A stretch of DNA of 63,688 nucleotides, counting the filler, from Globobulimina sp. (lineage: Eukaryota), in NCBI GenBank assembly GCA_003354225.1. It is 48 parts of 48 records of this genome, joined end to end, with 100 filler letters (N's around TTAATTAATTAA, not from the genome) between each part and the next. Parts side by side here need not be neighbours in the genome. Positions count along the whole stretch, not along the records: positions 42,539 to 43,767 come from PIVH01020535.1; 47 more parts are not named here. The stretch is one strand, 5' to 3'. Numbering within the stretch: the stretch's first letter is position 1; the number at the start of each line of letters is the position of its first letter. A program made the translations under genes and the position numbers. Under the pieces are notes generated by a model, which was not told the DNA's origin, ran no database searches, and saw only the letters and a list, made by a program, of their open reading frames with translations. Shown here in pieces: positions 1 to 63,688 of this stretch.

Positions 1-1230
1 GAAACAATGTTTAATTTTCCTTGGATCTGAAATATTAAATAATACATTATCATCATCCTTATGTTCGTCATCATTATTTTGTAGAAAATACTCAATCATT
101 TGTTTACATCTTTCCTTCTCTTCGTCATTAATTTCGCCCAATTCCTGTTTATTTTGCAACCCTTTCACAATCAACAACTCTTGTTTTAATTCTTTTATTT
201 GTAATTTTAACCTTTTTATTAATAAATTTGGGTCAATTTCTTGATTGATTGATGTGATATTTTTAATTAAAGCCACCCTTTGACTGAATCTGCAGGTCGA
301 TGCGGTCTCAAATAGGTACTTTATATCCAGTGACAATGTCGATATCATAACAGTTTTGCAGTTGCCACCCAAACTGTCTTTCAATATGGTGGTAATCATG
401 GAATTTCTATATGGAATATGTTTGTGTTTCTTCCACAATGCTTCAATTACATCACCCAATGCACTTAAACTTTTATTAATATTTTGCGCTTCTTTCATTG
501 CTGAACCATTAACACCTGATTTTTTGACTCGTTCTGAGCCAGCCAGGTCAATAACATTTAATTTCCCATTAACCTGCAATCCCGTTGTTGTATTCTCGCC
601 GCATACATACACCACCAACAACGAATGCGATCGAGACGATTCTGCATTCAATTTAGTATGAGCCACACTGCGATTCGAGCCACCAAATTTCATTAATTCT
701 TCAACCTGATCCAATGTATCCACTTTAATCTTTTTTAAACCATCAACATAGATTTCTTGTTTTCCTTTTTTTATATCTCCTCTCATTCTTATTTTGTAAT
801 CCTTATGATTTGCTTTTTTATCCAATAAATCCATGATTTGCTCGTTATAAATCTCAAACATTGATACATTTGTTTCGAATTTCCATTCAGATGTATGCTC
901 ATTTTGATATTTGAATAAATCATTCAATGCATTGCTATTCACTGCTGACATTGTGTATGTTTTGCCAGATCCAGTTTGGCCATAAGCAAATATGGTTACA
1001 TTGTATCCATCCATTACACTTTGAATATACGGCGCCGTTTCTTTGTACACTTGTTCATTATCAGCTGTTGGACAAAATACTTTGTCGAATCGGAATCTTT
1101 CCGTCTGATTTTTTGGATTTATAATAGATATCGTTTCTGAATCCGGGAAACTTGTAATTTCCGATACATTTCCATTGATTTCATTTTTTGATAATGGTCT
1201 GCATCGCGCAAAAACTCTAATATTACCTTT
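1..1230 (-). CDS. Kinesin motor domain (partial at both ends); kinesin-14-like N-part, kinesin-9/KIF6-like C-part
   Basis: Manual translation of an open frame 1230->1, absent from the ORF track: KGNIRVFARCRP, FAYGQTGSGKTYTM, SSRSH, DLAGSER, HIPYRNS, RFSQRVALIKN. Confidence 0.95.
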
Positions 1231-1330
1231 NNNNNNNNNNNNNNNNNNNNNNNNNNNNNNNNNNNNNNNNNNNNTTAATTAATTAANNNNNNNNNNNNNN
1301 NNNNNNNNNNNNNNNNNNNNNNNNNNNNNN
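1231..1330. other. Artificial contig linker (N44-TTAATTAATTAA-N44), repeated about every 1.33 kb through the window
   Basis: Identical spacer between all contigs; gives stops in all six frames. Confidence 0.99.
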
Positions 1331-1449
1331 TACGTGGATGTAGGACGTATATAGATGTATTTTTGCCTCCCGAGTTCAAATCTGTCATCGGATTCGCTGT
1401 AGCTTGAAGTGGTAAGGAGTTATGGGCCATTAAAGTACATATGAGCCAG

Positions 1450-1760
1450 CACAACGGGATGGGAGTGAGTCGGCCGGACTCACTTTTTGCCATTTTACTG
1501 CCGGCTTTACTGCCGGCACTAGCCAATGAGCAGCCAGCTCTAATATGATAGAAGGCCAGGTGTGGTCGGGAGGTCAATTGACCATATGGCGTTTACTCTA
1601 TCAAATGGCTACTGACCAGACGTGCGCCAGACGCCTAGGCCTCCCTCTCCCGAGGACAGAGGTCACTAAGTTGACCGCCTCCTGCTGTTTATTGGTTAAT
1701 TGTTTAGTGGGCGGGTTTGGCCAAAAGTGAGTCCAGCTGACTCGTTTCTATCCCGTTGTA
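1450..1760. mobile_element. MITE-like non-autonomous element with ~43 bp imperfect terminal inverted repeats
   Basis: 1450-1492 cacaacgggatgggagtgagtcggccggactcactttttgcca is the imperfect reverse complement of 1718-1760 tggccaaaagtgagtccagctgactcgtttctatcccgttgta. Confidence 0.65.
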
Positions 1761-2371
1761 GCAAAAATGAAATTATAATGGCCTGCTTATGGAAAGCTTT
1801 TTTCACAGTTTCATATGCAGCCTTCCTTCGTTTTGGGGAAGCTAGGGACATGATCTGGAGAGATATTCGAATACACCAAGATGGAGTTATCATAAATATT
1901 AGTCGTGCTAAAAACGACCAAATGCGAGAAGGCAAACAAGTTTATCTGGCGGCTACAAGCAATATCATATGTCCTGTGAAGGCCTTACAGGAATGGAGAG
2001 CAAACACATCTCATGCAAAAGTGAAAGACTCAGTTTTTTCGACCACAGGACAGCCAATATCCTATAAAGTCGCAGCTAACACTCTCAAAGAGATTATGCA
2101 AATTCTTGGAGAGGATGCCAGAGAATACGGTTTACATAGTTTGCGGGCAGCAGCTAGAAATGAAGTTGACAGAGCACTTATTCAGCGTCATGGACGCTGG
2201 CAAAACTCCGAGTCATTAAACACATATATTAATCCGTCAAACTCAGCGAAGTTTGGAGTCACTCGCACTATGTTTCAAGATCAAAATCAAAGTGTCCGGC
2301 AAAATTCACAAGAACCAAGCCAAACATCTTTCACGGAAAGAATGCAATGCCTTCTAGACTTCTCACTGTGA
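1761..2371 (+). mobile_element. Tyrosine recombinase catalytic domain of a DIRS/Ngaro-like element, probably decayed
   Basis: FLRFGEA (R), AKNDQ (K), ICPV, YGLHSLR (HxxR), HGRW, LNTY (Y); the usual GGAT segment after HSLR is missing. Confidence 0.85.
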
Positions 2372-2439
2372 TCAGTATTTATGATCTTGTTATGATATGT
2401 TTATTAGCTAATGTCTTTGCATAACTGCCCTCGCTATTT

Positions 2440-2501
2440 CTCATGCCTGTCACGTGACTCATGCCTGTCACGCTTGCCTCTCATGCCTGTCACGCTTGCC
2501 T
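2440..2501 (+). repeat. Short tandem repeat ctcatgcctgtcacg(cttgcct) x3 downstream of the recombinase
   Basis: Copies at 2440, 2458 and 2480. Confidence 0.9.
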
Positions 2502-3039
2502 AAAAGGAATAAACTTTAAAGAACCGAAATAGTGGGAAATAATTAAGGTTATTTTTACATNNNNNNNNNNNNNNNNNNNNNNNNNNNNNNNNNNNNNNNN
2601 NNNNTTAATTAATTAANNNNNNNNNNNNNNNNNNNNNNNNNNNNNNNNNNNNNNNNNNNNTAGGCAAAGTAGGAAGACACACCCTCAACAAAAAGCTAGG
2701 ACTTCAGACCTCCCCCGAGCAACACCAACGCACTCCTGTCGCGACGCAAGTGGAACACTCCGGCTAATGCGCCTATGCAACACATGACCAAGCCCCCATA
2801 GCCGCCGGCAACGCGTCCAACAAGACTGATGATCACAGCGCTGCTGGTAGGAATCGCGGTCGCAAATGGTCCATCAGGGTGGCTGTGTATTTGATGCAAT
2901 CCTACCGGAAACCAAGGCCCATAGCATATCAACGCTAACCCTGCAGGCCACAACCATGTGCTCCATCGTCCAGGCTGTGTTAGCAACAAATGTTGATAGA
3001 ATTGTCGACGCTTTATCCAAATCATCATCATCCTCATCT

Positions 3040-3890
3040 TCACCACGTAAACAATTTGGTCATGAGATGTATGATTATTTTGATTTTAATCAAGATGTAG
3101 CGTTAAATTTTAATTGGGGAAGTTGAGTAAATTTGTTATGAATATTGAATATATATGAAAACGCAAAATATATAATTAAGGTTTCGGTGGTTATCCATCA
3201 GCAATTATTGAACAAGTAACTGAATTGCAACATACTATGCAACAGAATATCAATTTTTGGCAGATTTGGACTCGAACATCTGCTCAAATGTCAGTATTGC
3301 AAACGTTTGCAGAATATATCGGTATTTAATGTATATTTAACTGATTAATTACTATGCTGTACGACCAAAACATTTTGTTTTGAATTAAAGGCATATCAAA
3401 TTGGATGGATTTAGTATTTGTTGATAATGCATCGCATGGCGTTAATGCAGTTATTCGATCATTGTCACAATATTTATATTCAAATACATGTCGTAATAAT
3501 ACCGATCTAACAAAAATATGCAAAATATTGCAATTTAATACAGCCTATGCGATGGTGCCGGAAGCATTAAATTGGATTAACAGTAATATTAACTCCCCAC
3601 AAAATCAATTATTAACTTTTGATTTTAACATTGAAATGCTAAATAACACAACATTTCTAATCCAAAATCTAAATGAATTTATTCAAAATGAGTATATTCA
3701 AAGCAATAATACGACCATCATATATATGGCTGTCATTTCCCATATTACTGCATTTCCAGCGTGTTTGTTGGACATTAAATCAATCAATGAACAAGTTTTT
3801 AAACCACATGGCATTATATCTGTTATTGATGCTGCTCACTCTTTGGGTCAAGTTAAGATAAACATTGATGAGATGGATCCGGATATATTC
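3040..3890 (+). CDS. PLP-dependent class V aminotransferase (cysteine desulfhydrase / isopenicillin N epimerase / Egt2-like), spliced, partial
   Basis: Removing GT-AG introns 3122-3180 and 3322-3390 gives NFNWGSFGGYP...EYIGISNWMDLVFVDNASHGVNAV...SHIT...IDAAHSLGQ. Confidence 0.85.
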
Positions 3891-3990
3891 NNNNNNNNNN
3901 NNNNNNNNNNNNNNNNNNNNNNNNNNNNNNNNNNTTAATTAATTAANNNNNNNNNNNNNNNNNNNNNNNNNNNNNNNNNNNNNNNNNNNN

Positions 3991-4839
3991 GGTGTTGGTG
4001 ATGTCATAACCGGCAGAATTGAGCAAGGACACATTGATGTTCTTAAAAATGGAAACATACGTATTTATCCTCGTGATGTTGAGGGTAAAATTGTTTCTAT
4101 GAAACAAATGCATCAAAATGAAGGCACAATCAATACAGCAAAATGTGGAGATTATATTGGCTGTAATGTAAAAAATATGAAGATGAATTATAAGCATTGG
4201 CAGAATAACAAACCACGGAAAGGTGATGTTATGTTATGTGCTAATAACAAACCACAGAAAGTGTTGCAATTTGAGGCATTGGTTTACGTTGAAAATCATT
4301 GTGGAAAATTAAAATGTAGACAAGAAAAAACAAACTTTAATTGTCGTGGATATACACCAATTGTTTATGTAAGAAATAGCAAATCGCCATGTAAGTTAAT
4401 TAAGATTTTTTGGAAAAAGAGATATGGATCAAATACGGAGATTGCTTATTTTCCAAAATATATTTCTTACGGTGATTTAGCACAAGTTATATTTGAACCA
4501 AGATTGGAAATGTTTATACTCCCATTTGCGGAAAGTAATGCATTTGGAAGGATTGCTATTATGGACCATAGCTATTTAATAATGATTGGTAAAGTAATAC
4601 ATATTTATCATAAAAAAGATGAATTAAATGGGATAAATTCCGATATTTTGTTGAATGGATATGTTCGGAGAGGAATGAAGAGAATAAGAGGAAGAAATGC
4701 AAATTGGGCAATTATTCCATTTGAAATTATTAATATTATTCGTGTGTTTTATGGAAGTTATGAAGCTGTTCAATCTCAACAAAATGCAAAAACCCAACGA
4801 CCAATGTGGGACACTTGGGATTATGATCCACAATGGTAG
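3991..4839 (+). CDS. Divergent EFL (EF-1alpha-like GTPase) domains II-III with C-terminal extension, 5' partial
   Basis: GVGDVITGRIEQG, GDYIGCNVKN, PRKGDVM, GYTPIVYVR, AQVIFEP, GRIAIMD...MIGKV follow the EFL pattern; frame open from 3991. Confidence 0.8.
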   Translation, partial: GVGDVITGRIEQGHIDVLKNGNIRIYPRDVEGKIVSMKQMHQNEGTINTAKCGDYIGCNVKNMKMNYKHWQNNKPRKGDVMLCANNKPQKVLQFEALVYVENHCGKLKCRQEKTNFNCRGYTPIVYVRNSKSPCKLIKIFWKKRYGSNTEIAYFPKYISYGDLAQVIFEPRLEMFILPFAESNAFGRIAIMDHSYLIMIGKVIHIYHKKDELNGINSDILLNGYVRRGMKRIRGRNANWAIIPFEIINIIRVFYGSYEAVQSQQNAKTQRPMWDTWDYDPQW

Positions 4840-4915
4840 CAATCGTGATATTTGTTCATTGTATCATCAAACCATTTTCTCTTTCTCTATTATATTTATC
4901 CTTCGCGGCGCGCTG

Positions 4916-5218
4916 TTATTCACATTTTGCGGGTTTTATGTTGTTTGTACTCGTTTGGGCTAAGAACAATTTGCCAATGTTCTGGAATAAGGAAGGTATG
5001 GAGTAATCAGTGGTTGATACTTCGGAATGGAATAAATTGTGTTTTGATGCATATTGCTGACCTTCTTCCTTTTTAACATCTCGTTTGAATGATGTATAAC
5101 TGCCAAATTTATGGCCAATTAATACAATGATACTATTTGCGTTTTTATCTTTGTTTTCTTCATATTGTTCATAATATTTTATTGCATTTTGAAAGGATTT
5201 TGAATTGCAAACATTATA
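4916..5218 (-). CDS. Divergent Rab/Ras-like small GTPase, C-terminal half
   Basis: Manual translation YNVCNSKSFQNA...IIVLIGHKFG...REV-like RDVKKEEGQQYASKHNLFHSEVST...PAKCE*. Confidence 0.7.
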   Translation of the reverse strand, partial: YNVCNSKSFQNAIKYYEQYEENKDKNANSIIVLIGHKFGSYTSFKRDVKKEEGQQYASKHNLFHSEVSTTDYSIPSLFQNIGKLFLAQTSTNNIKPAKCE

Positions 5219-5418
5219 AANNNNNNNNNNNNNNNNNNNNNNNNNNNNNNNNNNNNNNNNNNNNTTAATTAATTAANNNNNNNNNNNNNNNNNNNNNNNN
5301 NNNNNNNNNNNNNNNNNNNNGCAACATCAATAAAACTATGACCATTAAGATAGGAATGACGAGAAAATAAGGATCCATTGTTATTTAATATAAACAAGGT
5401 TTTTAGTGAGTTTATGTA

Positions 5419-6550
5419 GTGGTTCAAAAATTAGTAAAAATGCATACAATCATCGGGAAATACGCTAATTATTGGGCAGAAGAGCAATTTACATGGAGAA
5501 TACCAGACAGTAAGATGACATTAACGAAATTATGCCAGTTCAAGACCGGAGCAAAACACACATCGGAAGAATTTGAAATAGCTAAATTAAAGTGGAGAAT
5601 AGAAGTATATCCCTCAGGATACCGCGAAGACAGCAAAGGTTCATTCAAATTATATGTTCAGCTCATATCAATGGACTCGATACCGAATAAACCAAAGAGC
5701 ATTGTTGTTTGCCGTACCATTGAATGTCTCGAATCCTTTTCAAAGGTAACAAACATTTGTAATTACAAAAAAGATGAATCGTACGGCTGGAGGACCGGTT
5801 CGTTGTTGTTAAAAGAAATTGTATTAAACAAATATGAAACACTGACCTTTAAGATCACAGTCAAATTATTACAGATCAACTACGATAACAACATTCGCAA
5901 AAACCGTTTCCACAAAATGTCAAAGCTGAACCCCATTTTGCTTCAGTACGACTACAGAAAGCAGTATGCATTAAAGTGGACTCTATCCAGTTTTGTGCAC
6001 AGTATACAGTATAAATATGTTCTTGTAATCCTTAAATAATTATTTATATTTAAGATGGGCTGATCAACAGAATGAAAAAGGCAAACGTGGCCAAGAAATT
6101 TGAGAGCAGAATGTTTTACGATATGTGGTGTTTGCAGTGCGTACCGAATGGATTAGTACGACAAACCAAATCGGCGGGCGATTTTCGAATTTATTTGCAA
6201 TTGACGGGGCTACCAAAACGCATCAGGTCTATAAATATTCAGTACACCATTTATTTCACACAGATCAAAAACACCAAAGAAATAGGTTTGTATGGTATAT
6301 GTACACATATTTTGCTTAATTCCTTGCTGTATATTGATATGAAGGCACGAAAGTTTTTAGTTACAACAATACATGGATTAAAACACAAAGTGCTTTCTTG
6401 TCGTTTGAGGAGTTTAAGAAATGCGATGTATTGAATGTGTGTGCAACTATAGAAATATTGAATGAATTTGACGAGAATGGAAAGGATATCACAATGAAAG
6501 AAAGAGAGATCGATTGGGACCGATATGCAAATGAACGAAATGAAGAAGTT
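5419..6550 (+). CDS. Tandem MATH-domain protein (multi-exon, partial)
   Basis: FTWRI...SEEFEIAKLKWRIEVYPSG...LYVQL...YGW and a second repeat MWCLQCVPNG...IYLQL; short AT-rich introns. Confidence 0.8.
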
Positions 6551-6650
6551 NNNNNNNNNNNNNNNNNNNNNNNNNNNNNNNNNNNNNNNNNNNNTTAATT
6601 AATTAANNNNNNNNNNNNNNNNNNNNNNNNNNNNNNNNNNNNNNNNNNNN

Positions 6651-7880
6651 GTAAATACAAATGGTGATCGCTCACGTTTTATCCCAAATTTTGATTTAAA
6701 ATTTCCCAAAAAATGACCAAAATCAATATGAAAAAATTGTCCATTTTCATGTACCATGTAGTTGTCACTATGTCGGTCACCGATCCCCAGCACAAAAGTC
6801 GCCACACAATAACCAGCGCACGATCTGGCAAAATTAGACCTTGCTTTCTTCAGTGCTTGTTCATATTGATTGTGTTTTTTCAAATACTTATCAATTGTGG
6901 TCTCATTAAACGCGCCGCCATAAACCATATTTATTGTATTCACCGTCACCGAATCGTTTACAATTTGTAACATCCCAATGGAGGGTCCAGTGGCCAATAC
7001 ATTGTATGGCTTTAAATGTAAATCTAACTTACTATCCAGCCATAATCTGTCCATTACAGATATCATTTGCAGCGTCAACATATCCTGTCGCAAATCATCG
7101 CCACATTTAAACATTATCGATATATTTTGTGCATATTTGTCGGCGTTCTCGAAAACCAACCACAACGGCACTTTTTTAGATGACATATAGCGACACTTGG
7201 AAATTATAATTCGCTTTGCGTGCCATCGTGGATTGACCGGCATTTGTATATATCTGTCGACCTCTTTTGGTGCGCAAGTATAAGATATCATGTCATGATT
7301 TAATTTATTTAATTCCCGGCGGAATAATTTGTTTATTTTATTTTTATTACTGTTCTCTTTATTTATTTTCTTTGCTCTTTGTATTTTATATGCAATGATT
7401 TTCAATTTATTTAAAAATATGTTTTGTATAAATAACTCAGCACTGTGTTGCCCAGCGTGTAACAAATATTCTTCCATTAACAATCCAAATCTTTCCGTGT
7501 AGTGTAAATTGGTATATTCTGCTTTTAAATGCCAAAAGAAAAAATGTCCGATTTGATATGGATTTTGTAAACTCCGCCGGATTAAAAATTTTGACAATGC
7601 ACTGTTATGATACAATTCGTATTTTAAGCATTGTACCAATTGCAATAAAATTTTGTTTAAATCGTCGTCGTGTAAGTCTTGTAACCAATGGATTGCCTTT
7701 TCGCGGACTCGCGTATCTGCAAATTTATACGACAGATATTCCAATGCATCTTCTGCTCTCTTTGGCGATGCCCATAATTCCAAATATTTATGTGCTTCTA
7801 CGATGCTGTACAAACAGGTCCAATTCACTGATCGCAAAAAACTTGGGAGTGAACGTGGATCGTGCCACAACAAGTCACGC
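6651..7880 (-). CDS. Class I phosphoinositide 3-kinase, helical and kinase domains (partial)
   Basis: FKCGDDLRQD, CAGYCVATFVLGIGDRHSDN, FHIDFGHFLGNFKSKFGIKRER. Confidence 0.97.
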
Positions 7881-7982
7881 NNNNNNNNNNNNNNNNNNNN
7901 NNNNNNNNNNNNNNNNNNNNNNNNTTAATTAATTAANNNNNNNNNNNNNNNNNNNNNNNNNNNNNNNNNNNNNNNNNNNNAT

Positions 7983-8132
7983 GTCGATGACAATGGATGG
8001 GTCACATTATTAACTGGGCCTGGTTTAGGCATTGAAATTGACGAACAAAAGGTAAGAAATGCTGCAAAAATAGAGCATAATTGGGTCGAACCACAATGGA
8101 GATTAAAGGATGGAACTCCAACCACTTGGTAA
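7983..8132 (+). CDS. dgoD: Galactonate dehydratase (enolase superfamily) C-terminus
   Basis: Manual translation GPGLGIEIDEQKVRNAAKIEHNWVEPQWRLKDGTPTTW*, matching the DgoD PGLGxExDE...W.NP.WR..D....W end. Confidence 0.75.
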   Translation, partial: VDDNGWVTLLTGPGLGIEIDEQKVRNAAKIEHNWVEPQWRLKDGTPTTW

Positions 8133-8435
8133 TAAATATTGTAATTTTTTCTGTAAATAACACTCTCAACAAAAAACACAACAAATAAATTTAAGTTTCT
8201 TGCAAATGTAAATTATGCGGCTACACAGTCCCCAGAAAACATTCACACAAAAAAAAAGAAAAAACAATATGAAGATGTAATACTAATAAAAACGAGAAAA
8301 AAAAAGACCAGCTGACACGCAAAACAATATAAAAATAAACAAAAGAAGGTTTTAATATATAAAATGTTTATATATTTAGCTATAGCAATATTTCATCTAT
8401 ATTCTATATAATTGACTGAGTTTTTATCATCGACA

Positions 8436-8609
8436 TTATGCTTGTAACAATCCGGGATAATTTGATTCCGGATCTTCATCGCTGGGCAACCTCTCTCTCG
8501 CAAATCTAACCTCATCCAATCCCCGTTGCAACATTTCTTGTGTCACAAGAACTTCATCTTCGTCCTCCATATCTTCCAAGGCATAACTCACTGCGCTTCG
8601 AATCATACC
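8436..8609 (-). CDS. Last exon of a possible AAA+ ATPase (NSF-like lid)
   Basis: GMIRSAVSYAL...LVTQEMLQRGLDEV after an AG acceptor. Confidence 0.35.
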   Translation of the reverse strand, partial: GMIRSAVSYALEDMEDEDEVLVTQEMLQRGLDEVRFARERLPSDEDPESNYPGLLQA

Positions 8610-8673
8610 TAAATAGTAAACATCGCAAATTATAATATTACTCATAATCTACATCTCCAACAAAATAAAAAAT

Positions 8674-9210
8674 ATGTCACGAAAACCCTTATCACAGCGT
8701 TCTACGGCAGGCGCTGCCTCAAATAAATTACAATTCTCATCCGCTGCGCCACCATGCAACGACAACGACAACGCGATGCAAAGCAAACATCGAGGCAGCG
8801 ATATAGAAAACAGATGGGATGTATTACATAAACGACTGCAGCATCCAATATCAAACGATCGCGAAAAAAGCAAACAAAACATCATCATTATTACTCCTAA
8901 AAAACAAATACAAAGCAACATTGACCACAGTTCCTCAGTCATATCCGCCTCAGACATAGCATTGCAATCAGACTTCAATAAGTCAATTTCGTTAAAATCA
9001 GCTCAACAAATCTCATCAAACACATATCAAAAATCAAAATCACTCCCTTCGTTAACGTTTCACAACATAATTTCCAAAACATTCCACCTGACCCTCGACA
9101 AAGAGCGACGCGGCACTTACAACGCAAAATATAACTATTCCACCCCAACCAAGCAAATAATTCCGCTCACACGACAACGATCACAGTCTTATTCATTTTC
9201 ATTATCAAAA
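8674..9210 (+). CDS. Ser-rich hypothetical protein, partial
   Basis: ORF only. Confidence 0.4.
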
Positions 9211-9455
9211 NNNNNNNNNNNNNNNNNNNNNNNNNNNNNNNNNNNNNNNNNNNNTTAATTAATTAANNNNNNNNNNNNNNNNNNNNNNNNNNNNNNNNNN
9301 NNNNNNNNNNATCTTTGATTTCACTTTGTGTTTTCTATTGGTTTGTATTGGTGTTTGTTTTAATTATTATATTTAATGCTGTTTGTAAACATACTTTAAT
9401 TTAAGTTGAGTTCAAACAAAAATCTTTTTCAACATCTTTTTTTTTTACAATCAAC

Positions 9456-10293
9456 ATGGACAGTGCAGCGAAGGTCAAAAAAACGCGATGCAAAGTAGTA
9501 CCCAAACGGACCAAAGAAAGTCAAATATCGAAATTGGAGCAACGACGCAAAAAATCGAATGCACAGAAAGTCAAAAATCGAATGCACAGAAATCGAATAA
9601 GCGGCATTAAAAAAATTGCCCGCCATTCAAGGAATCGGTCGAATCTCCCGCTGCAATCAAATCATTGGTCAAATCAACCGCCACCATCCTTATCTCACAA
9701 AAAGAGTCATCTTCATTGGTCAAATCTCCCGCCACCATCCTTATCTCACAATGGCCAATCAACACACTATAACGCTAGGCGTATGTGTTTCTTTTATTCA
9801 ATAATTTTTAGATATATATATTATATTGACAGAGTTAGGCGCACCACGCCGCGCACGCAGCAGAAACCCGCAAAGTAACAACAGCAGACACGCCGCGCAC
9901 GCACGCAGTCGCAAACTCGCAGTCGCAACTCGCACGCAGCCGCGCACGTATGCCGTAAAAAAAGCCCGCCGTAATAAGGGATGGGGTGTACTATCATCCA
10001 AATATCGCGCCAATAAAGATCAGGCCGATTTAGGAGCTAATGAAGGATCGGTGTATCGCGGGATGGAAATCAGGCCGGATGGAGGGATGTATGGTTGGAG
10101 CAAAGATGCTGGAGACGCGACGGTCAAGTTCATCACAAATGAATGCGCCAAGCATGAATTGACCGTCGGCGCGACTAACGACGCGGGATTGGGTTCGATG
10201 GTTTTTAACTTCGCAAATGCAAGCAAATTAATCGTGGGCGCATCAGGAACGAAATTGTATTGCCCGCCGAAATACTACAGAAATTACGTATAA
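9456..10293 (+). CDS. Basic hypothetical protein, two exons
   Basis: ORFs 9456 and 9826 bridged by a gtatgt...gacag intron from ~9781; internal 51 bp duplication. Confidence 0.45.
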
Positions 10294-10640
10294 TGTCATT
10301 TTATTAATTTATTTTTTTTTATAAAACAAAATTGAATTTTGTATTGAGTGAGTGTCATTTTGTTTTTTAATTTTATCCTTAATAAATTCAGTTTTTTAAA
10401 AAAATGCAGTACTCCTTGCACTCAGTAATGATCAGTGAACAATACTCTGAGAATCCAATTTTCCATATAGTCACAAATAATATTTATGACATCAATTGAA
10501 ATGTTTTGTTTACATATGACCCTTGAAATGTTTGCAACTANNNNNNNNNNNNNNNNNNNNNNNNNNNNNNNNNNNNNNNNNNNNTTAATTAATTAANNNN
10601 NNNNNNNNNNNNNNNNNNNNNNNNNNNNNNNNNNNNNNNN

Positions 10641-11734
10641 AAAAATAATAAATATATAGACTGAAAGGTGAAGGACATGTTGAATTTTGCAATGTTTGTA
10701 GTTTTGTAATATCTGGACAATATGCAACTAATTCCTGATATGCCTTAGCATTATTTGAACATTGCCACTTCCATGGTTTATGCACACCTTTCGGACAAAT
10801 TCTATGTCCATCCATATAGAAACAGCACGTAAAACCTGAGTCAGAGCTAAACAAAAACGCATCAGAATATGTTACGTCAAGCACCTCATCTGCATCATAT
10901 CGACATTTATTATAAAATGTATCTTCGGCAACGAAACCCTTTGCAGATTCATTCTTTTCAATACAATGTTTGGTCCACTTTGCATTCCGAATCGCAAAGC
11001 CACCGTTCAAATGACCGCTTGGTTTTGTTTTTCTATCCAATGTTATAAAATGATACGACTGTGTAACTAATAGTTATTTAAATATTTAATTAAAACAACA
11101 AATAAATTCAATATACTGTATACAGTAACATACAATTTATATAAACAGATAAATGATCATAAATATCCCAACTTTTATTTAGCACAAAATTCCAATCAAA
11201 GTAGGAGAGTCCGCCGAGATAATTATATGTCGGATCAATAGATATTGGCTCACAAAATATCGAATCTGTTTGAAAAGTCAGCACAAAATCTGTTGGTATG
11301 AGATTCCATAATTTCTTGGTCAAAAACAATCGATTGATGCCACTCAGCCCTTTGTGTATATTTTTGACATTGAAAAAAGAATCAATATCAAATTCTATAT
11401 TGGCGTTAATTAAATGTATGGTGGTATTCAAACTATTGATACTTTTATTTGATCGGAAATTTAATGTATGAATCCATTGTGCATTTTGATTGCTATGCAG
11501 TATATACATTGTATGTATCGGATTTAATACATTTTCGAAAATGTTTTCAACGACGAATAATAATGCATTGTGACATCGTGGCTCAAATATAAGTGTTGTG
11601 ATAGGTGGTAATAATACCGATTCTGAATTTATCATTGAATTCATTGCCAATTCATTGTTGCTATAGGATGCATTGACAATGATTTTGTATTTATGGAACT
11701 GATAAATTAGAGGGTATGATGCACAGAAAACCAA
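10641..11734 (-). CDS. DUF5672 glycosyltransferase-like protein, spliced
   Basis: IFEPR, LTFQTDSIFC, YNYLGG, LNGGFAIRN, AEDTFY; intron 11067-11133 joins the two ORFs in frame. Confidence 0.8.
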
Positions 11735-12268
11735 TATGGTGAGAATGAACGTGTGATGGTAAACCAGGATCCGTGCATGGATTCAAGTTCCGGAATATCC
11801 TGACTCATAAGTTCAAGACCCTCCAGGTTTTTCAGGATAGCTATGGAGTTCCATTCCCGGGAGAGGAGCANNNNNNNNNNNNNNNNNNNNNNNNNNNNNN
11901 NNNNNNNNNNNNNNTTAATTAATTAANNNNNNNNNNNNNNNNNNNNNNNNNNNNNNNNNNNNNNNNNNNNCTCCTTTTTATTTTTTAAAGTTGTCTTTAT
12001 TAAGAGCAAAATGGATGCCGAAATGGTCAGGACGGGCAAATTATTGTATAACATTATGATAATACAGAAAAATAATTGTGTTCGTGATGTGTGAGGTGGA
12101 ATTTTATGCGATGCAGTGGGGTGTTGGAAAAAACAACAGCCAGATCGTGAAGACATGGCTGTTGTTCGGTGAAATTGACTTTTTTAGATGTTAATTCAAT
12201 TTGTTAAAAAGTGTTGAATATTTCGGCAGTGGAATCTTATTTTCCTACACAAGGGAGGAGTACCCATG

Positions 12269-12551
12269 AATATCAAAAATTCCAAAAAACAAGCACCAAA
12301 TTACAAATAAATATCAAAAACCAAATCATAAATTTCAAACAAAACTAAGAAAACCAATATTGAAGTGAATATTATTTGGGACCTTGTGTAATTAGTAATT
12401 GGAATATTGTTTGTCATTTGTTTTTTAACATCGAACATCGAACGTCCAACTCGGAACATCGAATGCGGAAGGCGCTTCACTTTGTCATTTTTTATAAATG
12501 ATAGAATACATTATTGGAAGTTCGACGTTGGAAGTTGAATGTTGGACGTTC
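12269..12551. repeat. Two adjacent heptamer-built inverted-repeat elements in bacterial intergenic DNA
   Basis: Arms 12269-12340 / 12373-12426 (aaatatc/aaattcc-type units) and 12427-12465 / 12514-12551 (aacatcg-type units). Confidence 0.7.
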
Positions 12552-12552
12552 A

Positions 12553-12593
12553 TTTTTTCTCGTTCCCACGTAGGAGCAAGGGAACGAGAAAAA
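12553..12593. terminator. REP-like hairpin / bidirectional terminator
   Basis: ttttttctcgttccc-N12-gggaacgagaaaaa, ~30 nt after the SPFH stop. Confidence 0.6.
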
Positions 12594-12622
12594 ATAATTT
12601 AGCGCTTATGCCCCCCGTTCTC

Positions 12623-13200
12623 TTACTTCGTAGAGAGGTTCTTTATCCCCATTGTATTAATAATGTCGTTGATATTTGTGGTTTTCAAATTCATACCCCC
12701 TTCGGAAACAGGCAGCAGAACAATTTTTTTGCCCTGGAGGGCTTCTGCAATCCGCAGTTTCACAAGAGCCTCACCGCCGGCACTTGCCATGGCCTTGTTC
12801 ATTTCCGTAATGCCTTTGGCTGAGGCAATACCTTCGGCCTTTATAGCTTTTGCAAGGAGCCCCTGTTTTTCAAAATAGGCATCCACTTTAATTTTTGCCT
12901 TCATGAACTCGCCGTCAACATCGGCGACCATTTTGTTGACATCACCTTTTGCCTCTTCAAGTTTGCGCTTATATTCCTCGGTAGTGGCATGCTGTGCAGA
13001 CTTGTTTTTTTCAACTCTCTGGTCAGCCACTTTTTTATCCTCAATAGCCTTTTGATATTTTTTATTAAAACGATAGTCCTTGGTCAGCACCTTTTCCACA
13101 ATGATTCCCATGGGATCAAACATTTCCTGGAGTATTTTTTTCGCCCGCAGTGCCTGGGTTTCCCGCGGATCCCCCAAATAGAATTCTTCAGTTTTAAGCT
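12623..13200 (-). CDS. Bacterial SPFH/band-7 domain protein, C-terminal part
   Basis: GIIVEKVLTKDYRF..YQKAIEDKKVADQ, Ala/Glu coiled coil, typical SPFH tail. Confidence 0.8.
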
Positions 13201-13506
13201 NNNNNNNNNNNNNNNNNNNNNNNNNNNNNNNNNNNNNNNNNNNNTTAATTAATTAANNNNNNNNNNNNNNNNNNNNNNNNNNNNNNNNNNNNNNNNNNNN
13301 TGCAACGTTAATCGCATAAACGCATAAAAAACAAAAATAAACATTGCCGAGGTGTTCGATAAGATCATGAAAAAAAGCAAAAACTTTTCAAACAGCGGGA
13401 AATTTGCAGTACATATCGGAAAGCCCTAATTCGCCATTTAGAATGTGGATATACCAAAAACCCAAAAGCATCACTGTATATAACAAAATAAATTAATACG
13501 AATTAG

Positions 13507-14529
13507 GTGAAATTAATGGATGGAAGTGAAGGGATTGTACGTTATATTGGAGGTATTATGGGTAAGAAAGGTGTCTTTTATGGGATTGATTTAACAAAAG
13601 GTGATGCAAAAAACAAGGGTAGCTTTGAAGGAATCGAATATTTCCAAACAAAAAAAGGCACCGTAACTGGCAGATTTGTGACTGCCAATAAAATTAAAAC
13701 ATGGTCAAAAACAAAATACGCAAAATACCCCTTCAAGTTGAATGAAACCGTATTTTGTAAAAAAACAAATTGTAACGGCGTGATAAAATATGTTGGAGTT
13801 CCACCCTGGACCAAAAATAATGCGCTCGTATATTATGGATTAGAATTAGCGGAAAAAAAGGGAAACAGCAACGGGATGATGAAAAAAACTGCATATTTTA
13901 AGACAAAAAAACAATTTGGAATATATGTGCCATTCACAGAGATTGTTGCCATTAAAAACAATAAAAAAGCAAAGAAAAAAAAGAAATGCACAAAAGCAAA
14001 GAAGAAAAAGAAGAAAAAACATAAATATGTGCCTTCGAATGATATAGATATTGATGTTGATTATGAATGGAATGTTAAACCAAACGTAGCAGTGACGGAA
14101 AACGAATGGGACGATATATTTGACAGTGATATTGATGTTGAATATGACTGGAATAATAATTGTACGGAGGAAGTATCGGATGATGAGGCCTTTGATTTGG
14201 ATTTTTTGGATATTCCACATTACGGAGATATGAGTGAACAGGAAAGGTTGTCCGGCATTTTTCGAATAAATATTAGTACGAATGAGTTTATATTAAAGGT
14301 GCCGGATGGGAATGATTCACCGCTATCTATTTTATCAGAGCATGATTATATTGATGGGAATGAGAATAAAAATGAAGAGGAATTAATGGATATTGATGTT
14401 GGTATGAAACAGATTGATGATGCTCTTGGGAAATATTATGAATCTTTTGGACGTTTTGATTATTATAATAATGAGAGTGGGAATGTTAAGAGTATATTTA
14501 TGCGGTATTGTGAGAATAATGATATAATA
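13507..14529 (+). CDS. Tandem CAP-Gly domain protein (partial)
   Basis: GIVRYIG...FYGIDL..GDAKNKGSFEGIEYF and GVIKYVG...YYGLEL..KGNSNG. Confidence 0.88.
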
Positions 14530-14838
14530 NNNNNNNNNNNNNNNNNNNNNNNNNNNNNNNNNNNNNNNNNNNNTTAATTAATTAANNNNNNNNNNNNNNN
14601 NNNNNNNNNNNNNNNNNNNNNNNNNNNNNATTAAACGCGGGGGCGAGTTAATGCTATCCCCGGAATCGGAGATCGAGGCCTACGCGGTCGGACTTTGGAG
14701 AAAGAGCATACAGGACGAACTAGGTCCAGACATGCCGCCGATCCATATCGATAATAAATTTTTACCACCACAAGCCACGGTCGCACCATGCGCGCCGAGC
14801 GCAATACCACCACAACGATAACCAACGGGAGAACCCAC

Positions 14839-15342
14839 ATGTCAGACAAAAAAATAACTGAGCAAATCGAGGCACTTTTAAAAGACGAAATGCTAAAAAA
14901 TACCCTTGTCCCGGCAGCACTGCAGGACATGCTCGACGCCTTGGACAGTAACGAAATAGTTATCAAGGACCAAGAAGAAACGATCGAGGCCTTGAACAAA
15001 AAAGAGAAAAACCTCCGGGAAGAATACCAAGGCGTTAAAGCTGCGCGCGACGACTATCAGGTCGAATTAACCGAACTTAAGAACCGCATTGAAGACCTAG
15101 AGGCGCGCGAGTTAGCATGCTCTAGGACCGAGATCGAGAACATGTTCGAGAGGCGACGCGGGGACGAGTTCAAGGAATTAATGCACGCCACCGTTAGGAA
15201 CCCAATCGTCAAGCGTCAAATTATGGGCGGCATGGACTCGGTTATGAAAGATGGATACACAGACAGTAACGGCCTGTATCAACAGCCGCGATCCGAGACG
15301 GTTAGCAAAGGAACCACCGACGAAACCGAGACGGTCGAGTAA
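14839..15342 (+). CDS. Phage-like coiled-coil protein
   Basis: GGAG RBS before ATG 14839; TAATG overlap with the next gene. Confidence 0.7.
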   Translation: MSDKKITEQIEALLKDEMLKNTLVPAALQDMLDALDSNEIVIKDQEETIEALNKKEKNLREEYQGVKAARDDYQVELTELKNRIEDLEARELACSRTEIENMFERRRGDEFKELMHATVRNPIVKRQIMGGMDSVMKDGYTDSNGLYQQPRSETVSKGTTDETETVE

Positions 15343-15626
15343 TGTCGGCCTCGTTCGGATGCAAATGTGGCGAGCGTAAAAAGCCACTAGCGCGGCGGAA
15401 TTGGGTTATCTCTCAATATTGCTGCAACCATAGCGCCTTCAATGGTTACCACAGGACGCCGTCGGATTACTCGACGGTCTATTGTAGAACCCCGAAGTGT
15501 TACCACGGGGGCCGAACGAAAGCGAATTATGTTCACGAGCTTTGGATCCTGCAAGGCAGGCAAGAAGCGGAACCGGGGGGAGCAGTCCCCAGAGATAAAA
15601 CAGAACCCGAATGGTGGTTAAAATGA
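15342..15626 (+). CDS. Small Cys/His-rich (putative Zn-binding) phage-like protein
   Basis: CKC...CCNHSAFNGY...SDYSTVYC...C; translationally coupled on both sides. Confidence 0.65.
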   Translation: MSASFGCKCGERKKPLARRNWVISQYCCNHSAFNGYHRTPSDYSTVYCRTPKCYHGGRTKANYVHELWILQGRQEAEPGGAVPRDKTEPEWWLK

Positions 15627-15858
15627 ACCCAGATACAACAAGATTATACAGCCCGGAAGAATACGAGGAGATGCAAAAACAACTCCCGGACATGGCCGAT
15701 AAGATGATGGAAGTCGAGCCGGAGGAAGTTCCGGAGGTAAAAAAATTGTCTTATAAAAACCGTAAGGGATTTATGCGGAACAAGCCGTGCCCCTGTGGAA
15801 GTGGCAAGAAATTTAAAAAATGCCACTGGACGCAATACGGCGAATATCTGAAACAGAA
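15623..15858 (+). CDS. SEC-C motif small protein (partial)
   Basis: RNKPCPCGSGKKFKKCH; ATGA overlap with the upstream gene. Confidence 0.85.
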
Positions 15859-16004
15859 NNNNNNNNNNNNNNNNNNNNNNNNNNNNNNNNNNNNNNNNNN
15901 NNTTAATTAATTAANNNNNNNNNNNNNNNNNNNNNNNNNNNNNNNNNNNNNNNNNNNNACGAAAAACAAAAAAAGAAATAATAATGATTATATTTAATCT
16001 ACCT

Positions 16005-17187
16005 TCATTCCACCATCTCGTCTGTTCCATGAGTTACATCATTGTTTTTTCCAATATGCTCAACATTTGTTAACTTAGAACTTTCATGTGATATCTCCTC
16101 ACGTTTCTCATCATCATCATCTTGTTCGAGTGTAGCTAACATTGCAATTATATTTTCTACCGTTACTGCGGGCTCTTCGTCAAAGGACTGCAAATCTGCC
16201 ATTTCTAATTCATTTTCAACATGTTCTTCCGCCTCATCCTCGTTCACATTCGCATACACTTCTTCTTCTTCAGCTAATGTAACTGCGGTTTCTATCGATA
16301 CTTTTTGATCATCATTCTCAGATTCTTTTTCCACTTCACCTAATATTCCAACCCTAGTTTCTGGCAAAACGATATCATCGTCTTCCTCCGATGCATTTTC
16401 AATGCCGTTTTCAATGTTATTATTTACCTCATCATGACCAATCCCATTTCCATGCTCTTCTTCTTCTAGCAATCCTAATGTACCTCCAGTTTCTGGCAAT
16501 ACTATATTATGTTGGACCTCATACGCATTATATTTCTCATCATCATTGCCATATACTACAGCTTCTATGGGCACATTGTTATCATCAAAAACGGGGATGT
16601 CAAACATTTCTATCTCACCATAGTTTTCATTACGTACTACGGGTACTTTAGGCGTTTCCTTTTTCCTCCTCCAACAAAACGCAGTAACACTTAATAAAAT
16701 GCAACAAAATAATAAAATAAGTGTCCATAAAATGATTGACGTTGCACTTCCAAGACTAAAAAACATTTTATTGAATGCTGGTTTGTTACTTGCTATCACA
16801 GCATTACCGTTGTCAATATTAGCTTGAATTGTTGGTGTATTGGTGGGCTCTGTGCTTGGATTTGATGGATTCAATGAGTGATTTTTGTTTGTTTGAGTGC
16901 CGCAATGTAATTTAGCATAACTATTAATTGAATATGCCGAGAAATTACTATTTTCACATAATGCACTAACATAATCTGATTGTGTTATTGTTATCTGATA
17001 TGTTGTATTCTTACTAATTGTATTAATATCTAAGTTATATTCTGATAGACATTCATCAAATACACCACATAAGTTAGGGATATTACCACCACAATTTGTT
17101 AAAAAATTATAATTGTTATCATAAATCGATATAAATTCAGGTGCAGAATCATAATCAATCTGTTTTTTATCATGCATTTGAATGTAG
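16005..17187 (-). CDS. Type I membrane protein with PT-rich stalk and acidic tail (5' partial)
   Basis: PSTEPTNTPT linker, TM helix IILWTLILLFCCILLSVTAFCW followed by RRKK. Confidence 0.7.
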
Positions 17188-17530
17188 NNNNNNNNNNNNN
17201 NNNNNNNNNNNNNNNNNNNNNNNNNNNNNNNTTAATTAATTAANNNNNNNNNNNNNNNNNNNNNNNNNNNNNNNNNNNNNNNNNNNNTTTTGTGATTTAT
17301 ATGCTTTTTTTACAATTTATAAATTGTATTTTTTTTGTACCGGGCGCTTTTCACCACATATGGTGGAAATAAACATGTACACATTCACCTTTTTTAAACT
17401 GCTGAATCACAATCACTAAATTTGCTGGTGTGTAGTACTTATTTTGTAATATTCTTTCAAACCACAGAAAACTGTACGTTTCCGTCAGCCAGATTTTTAA
17501 AAGCAAAAAGTCAATTTGAACTACAAAAGA

Positions 17531-18259
17531 TTATTTGAGAAATTGTAAGGCAGCATTAAAAACATCATGTTTTGTCATATTTTCATCAATATCAATTTGA
17601 TATGTATTATGTTCATCTTTTTGTTTGCTGTCAAATCCATTTCGATAGATTTGTGCAGATGCTTTTACTTGCTCAAAGGTCTCAGTTGATCCTATATCTT
17701 TTAAAAATTCATCCACAGTTTTTCCATTTGCAGCCGCTGCATCATAATATCTACCAATAGCACGTTGTGATGTCACTTCAACTTTAGTGTTAAGTATAAT
17801 AAATGTGACATTCTCAAACCTATTTCGTACATAATTGCGAACAGAACTTTGATATATTGCATGAGTAACAATGATATTTTTATTAGAATATTTTGATTTT
17901 GCATTTTTAATATCTTGTATTAAAATATCTAAAAATGGAGTCCAAATGGATAAATCCGGTGTTTCATTTTTAAACAATGCACTAAATCCTTGACTCACTA
18001 ATTCACATGCACTCGCTAATTGTTTTGATCTCATTTTTTGTTTTGCATCACTGCTTGAGGTTGGCAAGTTTCCTGCATCCTTTATTGGATCACCACCAAG
18101 CAATAATTGATCTGCGTCAAAATGAACACAATCATCTCGTGTTTTAAACATTTCACCACATGTGGTTTTTCCCGCTGCAGATGGTCCTGTTATCCAAATT
18201 ATTTTGTTTGAAGATTCAAAGATATTAATAAGCTCGTTTATTGCTTGCAAACAAGCCAT
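17531..18259 (-). CDS. P-loop kinase (gluconokinase/AAA_33-like)
   Basis: ITGPSAAGKTT, HFDADQL. Confidence 0.8.
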   Translation of the reverse strand: MACLQAINELINIFESSNKIIWITGPSAAGKTTCGEMFKTRDDCVHFDADQLLLGGDPIKDAGNLPTSSSDAKQKMRSKQLASACELVSQGFSALFKNETPDLSIWTPFLDILIQDIKNAKSKYSNKNIIVTHAIYQSSVRNYVRNRFENVTFIILNTKVEVTSQRAIGRYYDAAAANGKTVDEFLKDIGSTETFEQVKASAQIYRNGFDSKQKDEHNTYQIDIDENMTKHDVFNAALQFLK

Positions 18260-18675
18260 GATTGAACAGTTTTCTCTGATGCAGCCTCAACCTTTGCTTT
18301 TTAAGGAATGGCAACCTTTGCTTTTTATTTGTTGGTGGTTCATTTAGTGAGAAACGCATATGGATATCAAGCAGCATTTGCATTTACTTACACGGATGAC
18401 AAACAAAATCAAGATTGGTATGAAATAGTAACATCACAAAATTACAAAGCTATCTATGTCTATGCAGGTGATGTAGAGACATATTGTAGAGGCGTCCAAG
18501 AAAGCAAACCATCCACNNNNNNNNNNNNNNNNNNNNNNNNNNNNNNNNNNNNNNNNNNNNTTAATTAATTAANNNNNNNNNNNNNNNNNNNNNNNNNNNN
18601 NNNNNNNNNNNNNNNNAAAGAAAAGTGCCTGTACTGCCGAAGGAGAGAAAAAAGAAAATATGGTTGTATTTTAAT

Positions 18676-19845
18676 CTATATCCCATCGGAATTGGTAGAG
18701 AAGCAGTTGTGCAAAAAAGCCGTGTGATGCTGGTTTAGCATCTTATCCAAACGCGAATAAAACTGTTGTTCCGACTTTGCTTTCTTCACTTTACGACGAT
18801 GCGAACTGTTATTTTCTTCCACATCGTCGCTAATCTCCGCGTCCTTTTCCATTGCGCTTATTTTGTTATTATTCACCGTCGGCGCAAATAAGTACGACGC
18901 CATACTTATTTCCTTGTCCTTATCCTCTGCCACGGCTATTTTTTCCTCTTTTTCTGCCTTTTTGGCTTTTTTCTTCGCTCTCACCCTCTGTTTTAAGACT
19001 TGCGTGTTGAGCTTCAATTGTTGAGATAATAACAACTGTTGCTGTCCGCGACGCAATTTGATACTTTCCGGGGTGTACAATTCAAAGTATTTAAAGCCGA
19101 ACACACCAATCCGTAACAATCCAATCGTAGCGCGCCGTGTATACAGTTTCAATTTTTTCAACTCCTGCTTCTGTCCAATGAGCGAAGACTCCACAAAGCG
19201 GTACAATGAGCGACAAGGTATCAACTGCGGACACGGCGACGTGTCCGATTTGGATAAAATGGTGCAAGTATACGGCAGATTTGTGCTCAATGGTTCCGAA
19301 TAGAACCAATCAATGTGAATCATATGCGAATGAAACAGCGTCTGTGCCAACTCATTGCCTTCCTTATTCTCCTCCGTCTGTGCAAAATCCACATAAATAA
19401 TGGGCTTCCCGCTCGTTGCACTCACTTTGGAGCCAAATGCGGCCCCTTTATCCTCAACGAATCGCCTCCGCGAATCCATATATTCCGCCTCTCCTTTAAA
19501 TGGATCAAACGAGGTCGTTGTTAATATAATGTACGGTCGCGAATAGCGGTTATATTCCATGGATGTTATCAATGTGTTGACCGAAGGAGCGGTAAAAAAC
19601 AATCGCTGCAAACACGTGGTTACATTATCAATGAACGAGAATATGCTCACAATGTTGACATTGTATCCAATGCATTTACTGGCAGTGGCAAAGAAATATT
19701 TATTTTGCTGATTTGGGAAATTCAAACTCGATTTGTTGTCAATGGACGTCTGTAACATGATGCAATGTATAAATATCTCCGTGTACTCCACATCGCGTCC
19801 ATTGTTGCCATCGAATTGGCGCACACATTGCGACAAAAACGCATG
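18676..19845 (-). CDS. Eukaryotic hypothetical protein (partial)
   Basis: 386 aa ORF with no motif I recognise. Confidence 0.55.
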   Translation of the reverse strand, partial: HAFLSQCVRQFDGNNGRDVEYTEIFIHCIMLQTSIDNKSSLNFPNQQNKYFFATASKCIGYNVNIVSIFSFIDNVTTCLQRLFFTAPSVNTLITSMEYNRYSRPYIILTTTSFDPFKGEAEYMDSRRRFVEDKGAAFGSKVSATSGKPIIYVDFAQTEENKEGNELAQTLFHSHMIHIDWFYSEPLSTNLPYTCTILSKSDTSPCPQLIPCRSLYRFVESSLIGQKQELKKLKLYTRRATIGLLRIGVFGFKYFELYTPESIKLRRGQQQLLLSQQLKLNTQVLKQRVRAKKKAKKAEKEEKIAVAEDKDKEISMASYLFAPTVNNNKISAMEKDAEISDDVEENNSSHRRKVKKAKSEQQFYSRLDKMLNQHHTAFLHNCFSTNSDGI

Positions 19846-20063
19846 NNNNNNNNNNNNNNNNNNNNNNNNNNNNNNNNNNNNNNNNNNNNTTAATTAATTA
19901 ANNNNNNNNNNNNNNNNNNNNNNNNNNNNNNNNNNNNNNNNNNNNTCTGTTTGGCCGAGTCGTCCAACCTTAAAAAGGGGGAAGACACTCAAGCTTGATA
20001 CAATCAGTGCTACTGTAGAAAGTTATTGCAAAGAACAAAGGAAAAGGGTTTAGAGAGTGAAAG

Positions 20064-21174
20064 ATGGATCACCCTAGTATGGAAGATTTGGGATCGGATG
20101 AAGGTGAGGATCAACAGTCAAATGTCTATAATACACCAACAGAACAGTCCCTCTCAGACGGGACGGACGCACCATTGGACCCAGAAATTTATGATGAAGT
20201 TATGATTGAAAATCGTCTACCATCGGGTGGAAGTCCGAGTACAGATGAGCAAAGCTCTCCTCGACAGCGTGCACCACCCATGGCAAGAGAAGCTCGAATT
20301 TTACAAGAAGAAAATGCTGTCAGAGACGAACATGACCGTCAACGTGAACTAATGGCAGAAAGGAAACGAAATCAATCACTTCAAGTAGAAGAAATTCCGT
20401 CAGATGAACATATCGACCCTTCAGAATTGGGTGAAGAATCCGAAGTTATAATTGAAGAGCCAGTCGTTACACAAGAAGAGCATCAACTTCTACAGGCTCA
20501 AGTTCGACGTTTGCAAGCACAAAAACAAGCCCAACTCGAACAAATCAATTTATTAACGGGTACGGTAGCTTTTCGCCAAGATGAAATCGATAAAAGTCGA
20601 CGAGAAATTCGTGATGCTTCAAGAATGCTCGACAATCGTCAAAATCAGATAGATGACAATGCACAAGAAATTCAAAAATTGCGTGAACGGGTACAACGTA
20701 GAACTGAACGTTTAGTACAAGAAGAGCAACGTCGTCGGGAAAGTATACAACGTCAAGCAGAGGAAACCGAACGTCAAAGTCGATTAGAATGGCGTATTCA
20801 ACAATTAGAACAACAGAAGGTTGAAAACGAACTACAAATCGGACACCTCTCTGAAGCCGCTGTGACCGGCCGCGATCGAGAGCGACGTGCAATTGAAACT
20901 GAACGCACAAAAGCCTATGAAGCTTGTCATCGTCATGAAGAAGAATTGAAAACTCGATATGAGCAACAGTTGGAAGTATCACGCCGAAATATGAATGCAT
21001 TAAAAAGACAGCATCAAGAACAAACTGAAGAAGAACGAATTCGTTACCAGCAATTAATTGAACGAGAATATGACGAACGACGTGCTGAAGAGCAAAAACT
21101 GGCTGACAAAATAGCTCAACTCTATGGAGCAGAAGAACAGTTGGAAGCCATTTATGCTAAAATGACTGGAATGG
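20064..21174 (+). CDS. Long coiled-coil protein, possibly a retrotransposon gag N-terminus
   Basis: Acidic disordered start then an E/Q/R-rich coil; intronless. Confidence 0.5.
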
Positions 21175-21274
21175 NNNNNNNNNNNNNNNNNNNNNNNNNN
21201 NNNNNNNNNNNNNNNNNNTTAATTAATTAANNNNNNNNNNNNNNNNNNNNNNNNNNNNNNNNNNNNNNNNNNNN

Positions 21275-22503
21275 CATAGAAACAAGTATTGCAGATTTAA
21301 AATACATTTTGTCAATCATAAAAGACAATGAAAATACGGCTCATCCAACAAAAACAAAAGTTGAGAGTGAAAAAGGGCCAACAGTCGAAATTAAAAGTCA
21401 GCCTTCTCCAACAAAAACAAAAGTTGAGAGTGAAAAAGAGCGAACATCAAGTGATATAACATTACCTTCTGAGAATGAACCAAGACATGGTATTCAAGAA
21501 GATGAGATATGTAGCCATGAGATGGGACTAAAAACAAAAAGTTCCCCAGAGGTTACAAGTCCCTTTGAGTTTGAATCAAAAACAAAAGATTCTCCAAAGG
21601 TTTCCAATATGACTCGTGAACCACCAAATACTGATCCGAGTCAAGCATCCTCATTTTTTGAATTCATAAAATATATCGAACAAAACTGTCGAGAGGATGA
21701 TCGAAAATGTGAACAAATTCATAGAGAGGAAATGCAAATGCAAAGAGAAGATAGTAATCGACAGGTACATATATTACGAGAAGAATTACAGGCACAACGT
21801 ATTCAAGCAAATAGAAATTTTGAGATACAACAACAGAACTTAAGTGAAGGCAGTCAAAGTAAAAATGGCAAAAACATTGTAAAATTACCTAAATTATCGA
21901 TTCAACCATTTTACGGTGATATTTTACGTTGGCCAGAATTTTGGGACACTTATAATTCTTCCATACATACAAATGAAGGATTAAATGACATCGATAAATT
22001 AAATTATTTTAAAAGTTTCCTTCGAGGCAGTGCGTTACATTTGTTAGACGGTTTACAAATTTCCGAATCTAACTACAAAGTTGCCGTTGATCTAGTAACA
22101 GAAAGATACGGTAGTAAAAAGGTTATTAGAAATACACATACACAGAAAATGATGAATTTGCCTAATGTAACAGATGCTCCAGGTCAATTGGAAAGGTTCT
22201 ACAGTCAAGTAGAAGGACATTTGCGCAGTTTGGAAACATATCGTCAAAATGTCACAGATAATCCATTCATAATAGAGATTATAATGTCAAAATTGCCTGA
22301 GAATATGCGTGATAAGATACAAAGTGGTATAAAAGACCTCGAAGATAAAGAGGCATTGACATATATATTGAATAAATTAAAGGATAAAATAAAAGTCAAT
22401 CAAATGTCAGAAACTGCGAAAAATAATAACAGTAAACCAGTATACGATTCGCCCAAATATAAAGTTGAACAAAAGTATCATTTGGAAGCTAGTAAACCGA
22501 CAT
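21275..22503 (+). mobile_element. Bel/Pao LTR retrotransposon gag (DUF1759)
   Basis: VKLPKLSIQPFYGDILRWPEFWDTY..SIH...LNDIDKLNYFKSFLRGSA...NYKVAVDLVTERYG...IMSKLP. Confidence 0.9.
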
Positions 22504-22603
22504 NNNNNNNNNNNNNNNNNNNNNNNNNNNNNNNNNNNNNNNNNNNNTTAATTAATTAANNNNNNNNNNNNNNNNNNNNNNNNNNNNNNNNNNNNNNNNN
22601 NNN

Positions 22604-22852
22604 AAATCGTTATCGCAAATTGAAATTGCAGCAAAATATTTACAAAAATATAAGAAAGATTTTCTAATTATACACGTTGGCGGGATTAGTAATAATGCGG
22701 ATGTTAGGAAAAGTAGAGCGAGCGGTGCACATTTACGTGAATGGTATACGGGCTTAATGCATAATATAGCAACATTGCCTATAAATAAAGTTTATGATCA
22801 AGTGACAAAAAATCAGAAACAAAATACTTATGCGCTTTCTGCAGAAAAATAA
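22604..22852 (+). CDS. Dihydroorotate dehydrogenase-like FMN barrel, C-terminus
   Basis: Manual translation IIHVGGISNNADVRKSRASGAHLREWYTGL. Confidence 0.6.
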   Translation, partial: KSLSQIEIAAKYLQKYKKDFLIIHVGGISNNADVRKSRASGAHLREWYTGLMHNIATLPINKVYDQVTKNQKQNTYALSAEK

Positions 22853-23189
22853 GACTAATTATATACTTTGCCTCTTTTGTATATTGATATTATTACTGCT
22901 CAACTCAACTCGTTCAATATCTTATACATACTACCAATAAATGCCATGGTGTTTTTCTTTGTACCTAACGCCACTGATAAACCCGCTGCTTCTCTTCCTG
23001 ATGAAGTTGTTGTTGAATAATCAAAATGAAATATATGATTTAGTATCTCCGATGCAAATTGTATACGCAAAATAATATTCATCTCTTTGTGGTGTAGATG
23101 TGAAATTTAACCATCTAAACTAATTCCTAGCAAACAATAACGTAAGAATTGCCATGATCTGCGTATACAAAAGAGTCAGAAAAAGTTTT

Positions 23190-23832
23190 TTATAAATCAA
23201 ATGCAAGTTGATTGTCATTTTTCCATCGTTCACTCTTCCACATTATGGAACCTTGATAATTAGTATCATTCTCACAATTAGGCACTGGATAATGAATTTG
23301 ACTGCGCAAATATTGAAGAATAGTACCATTCTGAAACGCAGCGCCATTATTGCCACCAACATGCATTTTAAACACAGCGGGATTTTCTCGATCAATATGT
23401 TTTTGCATTTCATCATCAATCTTATCCCCCCACTGCCTCATAATTGACATTGGTCCGCCCTCAATTCTTTCCCCTCTCTCGTCCACCCCTCGATACATTG
23501 GAATCAAATTCCATTTTTGTTTGAATATATGGTCAGAATGATATAAATTAGTGAATAAATCTTGAACCCAAAAATAAGGTAACACAGATTCAGATTTCGA
23601 GATCATTCTGTTTCTCCACAAATTGATGACTTTTTCATACCATTTTGCAATAATATAACTGTCATTATGTGCCACTAACATCCACGATGCAACTTGTGGC
23701 CCTTTTTTCTCTCGAAATATCTCGCCTGAGGCAGCCAGAGTAAATGCAAAAACTTTGTCTGTCGAAGACAAATTATGTGGAACATATTGATACAGCCAAG
23801 AATCCACAGCATTATAACACAAAACATCTCCA
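23190..23832 (-). CDS. Capsular polysaccharide synthesis-type glycosyltransferase (partial)
   Basis: ASWMLVA..SYIIAKW...W...YFWVQDLF..L...D..FKQKW. Confidence 0.75.
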
Positions 23833-24201
23833 NNNNNNNNNNNNNNNNNNNNNNNNNNNNNNNNNNNNNNNNNNNNTTAATTAATTAANNNNNNNNNNNN
23901 NNNNNNNNNNNNNNNNNNNNNNNNNNNNNNNNAATCATCGCATAAATTATAAACCGGCGCCCTTAAAAAAGACAGCGAGGGAATTATCGCGGAGAGAGAC
24001 TTTGTCTCTGTCGCAGTTATCGAAGGAGAAGGAAAAGGAGAATGGAAAAGGCGCCAAACGCAAATCGCCGTCGTCGTCGTTTATGCGCATATTTTCTACA
24101 AAGAAAGAGCGCGAACACAAAGAGTCTGAGAACAAAGCGGAAGAATGGCGGCGTGTGCACGAGATTGTGATTTCCAACCTGTTGTATAAATATAGTGATG
24201 A

Positions 24202-24429
24202 AAGATAAAAGAACTATGCATAGCAACAGGATATGACCCGGATAGTTTCACATCCCACGGACTCAGAAAAGGAGGGACACAGAACGCCATAGCAAGAGGC
24301 GTCCCACTCCCACAAATACAGAAACAGGCAGACTGGAATGGACCGGCAATGATATTCCGGTACAATAACAACATTACAATAAGAAATCAAATAGAAGTAA
24401 TGAAAAATGCTTACAATAGAAATAAATAA
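24202..24429 (+). mobile_element. Tyrosine recombinase C-terminus (DIRS/Ngaro/PAT-type)
   Basis: Manual translation GYDPDSFTSHGLRKGGTQNAIARGVPLPQIQKQADWNGPAMIFRY (HxxR, W, Y). Confidence 0.85.
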
Positions 24430-24545
24430 ATATATACAACTTTATTTAACAAAACAAATAATATTTAAAACCAAACAAAAACCCTAAACAACACAAAAGC
24501 AAACGATTGGAATAAGTAAGACAGGAAAGACAAATATTAACGCTT

Positions 24546-24985
24546 GGTATATAAAGCGTTTCTGGCATAATCCTTACCCCAGAAACACTTTGTAACCTGT
24601 CTAGTTATTACCATTCGTCCTAACCCCAATATCAAAGGTATCCATAAGTATAATACGGAGTTATATGCGAAGTGATATAACTCCAGTTATACCATAAGAT
24701 ACCATCCAATATAATACCAAATCAGTCAATATCCATAATCCAAATATATGGATGATGTAATATGGATTCATAATGCGAGCGAATCTGAGAAACGAAATCC
24801 TCACTCCTTTCATATAAAATTTTTTCTTTTTTTTAAACCCTCTGTTTACTTACGACACCTTCGGATAGTCAGACTAGTACAGGTTAAGGTATATAAAGCG
24901 TTTCTGGCATAATCCTTATCACAGAAACACTTAGTATCCTGTCTAGTTATTACTTAGTATCGTCCTAACCACTATCAAAGGTATC
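24546..24985 (+). repeat. Pair of ~97 bp direct repeats (24546-24642 and 24888-24985), split-direct-repeat-like
   Basis: Both begin ggtatataaagcgtttctggcataatcctta and end atcaaaggtatc, with few differences. Confidence 0.9.
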
Positions 24986-25261
24986 ATATTACAATTATCC
25001 ATACTTTGTTGAATCATATACAGTAGTGTTCCCGATAAGAGATACGCATATGATTAGCTAATATATATGATTAGTGCTAATATATAGCTAATATATTGAT
25101 CATATATATATTACCCAGCGAAAATTTCCTTAGGAATTTTTTTTTTTTTTTTTTAAATATANNNNNNNNNNNNNNNNNNNNNNNNNNNNNNNNNNNNNNN
25201 NNNNNTTAATTAATTAANNNNNNNNNNNNNNNNNNNNNNNNNNNNNNNNNNNNNNNNNNNN

Positions 25262-25296
<35 letters not shown>
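25262..25296 (+). repeat. (CT)n microsatellite
   Basis: Direct reading. Confidence 0.95.
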
Positions 25297-25298
<2 letters not shown>

Positions 25299-25344
25299 CC
25301 CCTCCCCGCTTGTGTCTCTGGTCCTCCGCCCCCGCTTCTTGGTT

Positions 25345-26151
25345 TTACCATCGGGGATGAGCAACTCGATCCGCGGATCTTTCTTCACTGTTGCAACAAT
25401 CGATTCTCCCTAAAAACACAAACAAAATGCAACAAATTCCTTCCAAACAATAATAAAAACAGAAACTTAACTTAGTATTATCAATAGCAATTTGCTTCCA
25501 ATTATCAATTTGCATTTGCTGCAGTTTTGTTTTTATCCGCAACGACTTATTTTGTTTTAAAACCTCTGTCCATAACAACCGCAATGCCGCCATTCCTGTC
25601 CTATTCCCTTTATCCTTCGCATTCAAATCAAAACTATCAATTAACTTCAATTTATGCATAATCCCTTCCTGCAAATTCCTCGTTTCCTTATTCATTCTGC
25701 TTATCTGTTCCAGCAACGCACGTTGCTGTTTTTCTGTTTTTTCCTTTCTTACCTCATCAGTTTTCGATTTTGCATTCACTTTTTCATCGCTATTCAGCCA
25801 ATATGACGGTGTCACGTATTGTGTGTACGAGCCCCTCCGACTGTCCTCTTTACCCACAAACAATTTGTCATTGGTCTCAATACTTAGCATGAGGTTTTCC
25901 TTCACATTTTGTATCGGAAATGCTTTGGTTGTGCCACTCTCCGCATCCTGCAACAACACATTCGTTACATTCCCTGATTTATCACCGAAATCCACCACTT
26001 TTGTGAACAGTGCATGTACGCTGCTCGAAGACACCCAGTTACCTTTCGAACGCGTGATAACTTGCACTGTTTTTTGCTTCCGCAATGAAGTGGCTTTAAA
26101 GCGGAGTTGGTATCCTTTCAACAGCTCTTCGACGGCATGTACCATACTCAA
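25345..26151 (-). CDS. Hypothetical coiled-coil protein exon
   Basis: 268 aa ORF. Confidence 0.45.
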   Translation of the reverse strand: MSMVHAVEELLKGYQLRFKATSLRKQKTVQVITRSKGNWVSSSSVHALFTKVVDFGDKSGNVTNVLLQDAESGTTKAFPIQNVKENLMLSIETNDKLFVGKEDSRRGSYTQYVTPSYWLNSDEKVNAKSKTDEVRKEKTEKQQRALLEQISRMNKETRNLQEGIMHKLKLIDSFDLNAKDKGNRTGMAALRLLWTEVLKQNKSLRIKTKLQQMQIDNWKQIAIDNTKLSFCFYYCLEGICCILFVFLGRIDCCNSEERSADRVAHPRW

Positions 26152-26651
26152 GTTTTGTTCCTACAGCACACATTTAAGCAGATATAATCACAAATATATA
26201 CATATAATACACACTAAACATATGGTGGGGACTCGATCACATTGCGTTTATTATACAATTTATAATGTCCGCTGGTGTCACGTCCGATGATTTCATCCTT
26301 AACGCCATAATGTTCCAGCACTACAAATATCGGTTCATATTTCCCAACGTTGGCCTCAATCCATTTTATCTGTGCATTTATATAACACATAACAGCAAAA
26401 ATAGATATATTACATGTATAAAATACCAATTTATCCCTCGCGAATAGCTCATATAATCGACGAGCATCGTCTTTGTGTTTCCGTGACTGANNNNNNNNNN
26501 NNNNNNNNNNNNNNNNNNNNNNNNNNNNNNNNNNTTAATTAATTAANNNNNNNNNNNNNNNNNNNNNNNNNNNNNNNNNNNNNNNNNNNNGCTAAAGATT
26601 GAATATCAGAGTCGCAATGACAGCAACAATAAGGATGAAAAGGAGGAAAGG

Positions 26652-27374
26652 ATGGATATTTGCAATTTGTTAGGGATTTCACATTTGAAGGTTACCATTA
26701 ATTTATACGGTTTTGGTACCCATTTAAACGTTTATGAGCAAATATTGCGTTTAGTTAAGATGGATGATGAAAATGTAAGGAATAATGAAATAAATGATTT
26801 GAATAGTTATAAATTGAGAGATATCCAAAGTAAAATAAAAAGCGAAGGAACATGTGGTAGAAAACAGGAAATGAAGGATGGAATTATCAAAAAACTAAAA
26901 CAATTCAAAGTAAATTATGACAGCAATGAAGCGAATAACTTGAGTGACGGCAGCAGTGATGAACCGATATTGGGACCACTACAGACGATGAGACATCGGC
27001 CACATAGTGGGCGGCAACTACAGTATGATGATGATATTTATACCGATGAGTCCCATAGCGATGATTCTGAGCATTCTGCAGATAATGAGAATGAGAAAGA
27101 GCATATTAATGAGAATAAGAAAGAGGATATTAATGATTCTGAGAATAAGAATGAAAAGGTGGATAAAGAAGAGATTTTATCATTGGAATTCTTGTGTCGC
27201 CAACAAATGGAAAGGGGTTTGAGGTTGGTGTCGAATATGAGAATATCTGACAATGAGAAACTCCAAAATGATTATATGGTTTTATTGAAAAAACATATGG
27301 CCGCTCTGAAGAAATGTACTGCGGATTTGTATCAGCATCAAAATATAAAAATGAAACAATATCCATTTGTTTAA
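26652..27374 (+). CDS. Acidic hypothetical protein
   Basis: 240 aa ORF. Confidence 0.4.
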   Translation: MDICNLLGISHLKVTINLYGFGTHLNVYEQILRLVKMDDENVRNNEINDLNSYKLRDIQSKIKSEGTCGRKQEMKDGIIKKLKQFKVNYDSNEANNLSDGSSDEPILGPLQTMRHRPHSGRQLQYDDDIYTDESHSDDSEHSADNENEKEHINENKKEDINDSENKNEKVDKEEILSLEFLCRQQMERGLRLVSNMRISDNEKLQNDYMVLLKKHMAALKKCTADLYQHQNIKMKQYPFV

Positions 27375-27919
27375 ATGGAGTATCCATAAATACCGGATAA
27401 TGTTATGTAAATTTGTTGATTTAAATGTCCAGATCACATTATTTTTAATTTCAAATATTTGTCAACTATTTTTTATCAGTACACTTTTCGACATTATTCC
27501 AATCGGAAATATTTTCTTTACCTGAAAATTTCAATTTTTTTAGCTGAAAAATCGAAAAACATAATGGGAAACGTGCAAGGTATACTTTGTCCAAATTTAT
27601 CACATTTGATTTCCAATATTTATGACATCCACAATAGGCCCTGATTTACCTCCATATTACGCAGAACTGAGAGATACGGCAGACAACGTTTAATGGAAAA
27701 TATGAAAGACCAGAGAGGATTATATTAAATGGACCAAACCAATTCCAATCAGCTACAATACGTTGATTTTACGTACATCGCATATACTATTCATTATCGG
27801 TGTTATGTGCGATATCATTNNNNNNNNNNNNNNNNNNNNNNNNNNNNNNNNNNNNNNNNNNNNTTAATTAATTAANNNNNNNNNNNNNNNNNNNNNNNNN
27901 NNNNNNNNNNNNNNNNNNN

Positions 27920-28125
27920 TGTTTGCAATATAAAAATATATCTTCATCTTCTTTATGATCACAATCTAATTCGACTGCATCACAACATACAAAACCGCAA
28001 CTTGCACATAAACAGACTGACATTTTATTTGCGTCATTGAATAATGCCATATTCCATCCTCTATTATCGACTTTTAATAATGATAATAACTCTCTTTCCA
28101 TTAATGTTTTTGCTTGAGCTGCCAT
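27920..28125 (-). CDS. RING/TRAF-type zinc-finger protein N-terminus
   Basis: CLCASCGFVCCDAVELDCDH...YC. Confidence 0.6.
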
Positions 28126-29249
28126 TCAATGTTCCTATGAATATTAGTTTTTCAAAAGATAACCCCCCCCCCTGGTCGATAAGTTGTATACATTTGTTCC
28201 TTCCTGGGGTTCTATGTCGTTTAGAGTGAGCTAGTTTCATTTTATTCGGAAGACGGCAAAAAGTGGAAGACGACAAAAAGTTTGTTACACTAATTTTTAT
28301 TTTAGTATGTTAAATTATTATGTTATCATGCAAAATATGGATAATGTATATTCAGTGCTTAACAGATTCAATCCCAGGGGTTCTTAGCTGCATGCAGCTG
28401 TTTATTCAATTATCTGAGAAACGCTTTGCAAATCCAAAACGGTTTGATATAACATTCTTTTTAGTTTTTCCCCACAGAGAAACGTATTTTGTTTCTCGAA
28501 GGGTTCTACACACATTTATTGGGGTTTGCCGGAGGACAAAATCTGAAGGATTTTTTTTGGCAGTCTTCATAAATAAATGCCCGCTATGCTGGCTTCTTTT
28601 TGGTATTTAGCTGCTTTAGAAGCTGCTCGGTCTGAGTTACGGGCGTGTTTGGTGGAGGAGTTCGGCGAGCTCGAGGAGGGCGCAGTTTTATAGATGATGT
28701 TTTAGCGGCAGAGGCTCCTTGTTTAGAAAAATATGAGTCAGTTCCAGCAGCTACGGTGGACCATATTCGTTTTTTGTATGACAAGTATATTGATTGTCGT
28801 ATCGATAATCGATTGCATTTAGGCACCAATGAATTGAATCGAGCATTACCAAATTGCAATTTCATGGCTAAGTTTAGGACGGCCAATTTAAAATCATGTG
28901 GAGGGCTTTGGCGAATTTGTCCCATACTTATTATTTTATATGTCCCATACTTATTATTTACGAATTTGCAAAAGATTTTATTGTATTTTGTTTTATTAAA
29001 ATTCAATGATAAATATTTTATTATATCTGCCGTTAACAATATTGTTTTAATTCTAATTCCAAGGTGTCGCGGTTCCGCTTTTTATTATTATTGTTGTGTA
29101 TACATAATATCGTCAAAATAAAAAAAACAGAGACCAGAGATCATGTCANNNNNNNNNNNNNNNNNNNNNNNNNNNNNNNNNNNNNNNNNNNNTTAATTAA
29201 TTAANNNNNNNNNNNNNNNNNNNNNNNNNNNNNNNNNNNNNNNNNNNNG

Positions 29250-29600
29250 AAAACACTATTTGTTCACCTTTCAGTACCGATTCGTACAACTGAAACAACA
29301 TGGAAAACCCGGTTTAATAAATTGATAGGAAAAAAAGATATCTGGGAGTATGCTGACAATATTAAGAGAAACGAAATAAACGAATTGTTGAAAAAAGAGT
29401 ATGGCGAAAGCGGAGCGTTTTTCGATATTGCAAAAATTCAGTCCACACTCCCGGATGGAAAACGCATGGAATTTAAGCACAACAATGTGACGTATTATGC
29501 TCTTGTCCCGGACTATACCTACGATGGGGGGCATTTAAATGAAGCAGGAAGCAAAAGAGTTGCAGAACAGCTTTTGCTTCTTCTATTAAACTTAAATTAA
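29250..29600 (+). CDS. Bacterial SGNH-hydrolase-like protein, C-terminus
   Basis: FFDIA...YTYDGGHLNEAGSKRVA (DxxH). Confidence 0.75.
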   Translation, partial: KTLFVHLSVPIRTTETTWKTRFNKLIGKKDIWEYADNIKRNEINELLKKEYGESGAFFDIAKIQSTLPDGKRMEFKHNNVTYYALVPDYTYDGGHLNEAGSKRVAEQLLLLLLNLN

Positions 29601-29703
29601 TCAAAAAGCGAATCGCAACGGAACCCAACATCAGAACACCTGATCCCTGTGAATTTAATGTGATACTAATTTTGTACATTCAAGGAATATTTGATTCATG
29701 GTT

Positions 29704-29810
29704 GAGATACGGGATACGAGATGCAAGATGCGGGTATTTAAAAGGAATTTGTCAATTTTAGCTATTTTTTTTTGCACGCATCCCGTATCGCGCAACCCGC
29801 ATCTGGTATC
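29704..29810. repeat. Heptamer-built inverted-repeat element
   Basis: gagatac-gggatac-gagatgc-aagatgc arm versus cgcatcc-cgtatcg-cgcaacc-cgcatct arm. Confidence 0.75.
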
Positions 29811-29880
29811 ATCCCAAAAGTTCGTTATTAAGATGTAAGTTGTTGAAAATACATGTACGGGTGAGGATTTCTGAAATTGA

Positions 29881-30477
29881 ATGGGTGACAACATGTCAGG
29901 AAAACATAAAATTATCATCAGGCGCTGTACTGATTACGAGAATATTGATCATATCCGTGGGATTGTGTCAGAAGGGATGAAAGAACTGGACGCAAAGCCA
30001 TTCGGCAAGGTGCTGTTGAAACCCAATATTGTATTTGCCCACAAGAGATACGGCCGCTTTGCCTACACCAACCCGGGTGTTATTGAGGCGATTATCGACG
30101 AACTGGCGGCAATCCCGGATGTTGAGAGAGTCACCATAGGTGAAAGAACATCCATATATATGCCCACCCGGTTTAATTTCATGCAGGCGGGATACGGCCG
30201 TTTCAGGAAGAAACCCAAGGTCGGGGTCTGTTTTTTTGATGAGGACAGTCTGGTTGAGGTCCCCCTGAAAAAAGGAGATGTCCATGAAAACCTGCGCCTG
30301 TCCCGGACGCTCGTCGAGTCTGACTACAAGGTGTACGCGCCCAAGCTTAAGAGCCATGTAAGCACAAAGCTGACATGTTCACTGAAGCTCAATATCGGTA
30401 TTTGCGACTCCAAAGAACGATTAATAGGCCATGATTTTCATCTGGAAGACAAGATAGCGGACCTGTACGAGGTGGGC
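29881..30477 (+). CDS. DUF362 family protein (partial)
   Basis: KVLLKPN, TNPGVIEA, IGE, PKLKSH, TCSLKLNIG. Confidence 0.88.
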
Positions 30478-30617
30478 NNNNNNNNNNNNNNNNNNNNNNN
30501 NNNNNNNNNNNNNNNNNNNNNTTAATTAATTAANNNNNNNNNNNNNNNNNNNNNNNNNNNNNNNNNNNNNNNNNNNNCAGTAAAGGTATAAATACAATAT
30601 GTTGCGATAAATTCAAT

Positions 30618-31450
30618 TTGCAGCAGTATACATTTCGTCCATCGCTCAATATTTCGTCATTAATCCAACAAAGATTTAATATATCTCCCAATGATCAAAG
30701 AATGGTAACTCGAGCTTTAATGAGAGAGATTATCGACGAAAAAACTACAAATTGTACATTGAAAGTGAAAGTGGATAAACAATATGAATCATATGAATCG
30801 CTGTTTTATTTAAAGCGAATTAAACAAGATCGATTGGCCAAATCTATGGATATTGCACAGGTTTTGTATACATAGAATGTATGAAAATATATTCCGATCT
30901 GATCTGAAACAAAATAAAAATACAGAATGACTATCGAATGTCGTATGCACCAGATATATTGATCGATATTGGTGCGAATCGTGATATATTAATGCGATTA
31001 ACATGCAAGGAGTCTTGGGTTGGTGTTGGTTTTTGGGATTTAATAAAATGGAAATCAGAAACGTATGCAAATAATACTGGCATTAATCTAATTGAAGAAC
31101 CTCCACATTCAATGATTCATATCTGTGATTCATTTGATATAATGTCTAAAGTCGATATTTCTTTTGGTTTCAAACAAAATGTGTGTATTTATAGCATATG
31201 TATTGAAGTAATTGGTACCCATTTGACTGAATGTAATGGTAAAATTGTATTATATAAATGGGAGAAGCAACAAAATATTAGTAATTGTTCAAATAATTCT
31301 GTAGATCAACATCAATTGATGCCTATCATTGGGAATTTATTCAGTTGTAATAATAATGTTAATATCAATAAAAAAAGAGATTTTAATGATGAGCTGCCAG
31401 GAGGTACCGGTTCTGTAGTGCCGGCTGCAAAAAAACGAAAATTAAACTAA
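30618..31450 (+). CDS. Hypothetical eukaryotic protein, spliced, ending in an NLS-like PAAKKRKLN
   Basis: Two ORFs separated by a probable short intron. Confidence 0.4.
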
Positions 31451-32169
31451 TGCATTTATGAATAGGAAATTGCATTTTCAGAAATGATGCACTCAGACTG
31501 AGTGACTCAGTGCATTGACTGCACTAGTTCGGGCCTTTAAAAGGCCGTCAACCAGCTAGCACATATGCTATCACATATGTTATCACATATGCTATCTGTT
31601 CACCTGACGACGAGTCTCGTCCTTACGTGAACAGTGCTATATATATTATATATATATTAATAATATTATTTTAATATTTTATTTCTTCACAGAAATTACC
31701 ATTTCTTCACAGAAATCCAGCTGGATTCCAGCTTTTGTTTTCGTTTCTATATAGATGCACTCTCTATATTTGTATATGTAATTTATTTTTGTTCTTTATG
31801 TTATTTNNNNNNNNNNNNNNNNNNNNNNNNNNNNNNNNNNNNNNNNNNNNTTAATTAATTAANNNNNNNNNNNNNNNNNNNNNNNNNNNNNNNNNNNNNN
31901 NNNNNNTATTTGAAACGGAACTCGGAAAAAACGTAAATAATGCATCATATGCAGGAGAATCATAATCTTTAACGGGAGATAATGTTTTGTTTCTTGTTTG
32001 CCTGCAATTCAATCACATCCTGGGATGAAGCACAAATTTATAGGGAGAGAGTGCTAAGAACAAAGGATGAAAATGACAATGACTGGGCAATGATTGTTGT
32101 GATGTTAGAAATGTGATTTATTGGACACTCAGCAATGAGTGGACAGAGACGGTGTGATGCAAGTTTGTA

Positions 32170-32379
32170 ATGAATGGAATGTGCCATATATTGAAAGTTG
32201 AAAAGAGTGCAAAGGAAAAACATAATATCGATTTTCTATTTGAACAAGTTTTGTATGAATATTGGATACAATCACAAGGTGTTGCAAAACATGATTATGA
32301 ATCAAACACTGCCATGTATGCAACGCAGAGTTTTTATTCATCGAAAATACCAAAAAAAGTAAAAAATAACAACTCTTAA
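32170..32379 (+). pseudogene. Ras-family GTPase C-terminal fragment
   Basis: EKSAKEKHNIDFLFEQV (G5 motif); no upstream G1-G4. Confidence 0.5.
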
Positions 32380-33235
32380 TCAAAAATCCTACACAAACAC
32401 TGTGGGACGTATGTTGCTCAGAGTTTACCGTTTACGGATCGGATTTGTGAGGTTCTTTACCTTCTGTACATAGTATTAAAGCAACATAAATTTTTGAGGT
32501 AGTCAACTTCAACTTTTTTGTCTTGTTTAGTGACCAACAACCCCAAACATTTAACATCCCTCTTTTATCCATTCGTGATCAGTTTGTTTATTTAATGTAT
32601 GCACAATCCTATCGATCAAATGAAATTCCAATTATGTGTTTTCGTGATGAGAAAGATGCTGTGTTTTCATCCTTTGTTCTGATATCGATACAAAAATCCA
32701 TTCCATTCCTATGATAGAAATCCAACAAAAAAATGGAAAGTGTAATTCAAATTTTGATTACCAATCGATCATTAATGCCAAAAACAAACAATTAATTATT
32801 CAATAAATTAATCAGCAAATAATTATGAGATTTGTATGTTTAAATATATCTAAAATACATTAATATTTTATACAATGATGACATACCTCTATTTATTCCA
32901 GTTATCCCTATCTGATAATAGTTTGACGAGATTTTAGTGTAGCACTTATGAGACTTTTTAATATTATTTAATGTGTATTTCCTCATTCAAATCACTGAAC
33001 AATTATAAATTTGTCCTTTTTTTTATACTTATTTAGACCGCGGAACAACAGCATGATGGAAATGGTACAGAATTGGTGAAAAATAAAGGTAAGCTAAGTT
33101 ATAGAATATTGTTTTTAAATGTTCTATCTATTATTNNNNNNNNNNNNNNNNNNNNNNNNNNNNNNNNNNNNNNNNNNNNTTAATTAATTAANNNNNNNNN
33201 NNNNNNNNNNNNNNNNNNNNNNNNNNNNNNNNNNN

Positions 33236-34464
33236 CCTGCTTCTTTTTTTTGTCCTGTAGCTCCTTCGCAATCTCCTCATCTTTCTTGATGCCATACAAT
33301 GTAAAGCACCACACCGCTTCGCGTGGCAATGACGCATAATTCAACGCACATTCACTGGTGGAAAAGGTGCAGCATTCCTGTGGCATTTTGATATCATTAC
33401 TGATCTTATGTTTCGGGATGGTGATATCCCACGAAACTTGCGGGAAGACATGGATTCCAAACATCAATTCGATCCGCAATACGTACACAAAATACTCGTT
33501 ATTGCGCACCCGGAAGCGTGGACACAGCATAATATTGCTCAGTGACTCGATTCTGAACTCGATGCAGTGCTCGAATTCCGGCAACAACACTGCTTCTTTG
33601 GTCACTTCGTGCCATTCGAACTCGTTTACCTCGCTCGTATAAGTCGCATATTTATTTGTAACGGGAGTGTAGACGTTGGCGACTGCCGTCTGATCGCCAG
33701 AGTTGTAGACACTGCCTATTTTATGCTGCAGCCACAACGATTCCTCTTCAATGGCGGTGTTGAGTCCTTGTAAGTTATTCTTGCTAATGCTGTTATGTAA
33801 GGTTTCTGTAACGACATTGAAGCCTAAGTTTTCATATTCTAATCGCAATGCATTTGTGTTGCTTTTCTGCTCTGTCATGGATGAATAATATCGATTGTAA
33901 CAGGAACGTAATGCTTTGCGCATGCTTTTGTCATTCAAGCTCTTCAAACTATCGTCGTACAACAATACGAACTGCATATCTCTGATCTGATTGGTACGGA
34001 TATGATTCCGTATATAGCTCAATGAGATGAGTTTGTTGTTTTGCTCATCCACTTTAATATATTCCTCTCGGCCGCAGACCTTCAATACAAAACACTTCAT
34101 ATCCAATTTACAGATATAATCGCTATATTTGCTATGATTTGCCTTGATTTTATGTGTGATTTCTTCAATCGCCATGCGAATGGTGGTCCTGTACGTAAAT
34201 GAAAAATCTAGCACATAAACTGCGGCTGTTTCTGCATTGACAACAGGTACAAGTGAGGAGAGGTTGCTATCCACAGATGCCAGTGCGGAGAAACTATATT
34301 TCACACTCATAGCATATCTCACTTTGGCGGACTTGCACTGTGCCGGTAAGGCCAAACCGGATAACATGGTGGGATATATTATGTCCATTAAGCAAGGCAC
34401 AAATCTTTCGTATCGGACATTTTTGCATTGTTCAAAGTAGATATTCACATATTCATTGTCAAAA
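33236..34464 (-). CDS. Class I PI3K Ras-binding and C2 domains (partial)
   Basis: FVLKVCGREEYI...LSYIR (RBD); LNYASLPREAVWCFTLYG (C2). Confidence 0.85.
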
Positions 34465-35205
34465 NNNNNNNNNNNNNNNNNNNNNNNNNNNNNNNNNNNN
34501 NNNNNNNNTTAATTAATTAANNNNNNNNNNNNNNNNNNNNNNNNNNNNNNNNNNNNNNNNNNNNTTTTTTTTTTTTTTTTTTTTTGTTTTGTTTTTTTTT
34601 TTTATTATTATAATATTTGTTTATTATCAATGCATTTATTTTAGCCATTCAACAGCGATATTTTTTGAGAACTCCCTAGATATTTTTTGATATGTTTTCG
34701 GTGAGATTTATTTTTATTCTCTGGTTGTGTTTTTGCACAGAATTCAGTCGGTTGGGCGCACCAAATGTTGTTATCCCAAAAAAGAGCGCAAATGAAAGAA
34801 AATAACAACATTGCGGATGAAACTAATAAAGAGAATATAATCCGTACTATCAACATTGCGAAGCGACATTATATTCCACCGAAAACAGTAAACATTCCGA
34901 ATTCATTTGTATCTGATTTAAATTCGATAAAAACGGAACAATTCGGCTATCCAGCACCAAATAATAAAAATAATAAAAATAATAATTGCAATAAGGTGAA
35001 TAATCATAAATCGACATTAATTATACATCCAGTATTAAGGTAACGTAGTCCCGGAATTACAATAACGGATTTTATAAGTTTCAGAATAATATCTCCGTAA
35101 TATTAATCTGCGTTATTTTAATTCCGGTACTACTTCAGCGGCAATCCCAATGTTAACAATTGTGTCTCGACATTTGCAGTCAATAAAAGAGTATTTAATG
35201 CGAGT

Positions 35206-35793
35206 GTGGCACCACAACAACGACTGCCACTCTATCCGCAGCAAATGGCTCCACAACGACACCCACTCAAAGCACAGCAAATGACACCGCAAAGTTTTGG
35301 AAATGTGTCCTTCCGTAAGGGAAAGAACCCAAATAACAGTAATAATGAATTATTGCGATCGTATCAAAATTATTGCAATATTCTAACTGTTTTTAATATA
35401 AATGATAACTCAAACAATCAAAATGTGAATGCAAACAATCAAAATGTTAATATCAATACCATTAATAATAATATTATTCAAAGAGTAGAATATAATCCAG
35501 CAATCAATAAAAATGTAATAACAAGAAAAAATAACAATGTTTCTCCAATCAACATTGGTTATTCCTCGCCAGGTCCATATACTTCAGATTCGTCGACAAG
35601 TACTAGTTCAAATACATCTGTACATGTTTCAAAGTCAAATCACACTGCAAAGCGCACTGTAAATGCAATCAATACAAATATTAATAATAAAGTACTCCGT
35701 CATAAGAATATAAGTAATAACCAAAAACCATTGTATTCGGATATAATCAATGGCGCTGTCACTACACTTACAGCCACGGCGCCACCTATACCT
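35206..35793 (+). CDS. Asn-rich low-complexity protein fragment
   Basis: ORF only. Confidence 0.35.
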
Positions 35794-36063
35794 NNNNNNN
35801 NNNNNNNNNNNNNNNNNNNNNNNNNNNNNNNNNNNNNTTAATTAATTAANNNNNNNNNNNNNNNNNNNNNNNNNNNNNNNNNNNNNNNNNNNNTGGGTTT
35901 TAGATATTTGTATTCCTCTAAAAAGCTAAGTTTGATCTAGTACTTAATAAATAAAGACCGAAAGTGGCTAATCAGCCAATACATATATTTGTACGGCTGA
36001 TTAGTTGCTTTTTTTTATTTAAACATAGTGTTTTTGTTATTAAGCACCAGACTGTAGGACCTT

Positions 36064-36245
36064 TGTTTGGGCGAAAAGTTGCTCATATGCAAGACGCAAG
36101 GCTCGAAGAGATTCGCAGGCATAAAATTCTGAAACCGGAGCGTACTACTGTACGTGAGGCCACTCTTATTATCTGGCAGAAATTTGCAGCAACGTAGCAG
36201 ATGGGTGAGTTTGTGAGCTTTGTTCCTCTACGAGCCGTCCAAACA
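36064..36245. mobile_element. ERIC-like palindromic MITE next to the ABC permease stop
   Basis: Ends tgtttgggcg / cgtccaaaca then ctag; core ggagcgtac-tact-gtacgtgag. Confidence 0.6.
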
Positions 36246-36249
36246 CTAG

Positions 36250-37122
36250 TTATTCATTTCGTAAGGCAATAACCGGATCAACAGATGCAGCCTTTGCAGC
36301 AGGAAAAATTCCAAAAATGATACCCGTGGCTACGCTGATGATAAAGGGCATTAAGATTGTTCCTACGGTAATAACAGTCGGCATTCCAGAGATATGAGTG
36401 ATGATTGCAGGAACGGTGATACCAACGAGGATACCAATAATGCCACCACTGGTTGAAAGTACGATGGTTTCGATTAAAAACTGAATGATGATTTGATTCT
36501 TTCGGGCACCAATGGCCCGTCGAATACCGATTTCTTTAGTTCTCTCTGTAACCGATGCCAACATGATATTCATAATCCCGATTCCACCCACGAGAAGACT
36601 AATGCAGGCAATGGAGCCTAAAACAATGTTAAAGGTTCGTTTTGTTGCTTCGGCTTGCTTTAACAAAGCCAGGGGGATCTGGATGCTATAATCCTTTTGT
36701 TTGTGAAATCGTTTGAGCATATATGTAATGGCATTGGCTGTTTTCTCAACATTTTCCAATTTATCCACAGACACAATGATTTGGTGAAGTTCAACCATTT
36801 CACGCTCAGAAGATCCTGAGGTCCGCCGGAATGTAATGTCGCCAAAATAGTTTTTTGCTGTATTTAAAGGGATATACGCATCTACATTTTTATCTGGGAT
36901 TTGTAAGCCGGAATCTCCGGCTTCCTCACTTTTAATGATGCCGACAATTTTAAATGCATTGCCACCGATTCTCATGATTTTACCAATGGTATGATCGGTT
37001 GCCAAAAGTCGTCTGGCACCAAATTCGGTTAATACGGCAACCGGGGCACGGCCTTTTTCATCTGCAGATATCAAAATACGACCGGCAATAACATCTCTTT
37101 TAACCAGTTCAAACCAGCCGGG
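36250..37122 (-). CDS. MacB/FtsX-family ABC transporter permease (5' partial)
   Basis: ISLLVGGIGIMNIMLASVTERTKEIGIRRAIGA, QFLIE, FGIFPAAKAASVDPVIALRNE. Confidence 0.95.
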   Translation of the reverse strand, partial: PGWFELVKRDVIAGRILISADEKGRAPVAVLTEFGARRLLATDHTIGKIMRIGGNAFKIVGIIKSEEAGDSGLQIPDKNVDAYIPLNTAKNYFGDITFRRTSGSSEREMVELHQIIVSVDKLENVEKTANAITYMLKRFHKQKDYSIQIPLALLKQAEATKRTFNIVLGSIACISLLVGGIGIMNIMLASVTERTKEIGIRRAIGARKNQIIIQFLIETIVLSTSGGIIGILVGITVPAIITHISGMPTVITVGTILMPFIISVATGIIFGIFPAAKAASVDPVIALRNE

Positions 37123-37222
37123 NNNNNNNNNNNNNNNNNNNNNNNNNNNNNNNNNNNNNNNNNNNNTTAATTAATTAANNNNNNNNNNNNNNNNNNNNNN
37201 NNNNNNNNNNNNNNNNNNNNNN

Positions 37223-37440
37223 GTCACGTAAGTGCAAATCATGACTTCTTAATGTTGAAAAAAAAAGCATATGAAGTTGTCATTAGTCATGTGAATGCAA
37301 ATCATGACTTCATACTGCTCACTGAATAAAAAATGTTTAAATATAATAATTTCAGACGAAGTTGTCATTAGTCACGTAAGTGCAAATCATGACTTCATTC
37401 TGAACACGACTACCATGCCAAGTAAGTGCAAAAATGTCGT
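37223..37440 (+). repeat. 39 bp interspersed repeat, 3 copies plus a degenerate fourth
   Basis: gaagttgtcattagtcacgtaagtgcaaatcatgacttc at 37223 (partial), 37273 and 37358. Confidence 0.85.
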
Positions 37441-38082
37441 GAAAATAAAAAAAAAATGGTATTCTGTCATGGTGATATAAATGAGTTCGAATCTCATTCA
37501 GAATATTAGCTTCAAAATATTCGTAGTAAAAAAAAATTCCTCTAGGGTTTTAGGGGCTTGTCCCCTCCTAGGTTCTAGTTCCAACCTAATATTCTCTTGT
37601 TTTTTGTGTTGATATTGCTGCCATGATGTTGACTCTATCATCAAAAGATGTTTTTGTTCAAGCGACTTAAGGTGAAAAGCCCTATGATAGTATAGGATAA
37701 GGACAATTCCCTAACTATTTTGGGACCTTTTGACTTTGAGACCTTTAAGACATCTGGAACATTTAAAGTGTGAAAGTTTCAACTCTCGGGAAAATTTAAA
37801 AAAATTACAAAAAATTATCCGTGATGGTCAATTATTAAAAGTGAGATTTATGTGTTTTTGTGTTTGTGTTTTGTGTTTATGTGTTTTTGTGCACCGTTGA
37901 ATTTGCTAGCTGGCGCTCAATTGATATCATTGGACATATCGTGAGATGTAGGGCTACTCAAGAAAAAAAGTTGGAAGGTGTTCATTCCGGGAAAAAGTAA
38001 CTTTTCAAATTATAAAAAAAAAAGTCTGACATGGGAAAAAAGTATTAAAAGTGAGATTGGGTTCGAGGGCGTGAGCTAGATT

Positions 38083-38255
38083 TATATGGTGTAGTTCAAC
38101 TTCACCTGATATCAGTGATGGAAGGTCAATTATTATATATGGTGTAGTTTAGCTTCACCTCATATCAGTGATGGAAGGTCAATTATTATATATGGTGTAG
38201 TTCGGCTTCACCTCATATCAGTGATGGTCAATTATTATATATGGTGTAGTTCAAC
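38083..38255 (+). repeat. 53 bp minisatellite, ~3.3 copies
   Basis: tatatggtgtagtt...tcacct.atatcagtgatggaaggtcaattatta starting at 38083, 38136, 38189 and 38238. Confidence 0.95.
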
Positions 38256-38599
38256 CTGAAAAATGGTACCTTTTTTGCGGAACATAAGTGTGGAGCTTTT
38301 GTAGTTGTGAAACAGATTTGCGGCAAACTAAAAACTTTTCCGCAAAACTGTCTGTATGGTAACATTAAATGCCGAATGTCGAGCATGGAGCCAACATCGG
38401 TTCCGCTATTTGGTACAGTTGAACCACCACGGTGTTGTCCTCACTATCCTANNNNNNNNNNNNNNNNNNNNNNNNNNNNNNNNNNNNNNNNNNNNTTAAT
38501 TAATTAANNNNNNNNNNNNNNNNNNNNNNNNNNNNNNNNNNNNNNNNNNNNCGACGCACCCGTCCGCCACCGCGACCACGTCCACCCCTGGGCAGACGG

Positions 38600-38875
38600 C
38601 GGTGCCACCACCGTGGACAACATCTCAAGGACTTCAACCACTGAATAAATATTGAGTGGATCTTCCGGAACATCCAGGAGCATCAAAACGCCTACACAAG
38701 AGCCCCCGACCTTAAGCGGAACGGCAATAGATATGCCACAGTCAAGTGCGGTGAGGACTTTTTCCGCCTCGCTATCACCTTTTTTCGGGTCCCACATTTT
38801 AGTACATTCCATATTATGGGCAATTTCGATCAAACGATCATCTTTAATGATTTCATGATTTACGCCTTTCTTCAA
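38600..38875 (-). CDS. Bacterial GAF-like domain fragment (chimeric piece)
   Basis: SIAVPLKVGGSCVGVLMLLD. Confidence 0.5.
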
Positions 38876-38888
38876 AAAGATAGAAATT

Positions 38889-39780
38889 GTGAGTGTACAA
38901 ATCTGTTGGATGGAAAGTTTAGAATTTGTAGAATCGAGATATCATTTCCTTCTCCCTTTACATTTCGCGAATGGTATATTACCAAATAACCGCAATACAA
39001 ATAATATAAATATAAACTGTAGTATCAATTGTTTAATACCGGGCATTCAATATGGCTCAACAACGCATGACTTAGTTTTAACGCAACAAGAAAATCTAAA
39101 GTGTAAATTGAGTGCACAGCCAAAACAATTAACAGATAACAGAGATTTTCATTTGTTTTATTCTGTGCAAACAAACGCCATTTCAGCTGCATTATTATGT
39201 GACACAGGCAGTGAGTATGAATATGACGCATTGAAATCATTGGTAGTTAGTATTAATCCGCCAACTAAAATCAATGGTATTTTTCAAAGAGATATAATTT
39301 TTTTATTAGATAGATCCGGATCAATGACTGGCAAACCATTTGCTGACGCCGTCCGCGGTTTAATTTTTGCCTTAAATACATTAACCCAACACGATAGATT
39401 CTGTATTGTTGCATTTGATCATCAACACATTGTGTTTGATCCAACAGTGCAAAATAATGCTTTTGGGAATAACAATTTTCAATTATTTCAAGCATTTCCA
39501 AGCACAGTACAACAAGCAATACATTTCTTAAACAATATGACAGTGCGAGGCACCACAGATATTAAAACCCCATTAATGCAATCAATCAATTATTTGAATA
39601 ATAATGTATCAAATAACAATATTCCATTTATAGTGTTGTTGACTGATGGCGCAGTGGAGAACGAGAAGGAGATTGTTGAGCAACTTTCGACTTTAAATAA
39701 TAACAAAACTCGCGTATTGACATTTGGCATTGGTCGATATTGTAATGAATATTTTTTGAAAATGTTGTCACTAACAACAC
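38889..39780 (+). CDS. VIT-vWA (inter-alpha-trypsin inhibitor heavy chain-like) protein, partial
   Basis: NRDFHL, IIFLLDRSGSM (MIDAS), GTTDI, VLLTDGAV, TFGIG. Confidence 0.92.
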
Positions 39781-39880
39781 NNNNNNNNNNNNNNNNNNNN
39801 NNNNNNNNNNNNNNNNNNNNNNNNTTAATTAATTAANNNNNNNNNNNNNNNNNNNNNNNNNNNNNNNNNNNNNNNNNNNN

Positions 39881-40161
39881 CCTATAAACTTTCCGCCGTT
39901 ATTTATTGTGAATCCAACATTTGCAGAGATTTCTTTCCAGAGGATGCCTAACAAACTAGCCAATGGTATTCCAATTACAGTGATGCATAGTAGAAAAATT
40001 ATTAGAAATGGTCTTCGTTCATCTTTGTGTAATAGCTTAATAGTTGAAAAGGATTTGGGAAAGTTATAGGTTGAACCGTTAATTTCCATTAAATCTCCTT
40101 TAAACACATCTGCTACAATTCTGCCATTAGCGCCTGAAAAATCACCTTCTAAAACTTTCAT
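39881..40161 (-). CDS. Bacterial hypothetical membrane protein (3' partial)
   Basis: GAGGA RBS; hydrophobic hairpin FLIIFLLCITVIGIPLASLLGILW. Confidence 0.6.
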
Positions 40162-40298
40162 TTATTATCCTCATGATTTACATCTATATACTGGGTATCT
40201 GGATTAATATTCCATATTTTATTTTAAGACTTTTTCTCCATATTTTTAAAATTAAAAAATAAGAAAACGAATGTTCATCATATAATTACTAAATAATT

Positions 40299-40643
40299 TT
40301 ATTTAAGCCAACCCATTGAAATCATGCAGGCTGCGGCTATCTCAGATGAGCTCATATAATCATATCCTTGTCCAGCAGTAGTTTGTTTAAGACAATTAAC
40401 CAAACTTAGTGCAAATGGTTTTAAAGTATCCATAGTGCCACTTTTTAAAACTTTCTCTTTGATTTTTGGGCATTTAAGCGCCCAATCGGCAGCAGTTGAT
40501 ATTTGATTAGGCTTAGATGCCTGTTTCCATTGTTTTACGGATGAATTATGGAGATTCCCATTTGAATACCAAGCACAATTAGCAGAAGCTACCAAAGTAA
40601 AAGTTAGCAGCCCAATAATAAAACACCAACGATATATTTTCAT
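40299..40643 (-). CDS. Bacterial small secreted protein
   Basis: GGGAGG RBS; signal peptide MKIYRWCFIIGLLTFTLVASANCA. Confidence 0.7.
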   Translation of the reverse strand: MKIYRWCFIIGLLTFTLVASANCAWYSNGNLHNSSVKQWKQASKPNQISTAADWALKCPKIKEKVLKSGTMDTLKPFALSLVNCLKQTTAGQGYDYMSSSEIAAACMISMGWLK

Positions 40644-40719
40644 ATCAGCAAGCCTCCCATTTCTGTTTATAGGACGTAAAAAATATATAAAATACATGTT
40701 GTAGATAGATTATTCTATA

Positions 40720-40756
40720 TGTCAGGCAGAAAGTAAACTGAAAATTATGCCTGACA
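40720..40756. promoter_or_regulatory. Inverted repeat, candidate operator between the divergent genes
   Basis: tgtcaggca-N19-tgcctgaca upstream of the XRE gene. Confidence 0.55.
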
Positions 40757-40809
40757 GACTGTTCTAATGCTCTTTTTATTTTGAAATATTATGATAAAAG
40801 GGGACACTA

Positions 40810-41109
40810 ATGGATACAAAGCAGTTGGTCGGTCTACGAATTAAAAAGATTCGCAATTATAAAAGACTCACTCAAGAAAAACTTGCGGAGCTGGCGGGCA
40901 TAAACCCAAAATATTTAAGTAGTATTGAAAGAGGCAAAGAAAATCCTACATTGGATATTGTATTAAAATTAGCTAAATCCTTGGACGTATCCTCAGGAGA
41001 TATTTTTGAAAGCCCTGATATCAATGATCCAGAAAAAATAAAATTCATGGTAGACACTCTCATAAAAAGAGCTGATGAAGAACAATTGAGAATTATTTAT
41101 CAAATTCTG
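40810..41109 (+). CDS. XRE/Cro-C1 HTH transcriptional regulator (3' partial)
   Basis: GLRIKKIR...LTQEKLAELAGINPKYLSSIERGKENPTL. Confidence 0.95.
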
Positions 41110-41902
41110 NNNNNNNNNNNNNNNNNNNNNNNNNNNNNNNNNNNNNNNNNNNNTTAATTAATTAANNNNNNNNNNNNNNNNNNNNNNNNNNNNNNNNNNN
41201 NNNNNNNNNGAATTGTAGCGTTTGAAATGATCCATGGCAGAAATTCACCCAAATCAGGTAATATTGATCGGAGCAAAGGTAAATTAGTCCCATTTAATAT
41301 ATGGGAAAGCAAAGCAGCGACAAACATTTTCCTCAAAAAGTAAACAACAACATCCAAATAATCAAGTTTCTCAATAAATGATGAATTTATAACTCCACTT
41401 CGTGACAACAAAAAGATAGAAACACTTAAACAAATTTAAGTTCACACACACACACAGGGACAGACGGGAAGGTAATTATCTGTATATTATTTATTCAGAT
41501 AATCAAGTCGGAGAAACAAAGTTTCTGACGCTTTGTTTCTTCAGATTTCAATTCGGAGAACAAAAATATATTTATTTTATTCTTCGGATTTCACCCGAAA
41601 GAGTCAGAGCAAACACTTTGTGAAATGTGTGGTCGAGAGCAGAGTTCAATTCTCTGCCGTTTCTATCCAAGTATTCTATCCTAAGCTAAATAAATAAATC
41701 TAAATTATTTTAATATATGTGATATTGCAGGTTTCCTGTAATCATCACGGTATTGAATATAATGACTGTTTTATATTGATTTCCTTGTTACTTCAGTTTT
41801 CATTTAAGTCCAAAAACTGCAAACTAGCTTACGAATACTGACACCGTCAAAACTAACTAAACCGTCAAAAGCCAATTCAGTCAACAAACGGGATTAGAAT
41901 AT

Positions 41903-42438
41903 ATGGCAGAAGCTGCCACACACAAATTCGTAAATGGCACGAACGTACCACAAGATGTCTATAATTATCCGAATGAGACTGTATTCGGTCACACAGTCAT
42001 AACGAAAAAGATTAAGACAGCAGCAAATAAAGGACATTTATCAAATGATACCGTCGCTGCTATAGCGGCGATGATAAAAACGTTTCTCATCAACCCATAT
42101 GGAAATAGCAAGGGAATTGATTGCGACCTTCAAGACATGGCCGATGCATTCAAACGAGCCACAAATTATGAAGAAGCACACCCCGATCATGTATTCCCTG
42201 ACCACAACGATTTAGTCCAATTAACAGAAAATGATGTTTGGTTCACAGAGTCGGTGCCAGTACGACGACAAACTAAATGGGATGAGAGGAAAACTGAGTT
42301 TAATACTGATGCGATTATCAACGCATGGAAATTCCCAGAACCTCCATCCGCTGAACCCTTAATTGATCCAAGAGATGAAGCATCATCAACTGATGCAGAA
42401 GAAATCGATGGGCGAATCGATGAGGAAATCGAGATAGA
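41903..42438 (+). CDS. Intronless hypothetical protein (possibly ORF1 of a mobile element)
   Basis: ORF after a long structured leader. Confidence 0.5.
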
Positions 42439-42538
42439 NNNNNNNNNNNNNNNNNNNNNNNNNNNNNNNNNNNNNNNNNNNNTTAATTAATTAANNNNNN
42501 NNNNNNNNNNNNNNNNNNNNNNNNNNNNNNNNNNNNNN

Positions 42539-43537
42539 AAAGAGAATAAAAAAAAGAAAACAAAGAAATACGCCGGGCAGTGCATCGCCGATAATTATGG
42601 TTTTTGTCTTATCTGTTTAGAAAAATCCATTTTGCAGTTTAAATCGCCCAAATATGTGATTGAGACATTAATCCATCAAATGATTCATAGCTACATCTTA
42701 ACCAAACATGGCGCAAAATCATTTGCAGCAAAACAGAAACAAGAAACCATTGGACACTCCGCCGAATTTAAGCAAATAATGATGCAAATCAATAAGAAAT
42801 CGCATCCATTCATCAAATTAACACTTAATAATAAGCAATGTAAACAAAATGATGATTATCCTTCGGAAATCATTCCAAATCAGTTGTATTTAGGCAATAT
42901 TCATCACGCCCTCAACCTACAGACTTTAAAAGGTTTAAAAATATCGCATGTGGTCAACTGTACGCAATCCATAATAGATAAATTTGAGGACGCCGGCATT
43001 ATTTATTGCAGAGTGCCGGTGAATGACAAAACCTCTGTGTCCATTTTGCCATATTTTGTGAAAGCAATTCGATTTATTGAGGCTGTGCGAGACAAGAATA
43101 GCAATAATAAGATATTAATACATTGTCATGCGGGCATATCGCGTTCGGCCACCATAACCATCGCATATTTGATGTATTCGTGGAAGTTAACTATGTTCGA
43201 CGCGATAACCCACGTTCAATCCAAGCGGTATATAATTCAACCAAACCAAGGCTTCAAGAACCAATTATTAGACTTTTATTTGTATTTGGAAGAGAATGAA
43301 GGCAATTTAGACGATTTTGAGAAAAAAAATCAAATAAAAACGAAAAATCAAATAAAAACTTCGTGTCCATTGCCGATATGTATTGGACAGAATGATGAGA
43401 ATCAAAATAAAAATATCAATGGAAACAAGTCAAACCAGAAAGAAAAGGATAAGGAATATGTTGCATGTCCTGTTTGCGATAAGTTTTTTACCACAAAATA
43501 TATCAATAAACATTTGGATGAATGTGTTTCGCATTAA
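42539..43537 (+). CDS. SprT/Spartan-like domain + dual-specificity phosphatase + UBZ4 zinc finger fusion (5' partial)
   Basis: YAGQC...FCLICL...ETLIHQMIHSY...GHSAEF...INK; LYLGN, VPVND, IHCHAGISRSAT, IQPNQGF; CPVC...INKHLDEC. Confidence 0.88.
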   Translation, partial: KENKKKKTKKYAGQCIADNYGFCLICLEKSILQFKSPKYVIETLIHQMIHSYILTKHGAKSFAAKQKQETIGHSAEFKQIMMQINKKSHPFIKLTLNNKQCKQNDDYPSEIIPNQLYLGNIHHALNLQTLKGLKISHVVNCTQSIIDKFEDAGIIYCRVPVNDKTSVSILPYFVKAIRFIEAVRDKNSNNKILIHCHAGISRSATITIAYLMYSWKLTMFDAITHVQSKRYIIQPNQGFKNQLLDFYLYLEENEGNLDDFEKKNQIKTKNQIKTSCPLPICIGQNDENQNKNINGNKSNQKEKDKEYVACPVCDKFFTTKYINKHLDECVSH

Positions 43538-43867
43538 ATTATATATATTTTGTACTAGTACTTTTCATTTATTTTTTATTATTTGTTGATTAATTAATAT
43601 TATTTTATCATTTTTAAGTATCAAGTTATTTCGTTGTAAACTTTTTCCCCTCAATGTACTTTCTATTCATCTGTAAGTTAACGTTATACATTATTTTGTT
43701 AAATTACACCTTTTTTCGTTTGTTTACTTCGAGTTATTTTCTCTTTTTTTTTTGATGCTAATTTAAANNNNNNNNNNNNNNNNNNNNNNNNNNNNNNNNN
43801 NNNNNNNNNNNTTAATTAATTAANNNNNNNNNNNNNNNNNNNNNNNNNNNNNNNNNNNNNNNNNNNN

Positions 43868-45096
43868 TAAATTACAATTAAATGTCAACAGCAACAGAAT
43901 TAGAGGACGAGATATGTGATTTGGTCGATAATTTAGGCTCAGAGAAACCATTTCCAAAACAAAAAAGAAGAACATCATATCCAAATTCTTCACTATCTGT
44001 ATCCGTATCTTCATCAATATCATACACAAACGATTCAGTATCATCATCACTAACTCAATTAACACCATCTGAATTGACAATTATTGTTACAAATATATTT
44101 GAAAATAATGAATCATTTCTAAAATTTAAATCAGAGATAGGTTTAATACAAAATGAATTTGTTGAACAAAAGATATGCGGTGAATATTTAACTACATATA
44201 CACGACCTGCATTTTGTAAAAAATTAGTAAATATAAAAAAAGGAATTTCAGCAAAAATATATAAACAATTAAAATCGATGAGTGATTTTGAAATACAACA
44301 AATATTAAATATAAATGCGCATAATGTTGGAGTGGGAGGATCAGAGTCCAGTCACTCTGGGGAATCAAAAACGAATTCAGATGGAAATGATATGAAAACA
44401 CAAATACGTATACCGTCGGATATTAATCATATTGCCAAATTACCCAAATATTGCAGCCCCATTGGCCTCATTAATAAAAAAAATATAGAAAATTATGATA
44501 AAAATGAATTCATTACATATTCTTATTTAATACTTACAAAAAATAAATATAACAAACTGGATATTGATACTTTAATGAATGGATTAATTAAATTAGAATT
44601 GACAGCAAAAGCATTCACTTGTACTAAACGTAAAGATTTTTGTAAAAGCTTAAAGAAATATGATATTTTAGCAGCAAAAGCAGCAAAAATTTATACATTA
44701 ATTCAAAAATCAATACAAGAAAATATAAAATTTGATAATTTAAAATTTAGCAATAATAATAATAGCAAGACATTAAATTGCACGGAAATTTCATTGATTG
44801 CAGTTACAGATTTTACAGTTTGTGCTCATAAAATGATAAAATCAATGAATGAATCAATGAAATTAAATAATGTGAGCGGTAAATCCATGGTTCAATGTTA
44901 TTTAAAAAAACACGATTTAGAGAAATATGTGGAGACAAATGTCAGACGCAGATCAGCAATGTATTTAACTGATATGTTATGGACTGATCACAAAAATGAT
45001 GAAAATAAATTATTTGTTATTAATGAATATGACAGAAAGAAACTATTAAAATATTTTATATCGTTATATATGAGTTATATAAAAAATGTTATTATT
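43868..45096 (+). CDS. Hypothetical protein with two SAM-like helical repeats
   Basis: TRPAFCKKL..KKGISAKIYKQL and KRKDFCKSL..LAAKAAKIYTLI. Confidence 0.55.
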
Positions 45097-45197
45097 NNNN
45101 NNNNNNNNNNNNNNNNNNNNNNNNNNNNNNNNNNNNNNNNTTAATTAATTAANNNNNNNNNNNNNNNNNNNNNNNNNNNNNNNNNNNNNNNNNNNNC

Positions 45198-45545
45198 CGT
45201 TTGACGCGGAACATTATTAGTGTTCGATCTAAAAATGTTTGAGTCATTTTCGTTACCTTTTCAAAAATAACTAAAATTATCGATTTTTAATCGATTTTTA
45301 TCGATAATCGAACAATAATTTAAATCAAATTTTGACCGCGTTTGACTCGGAACATTATTAGTTTTCGATCTAAAAAGGTTTGAACCATTTTCGTTAACTT
45401 TTCAAAAATAACTAAAATTATCGATTTTTAATCGATTTTTATCAATAATCGAACAATAATTTAAATCTAATTTTGTTCGCGTTTGACTCGGAACGTTATT
45501 AGCTGTCGATTAAAAAAAAATTGAATGATTTTTGTTTACCTTTTG
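45198..45545 (+). repeat. 141 bp tandem satellite, ~2.5 copies
   Basis: Units starting cgtttgac at 45198, 45339 and 45480. Confidence 0.95.
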
Positions 45546-46091
45546 AATACATTGAAAATTAATTATTTAAATAATTAATTATAGAGACTTTTTTTTAAAA
45601 ATCCGAGGGCGCTACACCCAATCATTTTCGATAAGCTATCCAACGAGCCATCAACCATCCCGATCCGACTGGTAGTTTTCTCAAACACTCGTGTGAACCA
45701 CACACACATAAACAAACAACCCCCAGTTGTAGAAGTAGATACATAAAAGCAACAAAACAATTATATTTGTTTGATAACGACATTTTATCAACAAGAAGCA
45801 ACGTGACAAAAGACCAGAATAAAATAAAATAAAGGAGATCACGAAACATGGGAATGTATGACATCATAATACAAAATAAACAAAAACAACAACAGTAACA
45901 TACATATAATAGACTAGAAACTATGGTATATACATAATAGATTTTGTCAATTATTGCATGCTTAAACAATGTTCAATTCACCCATTTTTCATGTATAGAA
46001 AGTCCAACCGGTCAAAAAAATCTGGAGTACAATAGGTAATGTAACCAGTGAGTTGTCGCCATTGGTTTATCACTTCCTAAAAAGGAAATTA

Positions 46092-46302
46092 CTACCAATG
46101 GTTTAAAATGATATTTCGGTTATGAAAACTAACCTGATTGGGATTCGTTGTGATTTCTTTTCCTGAGGTTAAATAGGAAGCATATGCCAAACAAAAGACA
46201 CCAAAGTCGTTGCCACCCTTTTGCTGGGGAACATCAGCTACTAATTGTTCGTATTGTACTTCTTCATCCAAATCTTTTTGTGCTATTTCCATAAACATAC
46301 TG
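46092..46302 (-). pseudogene. Ulp1/C48 SUMO-peptidase fragment lacking the catalytic Cys
   Basis: VPQQKGGNDFGVFCLAYA versus consensus PQQxNGxDCGVF. Confidence 0.65.
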
Positions 46303-46338
46303 AAAAAGGTACATTATACAGTGCAGTCTATACTGGAG

Positions 46339-46392
46339 TATAAGTATAAGTATAAGTATAAGTATAAGTATAAGTATAAGTATAAGTATAAG
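46339..46392 (+). repeat. (TATAAG)n hexamer microsatellite
   Basis: Direct reading. Confidence 0.95.
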
Positions 46393-46911
46393 TCTATTGT
46401 CATTTCCATCTATGGGATATGCTTNNNNNNNNNNNNNNNNNNNNNNNNNNNNNNNNNNNNNNNNNNNNTTAATTAATTAANNNNNNNNNNNNNNNNNNNN
46501 NNNNNNNNNNNNNNNNNNNNNNNNATGCGCCTTGAGTTCGAGTGCTTGGAGCCTATGATGTCATGGAGTGTATATGATCTCTAAAGGGGTTTGTTCAGAG
46601 ACAGTGATCAATTCATCTTTGCGTCATGGATTGATTTGAATATAATTAATAATTAAACCAAACATATAAATCATAAATTCTTTTAGTATGGATAAATTCC
46701 AAAGGTCTAATGGGTGGCTTCTCTGTTGGTTTTAGAATGAATTGCTGATCCAATTGTTTTTTATATTTTGTTTTTTCTGTTCAATTATATAAGATGAGCA
46801 CGCCAAAACAATTAATTTTAAACTGTATGATTTATTTTAATATATAATTTCAAATCCGATCATTATCCATAAATTTTACTTCTGAACTAAAAAACGTCGC
46901 GTTCAACAATC

Positions 46912-47361
46912 ATGATCTACGGCTTTTATCTCTACAGTAGAACAGGAGTATGCTTGTATCATTTGGAATTGGTAAAATATAAAGGATTATCATCACCAGA
47001 AGAACACAAAAGATTTTTATTTGGGTTATTGCGAACATTGAGAAATTTTGCTCACTTTGTGTCTCATGAACCAAAAGATAATATTGTTCGAGTTGTAACG
47101 ACCACATCATTTCGATTGCATGTTTATATGACAGCCACTGGCTTTCGATTTGCTATTCTATCCTCATTGGAAACTCCCCGCTTAGATCAAACATTATCAT
47201 ATTTATATCAATTGTATGTGGAATACGTTGCAAAAAACCCACTATACATTGTTGGTCACGCTGTAAACTGTGATCGCTATCATAAAGAAGTCAAAAGGCA
47301 TCTCACCGGCGAGGTTTATAATTTTAATTCAACAAAATATTCCTCTTCAAAACCAATCTAA
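46912..47361 (+). CDS. TRAPPC1: TRAPP complex subunit 1 (Bet5, sybindin-like longin)
   Basis: MIYGFYLYSRTGVCLY, LFGLLRTLRNF, FRLHVYMTATGFRF, LYVEYVAKNPL. Confidence 0.88.
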   Translation: MIYGFYLYSRTGVCLYHLELVKYKGLSSPEEHKRFLFGLLRTLRNFAHFVSHEPKDNIVRVVTTTSFRLHVYMTATGFRFAILSSLETPRLDQTLSYLYQLYVEYVAKNPLYIVGHAVNCDRYHKEVKRHLTGEVYNFNSTKYSSSKPI

Positions 47362-47853
47362 CATTCAAAAACATTGCAATGTGCTCAGTGCTGTGCAAGG
47401 ATAATTAATTTAAACTTTATATTAATTACACTTTGTTCCAATCTTTGAAGTATCCCACTGTATTATCCACTTCCTCATCGATATAATCGATAACATTCGT
47501 ATCTCCATTGTCTTCTGCAGCTGAATGCATTTCTTTGTCGGATTTTATCAGCTTTGTTTCTTTTGTTTCCAATGTAATAATATCACTCCGTTTTTCCGTC
47601 CATTTTTGTAATTTGTGCAAAGTCTGCGTATTGTAACTGTCATCCATCACATTTGTAGCTATCAATCGAATATCAAACGCCATTTGGCTGATTAAATTTA
47701 CTCCGTATGTTTTTCGTATTTGTTGATTTTCAATCATTGCTATGTCCTATTTNNNNNNNNNNNNNNNNNNNNNNNNNNNNNNNNNNNNNNNNNNNNTTAA
47801 TTAATTAANNNNNNNNNNNNNNNNNNNNNNNNNNNNNNNNNNNNNNNNNNNNC

Positions 47854-48330
47854 GCCAATAAACCGGACATTGTATTCGAGGAACTATGGGCGATACAAAT
47901 TGCTGCCATGAATTGGTGTGATGACTGGGAAGGAAAAGCAATACTTTTCCGGACTGATAACAAGGGAGTTTCCCATATTTTGGCTAAAAGGAAGGCGTGC
48001 TTCGAACGCAAGGACCTCCAAGCTTTGCTACGATCAATTTGCGAATTGGCAATGAAAAAGAAATTCTGGTATTGGGTGGAATGGATACCACGCGATGACA
48101 ATGAGGATGCCGACAGACTGTCGAAAGCCATCGCGGACCCAATAAGGAATAATGATTTCTGTTTGATTGATACGACAATTGATGCGGAGCAGCTTGCGAC
48201 ATATGGCCTGGATAAATACCATACGTCAAGAAAGAATATGCATAAACACTTTGGGCAGACTAAACATTGTGATTGTGATTGTGAGATTGTTTGTGAATCC
48301 CAGCCATTGTATAATAAATGGCAGACTTAA
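47854..48330 (+). mobile_element. RNase H domain of a DIRS-type RT polyprotein (C-terminus)
   Basis: EELWAI, FRTDNKGV, VEWIPRDDNEDADRLSK. Confidence 0.85.
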
Positions 48331-48428
48331 TATAACTGCAAACGACGAGCCCATGCTTGAGAATTAAACTTGAGGCACTGTAACTAAATAAAAGTTAAAC
48401 ACTAACTCAAAAACTTCACTTTAAACAG

Positions 48429-48999
48429 GATCAGCACAACAAACGTTTCCGGAAGTTGCAGCAAACGCAGATCACAAACAAAGTAAAAGAGAATTTCGAC
48501 AATCGGCATGCGATTGGAACAAGTACAAATTACAATGGAACCATAGGACATTGGAAGATCTATACGGATTTGCAAGGAAAAAACGCATTGGATTTCTCAG
48601 AATGGAACATCAGGCAATTCCTGGCATGGAAACAGATAATAAGAGGTATTGGATGGTCTGCAATGCACGGACACAAATATGCCATCAGGGACCATGCCAA
48701 AACAATGGGATTCAACATTGATGTCTCTGCCAAGGGAATGCCCAAATTATACGATGATATAACTGGAGAGAAAAGGAGGAGACCCTCTGGACCGGGAACA
48801 AAGCCGGTGGACAGAGATTTGATCAAAAGGTTCTATGACCAATAGGAAGGACCCAAAGATGAAAGAAAGGGACATTTTAATATGGGAAACCATCCTGGCA
48901 TTGGGCCACGATGCCATAAAAAGAGGGTCAGAAATCACATATGATGACCTATTGGGACAGGGAATTGACTTAAAAAAAATTGGAAGGAAAATAGGTTAA
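48429..48999 (+). pseudogene. DIRS-type tyrosine recombinase N-half, frameshifted near 48843
   Basis: SAM-like helical region ending GTKPVDRDLI, continuing in a shifted frame as WETILALGHDAIKRGSEI (catalytic R motif). Confidence 0.7.
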
Positions 49000-49180
49000 T
49001 AATAAAATGTTAAAGGTAACATTTAACTTTTTGCTTTTCAGTTTGAAATTACTGTTTTTTACTGTAAACTCTTTGAATTTNNNNNNNNNNNNNNNNNNNN
49101 NNNNNNNNNNNNNNNNNNNNNNNNTTAATTAATTAANNNNNNNNNNNNNNNNNNNNNNNNNNNNNNNNNNNNNNNNNNNN

Positions 49181-50408
49181 CGCCATATGTAATCACTCCG
49201 CCTTTGACTGGAGGTGATCCCGTGTGGTCCGCCGTAGCCGTCAATCCAATTGATGGCCAAATTTATGTTTTATACCAGGAAGTCGGTGCCGGTGCCACCG
49301 TCTACTTGGGAACCATTGAAGATCCATACAGTGACATTGCACCATTTGATATCACCCGCATTGGCGATGCCTTAGCAACCGAGGATTATACCGCTTTAAC
49401 CTTCGATTGCGAAGGCAATGCATACGGTGTTACCTCCGGAAGAAACCCAACCATCATACAACTCGACCTCGCCACTGGCACAGAAATGGCCGACGTCGAG
49501 GCGCTAAAAGAAACGAGCCGTACTTGCAATCCATTTGTGTCCTGTCGTGAGCTAATAATATATAATTACGATACGGATGAATTTATCCGGATCTCCACTG
49601 CCGCGGATAACACTGTTGACAAACGATTATACGTTCGATCGAGTATTGGAGGGCCGGACGACCCACTCAATGGCACACTTATCGATTACAATGGTGTTTG
49701 TGATGCAAACGCCGACATTACCACAGCAACGTATATTGGAAATGGTATCGCCTTGGTTTACTGCGGAGGTTCTACTGATAAGCCAGCTATATTGGATATG
49801 ACTGATATTAATAATCCAATTCTTAGAGCGGAGGCGTTGTCTGTGGGTACAACTGATGCTTTATTGACTTATAATGCGGATGGCAGTGTATGTAAACCGG
49901 CATCGTGTACCACGACGCCTACAACTTCTCCACCTACAACTTCTCCGTCTACACCTTCTCCGGTAATGGGTGGTTATTCGAGTGACAGTGAGAGCGACAG
50001 CGAGAGTGTGAGTGATATGGAGAGTGACAGTGACCGTGGCAGTGACCGTGGCAGTGAGAGTGACAGTGATTCATCGTTACGTAGTACATTTTTGTATGGT
50101 TTGCACAAATAGAAAATTACAAATACAAAAGGGGTTTAATTACACCAACACCAACCAGAAGACCTCGCGGTGGCAATGGCAATGGCAATAAGAATAGGAA
50201 TGGGAATGGGAGTGGCAGTGGAAGCGGCAGTGGTGACGGCGCAGAAATGTTTCAAAATGCGGCGGATATGGGCTATGCGGATGAGAATGAGAATGGGGAG
50301 AATATGTCGGATTTGATTACTGTTGATGTCAGTGATAAAACGGTGTTACATTTCTGGGGATTATTTGCCGTGTTTAGTCTGGTTAATATTGTAGGATGTT
50401 GGTGCATT
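49181..50408 (+). CDS. Cell-surface protein: beta-rich ectodomain, PT and SD repeats, TM helix (spliced, partial)
   Basis: PTTSPPTTSP, SDSESDS repeats, exon with FWGLFAVFSLVNIVGCW. Confidence 0.65.
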
Positions 50409-50508
50409 NNNNNNNNNNNNNNNNNNNNNNNNNNNNNNNNNNNNNNNNNNNNTTAATTAATTAANNNNNNNNNNNNNNNNNNNNNNNNNNNNNNNNNNNN
50501 NNNNNNNN

Positions 50509-51165
50509 TCCGAACCATATAGCATAATGTATTGGTAATTGCGTATTGTCCATTCTTTGAATGTTGTTCATAATAGAAACATATCTGGGATATAACTCCG
50601 TTAATTTATTGCTCAAACCGTCGTAATCGTCAATTTTGTGCAAACTTATGATATATAACAATTGGAATTGCAGCTCAAATTGGTCAGTGTTGAATTCTGA
50701 TGCATATTTTGTGAGATATTTAGTATCTTTTAGTAATGAATTTATTTTATTAAAATGAAGAATTGCTGAATGAGCATCCCATAATTGCTGAATTAATGAA
50801 TGAGCCCTATACATTAAAAATATTGGATGATTTGGTTCAAGCTCCAAAGCTTTATGTATATGATATTTATATTTTTCTGTATACGTATAAACCATGTTTT
50901 TGTCAGGAAATTTGTAGCCGACCACACTGAAAGCATAAATCTGGCACAGTAAAAAATGATATTTAGCACAATTGGGCTTCATTGCTAATAATTTCCTTCC
51001 ATATTTTTCCGCTTTCCAATAATTATCAGAGCAGCCATTTATGAATCGATCACAAAATGACAAATAGCGTTTTTCTCGTTCGTCTAACTCACTAAATTCA
51101 ATTTTAAATCCACAAAAAGCATCCAATTCTAAAAAATGCGACATTTTAAAGCAGATAATTCCCAA
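50509..51165 (-). CDS. TPR-like repeat protein
   Basis: KLLAMKPNCAKYHFLL; KALELEPNHP. Confidence 0.6.
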
Positions 51166-51836
51166 AATAGATTCTATTCATATTTTATAAGTCATAATCA
51201 TTAATCATAATTGCTACAGCTGTAAAAATTATATTTGATATTCACACTGCTTTGGTATGTACTGATATCAAATAAAGCGTCGTAATATCTGACCAAACTT
51301 TCGATAATTTTATGCACCTTCCTCTTGAAAGAAAAAAAAAATAGGATGAGTCCTACTTTCATTTTGTGCCAGCACAAAATTATATATCGAAACTTTGTGA
51401 ATCATTAATATTTGAAATAATCAATATTGAATCCTTTATAATATTGTTTCAATCCGGAAAGTTGCACAAAGTTCAGAAGAAAACTTTTCTAGTTTAGATC
51501 ATGGCAGTCCAAACACTTGAAACACGGACAACTTACTGGGTCTCTACCATCATTAATGCATGTGTTAGCAGTATTTTTTGCATTGGGTTGTTGTCATTGC
51601 ACGTGTACAAATATTGAAAACATGAAATACTAGTAATCTCAAAACCAAATTCTAAATTCAAACAACTTCCGTTACATAAATTAATATCTTTTGTATCATT
51701 TATTACAATAATTATATTTGTACTGGCAATCATATTNNNNNNNNNNNNNNNNNNNNNNNNNNNNNNNNNNNNNNNNNNNNTTAATTAATTAANNNNNNNN
51801 NNNNNNNNNNNNNNNNNNNNNNNNNNNNNNNNNNNN

Positions 51837-53064
51837 GCATCAATATTTACATACAACAAACAACAGCTATTTCGTGCACATCATTGGTCGCCAGGCTGTT
51901 TATCATTAAATGAAATAAAAAACCGAAATCTATATCAATTGACCTTATCCGTCAATGTGCAAATACTGCAAATACTATGTACGAATAAGGTCAGCATTTA
52001 TGAAAATATATCCAATATCGGAGCTATAACCACTTTATTCCAAAAACAAACATTCAAATGGGAATTAGACAGTATTTCATTGCGCGAAATGAAGCATTCA
52101 TTGTACGGAAAATGTTTCATTTCCTTTGTAAATGCTCTGTTTTGTTTGAAAATATTCCCAAATGGATACCAAAAAGAAGGACAGGTTCATATCGAAATAC
52201 AATGGTTTGGGATCCCCGGTGTTATTAACAACCAATTGCTTGACTGGAAAATCGTAATACCTCAAGCAAATATTGTGTCGCAAGGTATGTATCTCTTAAT
52301 ATTTCGTTGCTGTACATACACAAAACACGAACAACAAAATTAAAACAGGTACAAATCGTTTCTCTTATGACGTTTCTTCAATTCATTGGGGTTCGAATGT
52401 ATTCTCTTTAAAGCAATTTAAAACACATAACGCGTTGACAATATATTGTGATATTCGCCATTCATCGTTGAATACGCCGCCTGTTGTCGATTATAATCAA
52501 TATGTCAGTAACACAATGAACAAAATGTACGCAGAGATAGAGGGTATTAAGGCGATCGTGAATAGAAATTATGAAAACAATCAGAAGCTAGTGTTTAGCT
52601 CAAATAAGTAAACAAATAATGCTATTAAGTCAACATCAGATGGACACTGATAAAAACATTGAGGAAATGTGGAGTGAAATGCACAATAAAAATGGTAAAA
52701 ATGCAATAGAAAAAAAAGAAGATTTATTCCGTGAGTGGTTACATAATGAGGTAAAATTACCGCAATATTTGCAGTTATTTGTAGAAAACGGCTACGATGA
52801 CATGGATGTTATGCGTGATGTGAATGAAAATGATTTGAAAATTATTGGAATTGGGAAAATTGGACATAGGAAGAAAATAATTAAATCATTTAGTAATCGT
52901 AACAATAAATTGGATGCGAGGAAGCAGGAGAAAATCAATAAAATCTTAAAAATAGAGAAAATATGCGATAGTGATGAGAATAAACAAGAAATTGGTCAGG
53001 AAGAAAGGATAAGAAATTGGTTGAACGATGGTGTCAAATTACCGCAATATTTTGAATCGTTAGT
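51837..53064 (+). CDS. MATH + tandem SAM domain protein (spliced, partial)
   Basis: FCLKIFPNG (MATH); WLHNEVKLPQYLQLFVENGYD...DLKIIGIGKIGHRKKI (SAM); second WLNDGVKLPQY. Confidence 0.82.
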
Positions 53065-53164
53065 NNNNNNNNNNNNNNNNNNNNNNNNNNNNNNNNNNNN
53101 NNNNNNNNTTAATTAATTAANNNNNNNNNNNNNNNNNNNNNNNNNNNNNNNNNNNNNNNNNNNN

Positions 53165-54017
53165 TTGTGAAAAATTTATTGTTCTGTTCGATACCACACC
53201 AACAAAAAAATGAGTAGTTGTGCCCCCATCGCTTTCCTTTAATATTCATAGTCCATGATATAAATGAAAGGTTATATTCGTTGTTTGCTTTGGTTGGCAT
53301 CGCGCATTTTAATTTTATGCTGTTTTCATAACAATAATCTGCAATGGCTTTCACTTCAAAGTCATTAATCACTCGAAGTTTTGGAGGACATACATTTCGA
53401 TCAAATATCATGTTCATATACAGATCGTTTATATACAAAGCGTTTAAATCCTCATTCTCTGTCTCGAATGAAATGCATTTTGAATATTTTCCCCAGCCAT
53501 TTTTATTTTGTGATTTTGCGCGAATTATATATGTTGTGCAGCTCCGTAATGATTGAATATAATATTCATTATTATTGCTCTGTACATTGACAGATTTCCA
53601 ATCTAACTTTTCATCAATTTTATTATCATCAGTACTTTGTACATATTCTATTTTATATCCAACACCACGTCCAACACATTCTTTTTCATCACCTTTTAGA
53701 TACCAATACAGTTTGTGACATTTTAAGCTGTATTCAATTTTAACGTATTAAAAATGTCACAAACTGCTTGGATTAGATCTTATTGTTATTTTTGCCGAAT
53801 TATACGTCACTTTTGTCACTGTAACAAATGGTGGCAATGTAGTATTTTTTCCATCTGTAATAATACCAATTTGCGATAACAAACTCTGTAAAACATTAAC
53901 ATCAAAATAAACAGTAATTTTATCATTTGTTATTGGATATCGATTTAATTCCAACTTTTCAGCAAATAATATCTGAGCTTGTGATAATATTTTTCTTTTT
54001 CTTTTAACACTGTCCAT
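53165..54017 (-). pseudogene. Fragmented FN3/SPRY-like coding remnant
   Basis: TKVTYNSAKI and FFVGVVSN fall in different frames with stops. Confidence 0.35.
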
Positions 54018-54697
54018 ATTATTTGTGTTTCATCATTTTTTGTGTTTCAGCATATATTTCATCCAATTTCTGCACTTTGTCTGTACATAATTTCTGTTGA
54101 TCATTCAATTGGATATCTTTCTTATTTGTGATATCTTTTAATTGTTCCAATAATATATTCCTTCTCTTATTTGCATTGACAACAATATTATCAAAAACTG
54201 CATTGATTTTTGTTTCTAACTCTTGCGAATTTGCGTTTAAATCCTCTCGAATATTGGTTATATTTGTAATGGCTGCCGTTATTTTGACACTTTCTTTTTG
54301 AATTTGTTCCGCTGCTTAAATGTTCTTCAATGGATACAATTGATACTTTAGTTACATTCAACATTTTATACATTACAGATTGCGGAGACTTTNNNNNNNN
54401 NNNNNNNNNNNNNNNNNNNNNNNNNNNNNNNNNNNNTTAATTAATTAANNNNNNNNNNNNNNNNNNNNNNNNNNNNNNNNNNNNNNNNNNNNTGATATCG
54501 TTGCTGGGACGAATAAAATTGTACTGAATTAGTGACTTTGCTTTCGATTCAGTTGAATGCACGAATTCTAATTACAAATCTAGACAGCATGCAATGGATA
54601 CGTACAACTATACCCTTTGGAATCAGCCAAAAAAAAGCGAGAAAACCAACATAAATCGTAACACGTTAACACTTAAATAAAAATATCAATATAAAAA

Positions 54698-55720
54698 TCA
54701 TAAAGGTTTAGGCATTTCGGGCGATTCATTCAAGTCAATTTGGCGAAATGTATCACTATCACCATACGAATTAATTGGTGGTAAATGTTCCGTAAACAAT
54801 ATCTGTAATACTTCATCATAATTTTTCACAAAATGAACATCTTTAAATTCATCTCTTAGATATTTGGGTATCCCATATCCGGATTCATCATCATAAAAAT
54901 CCTCGAAATTATCAAACGGCAATATCAATGTATTAATTTTCGATCTTTTCGCTGCCAATAACTTCTCTTTCAAGCCGCCAATTTTCAATATCTTCCCAGT
55001 TAACGTCACCTCGCCAGTCATTGCAATATTTGGTGATATTTTTTGATTCAACGCCAACGACAACAGTGCAGTCACCATAGTAATCCCCGCCGATGGCCCA
55101 TCTTTTGCTATCCCACCTTCTGGGCAATGCAAATGCACATTATACTCGTCAAAAAATCTATTCTCATCGTCAATTCTATTCGACAACAAGGCGCGAGCTA
55201 CACATTGAGCAATCTCCACAGACTCCGCCATGACTTTGCCCAACTGACCGGTCGCTTTGATAACAGCGCCGCCATCGCCATTCTTTTTATATTTTATAGT
55301 CTCAACATACGTAATACAGCCACCATTGGTAGTATACGCCAATCCGGTCACTACGCCGAAGGGTACGCCCTTTTCGTCGCAATAAGTCCGTTCATTTTGA
55401 TACTTGCGCAAACCGACATATTCCTTCAAATTCTCGCAATTGATCGCTATAAATGGGATCTCGTGCTCATGATCTCCGCTATCTGCAATCTCATTATCTA
55501 TCTCTGTGTGTTCTTTCGTCTCCGGGTCAGAGGCAATTCTGCGCACAAAACTTGAAAACTTTTCCAGGATTTTTGAGTGTGTACCTTGCGTTCCATGGCT
55601 GTCGTCTTCAACTTGCTGCTCTGCCGCACTCTCTTTCTCTTTCTCCTGCGGCGGTTCTGGTCTATTATTAATATCTTTAAACGTAATGCCAGCCTCAGCC
55701 AACTGCAACGTCGATTTATA
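54698..55720 (-). CDS. Lon protease C-terminal protease domain (eukaryotic, partial)
   Basis: GVVTGLAYT, TGQLGKVMAES, HLHCPEG..KDGPSAG (Ser), AMTGEVTLTG, IGGLKEK (Lys). Confidence 0.96.
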   Translation of the reverse strand, partial: YKSTLQLAEAGITFKDINNRPEPPQEKEKESAAEQQVEDDSHGTQGTHSKILEKFSSFVRRIASDPETKEHTEIDNEIADSGDHEHEIPFIAINCENLKEYVGLRKYQNERTYCDEKGVPFGVVTGLAYTTNGGCITYVETIKYKKNGDGGAVIKATGQLGKVMAESVEIAQCVARALLSNRIDDENRFFDEYNVHLHCPEGGIAKDGPSAGITMVTALLSLALNQKISPNIAMTGEVTLTGKILKIGGLKEKLLAAKRSKINTLILPFDNFEDFYDDESGYGIPKYLRDEFKDVHFVKNYDEVLQILFTEHLPPINSYGDSDTFRQIDLNESPEMPKPL

Positions 55721-56123
55721 NNNNNNNNNNNNNNNNNNNNNNNNNNNNNNNNNNNNNNNNNNNNTTAATTAATTAANNNNNNNNNNNNNNNNNNNNNNNN
55801 NNNNNNNNNNNNNNNNNNNNAATGACGTAATTGACTTTTTAGGTTCACACTTCTAAACACTTCTTTTGTGATTGATTAACCATATTAAAGTCTATATTAC
55901 TAATATTAGCACACGTTATAAAAGCACTTTTTGTATTGCGAGCCTTTGTTTTCGGCTGTTTTGTGCTATATTCGGTAAGCCAGCTTGCAACGAATCCGGT
56001 GACTTTGCTTCCCCCAATTCAAAATCTAAAATATACGGCAAATGTGTATCAAGCAATGGTTTGAATTAGGATAACACAACACACACAGCAATATTAAAAC
56101 GTTTTTTTTTTTAATTTCTTTAT

Positions 56124-57048
56124 TTATAAGTCCTCATATAGATAAAGCTCTTTTACTATTGGTCTTACAATATTGTCAAATTCTTGTTGCTTGCCTCGAT
56201 AATCATCTCTATCCGCATCTTCATTGTCATCTAACCAGTCAATAATATCATTTGCTGCGCCATACAATATATCTTTATCTTCTTCCGATAAATGAGCACC
56301 TGCGTTTTCGTCATCGTCCAATTCATTTTTTAAATTATATGCTGCAGATTCCAAATCATTTCGAGCTTGAACAGTTGCTGCATATCTCAAATCATTTGGA
56401 GCTTCACGTGCAGCACTTCTCAACATTTCATCAATGTCTTCTTGACTGGGTCTACCTTTATCCGCACTTATTGCAATATCATTTCTTCCATTTATATCAT
56501 CATTGCTTCCAAAATACAATATTCCATTAGCATCGATTTCCATGGTAACCTCCACATTTATGCTCTTATCATATTTACCATTTAATATATAGTCACCTAA
56601 AAAGAGGTTATCGCTTACATTTATCCGTTGCCCTTGAAACACTCGCATAATAACACCAGAGATACCATTATTCACTGACACATTGACGCGCGGTAATTCA
56701 TTTCCTGTTAAATAAATGCTCTTTTTTGTTGGAATCACACTATTTTTCTCAATGATTTTAACCATCATTCCATCAGCTCCCTCAATGCCTAAGGTCAAAG
56801 GAGTCACATCCAATAATAAAATGCCTGATGTACTGTGAATGTCTGCGCCGTACACGTTTCTGTGTGCTGGCTGCGAATGTGATTCCGATTGCAATGTTGC
56901 GATATCATCTTCACCATCGATATCGACTTGATCCACTTTCTTCTCTTCCACCACAATCATGGAAGTCCATTGTGTTACTAACTGAAATGTTAATGCTAAA
57001 TGGAGTGCATTTTCGTTCACTAATCTTCTCATTGCAGCATCAATATTA
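56124..57048 (-). CDS. VIT/vWA-type C-terminal motif fused to a BiP-like Hsp70 substrate-binding domain and lid (5' partial)
   Basis: LALTFQLVTQWTSMIVVE then LLLDVTPLTLGIE, NSVIPTKKS, EIDANGIL, ARNDLES..Y, IDWLDDN, ending YEDL*. Confidence 0.85.
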
Positions 57049-57148
57049 NNNNNNNNNNNNNNNNNNNNNNNNNNNNNNNNNNNNNNNNNNNNTTAATTAA
57101 TTAANNNNNNNNNNNNNNNNNNNNNNNNNNNNNNNNNNNNNNNNNNNN

Positions 57149-57961
57149 CGTATTAATATTGTTAGCAAATGATAATAACCTCTCTTTGTATGTATCATTG
57201 TACTGAATTGCCACCTCTACCTGGACATCATTTTTTTCACCTTCAATAATTATAGGATCGTGTATAGCCGTATGCAGTCTGTTTATATATTTTACATATT
57301 CATATATTCCGCCTTCATAATAAAATTCATTTTTTTCGTCAGTACGTTCATCCTCAATCGTTATTTTTATACCACGGTTTAAAAAGGCCAGTTCTCTGAG
57401 CCTTTTAATGAGAATCTCATAATTGAAATCATTTTGATTCATTATTTCGAAGTCAGGTTTAAAATGAACTTTTGTTCCTCTTTTATTTGTCTCTCCTGCA
57501 ACAGTTAAATCACATTTTTTTATTCCTTTTTCATAGGACTGATAATAAATTTTTCCATTTGAATAAATTTCTACCTGCAACAATGATGAGAGGGCATTTA
57601 CAACTGAAATTCCAACTCCATGCAGTCCCCCTGAAACTTTATAGGAGTCATTGTCAAATTTTCCTCCGGCATGAAGCTTTGTCATAACAACTTCAACAGC
57701 AGGAACATTTTCTTTTTCATGAATACCTACAGGAATACCTCTTCCATTATCTTCCACACTTACGCTGTTGTCTGTATGTATAATAATATTGATAGTATCG
57801 CAAAATCCCGCCATTGCTTCATCAATACTGTTATCAACAACCTCGTAAACAAGATGATGCAATCCTTCAACATCAACATTTCCTATATACATTGAAGGTC
57901 TGAGCCTGACCGGTTCAAGGCCCTCAAGAACATCTATACTGTGCTCGTCATAATTATTCAT
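57149..57961 (-). CDS. gyrB: DNA gyrase subunit B (N-terminal, partial)
   Basis: [44 protein letters not shown]. Confidence 0.97.
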
Positions 57962-58376
57962 ATTTTCATCGGCATTATTATACTTAAATAGTTTTTATCT
58001 GCTTCTCCATAAATTGCACAGGGGTTTTCATTATCAATTATATTAAGAAAAACCGTATCTTTTTCTATAAAGTTAAGTGTTTCAATAAAATATTGAGGAT
58101 TAAATGCAATCTCAATGGAATCACCTTTAAAATCAATATCCAGGTCTTCTTTTGACTCACCAATATCAGGATTTGCTGTATTTATAAGAAGTTTTTCTTT
58201 ATCAAATTTAAAGATGACTCCTTTATAATCCTCTGAAGTTAAAATTGACATTCTTTTTAACATCATTTTAAAAAGATTTTTTTCAATTTTAATTACATGT
58301 CCATCTTCTTCAGAAAGAATATCTTCAAAATCAGGAAAATCGCCTTCGAGAAGACCTATTATTATTGTTTCATTTT
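57958..58376 (-). CDS. dnaN: DNA polymerase III beta clamp, C-terminal part
   Basis: [26 protein letters not shown] overlap with gyrB. Confidence 0.93.
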
Positions 58377-58870
58377 NNNNNNNNNNNNNNNNNNNNNNNN
58401 NNNNNNNNNNNNNNNNNNNNTTAATTAATTAANNNNNNNNNNNNNNNNNNNNNNNNNNNNNNNNNNNNNNNNNNNNAAGGAGACTCAAATCCTACTCATT
58501 CTCATTGCAAAAACAAAATATGAAGATATAAATGTACCTTATGTCCTTTTTATGACACCATCCAAAATGTGTTGTTTTATCATAGATAAAAAACTCAAAT
58601 AAGGGAAAATATAAAAAGAGAAAGAGAAAAACAATTATTTTTGCAATGAGATGATTACATTCTGTGTAGAATCTGCAATCCTTTTCATAAATGTATGGAT
58701 TCTAATCTCTTAATCCAAAGAATATGCAATATTAATCCCCAAACATTATCCAGTTATCACACTGTAATTTAATATTAATTCAACCAATAAACAAACCTGT
58801 AATGCTCTATCATGCGCTGATATTATTTTCGCCACTAAACACCACAAAAAACATATACATGGCTCATATC

Positions 58871-59704
58871 TCAACTGCATAGGCACAAAAACAACAAAAA
58901 TACGTAACATGTTTCATGAGTGGGCTGCGGTGGCGTTGGTGGAGGCGGTGCCGGTTCAACTTTCATAGATGCACTTGGCTGAATTGCTGGAGCTGGCCAT
59001 GACGATCCATTTGCATTATTATTACTCACCGATTGTTGATTTTTACTCAAAAAACCAGCAAATCCTCCAGTAACCGCAGGACTTTCTGAGTGCGTAAACT
59101 GCCGAAAATTGGATTGAGTGTTATTTATTTTTGGTGGAAGGTTATTTATTTTGGCTGGAATGACAATGTTGTTTATCTTCGGCGGAAACATCGACATATT
59201 ACCACCATCCGATACTGCTCCACAACTCAACAATTTATTTATTTCCTGATCAACAACCTCGATATTATTGGCAGCCTCAATCCGCATAAACACATTCATA
59301 AACTGTACGCCATCAACCTTCCGATACGCAGCCCCTTGCATCAATTGCTGCACTCCATACTTATCCATATCAATCAAAAACTTATCCCGCGCAGCAAAGC
59401 GCTTTGCATCCCGCCGCAGCTTCAATTTAACCAAATCGTCCATAGCCAATCCATTCCGACATATATTATTCATATCATTGCCATCAAAGCCTCCATACCA
59501 CACTAAGAAATCTGTGGCATCCACGGATGACATACAGCCATTGACTCCTACATAAAAGCCAAAGCCTCGCACAAAGTCAGCAAACTTATACGACGCGTTT
59601 GGAGGCATACGGACAGCGCCGCGCGTACACATTTTCCTAATGCAAACCGAGCGGAACTTATCCAATATCGGGTACAAAAGAGCCCGTCCCAGCACGCTCA
59701 GTTT
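58871..59704 (-). CDS. Eukaryotic hypothetical protein exon
   Basis: 274 aa ORF. Confidence 0.45.
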   Translation of the reverse strand, partial: KLSVLGRALLYPILDKFRSVCIRKMCTRGAVRMPPNASYKFADFVRGFGFYVGVNGCMSSVDATDFLVWYGGFDGNDMNNICRNGLAMDDLVKLKLRRDAKRFAARDKFLIDMDKYGVQQLMQGAAYRKVDGVQFMNVFMRIEAANNIEVVDQEINKLLSCGAVSDGGNMSMFPPKINNIVIPAKINNLPPKINNTQSNFRQFTHSESPAVTGGFAGFLSKNQQSVSNNNANGSSWPAPAIQPSASMKVEPAPPPPTPPQPTHETCYVFLLFLCLCS

Positions 59705-59896
59705 NNNNNNNNNNNNNNNNNNNNNNNNNNNNNNNNNNNNNNNNNNNNTTAATTAATTAANNNNNNNNNNNNNNNNNNNNNNNNNNNNNNNNNNNNNNNN
59801 NNNNCATTCCAAAGCTATACAATCATAGAAAAATTAGAAAGAGGAATTGCGAAGTTATTATTATTAGTTATATTAGTTATCCCATGTCGATATATA

Positions 59897-60900
59897 TTGC
59901 GTTTGATGATTATCCCACCATCAATGAACCCACATTATGCCTCTTCCTCTTCCGTCAACACATTGGAAACCATAAGCGAATCCGCACCAAATCTGCATAA
60001 ATCCAAACCACATCAAAGACACAAATCAGTTCCACTTATTACCTTTCAGCAACAGCAAAAACAAAAACAAAAACGAATAAAAGTACGCGACAGCATTGAC
60101 ATGAAAGATATTAAAAAATTATTATTTGGTTCGACTGAGAAAGCCAAACAAAACAAAGCCAGCAATAATAAACCAGAGCTGCGTATCAATAAACAAACGC
60201 CTTTTCAGGAATTAGAGCGAATATCAACGTTACATAACGCATCGAAATGGAAGCCATTGCCATTGGAATTATTTGAGATCGCGGGCCTTTTTCAATTATT
60301 TGCCAAAATCCGAGTGCACGGACAGCGCAATATACCCACCAATAAGCCATGTTTGATTGTCATTAATCATGCTTTAGGCCACGGCTTTGATGTTCCAATG
60401 ATGGTCTATATACTGCGCAAATATTGCAATTTATCGCATGTTCGCGTATTGGTCTCCAGCCAACATTTTAATTATCCATTATGGTGTGACATGGTGTATT
60501 ATTTGGGTGGCGTACCCCGTACGCATCGAGTCACAGAACATTTGATGAAAAATGGTGAAAATATTATCATGTTTGCAGCCAAAAAGAAAAAAACATCCAT
60601 GATATGGGATGACACACGCAATTTATATATAGATTTGGTGCATAAATATGATTATGTTTTAGTTCCAGCAGTTTGTGTGTCGGACGATGATGTTATAAAT
60701 ATGGTGTATAATATTCACGAGCCATCACCGAATATGAAAAATATCAAGCATCAAATAGCGGATATAAAGGAACAATATGATACGGATACGGATAATGAGG
60801 AGGATGAATCTCAATCTTTTCAGACCATTCGGGGGCGGCTACGAAGAGGATATCGGAAACAATATCATTTACGATTTAGTTACATATGTTTTCTTGCTTT
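59897..60900 (+). CDS. PlsC/TMEM68-like acyltransferase
   Basis: VHGQRNIPTNKPCLIVINH...D, YLGGVP, VLVPA. Confidence 0.75.
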
Positions 60901-61132
60901 GAAATGTTTGTTAAATTGCAAAATTTACTGCAAACAGGCGAGCCCATTGCAGTGCCAAAGGTTACGCGACGAGCTCATAAAAAAAGGAAATCGACAGAAT
61001 TTAAGTTGGATGAGGATGACTCACTGTTTGTGNNNNNNNNNNNNNNNNNNNNNNNNNNNNNNNNNNNNNNNNNNNNTTAATTAATTAANNNNNNNNNNNN
61101 NNNNNNNNNNNNNNNNNNNNNNNNNNNNNNNN

Positions 61133-62360
61133 CAATATATATTTTTATTATATTTGTTTTTGTGGCAAGGTGCGTGTATTAAGATATTCGATGGTATTAA
61201 GGGCAGAATGCAGCAGTATTTATTGAACATGAAAAATGCGCCGAAGACCATGTCGCATCGCGAGTTCATCAAATTTTTGCGTATATTGCAGATCCGCTGT
61301 AAAAAAGAAGAACGCTTTGCGTCGTTAAAGGCGATCCCCACCGACCAATGGAAAGCGTTAATAAACAAATTCGACTCCTTACAAATGTCGGAGGCGTACT
61401 TCAATGGAATGAGTAAGATGCAGTTTGGCAACGCGCTTCGCCGCAAAATTGCCACGGGATACATTGTGAAACTGCATAAGGTGATCACTGAGGAACTAAT
61501 CCGGCTGCAATCCGTCAAGTTTTTCACTAAAAAGGAGCTGATTTCCGAGTGCGATAACACTGAAATTGTGTTGTTATTATTGGCCGCGTTGCGAGAGACC
61601 GATCAGTTGGACATCGAAAATGATTTAAATATCGACATTGTAAAGAAAAACTTATCAGGTATCACCGGTGCAGATTTCATGCATTTGGACGAAGAATATG
61701 TGATTGAACAGTGTATAACGAGTGCATTGTGTGACAAATTCGGCGTGATCGACGCGCATAGATTCGGAAAGAGGTTCCGATATTGGCCCGCTTACTCCGA
61801 CAATAAAACCTCTGATCTATTAAACGGGTTTTACACTCATCACTGGTACGTGCGGCCCAAATTTAATGACATCAAAGACGAGATATTGAACAACGGCATC
61901 TGTTCCATAACGGTGAATCAGTGGAATCGAACGGTTTTGTTTGCGTCGAAGATCGTGATCCGAACGGTGGCGATAAAAAAGTTGAAGGCCATTGTTGAGA
62001 GCAACAAAAAAGACGGCGGTTCCACCTCCAACTCATCGTACAATAAATACGGAGTGAAGAATAACGACAAAATCCGGTTGGAACACTTGGTGCCGTTAAT
62101 AATTTATATCAATTTGGATTTTGTGAGCAAACAAATGCTGAATACGTACAATAACAACAATTATGTGCACAATGAGTATTCGCAGTGGATCAAATATATG
62201 AAGAATCACTCGCAGTTATCGCATTTGGCGCGTTTGGTGCGGGAAACGGTGGAATGTTACGGCGAATGTGGAGAGGCGTTGACTTTGTACCATTTGGTGG
62301 ATAAATCGATAGCTTCTTCGTCGATGCAGGCCAGGTTTTTCTCGCCGACGTCGATGACGA
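61133..62360 (+). CDS. Putative ADP-ribosyltransferase-like protein with N-terminal helical repeats (partial)
   Basis: HLVPLIIY...LARLVRETVECYG...LYH...SPTSMT resembles the ART Y-[R/H]-G and S-T-S strands. Confidence 0.5.
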
Positions 62361-63354
62361 NNNNNNNNNNNNNNNNNNNNNNNNNNNNNNNNNNNNNNNN
62401 NNNNTTAATTAATTAANNNNNNNNNNNNNNNNNNNNNNNNNNNNNNNNNNNNNNNNNNNNGATAATATTATAATTCAGGATGAAACAATCACATCACTTG
62501 TGCTGAGACACAATCGGAAAAGATCAAGTGACTGAACAAGGGTAAATAAAGCATTAATAAAAGATTAAAAAAATTTGGTACAATCAGATAATCCAAATAA
62601 TTCTACAGCTACTGAGGGAAGTAGACAGTTTTCATCAGGAACGAATAAAAAACGGAGAAAGAGTAACACCGGAAATGAGCAAGTAGTAAAAACCGTCTGA
62701 GACTCCAGTAAAGGTTATCCCTTGATGCTCTTAACCAGGTGTCTTGGGTGGCTAGCATGTTTACTTTGAAACAAATTAGAGTGCTCAATACAAGCGCAAA
62801 GCCTTGAATAGTGGTACCTGATTTTAGACTGACTTTTTACTCCCATGGGGAGCTCACCGGATACGGTGAATTGGCAGGGAACAGGGGTAAAAATCGATAG
62901 AAATGGCTTAAAATAGAGTTGTCTAGACGTAAAAAGGCACCAGGATTCCGAATCTGCCATTATTTTCAACGTAGCTCAAACGGTTACCGAGATATGATAG
63001 CTACAAGTGTGTGAACTACTAATTCATAAGGAGGTATTAAGAGATACAGCTTGAAAATGTCAAGTAAAGGTTATAAATAGACTTGAACGTTGTTACTATA
63101 TGGTTATTGCTTCTCCATAATGTTTTTGGCAATGGTTATGGTAATGGTAATGGTAATTGTTACTGTATTACCACCTTTACTTCAAATGCTAACATCACCA
63201 AAAGAGTTTTTGAAGTATGAATTTGTAGTGGATCTGTAAGCAGTAATGCTGACGGTGATGGTGTTAGTGATGGTAATGGTAACAGTTATGGTAATGGTTT
63301 GGGTTATCACAATTTAAATTTAGCAATGCATGTAGCTCTTGTTTTCAGATTCTC

Positions 63355-63688
63355 TCATTGGACACCAAGTGAACGAGCTTTGAGAAGCCATTTGTACACA
63401 TAATTTCTGAATCCGGCAAGCATTTCAACAGTAAGCTTAGGGCATCCATCTTCTTCCAAACCGTTAGTCGATGCAAAGAGCAAGAATGAGGACACATGAT
63501 GCAACCTTGTGCGTATTCGATTGTAATAGGACTTTTTCTCTTCTTCCAGTCTTGGCTTTCGCATGACTGCTTCTTTCATATATTCGTACCAGTCCAAAAG
63601 GATGCGGGAGGTCAGGAAATTTTGAAAATTCGTCTCTCTGAGACGCTGGGAAATGATCTCAAAAAGTGGGAACATTTGCAAATTATGA
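63355..63688 (-). CDS. Hypothetical helical protein fragment
   Basis: ORF only. Confidence 0.3.
   Translation of the reverse strand, partial: HNLQMFPLFEIISQRLRETNFQNFLTSRILLDWYEYMKEAVMRKPRLEEEKKSYYNRIRTRLHHVSSFLLFASTNGLEEDGCPKLTVEMLAGFRNYVYKWLLKARSLGVQ

What the first reader, a model, noticed from the sequence alone, without database searches (positions are those of the whole stretch)
42539..43537. Spartan-like pseudo-protease fused to a dual-specificity phosphatase and a UBZ4 finger
Seen: one uninterrupted frame contains an SprT-type segment (YAGQC...FCLICL...ETLIHQMIHSY...GHSAEF..IM..IN), an intact DSP (HCHAGISRS P-loop with upstream VND acid) and a terminal CPVC-x8-NKHLDEC finger. Known: SPRTN, the DNA-protein crosslink protease, has SprT (ETLLHEMIH...GHG.EF) at its N-terminus and UBZ4 at its C-terminus, and Glu->Gln in HExxH is the standard inactivating mutation. 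Here that codon is CAA (42677-42679) while all three Zn-ligand His remain. Inference: a SPRTN-derived protein with protease activity switched off and a phosphatase inserted, i.e. a ubiquitin- or crosslink-targeted phosphatase. Keeping both SPRTN ends around the DSP argues against a random amplification chimera. I know of no description of this architecture.
Basis: partly seen in the sequence, partly recalled or inferred. Interest (0 to 1): 0.8.

Follow-up and report, generated by a model that had tools for sequence, protein, structure and literature searches.

The report
Dead Spartan protease fused to phosphatase
Foraminifera carry a conserved gene in which the DNA-repair protease Spartan has lost its cutting residue and had its middle replaced by an intact signalling phosphatase while keeping its ubiquitin-binding finger, a combination that has apparently not been described.

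Summary
Window 42539-43537 (+) is one open frame of 332 codons, cut at its 5' end by the edge of a 1229-bp contig. It matches Pfam SprT-like (E 2e-10) and DSPc (E 3e-34), and it ends in a UBZ4 finger whose best solved matches are RAD18 and WRNIP1. The motif is H-Q-M-I-H, with CAA at 42677-42679.

It is not a chimera. Contigs from four public runs in three studies bridge the domain junctions and none shows another letter at the CAA codon. Twenty related proteins share the architecture. The three named sources are the foraminifera Ammonia, Bolivina and Nonionella.

Of the 17 sequences covering the catalytic position, 12 have Gln, 5 have His and none has Glu. The three zinc histidines and the phosphatase Cys, Arg and Asp are invariant. 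The N-part matches only human Spartan among solved structures (Z 15.6), and only its protease subdomain. The zinc-binding DNA subdomain is absent, and no SHP or PIP motif was found. The phosphatase is MAP-kinase-phosphatase type, and its nearest relatives are foraminiferal rhodanese-MKPs.

My best reading is a ubiquitin-directed phosphatase built on a dead Spartan scaffold. The architecture is shown; the function is inferred. Eight full-text searches found no description. I rate it a new variant of known kinds, interest 0.62.

The parts
42539..43537 (+). Open reading frame, 332 codons plus TAA. It is open at the 5' contig edge, so the N-terminus (about 70-110 residues in homologues) is missing.
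   Evidence: Contigs of runs X2 and X6 run on about 210 and 199 nt upstream of 42539.
42539..42568 (+). Lys-rich end (KENKKKKTKK) of a low-complexity loop inserted into the SprT domain relative to human Spartan. It may be a nuclear-localisation or nucleic-acid-binding patch.
   Evidence: 16 of 16 members have 6-8 K/R in the 12 residues before the YAG strand, and the insert is 25-52 residues long in the 15 members where it could be measured. Two collinear HMMER stretches to 6mdw flank it.
42551..42802 (+). SprT-like (Spartan-type) metalloprotease subdomain, N-terminally truncated here.
   Evidence: Pfam PF10263 E 2.2e-10. 6mdw E 2.8e-5 for the window part. 6mdx Z 15.6 for the model of homologue P0005.
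42674..42688 (+). H-Q-M-I-H in place of HExxH. The Gln codon CAA is at 42677-42679, and the two His zinc ligands are kept.
   Evidence: It aligns to H-E-M-I-H of human Spartan. No other letter was reported here in 4 runs. Family: Q 12, H 5, E 0 of 17.
42752..42760 (+). G-H-S, holding the third zinc-ligand His (equivalent to the His of G-H-G in human Spartan).
   Evidence: alignment. Invariant in 13 of 13.
42812..42856 (+). Nearly invariant junction IKLTLNNKQCKQNDD between the SprT subdomain and the phosphatase. It sits where Spartan's zinc-binding subdomain would begin.
   Evidence: Invariant columns N97 N98 K99 Q100 C101 N104 D105 D106. The fold match to 6mdx ends at chain residue 161.
42857..43276 (+). 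Dual-specificity phosphatase domain of MAP-kinase-phosphatase type. General-acid Asp codon 43025-43027, P-loop HCHAGISRS 43121-43147.
   Evidence: Pfam DSPc E 3e-34. DUSP6/9/10 chains E 1e-25. MKP-2 Z 20.1. MKP5 by Foldseek E 1.8e-10. Asp, Cys and Arg invariant in 13 of 13.
43277..43465 (+). Conserved acidic helix (LEENEGNLDDFEKK) followed by a variable low-complexity linker. The linker holds an 18-nt tandem duplication (43325-43359) and a short C-(P)-L-P motif.
   Evidence: Linker identity 27% against 62-84% in the domains. In-frame indels occur here in the relative in run X6.
43466..43525 (+). UBZ4-type ubiquitin-binding zinc finger, CPVC-x11-H-LDE-C.
   Evidence: RAD18 UBZ 2mre E 2.6e-4, WRNIP1 UBZ 3vhs E 3.5e-4. 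C-x2-C-x11-H-x3-C in 15 of the 21 family sequences held (20 relatives plus the window protein). zf-WRNIP1_ubi matched in 4 of 13 members at E<=0.1, best 7.8e-5.
43538..43767 (+). AT-rich 3' untranslated or flanking sequence up to the contig end.

Best explanation
This is a real gene of a conserved foraminiferal family that descends from the DNA-protein-crosslink protease Spartan (SPRTN). What is shown: the N-terminal metalloprotease subdomain is kept with its three zinc-binding histidines, but the catalytic glutamate is Gln (or His in one subclade). Spartan's zinc-binding DNA subdomain is missing, no SHP or PIP motif is found, and an intact MAP-kinase-phosphatase-type dual-specificity phosphatase sits in that middle position. 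The Spartan/RAD18-type UBZ4 finger remains at the C-terminus. What is inferred: the protein no longer cuts proteins and works as a ubiquitin-directed phosphatase. The UBZ4 finger, and possibly the ubiquitin-binding face on the back of the SprT subdomain, would dock it on ubiquitylated targets, most plausibly nuclear or chromatin proteins given the Lys-rich loop. The zinc-holding but inactive cleft may hold a flexible substrate segment. The Cys-based phosphatase would then remove phosphate from Ser/Thr/Tyr of that target or a bound partner. My confidence in the architecture and the pseudo-protease status is about 0.95. My confidence in the ubiquitin-directed mechanism is about 0.5. The confidence figure given for this explanation (0.55) is for the whole statement, mechanism included.
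For: Domains. Fold: the AlphaFold model of full-length homologue P0005 has pLDDT 75.4. It matches MKP-2 at Z 20.1 and Spartan 6mdx at Z 15.6 (rmsd 2.6, 119 aligned, 31% identity, chain 28-161). That range is the metalloprotease subdomain, given as aa 26-166 in passages of review PMC9240642. 6mdx is the only non-phosphatase among the 50 entries listed. Real, not chimeric: contigs of X1 and X2 (study P1), X5 (P2) and X6 (P3) bridge the SprT-DSP junction, and X1, X2 and X6 also bridge DSP to UBZ. No joints were reported and no other letter at 42677-42679. Family: 12 clusters of 123 hits share the architecture, 14 with the alignment query. In 1.84 billion representatives the score falls from 324 to 167 bits after 4 family clusters. 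Constraint: catalytic position Q 12, H 5, E 0 of 17, with at least 2 Q/H changes on the family tree. H-x-x-x-H, G-H, the phosphatase D/C/R and the finger C/C/H/D/C are invariant wherever present. Mean pairwise identity is SprT 62-64%, DSP 84% and UBZ 69%, against 27-37% in linkers. In the roughly 95%-identical relative in X6, 29 of the 33 codons that differ among the listed differences are synonymous (8 differences were not listed). Inactivity of E112Q and the domain map of SPRTN come from passages of PMC9240642. A ubiquitin-binding face on the SprT domain (Leu38, Leu99) plus UBZ comes from passages of PMC12279946 and the abstract of PMC12277127. The Leu38 equivalent is L/I/V in 11 of 11 sequences that cover it. 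The Leu99 equivalent is Phe in most sequences, and Thr or Ile in the His subclade.
Against: Nothing was measured: no activity, zinc, ubiquitin or DNA binding. Spartan's DNA-sensing subdomain is missing, so targeting to crosslinks or DNA has no direct support. The phosphatase is of the MAP-kinase-phosphatase type, and its nearest relatives are rhodanese-MKPs. This points to MAP kinases as substrates at least as much as to chromatin proteins. The Leu99-equivalent is not Leu, and the N-terminal stretch that places Leu38 aligns weakly on its own (i-E 2.1). The finger passes no Pfam gathering score in the window protein. The model's pTM of 0.55 leaves the arrangement of the domains undetermined. 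His at the catalytic position in 5 of 17 could in principle act as a base.
Confidence: 0.55

Rival explanations
1. It is essentially a MAP kinase phosphatase. The dead SprT subdomain has merely taken over the role of the N-terminal rhodanese/kinase-interaction domain as a docking or regulatory module for a MAP kinase. The UBZ4 finger would then only regulate stability or localisation, and there would be no link to ubiquitylated chromatin or DNA damage.
For: The best solved matches are MKP catalytic domains: DUSP6/9/10 at E 1e-25, MKP-2 at Z 20.1 and MKP5 at E 1.8e-10. The nearest non-family proteins are the foraminiferal P0129 and P0016. P0016 is Rhodanese+DSPc; the Rhodanese match of P0129 is just below the Pfam cut-off (20.9 against 22.2 bits). 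They are sister to the family in the DSP tree (SH-aLRT 80). The SprT part sits where the rhodanese domain sits in MKPs.
Against: The zinc triad, the junction and the UBZ4 finger are conserved, which a mere spacer or docking role would not require. No Φ-x-Φ docking pattern is conserved after the basic cluster (by eye). Both ubiquitin-related parts of Spartan are kept.
Confidence: 0.2
2. It is a bifunctional enzyme. The zinc site still hydrolyses something (peptide or other bond), with Gln/His or a water network replacing Glu, so protease and phosphatase act together.
For: All three zinc ligands and the surrounding helix are invariant (M, I and Y of HxMIHxY). His occurs at the Glu position in 5 of 17.
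Against: SPRTN E112Q and E112A are inactive in self-cleavage and in rescue assays (passages of PMC9240642). The position switched between Gln and His at least twice, which does not fit a conserved catalytic base. The zinc-binding subdomain that helps substrate cleavage in SPRTN is gone.
Confidence: 0.07
3. It is a nucleic-acid-directed phosphatase. The Spartan scaffold and Lys-rich loop bring the Cys-phosphatase to DNA lesions, where it removes terminal phosphates or processes phosphotyrosyl protein-DNA remnants.
For: It descends from a crosslink-repair enzyme. The basic loop is conserved in 16 of 16 members. The PTP fold includes RNA and polynucleotide phosphatases (entries 1yn9, 4mbb and 2c46 appear lower).
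Against: The phosphatase groups with protein-directed MKPs, not with the RNA-phosphatase branch. Spartan's DNA-binding zinc subdomain is absent. Cys-phosphatases of this type hydrolyse monoesters (established knowledge, not tested here).
Confidence: 0.05
4. It is an artefact: an assembly or amplification chimera, or a decaying pseudogene.
For: The window is a set of very short contigs from a fragmented, mixed assembly. The frame is incomplete.
Against: The same collinear architecture appears in 20 other sequences from transcriptomes and assemblies of several sources. Contigs of three studies bridge the junctions. Synonymous changes far outnumber non-synonymous ones, 29 to 4. There is no stop in 332 codons.
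Confidence: 0.01

Closest known systems
Human Spartan/SPRTN (PDB 6mdw, 6mdx), DNA-dependent metalloprotease of DNA-protein-crosslink repair
   Same: The N-terminal metalloprotease subdomain matches in sequence and fold: E 2.4e-13 for homologue P0005 residues 1-165, and Z 15.6 with 31% identity. The zinc ligands H-x-x-x-H and G-H are kept. A RAD18-like UBZ finger lies at the very C-terminus. Hydrophobic residues sit at the two positions of the ubiquitin-binding face.
   Different: The catalytic Glu is Gln or His. The zinc-binding subdomain (aa 167-214) is absent, and no SHP or PIP motif is found (domain map from PMC9240642 passages). A 25-52-residue low-complexity basic loop is inserted in the SprT subdomain. 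An MKP-type phosphatase occupies the middle.
MAP kinase phosphatases (DUSP10/MKP5, DUSP4/MKP-2, DUSP6, DUSP9)
   Same: The catalytic domain has the HCxxGxSRS P-loop, the general-acid Asp and the AYLM motif. It is 37-50% identical to MKP catalytic domains.
   Different: There is no rhodanese/CH2 kinase-interaction domain. A dead Spartan subdomain precedes the phosphatase and a UBZ4 finger follows it.
UBZ4 fingers of RAD18 (2mre, 5vf0) and WRNIP1 (3vhs)
   Same: The pattern CPVC-x11-H-L-D-x-C is shared, including the Asp after H-L (alignments).
   Different: Here it is attached to a phosphatase. Ubiquitin binding was not tested.
Laboratory SPRTN E112Q/E112A mutants, and the dead SprT domain (HGxxH) in a picoalgal membrane protein noted earlier in this scan (e1-566981)
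   Same: A Spartan-type domain that keeps the zinc histidines but lacks the catalytic Glu.
   Different: This is a natural, conserved variant in another lineage and in another architecture (phosphatase plus UBZ4). The scan note was not re-tested here.

Membership tests
SPRTN/Spartan (SprT-like, PF10263) | SprT-like metalloprotease subdomain, by sequence and fold | tested here: met
   PF10263 at 40.8 bits against cut-off 25.6. 13 of 13 members match. The only PDB sequence hits are 6mdw and 6mdx. 6mdx at Z 15.6.
SPRTN/Spartan (SprT-like, PF10263) | HExxH with a catalytic Glu (E112 in human) | tested here: not met
   CAA = Gln at 42677-42679. Family: Q 12, H 5, E 0 of 17.
SPRTN/Spartan (SprT-like, PF10263) | Three zinc-ligand histidines (HxxxH plus GH) | tested here: met
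   Invariant in 13 of 13. Metal binding itself was not tested.
SPRTN/Spartan (SprT-like, PF10263) | Zinc-binding DNA subdomain (aa 167-214) after the protease subdomain | tested here: not met
   Only about 34 residues lie between G-H-S and the phosphatase. No Cys/His cluster is there in 16 of 16 members. The fold match stops at chain residue 161.
SPRTN/Spartan (SprT-like, PF10263) | SHP (p97) and PIP (PCNA) motifs | tested here: inconclusive
   No regex match in 16 of 16 members. The patterns were recalled from memory and degenerate forms would be missed. The review says PIP is less conserved across species.
SPRTN/Spartan (SprT-like, PF10263) | C-terminal RAD18-like UBZ finger | tested here: met
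SPRTN/Spartan (SprT-like, PF10263) | Orthology to SPRTN rather than GCNA/ACRC or other SprT-like branches | not tested
The UBZ4 finger and the 6mdx match favour SPRTN.
MAP kinase phosphatase / dual-specificity phosphatase (DSPc, PF00782) | PTP-fold catalytic domain with the HCx5R(S/T) P-loop and general-acid Asp | tested here: met
   DSPc at 118 bits against cut-off 33.5. D, C and R invariant in 13 of 13. Z 20.1 to MKP-2.
MAP kinase phosphatase / dual-specificity phosphatase (DSPc, PF00782) | N-terminal rhodanese/CH2 domain with kinase-interaction motif (defines the MKP subgroup) | tested here: not met
   There is no Rhodanese match in the window protein or in full-length P0005. The nearest outside relative P0016 has one, and P0129 has one just below the Pfam cut-off.
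MAP kinase phosphatase / dual-specificity phosphatase (DSPc, PF00782) | Phosphatase activity and substrate | not testable with these tools
   Needs enzyme assays.
UBZ4 ubiquitin-binding zinc finger | C-x2-C-x11-H-x3-C with Asp two residues after the His | tested here: met
   Found in 15 of 21 family sequences; the other 6 are truncated or end early. Aligns to RAD18 and WRNIP1 UBZ. The Pfam zf-WRNIP1_ubi match is below cut-off in the window protein (E 0.053).
UBZ4 ubiquitin-binding zinc finger | Binds ubiquitin | not testable with these tools

The most novel reading that the evidence does not exclude
This would be a natural Spartan pseudo-protease turned into a 'ubiquitin reader, phosphate eraser'. 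The dead zinc cleft, the ubiquitin-binding face of the SprT subdomain and the UBZ4 finger would together recognise polyubiquitylated chromatin proteins or crosslinked proteins. They would present these to an MKP-type phosphatase placed exactly where Spartan's regulatory zinc-binding subdomain used to sit. That would directly couple ubiquitin marks to dephosphorylation in the foraminiferal DNA-damage or replication-stress response.
Probability: 0.35. Interest if true: 0.78.

Novelty: new variant of a known kind. Interest (0 to 1): 0.62.

Why it matters
Spartan is studied intensively as an essential protease, and how its protease domain and UBZ read ubiquitin was reported only in 2025 (PMC12279946, PMC12277127). 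A lineage that kept precisely those reading parts under purifying selection, gave up catalysis and attached a different enzyme is a natural separation-of-function experiment. It would show that the Spartan scaffold has a targeting value of its own. It also adds a metalloprotease-derived member to the pseudoenzymes and shows a new way of aiming a dual-specificity phosphatase. For foraminifera, whose nuclear biology is unusual and whose genomes are barely annotated, it is a lineage-specific marker gene with a testable biochemical prediction. The members are small enough (372-496 residues) to express and assay.

Tried and rejected
- **Own genome:** none is held for this window, so I could not ask whether a canonical HExxH Spartan coexists.
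- **Window scan:** a six-frame regex of the window found no HExxH...GH motif and no ubiquitin.
- **Word-index search:** the SprT part of P0003 (residues 25-205) found only 6 family members and no ordinary SPRTN. The word index is too insensitive for this to show absence.
- **The search for related loci:** in metagenome contigs, 188 pattern matches, none confirmed.
- **ESM Atlas:** the whole protein gave no usable hit. The N-part gave only generic SprT-like clusters.
- **Earlier findings by sequence:** nothing.
- **Sequencing runs:** no RNA holder is listed. X6 is only guessed to be RNA, so expression is not shown.
- **Complex prediction:** I submitted the SprT part against the phosphatase part to ask whether they pack together. 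There is no result either way and I did not pursue it.
- **Kinase-docking motif:** I considered and rejected a D-motif in the basic loop, because no conserved Φ-x-Φ follows it (by eye).
- **Code or editing:** I considered and rejected an alternative genetic code or editing as the source of Gln. CAA is Gln in all codes I know of, and contigs of four runs agree.
- **Pfam 'Tc-R-P' and related matches:** these are weaker overlapping hits of the same phosphatase fold, not a toxin signal.
- **Supplementary files:** none of the four papers' supplements were opened. They could hold SPRTN alignments across protists that bear on novelty.
Full report
**What the window is.** The 63,688-base window is not one stretch of genome. 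It is 48 contigs of 1228-1230 bp, sorted by length and joined by N44-TTAATTAATTAA-N44 spacers. G+C ranges from 0.26 to 0.50, and at least one contig looks bacterial (an HTH_3 regulator at 40810-41109). The finding lies on the contig 42539-43767 (1229 bp, 31% G+C). Neighbouring 'genes' in the window are therefore not neighbours in any genome, and no whole genome is held for the window.

**Check of the observation.**
- The frame 42539-43537 (+) is open for 332 codons and ends in TAA. It starts at the first base of the contig, so the N-terminus is missing.
- Pfam gives SprT-like PF10263 for residues 5-88 (E 2.2e-10, 40.8 bits against a cut-off of 25.6, profile positions 26-99 of 108). It gives DSPc PF00782 for residues 116-246 (E 3e-34). 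It gives only weak finger matches: zf-C2HC_2 at 0.022 and zf-WRNIP1_ubi at 0.053.
- The first 102 residues find only two distinct solved sequences, both human Spartan (6mdw E 2.8e-5, and 6mdx). ETLIHQMIHSY lies on ETLLHEMIHAY and GHSAEF on GHGPEF.
- The last 35 residues find RAD18 UBZ (2mre, E 2.6e-4), WRNIP1 UBZ (3vhs, E 3.5e-4) and RAD18 again (5vf0) as the best chains, sharing CPVC...IN-HLD-C.
- The codons at 42674-42688 read CAT CAA ATG ATT CAT.
- The phosphatase has the general-acid Asp (43025-43027) and the HCHAGISRS loop (43121-43147).

**Is it an artefact?** No.
- The one word-index run search listed 9 holders from 4 studies. I laid four of them.
- X1 gives one contig over 42578-43763 with 5 differences.
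- X2 gives one contig over 42539-43650 with 4 differences. That contig runs on about 210 nt beyond the window contig's 5' end.
- X5, from another study, gives many short contigs. One spans 42760-42875 across the SprT-phosphatase junction.
- X6, from a third study, holds a roughly 95%-identical relative. Its contigs cover 42539-43178 (with 199 nt more upstream) and 43154-43568.
- No joints were reported, and no run shows another letter at 42677-42679.
- In the X6 relative, the differences listed fall in 33 codons. Of these, 29 are synonymous and 4 are conservative replacements (L24R, K86R, D185E, T268A). Its indels all lie in the low-complexity linker and add up to multiples of three. Eight further differences were not listed by the tool.
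- X1 and X2 may come from the sample that the window was assembled from, so they are not independent support. X5 and X6 come from other studies.

**The family.**
- A search of 5.8 billion proteins with the window protein gave 123 hits among 1012 candidates. The top 12 (274-507 bits, 55-77% identity) share the architecture, and the next hit has 144 bits and only the phosphatase.
- Cluster look-ups add near-identical members and give three names: Ammonia sp. (MMETSP1384), Bolivina argentea and Nonionella stella. Nonionella is Foraminifera, order Rotaliida. That the other two are foraminifera is my own knowledge.
- The alignment query found 14 family clusters, then dropped to 175 bits.
- A profile search that reads every one of 1.84 billion representatives found 4 family clusters (647, 526, 517 and 324 bits), then 167 bits.
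- An HMM of the SprT part, run over all 268 proteins then in hand, hit 19 sequences, all of them family sequences. It hit none of the other 146 top phosphatase hits.
- None of the family clusters is listed from UniRef or nr. The single NCBI member, P0013, is a 201-residue fragment with the SprT part only. A UniProt-based architecture catalogue is therefore unlikely to hold the fusion. I could not query InterPro or CDART.

**What is conserved.**
- In the 13-row alignment A2 the two His of HxMIH, the G-H-S, the phosphatase Asp, Cys and Arg, and the finger's C, C, H, D, C are invariant wherever a row has residues.
- The catalytic position is Gln in 12 sequences, His in 5 and Glu in none, out of 17 that cover it.
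- The family tree needs at least two Gln/His changes: a well-supported His subclade, plus P0006 inside the Gln clade. The position drifts between two non-acidic residues while its neighbours are frozen.
- Mean pairwise identity is 64% (SprT N-part), 62% (SprT core), 84% (phosphatase) and 69% (finger). It is 37% in the inserted loop and 27% in the linker. The dead protease part is therefore under clear constraint.
- The junction NNKQC-x2-NDD-x-PSEIIP is almost invariant.

**Relation to Spartan.**
- The AlphaFold model of the full-length 372-residue homologue P0005 has mean pLDDT 75.4 and pTM 0.55. I compared it with 48,161 representative solved chains.
- MKP-2 came first (Z 20.1). Spartan 6mdx came at Z 15.6 (rmsd 2.6 Å, 119 aligned, 31% identity, chain residues 28-161) and is the only non-phosphatase among the 50 entries listed.
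- Residues 1-165 of P0005 find only 6mdw (E 2.4e-13) and 6mdx by sequence. The match is in two collinear stretches separated by an inserted loop.
- Passages of review PMC9240642 give the human domain map: metalloprotease subdomain aa 26/45-166, zinc-binding subdomain 167-212/214, basic region 220-230, VCP motif 253-261, PIP box 325-332, RAD18-like UBZ 456-475. They also state that E112Q and E112A are inactive.
- The foraminiferal proteins match the metalloprotease subdomain only. About 34 residues after G-H-S the phosphatase begins, which is where the zinc-binding subdomain would start. No Cys/His cluster lies there.
- Simple PIP, SHP and APIM patterns, recalled from memory, match in 0 of 16 members.
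- The loop between the VKW strand and the YAG strand is 25-52 residues long in the 15 members where it could be measured. It ends in 6-8 Lys/Arg in all 16 members.

**Origin of the phosphatase.**
- The solved and predicted matches are MKP catalytic domains.
- The nearest proteins outside the family are P0129 (Nonionella stella) and P0016 (Bolivina argentea). P0016 is Rhodanese+DSPc. The Rhodanese match of P0129 falls just below the Pfam cut-off (20.9 against 22.2 bits).
- I built a tree of the 90 best-scoring phosphatase domains out of 253 found. In it the family is one clade (SH-aLRT 99) and sister to those two plus P0188, with weak support (80).
- The simplest history is a fusion within Foraminifera or their ancestors between a Spartan gene and the catalytic half of an MKP gene.

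**How it most likely works.**
- Shown: an intact Cys-phosphatase, a Spartan metalloprotease subdomain without its catalytic base but with its metal ligands, a UBZ4 finger, loss of the DNA-sensing subdomain, and purifying selection on all three parts.
- Inferred: the protein is a phosphatase aimed by the remnants of Spartan.
- I numbered from HEMIH = 111-115 in the HMMER alignments. On that numbering the Leu38 equivalent is L/I/V in 11 of 11 members that cover it. The Leu99 equivalent is Phe in most members, and Thr or Ile in the His subclade. This is suggestive, not proof.
- I therefore favour a ubiquitin-directed phosphatase (about 0.5). The Lys-rich loop hints at the nucleus or at nucleic acid. 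The metal-holding cleft may act as a peptide-holding groove next to the phosphatase.

**Rival readings.**
- A plain MAP kinase phosphatase with an exotic N-terminal module: 0.2.
- Residual hydrolase activity at the zinc site: 0.07.
- A nucleic-acid or phosphotyrosyl-adduct phosphatase: 0.05.
- An artefact: 0.01.

**Comparison and novelty.**
- It works partly like Spartan (targeting) and partly like an MKP (chemistry), but it is a full member of neither. It fails Spartan's catalytic Glu and zinc-binding subdomain, and it fails the MKPs' rhodanese domain.
- Eight full-text searches were run: 'SprT-like' + 'dual specificity phosphatase'; SPRTN + 'phosphatase domain' + 'domain architecture'; Spartan + foraminifera; SprT + pseudoprotease; SPRTN/Wss1/GCNA/evolution/domain; foraminifera + SprT; PF10263 + PF00782; UBZ/DUSP/SprT. 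None gave a description of this architecture. The 'DUSP' hits refer to the USP11 domain of that name.
Loss of the Glu with retention of the histidines may therefore be a recurring theme.
- I rate this a new variant of known kinds, interest 0.62. The architecture is solid and unexpected for the Spartan field, and members are small enough to express and assay. However, its function is untested and it is so far confined to a little-studied lineage.

Noticed in passing
window 1-63688: The window is 48 unrelated contigs of 1228-1230 bp, sorted by length and joined by N44-TTAATTAATTAA-N44 spacers. G+C ranges from 0.26 to 0.50, so the assembly is probably a mix of a eukaryote and bacteria.
   Followed up: partly
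window 40810-41109: A Cro/C1-type HTH_3 regulator (E 1e-14) sits on a neighbouring contig. It looks bacterial and is not linked to the finding.
   Followed up: partly
window 42609: All four laid runs read G where the window has T. That changes codon 24 from CTT (Leu) to CGT (Arg). Homologues mostly have Cys at this position. It may be a variant or an assembly error in the window contig.
   Followed up: partly
window 43325-43359: A perfect 18-nt tandem duplication (KNQIKT twice) lies in the low-complexity linker. The relative in run X6 has in-frame indels nearby (43350-43360, 43427, 43445).
   Followed up: partly
window 43364-43384 (residues 276-282, CPLPICI) and homologues: A short C-(x)-L-P-(Y/I) motif recurs in the otherwise variable linker between phosphatase and finger. 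It is CLPY[TA]Q in the His subclade, CLPIGS in P0003 and SLPAVQ in Ammonia. It may be a docking motif of unknown partner.
   Followed up: partly
proteins P0012 and P0013 (homologues, not in the window): These predicted proteins diverge into nonsense or stop in mid-domain. P0012 does so after NRIL, just before the P-loop. This looks like gene calls running into introns on genomic contigs, whereas the window contig is uninterrupted over 999 nt.
   Followed up: no
proteins P0009 and P0124: Transcriptome proteins labelled Bolivina argentea and Nonionella stella fall in one 90%-identity cluster and are nearly identical. This could be very recent divergence or cross-contamination between the two data sets.
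   Followed up: no
protein P0058 (hit): A 288-residue protein has a precomputed ubiquitin-family domain (PF00240) ahead of a dual-specificity phosphatase. It is another, unrelated link between ubiquitin-like modules and this phosphatase class.
   Followed up: no
window 41903-42436 and 43882-45096: Two long open frames (178 and 405 residues, the second on a contig of 26% G+C) have no Pfam match at E<=0.01.
   Followed up: partly
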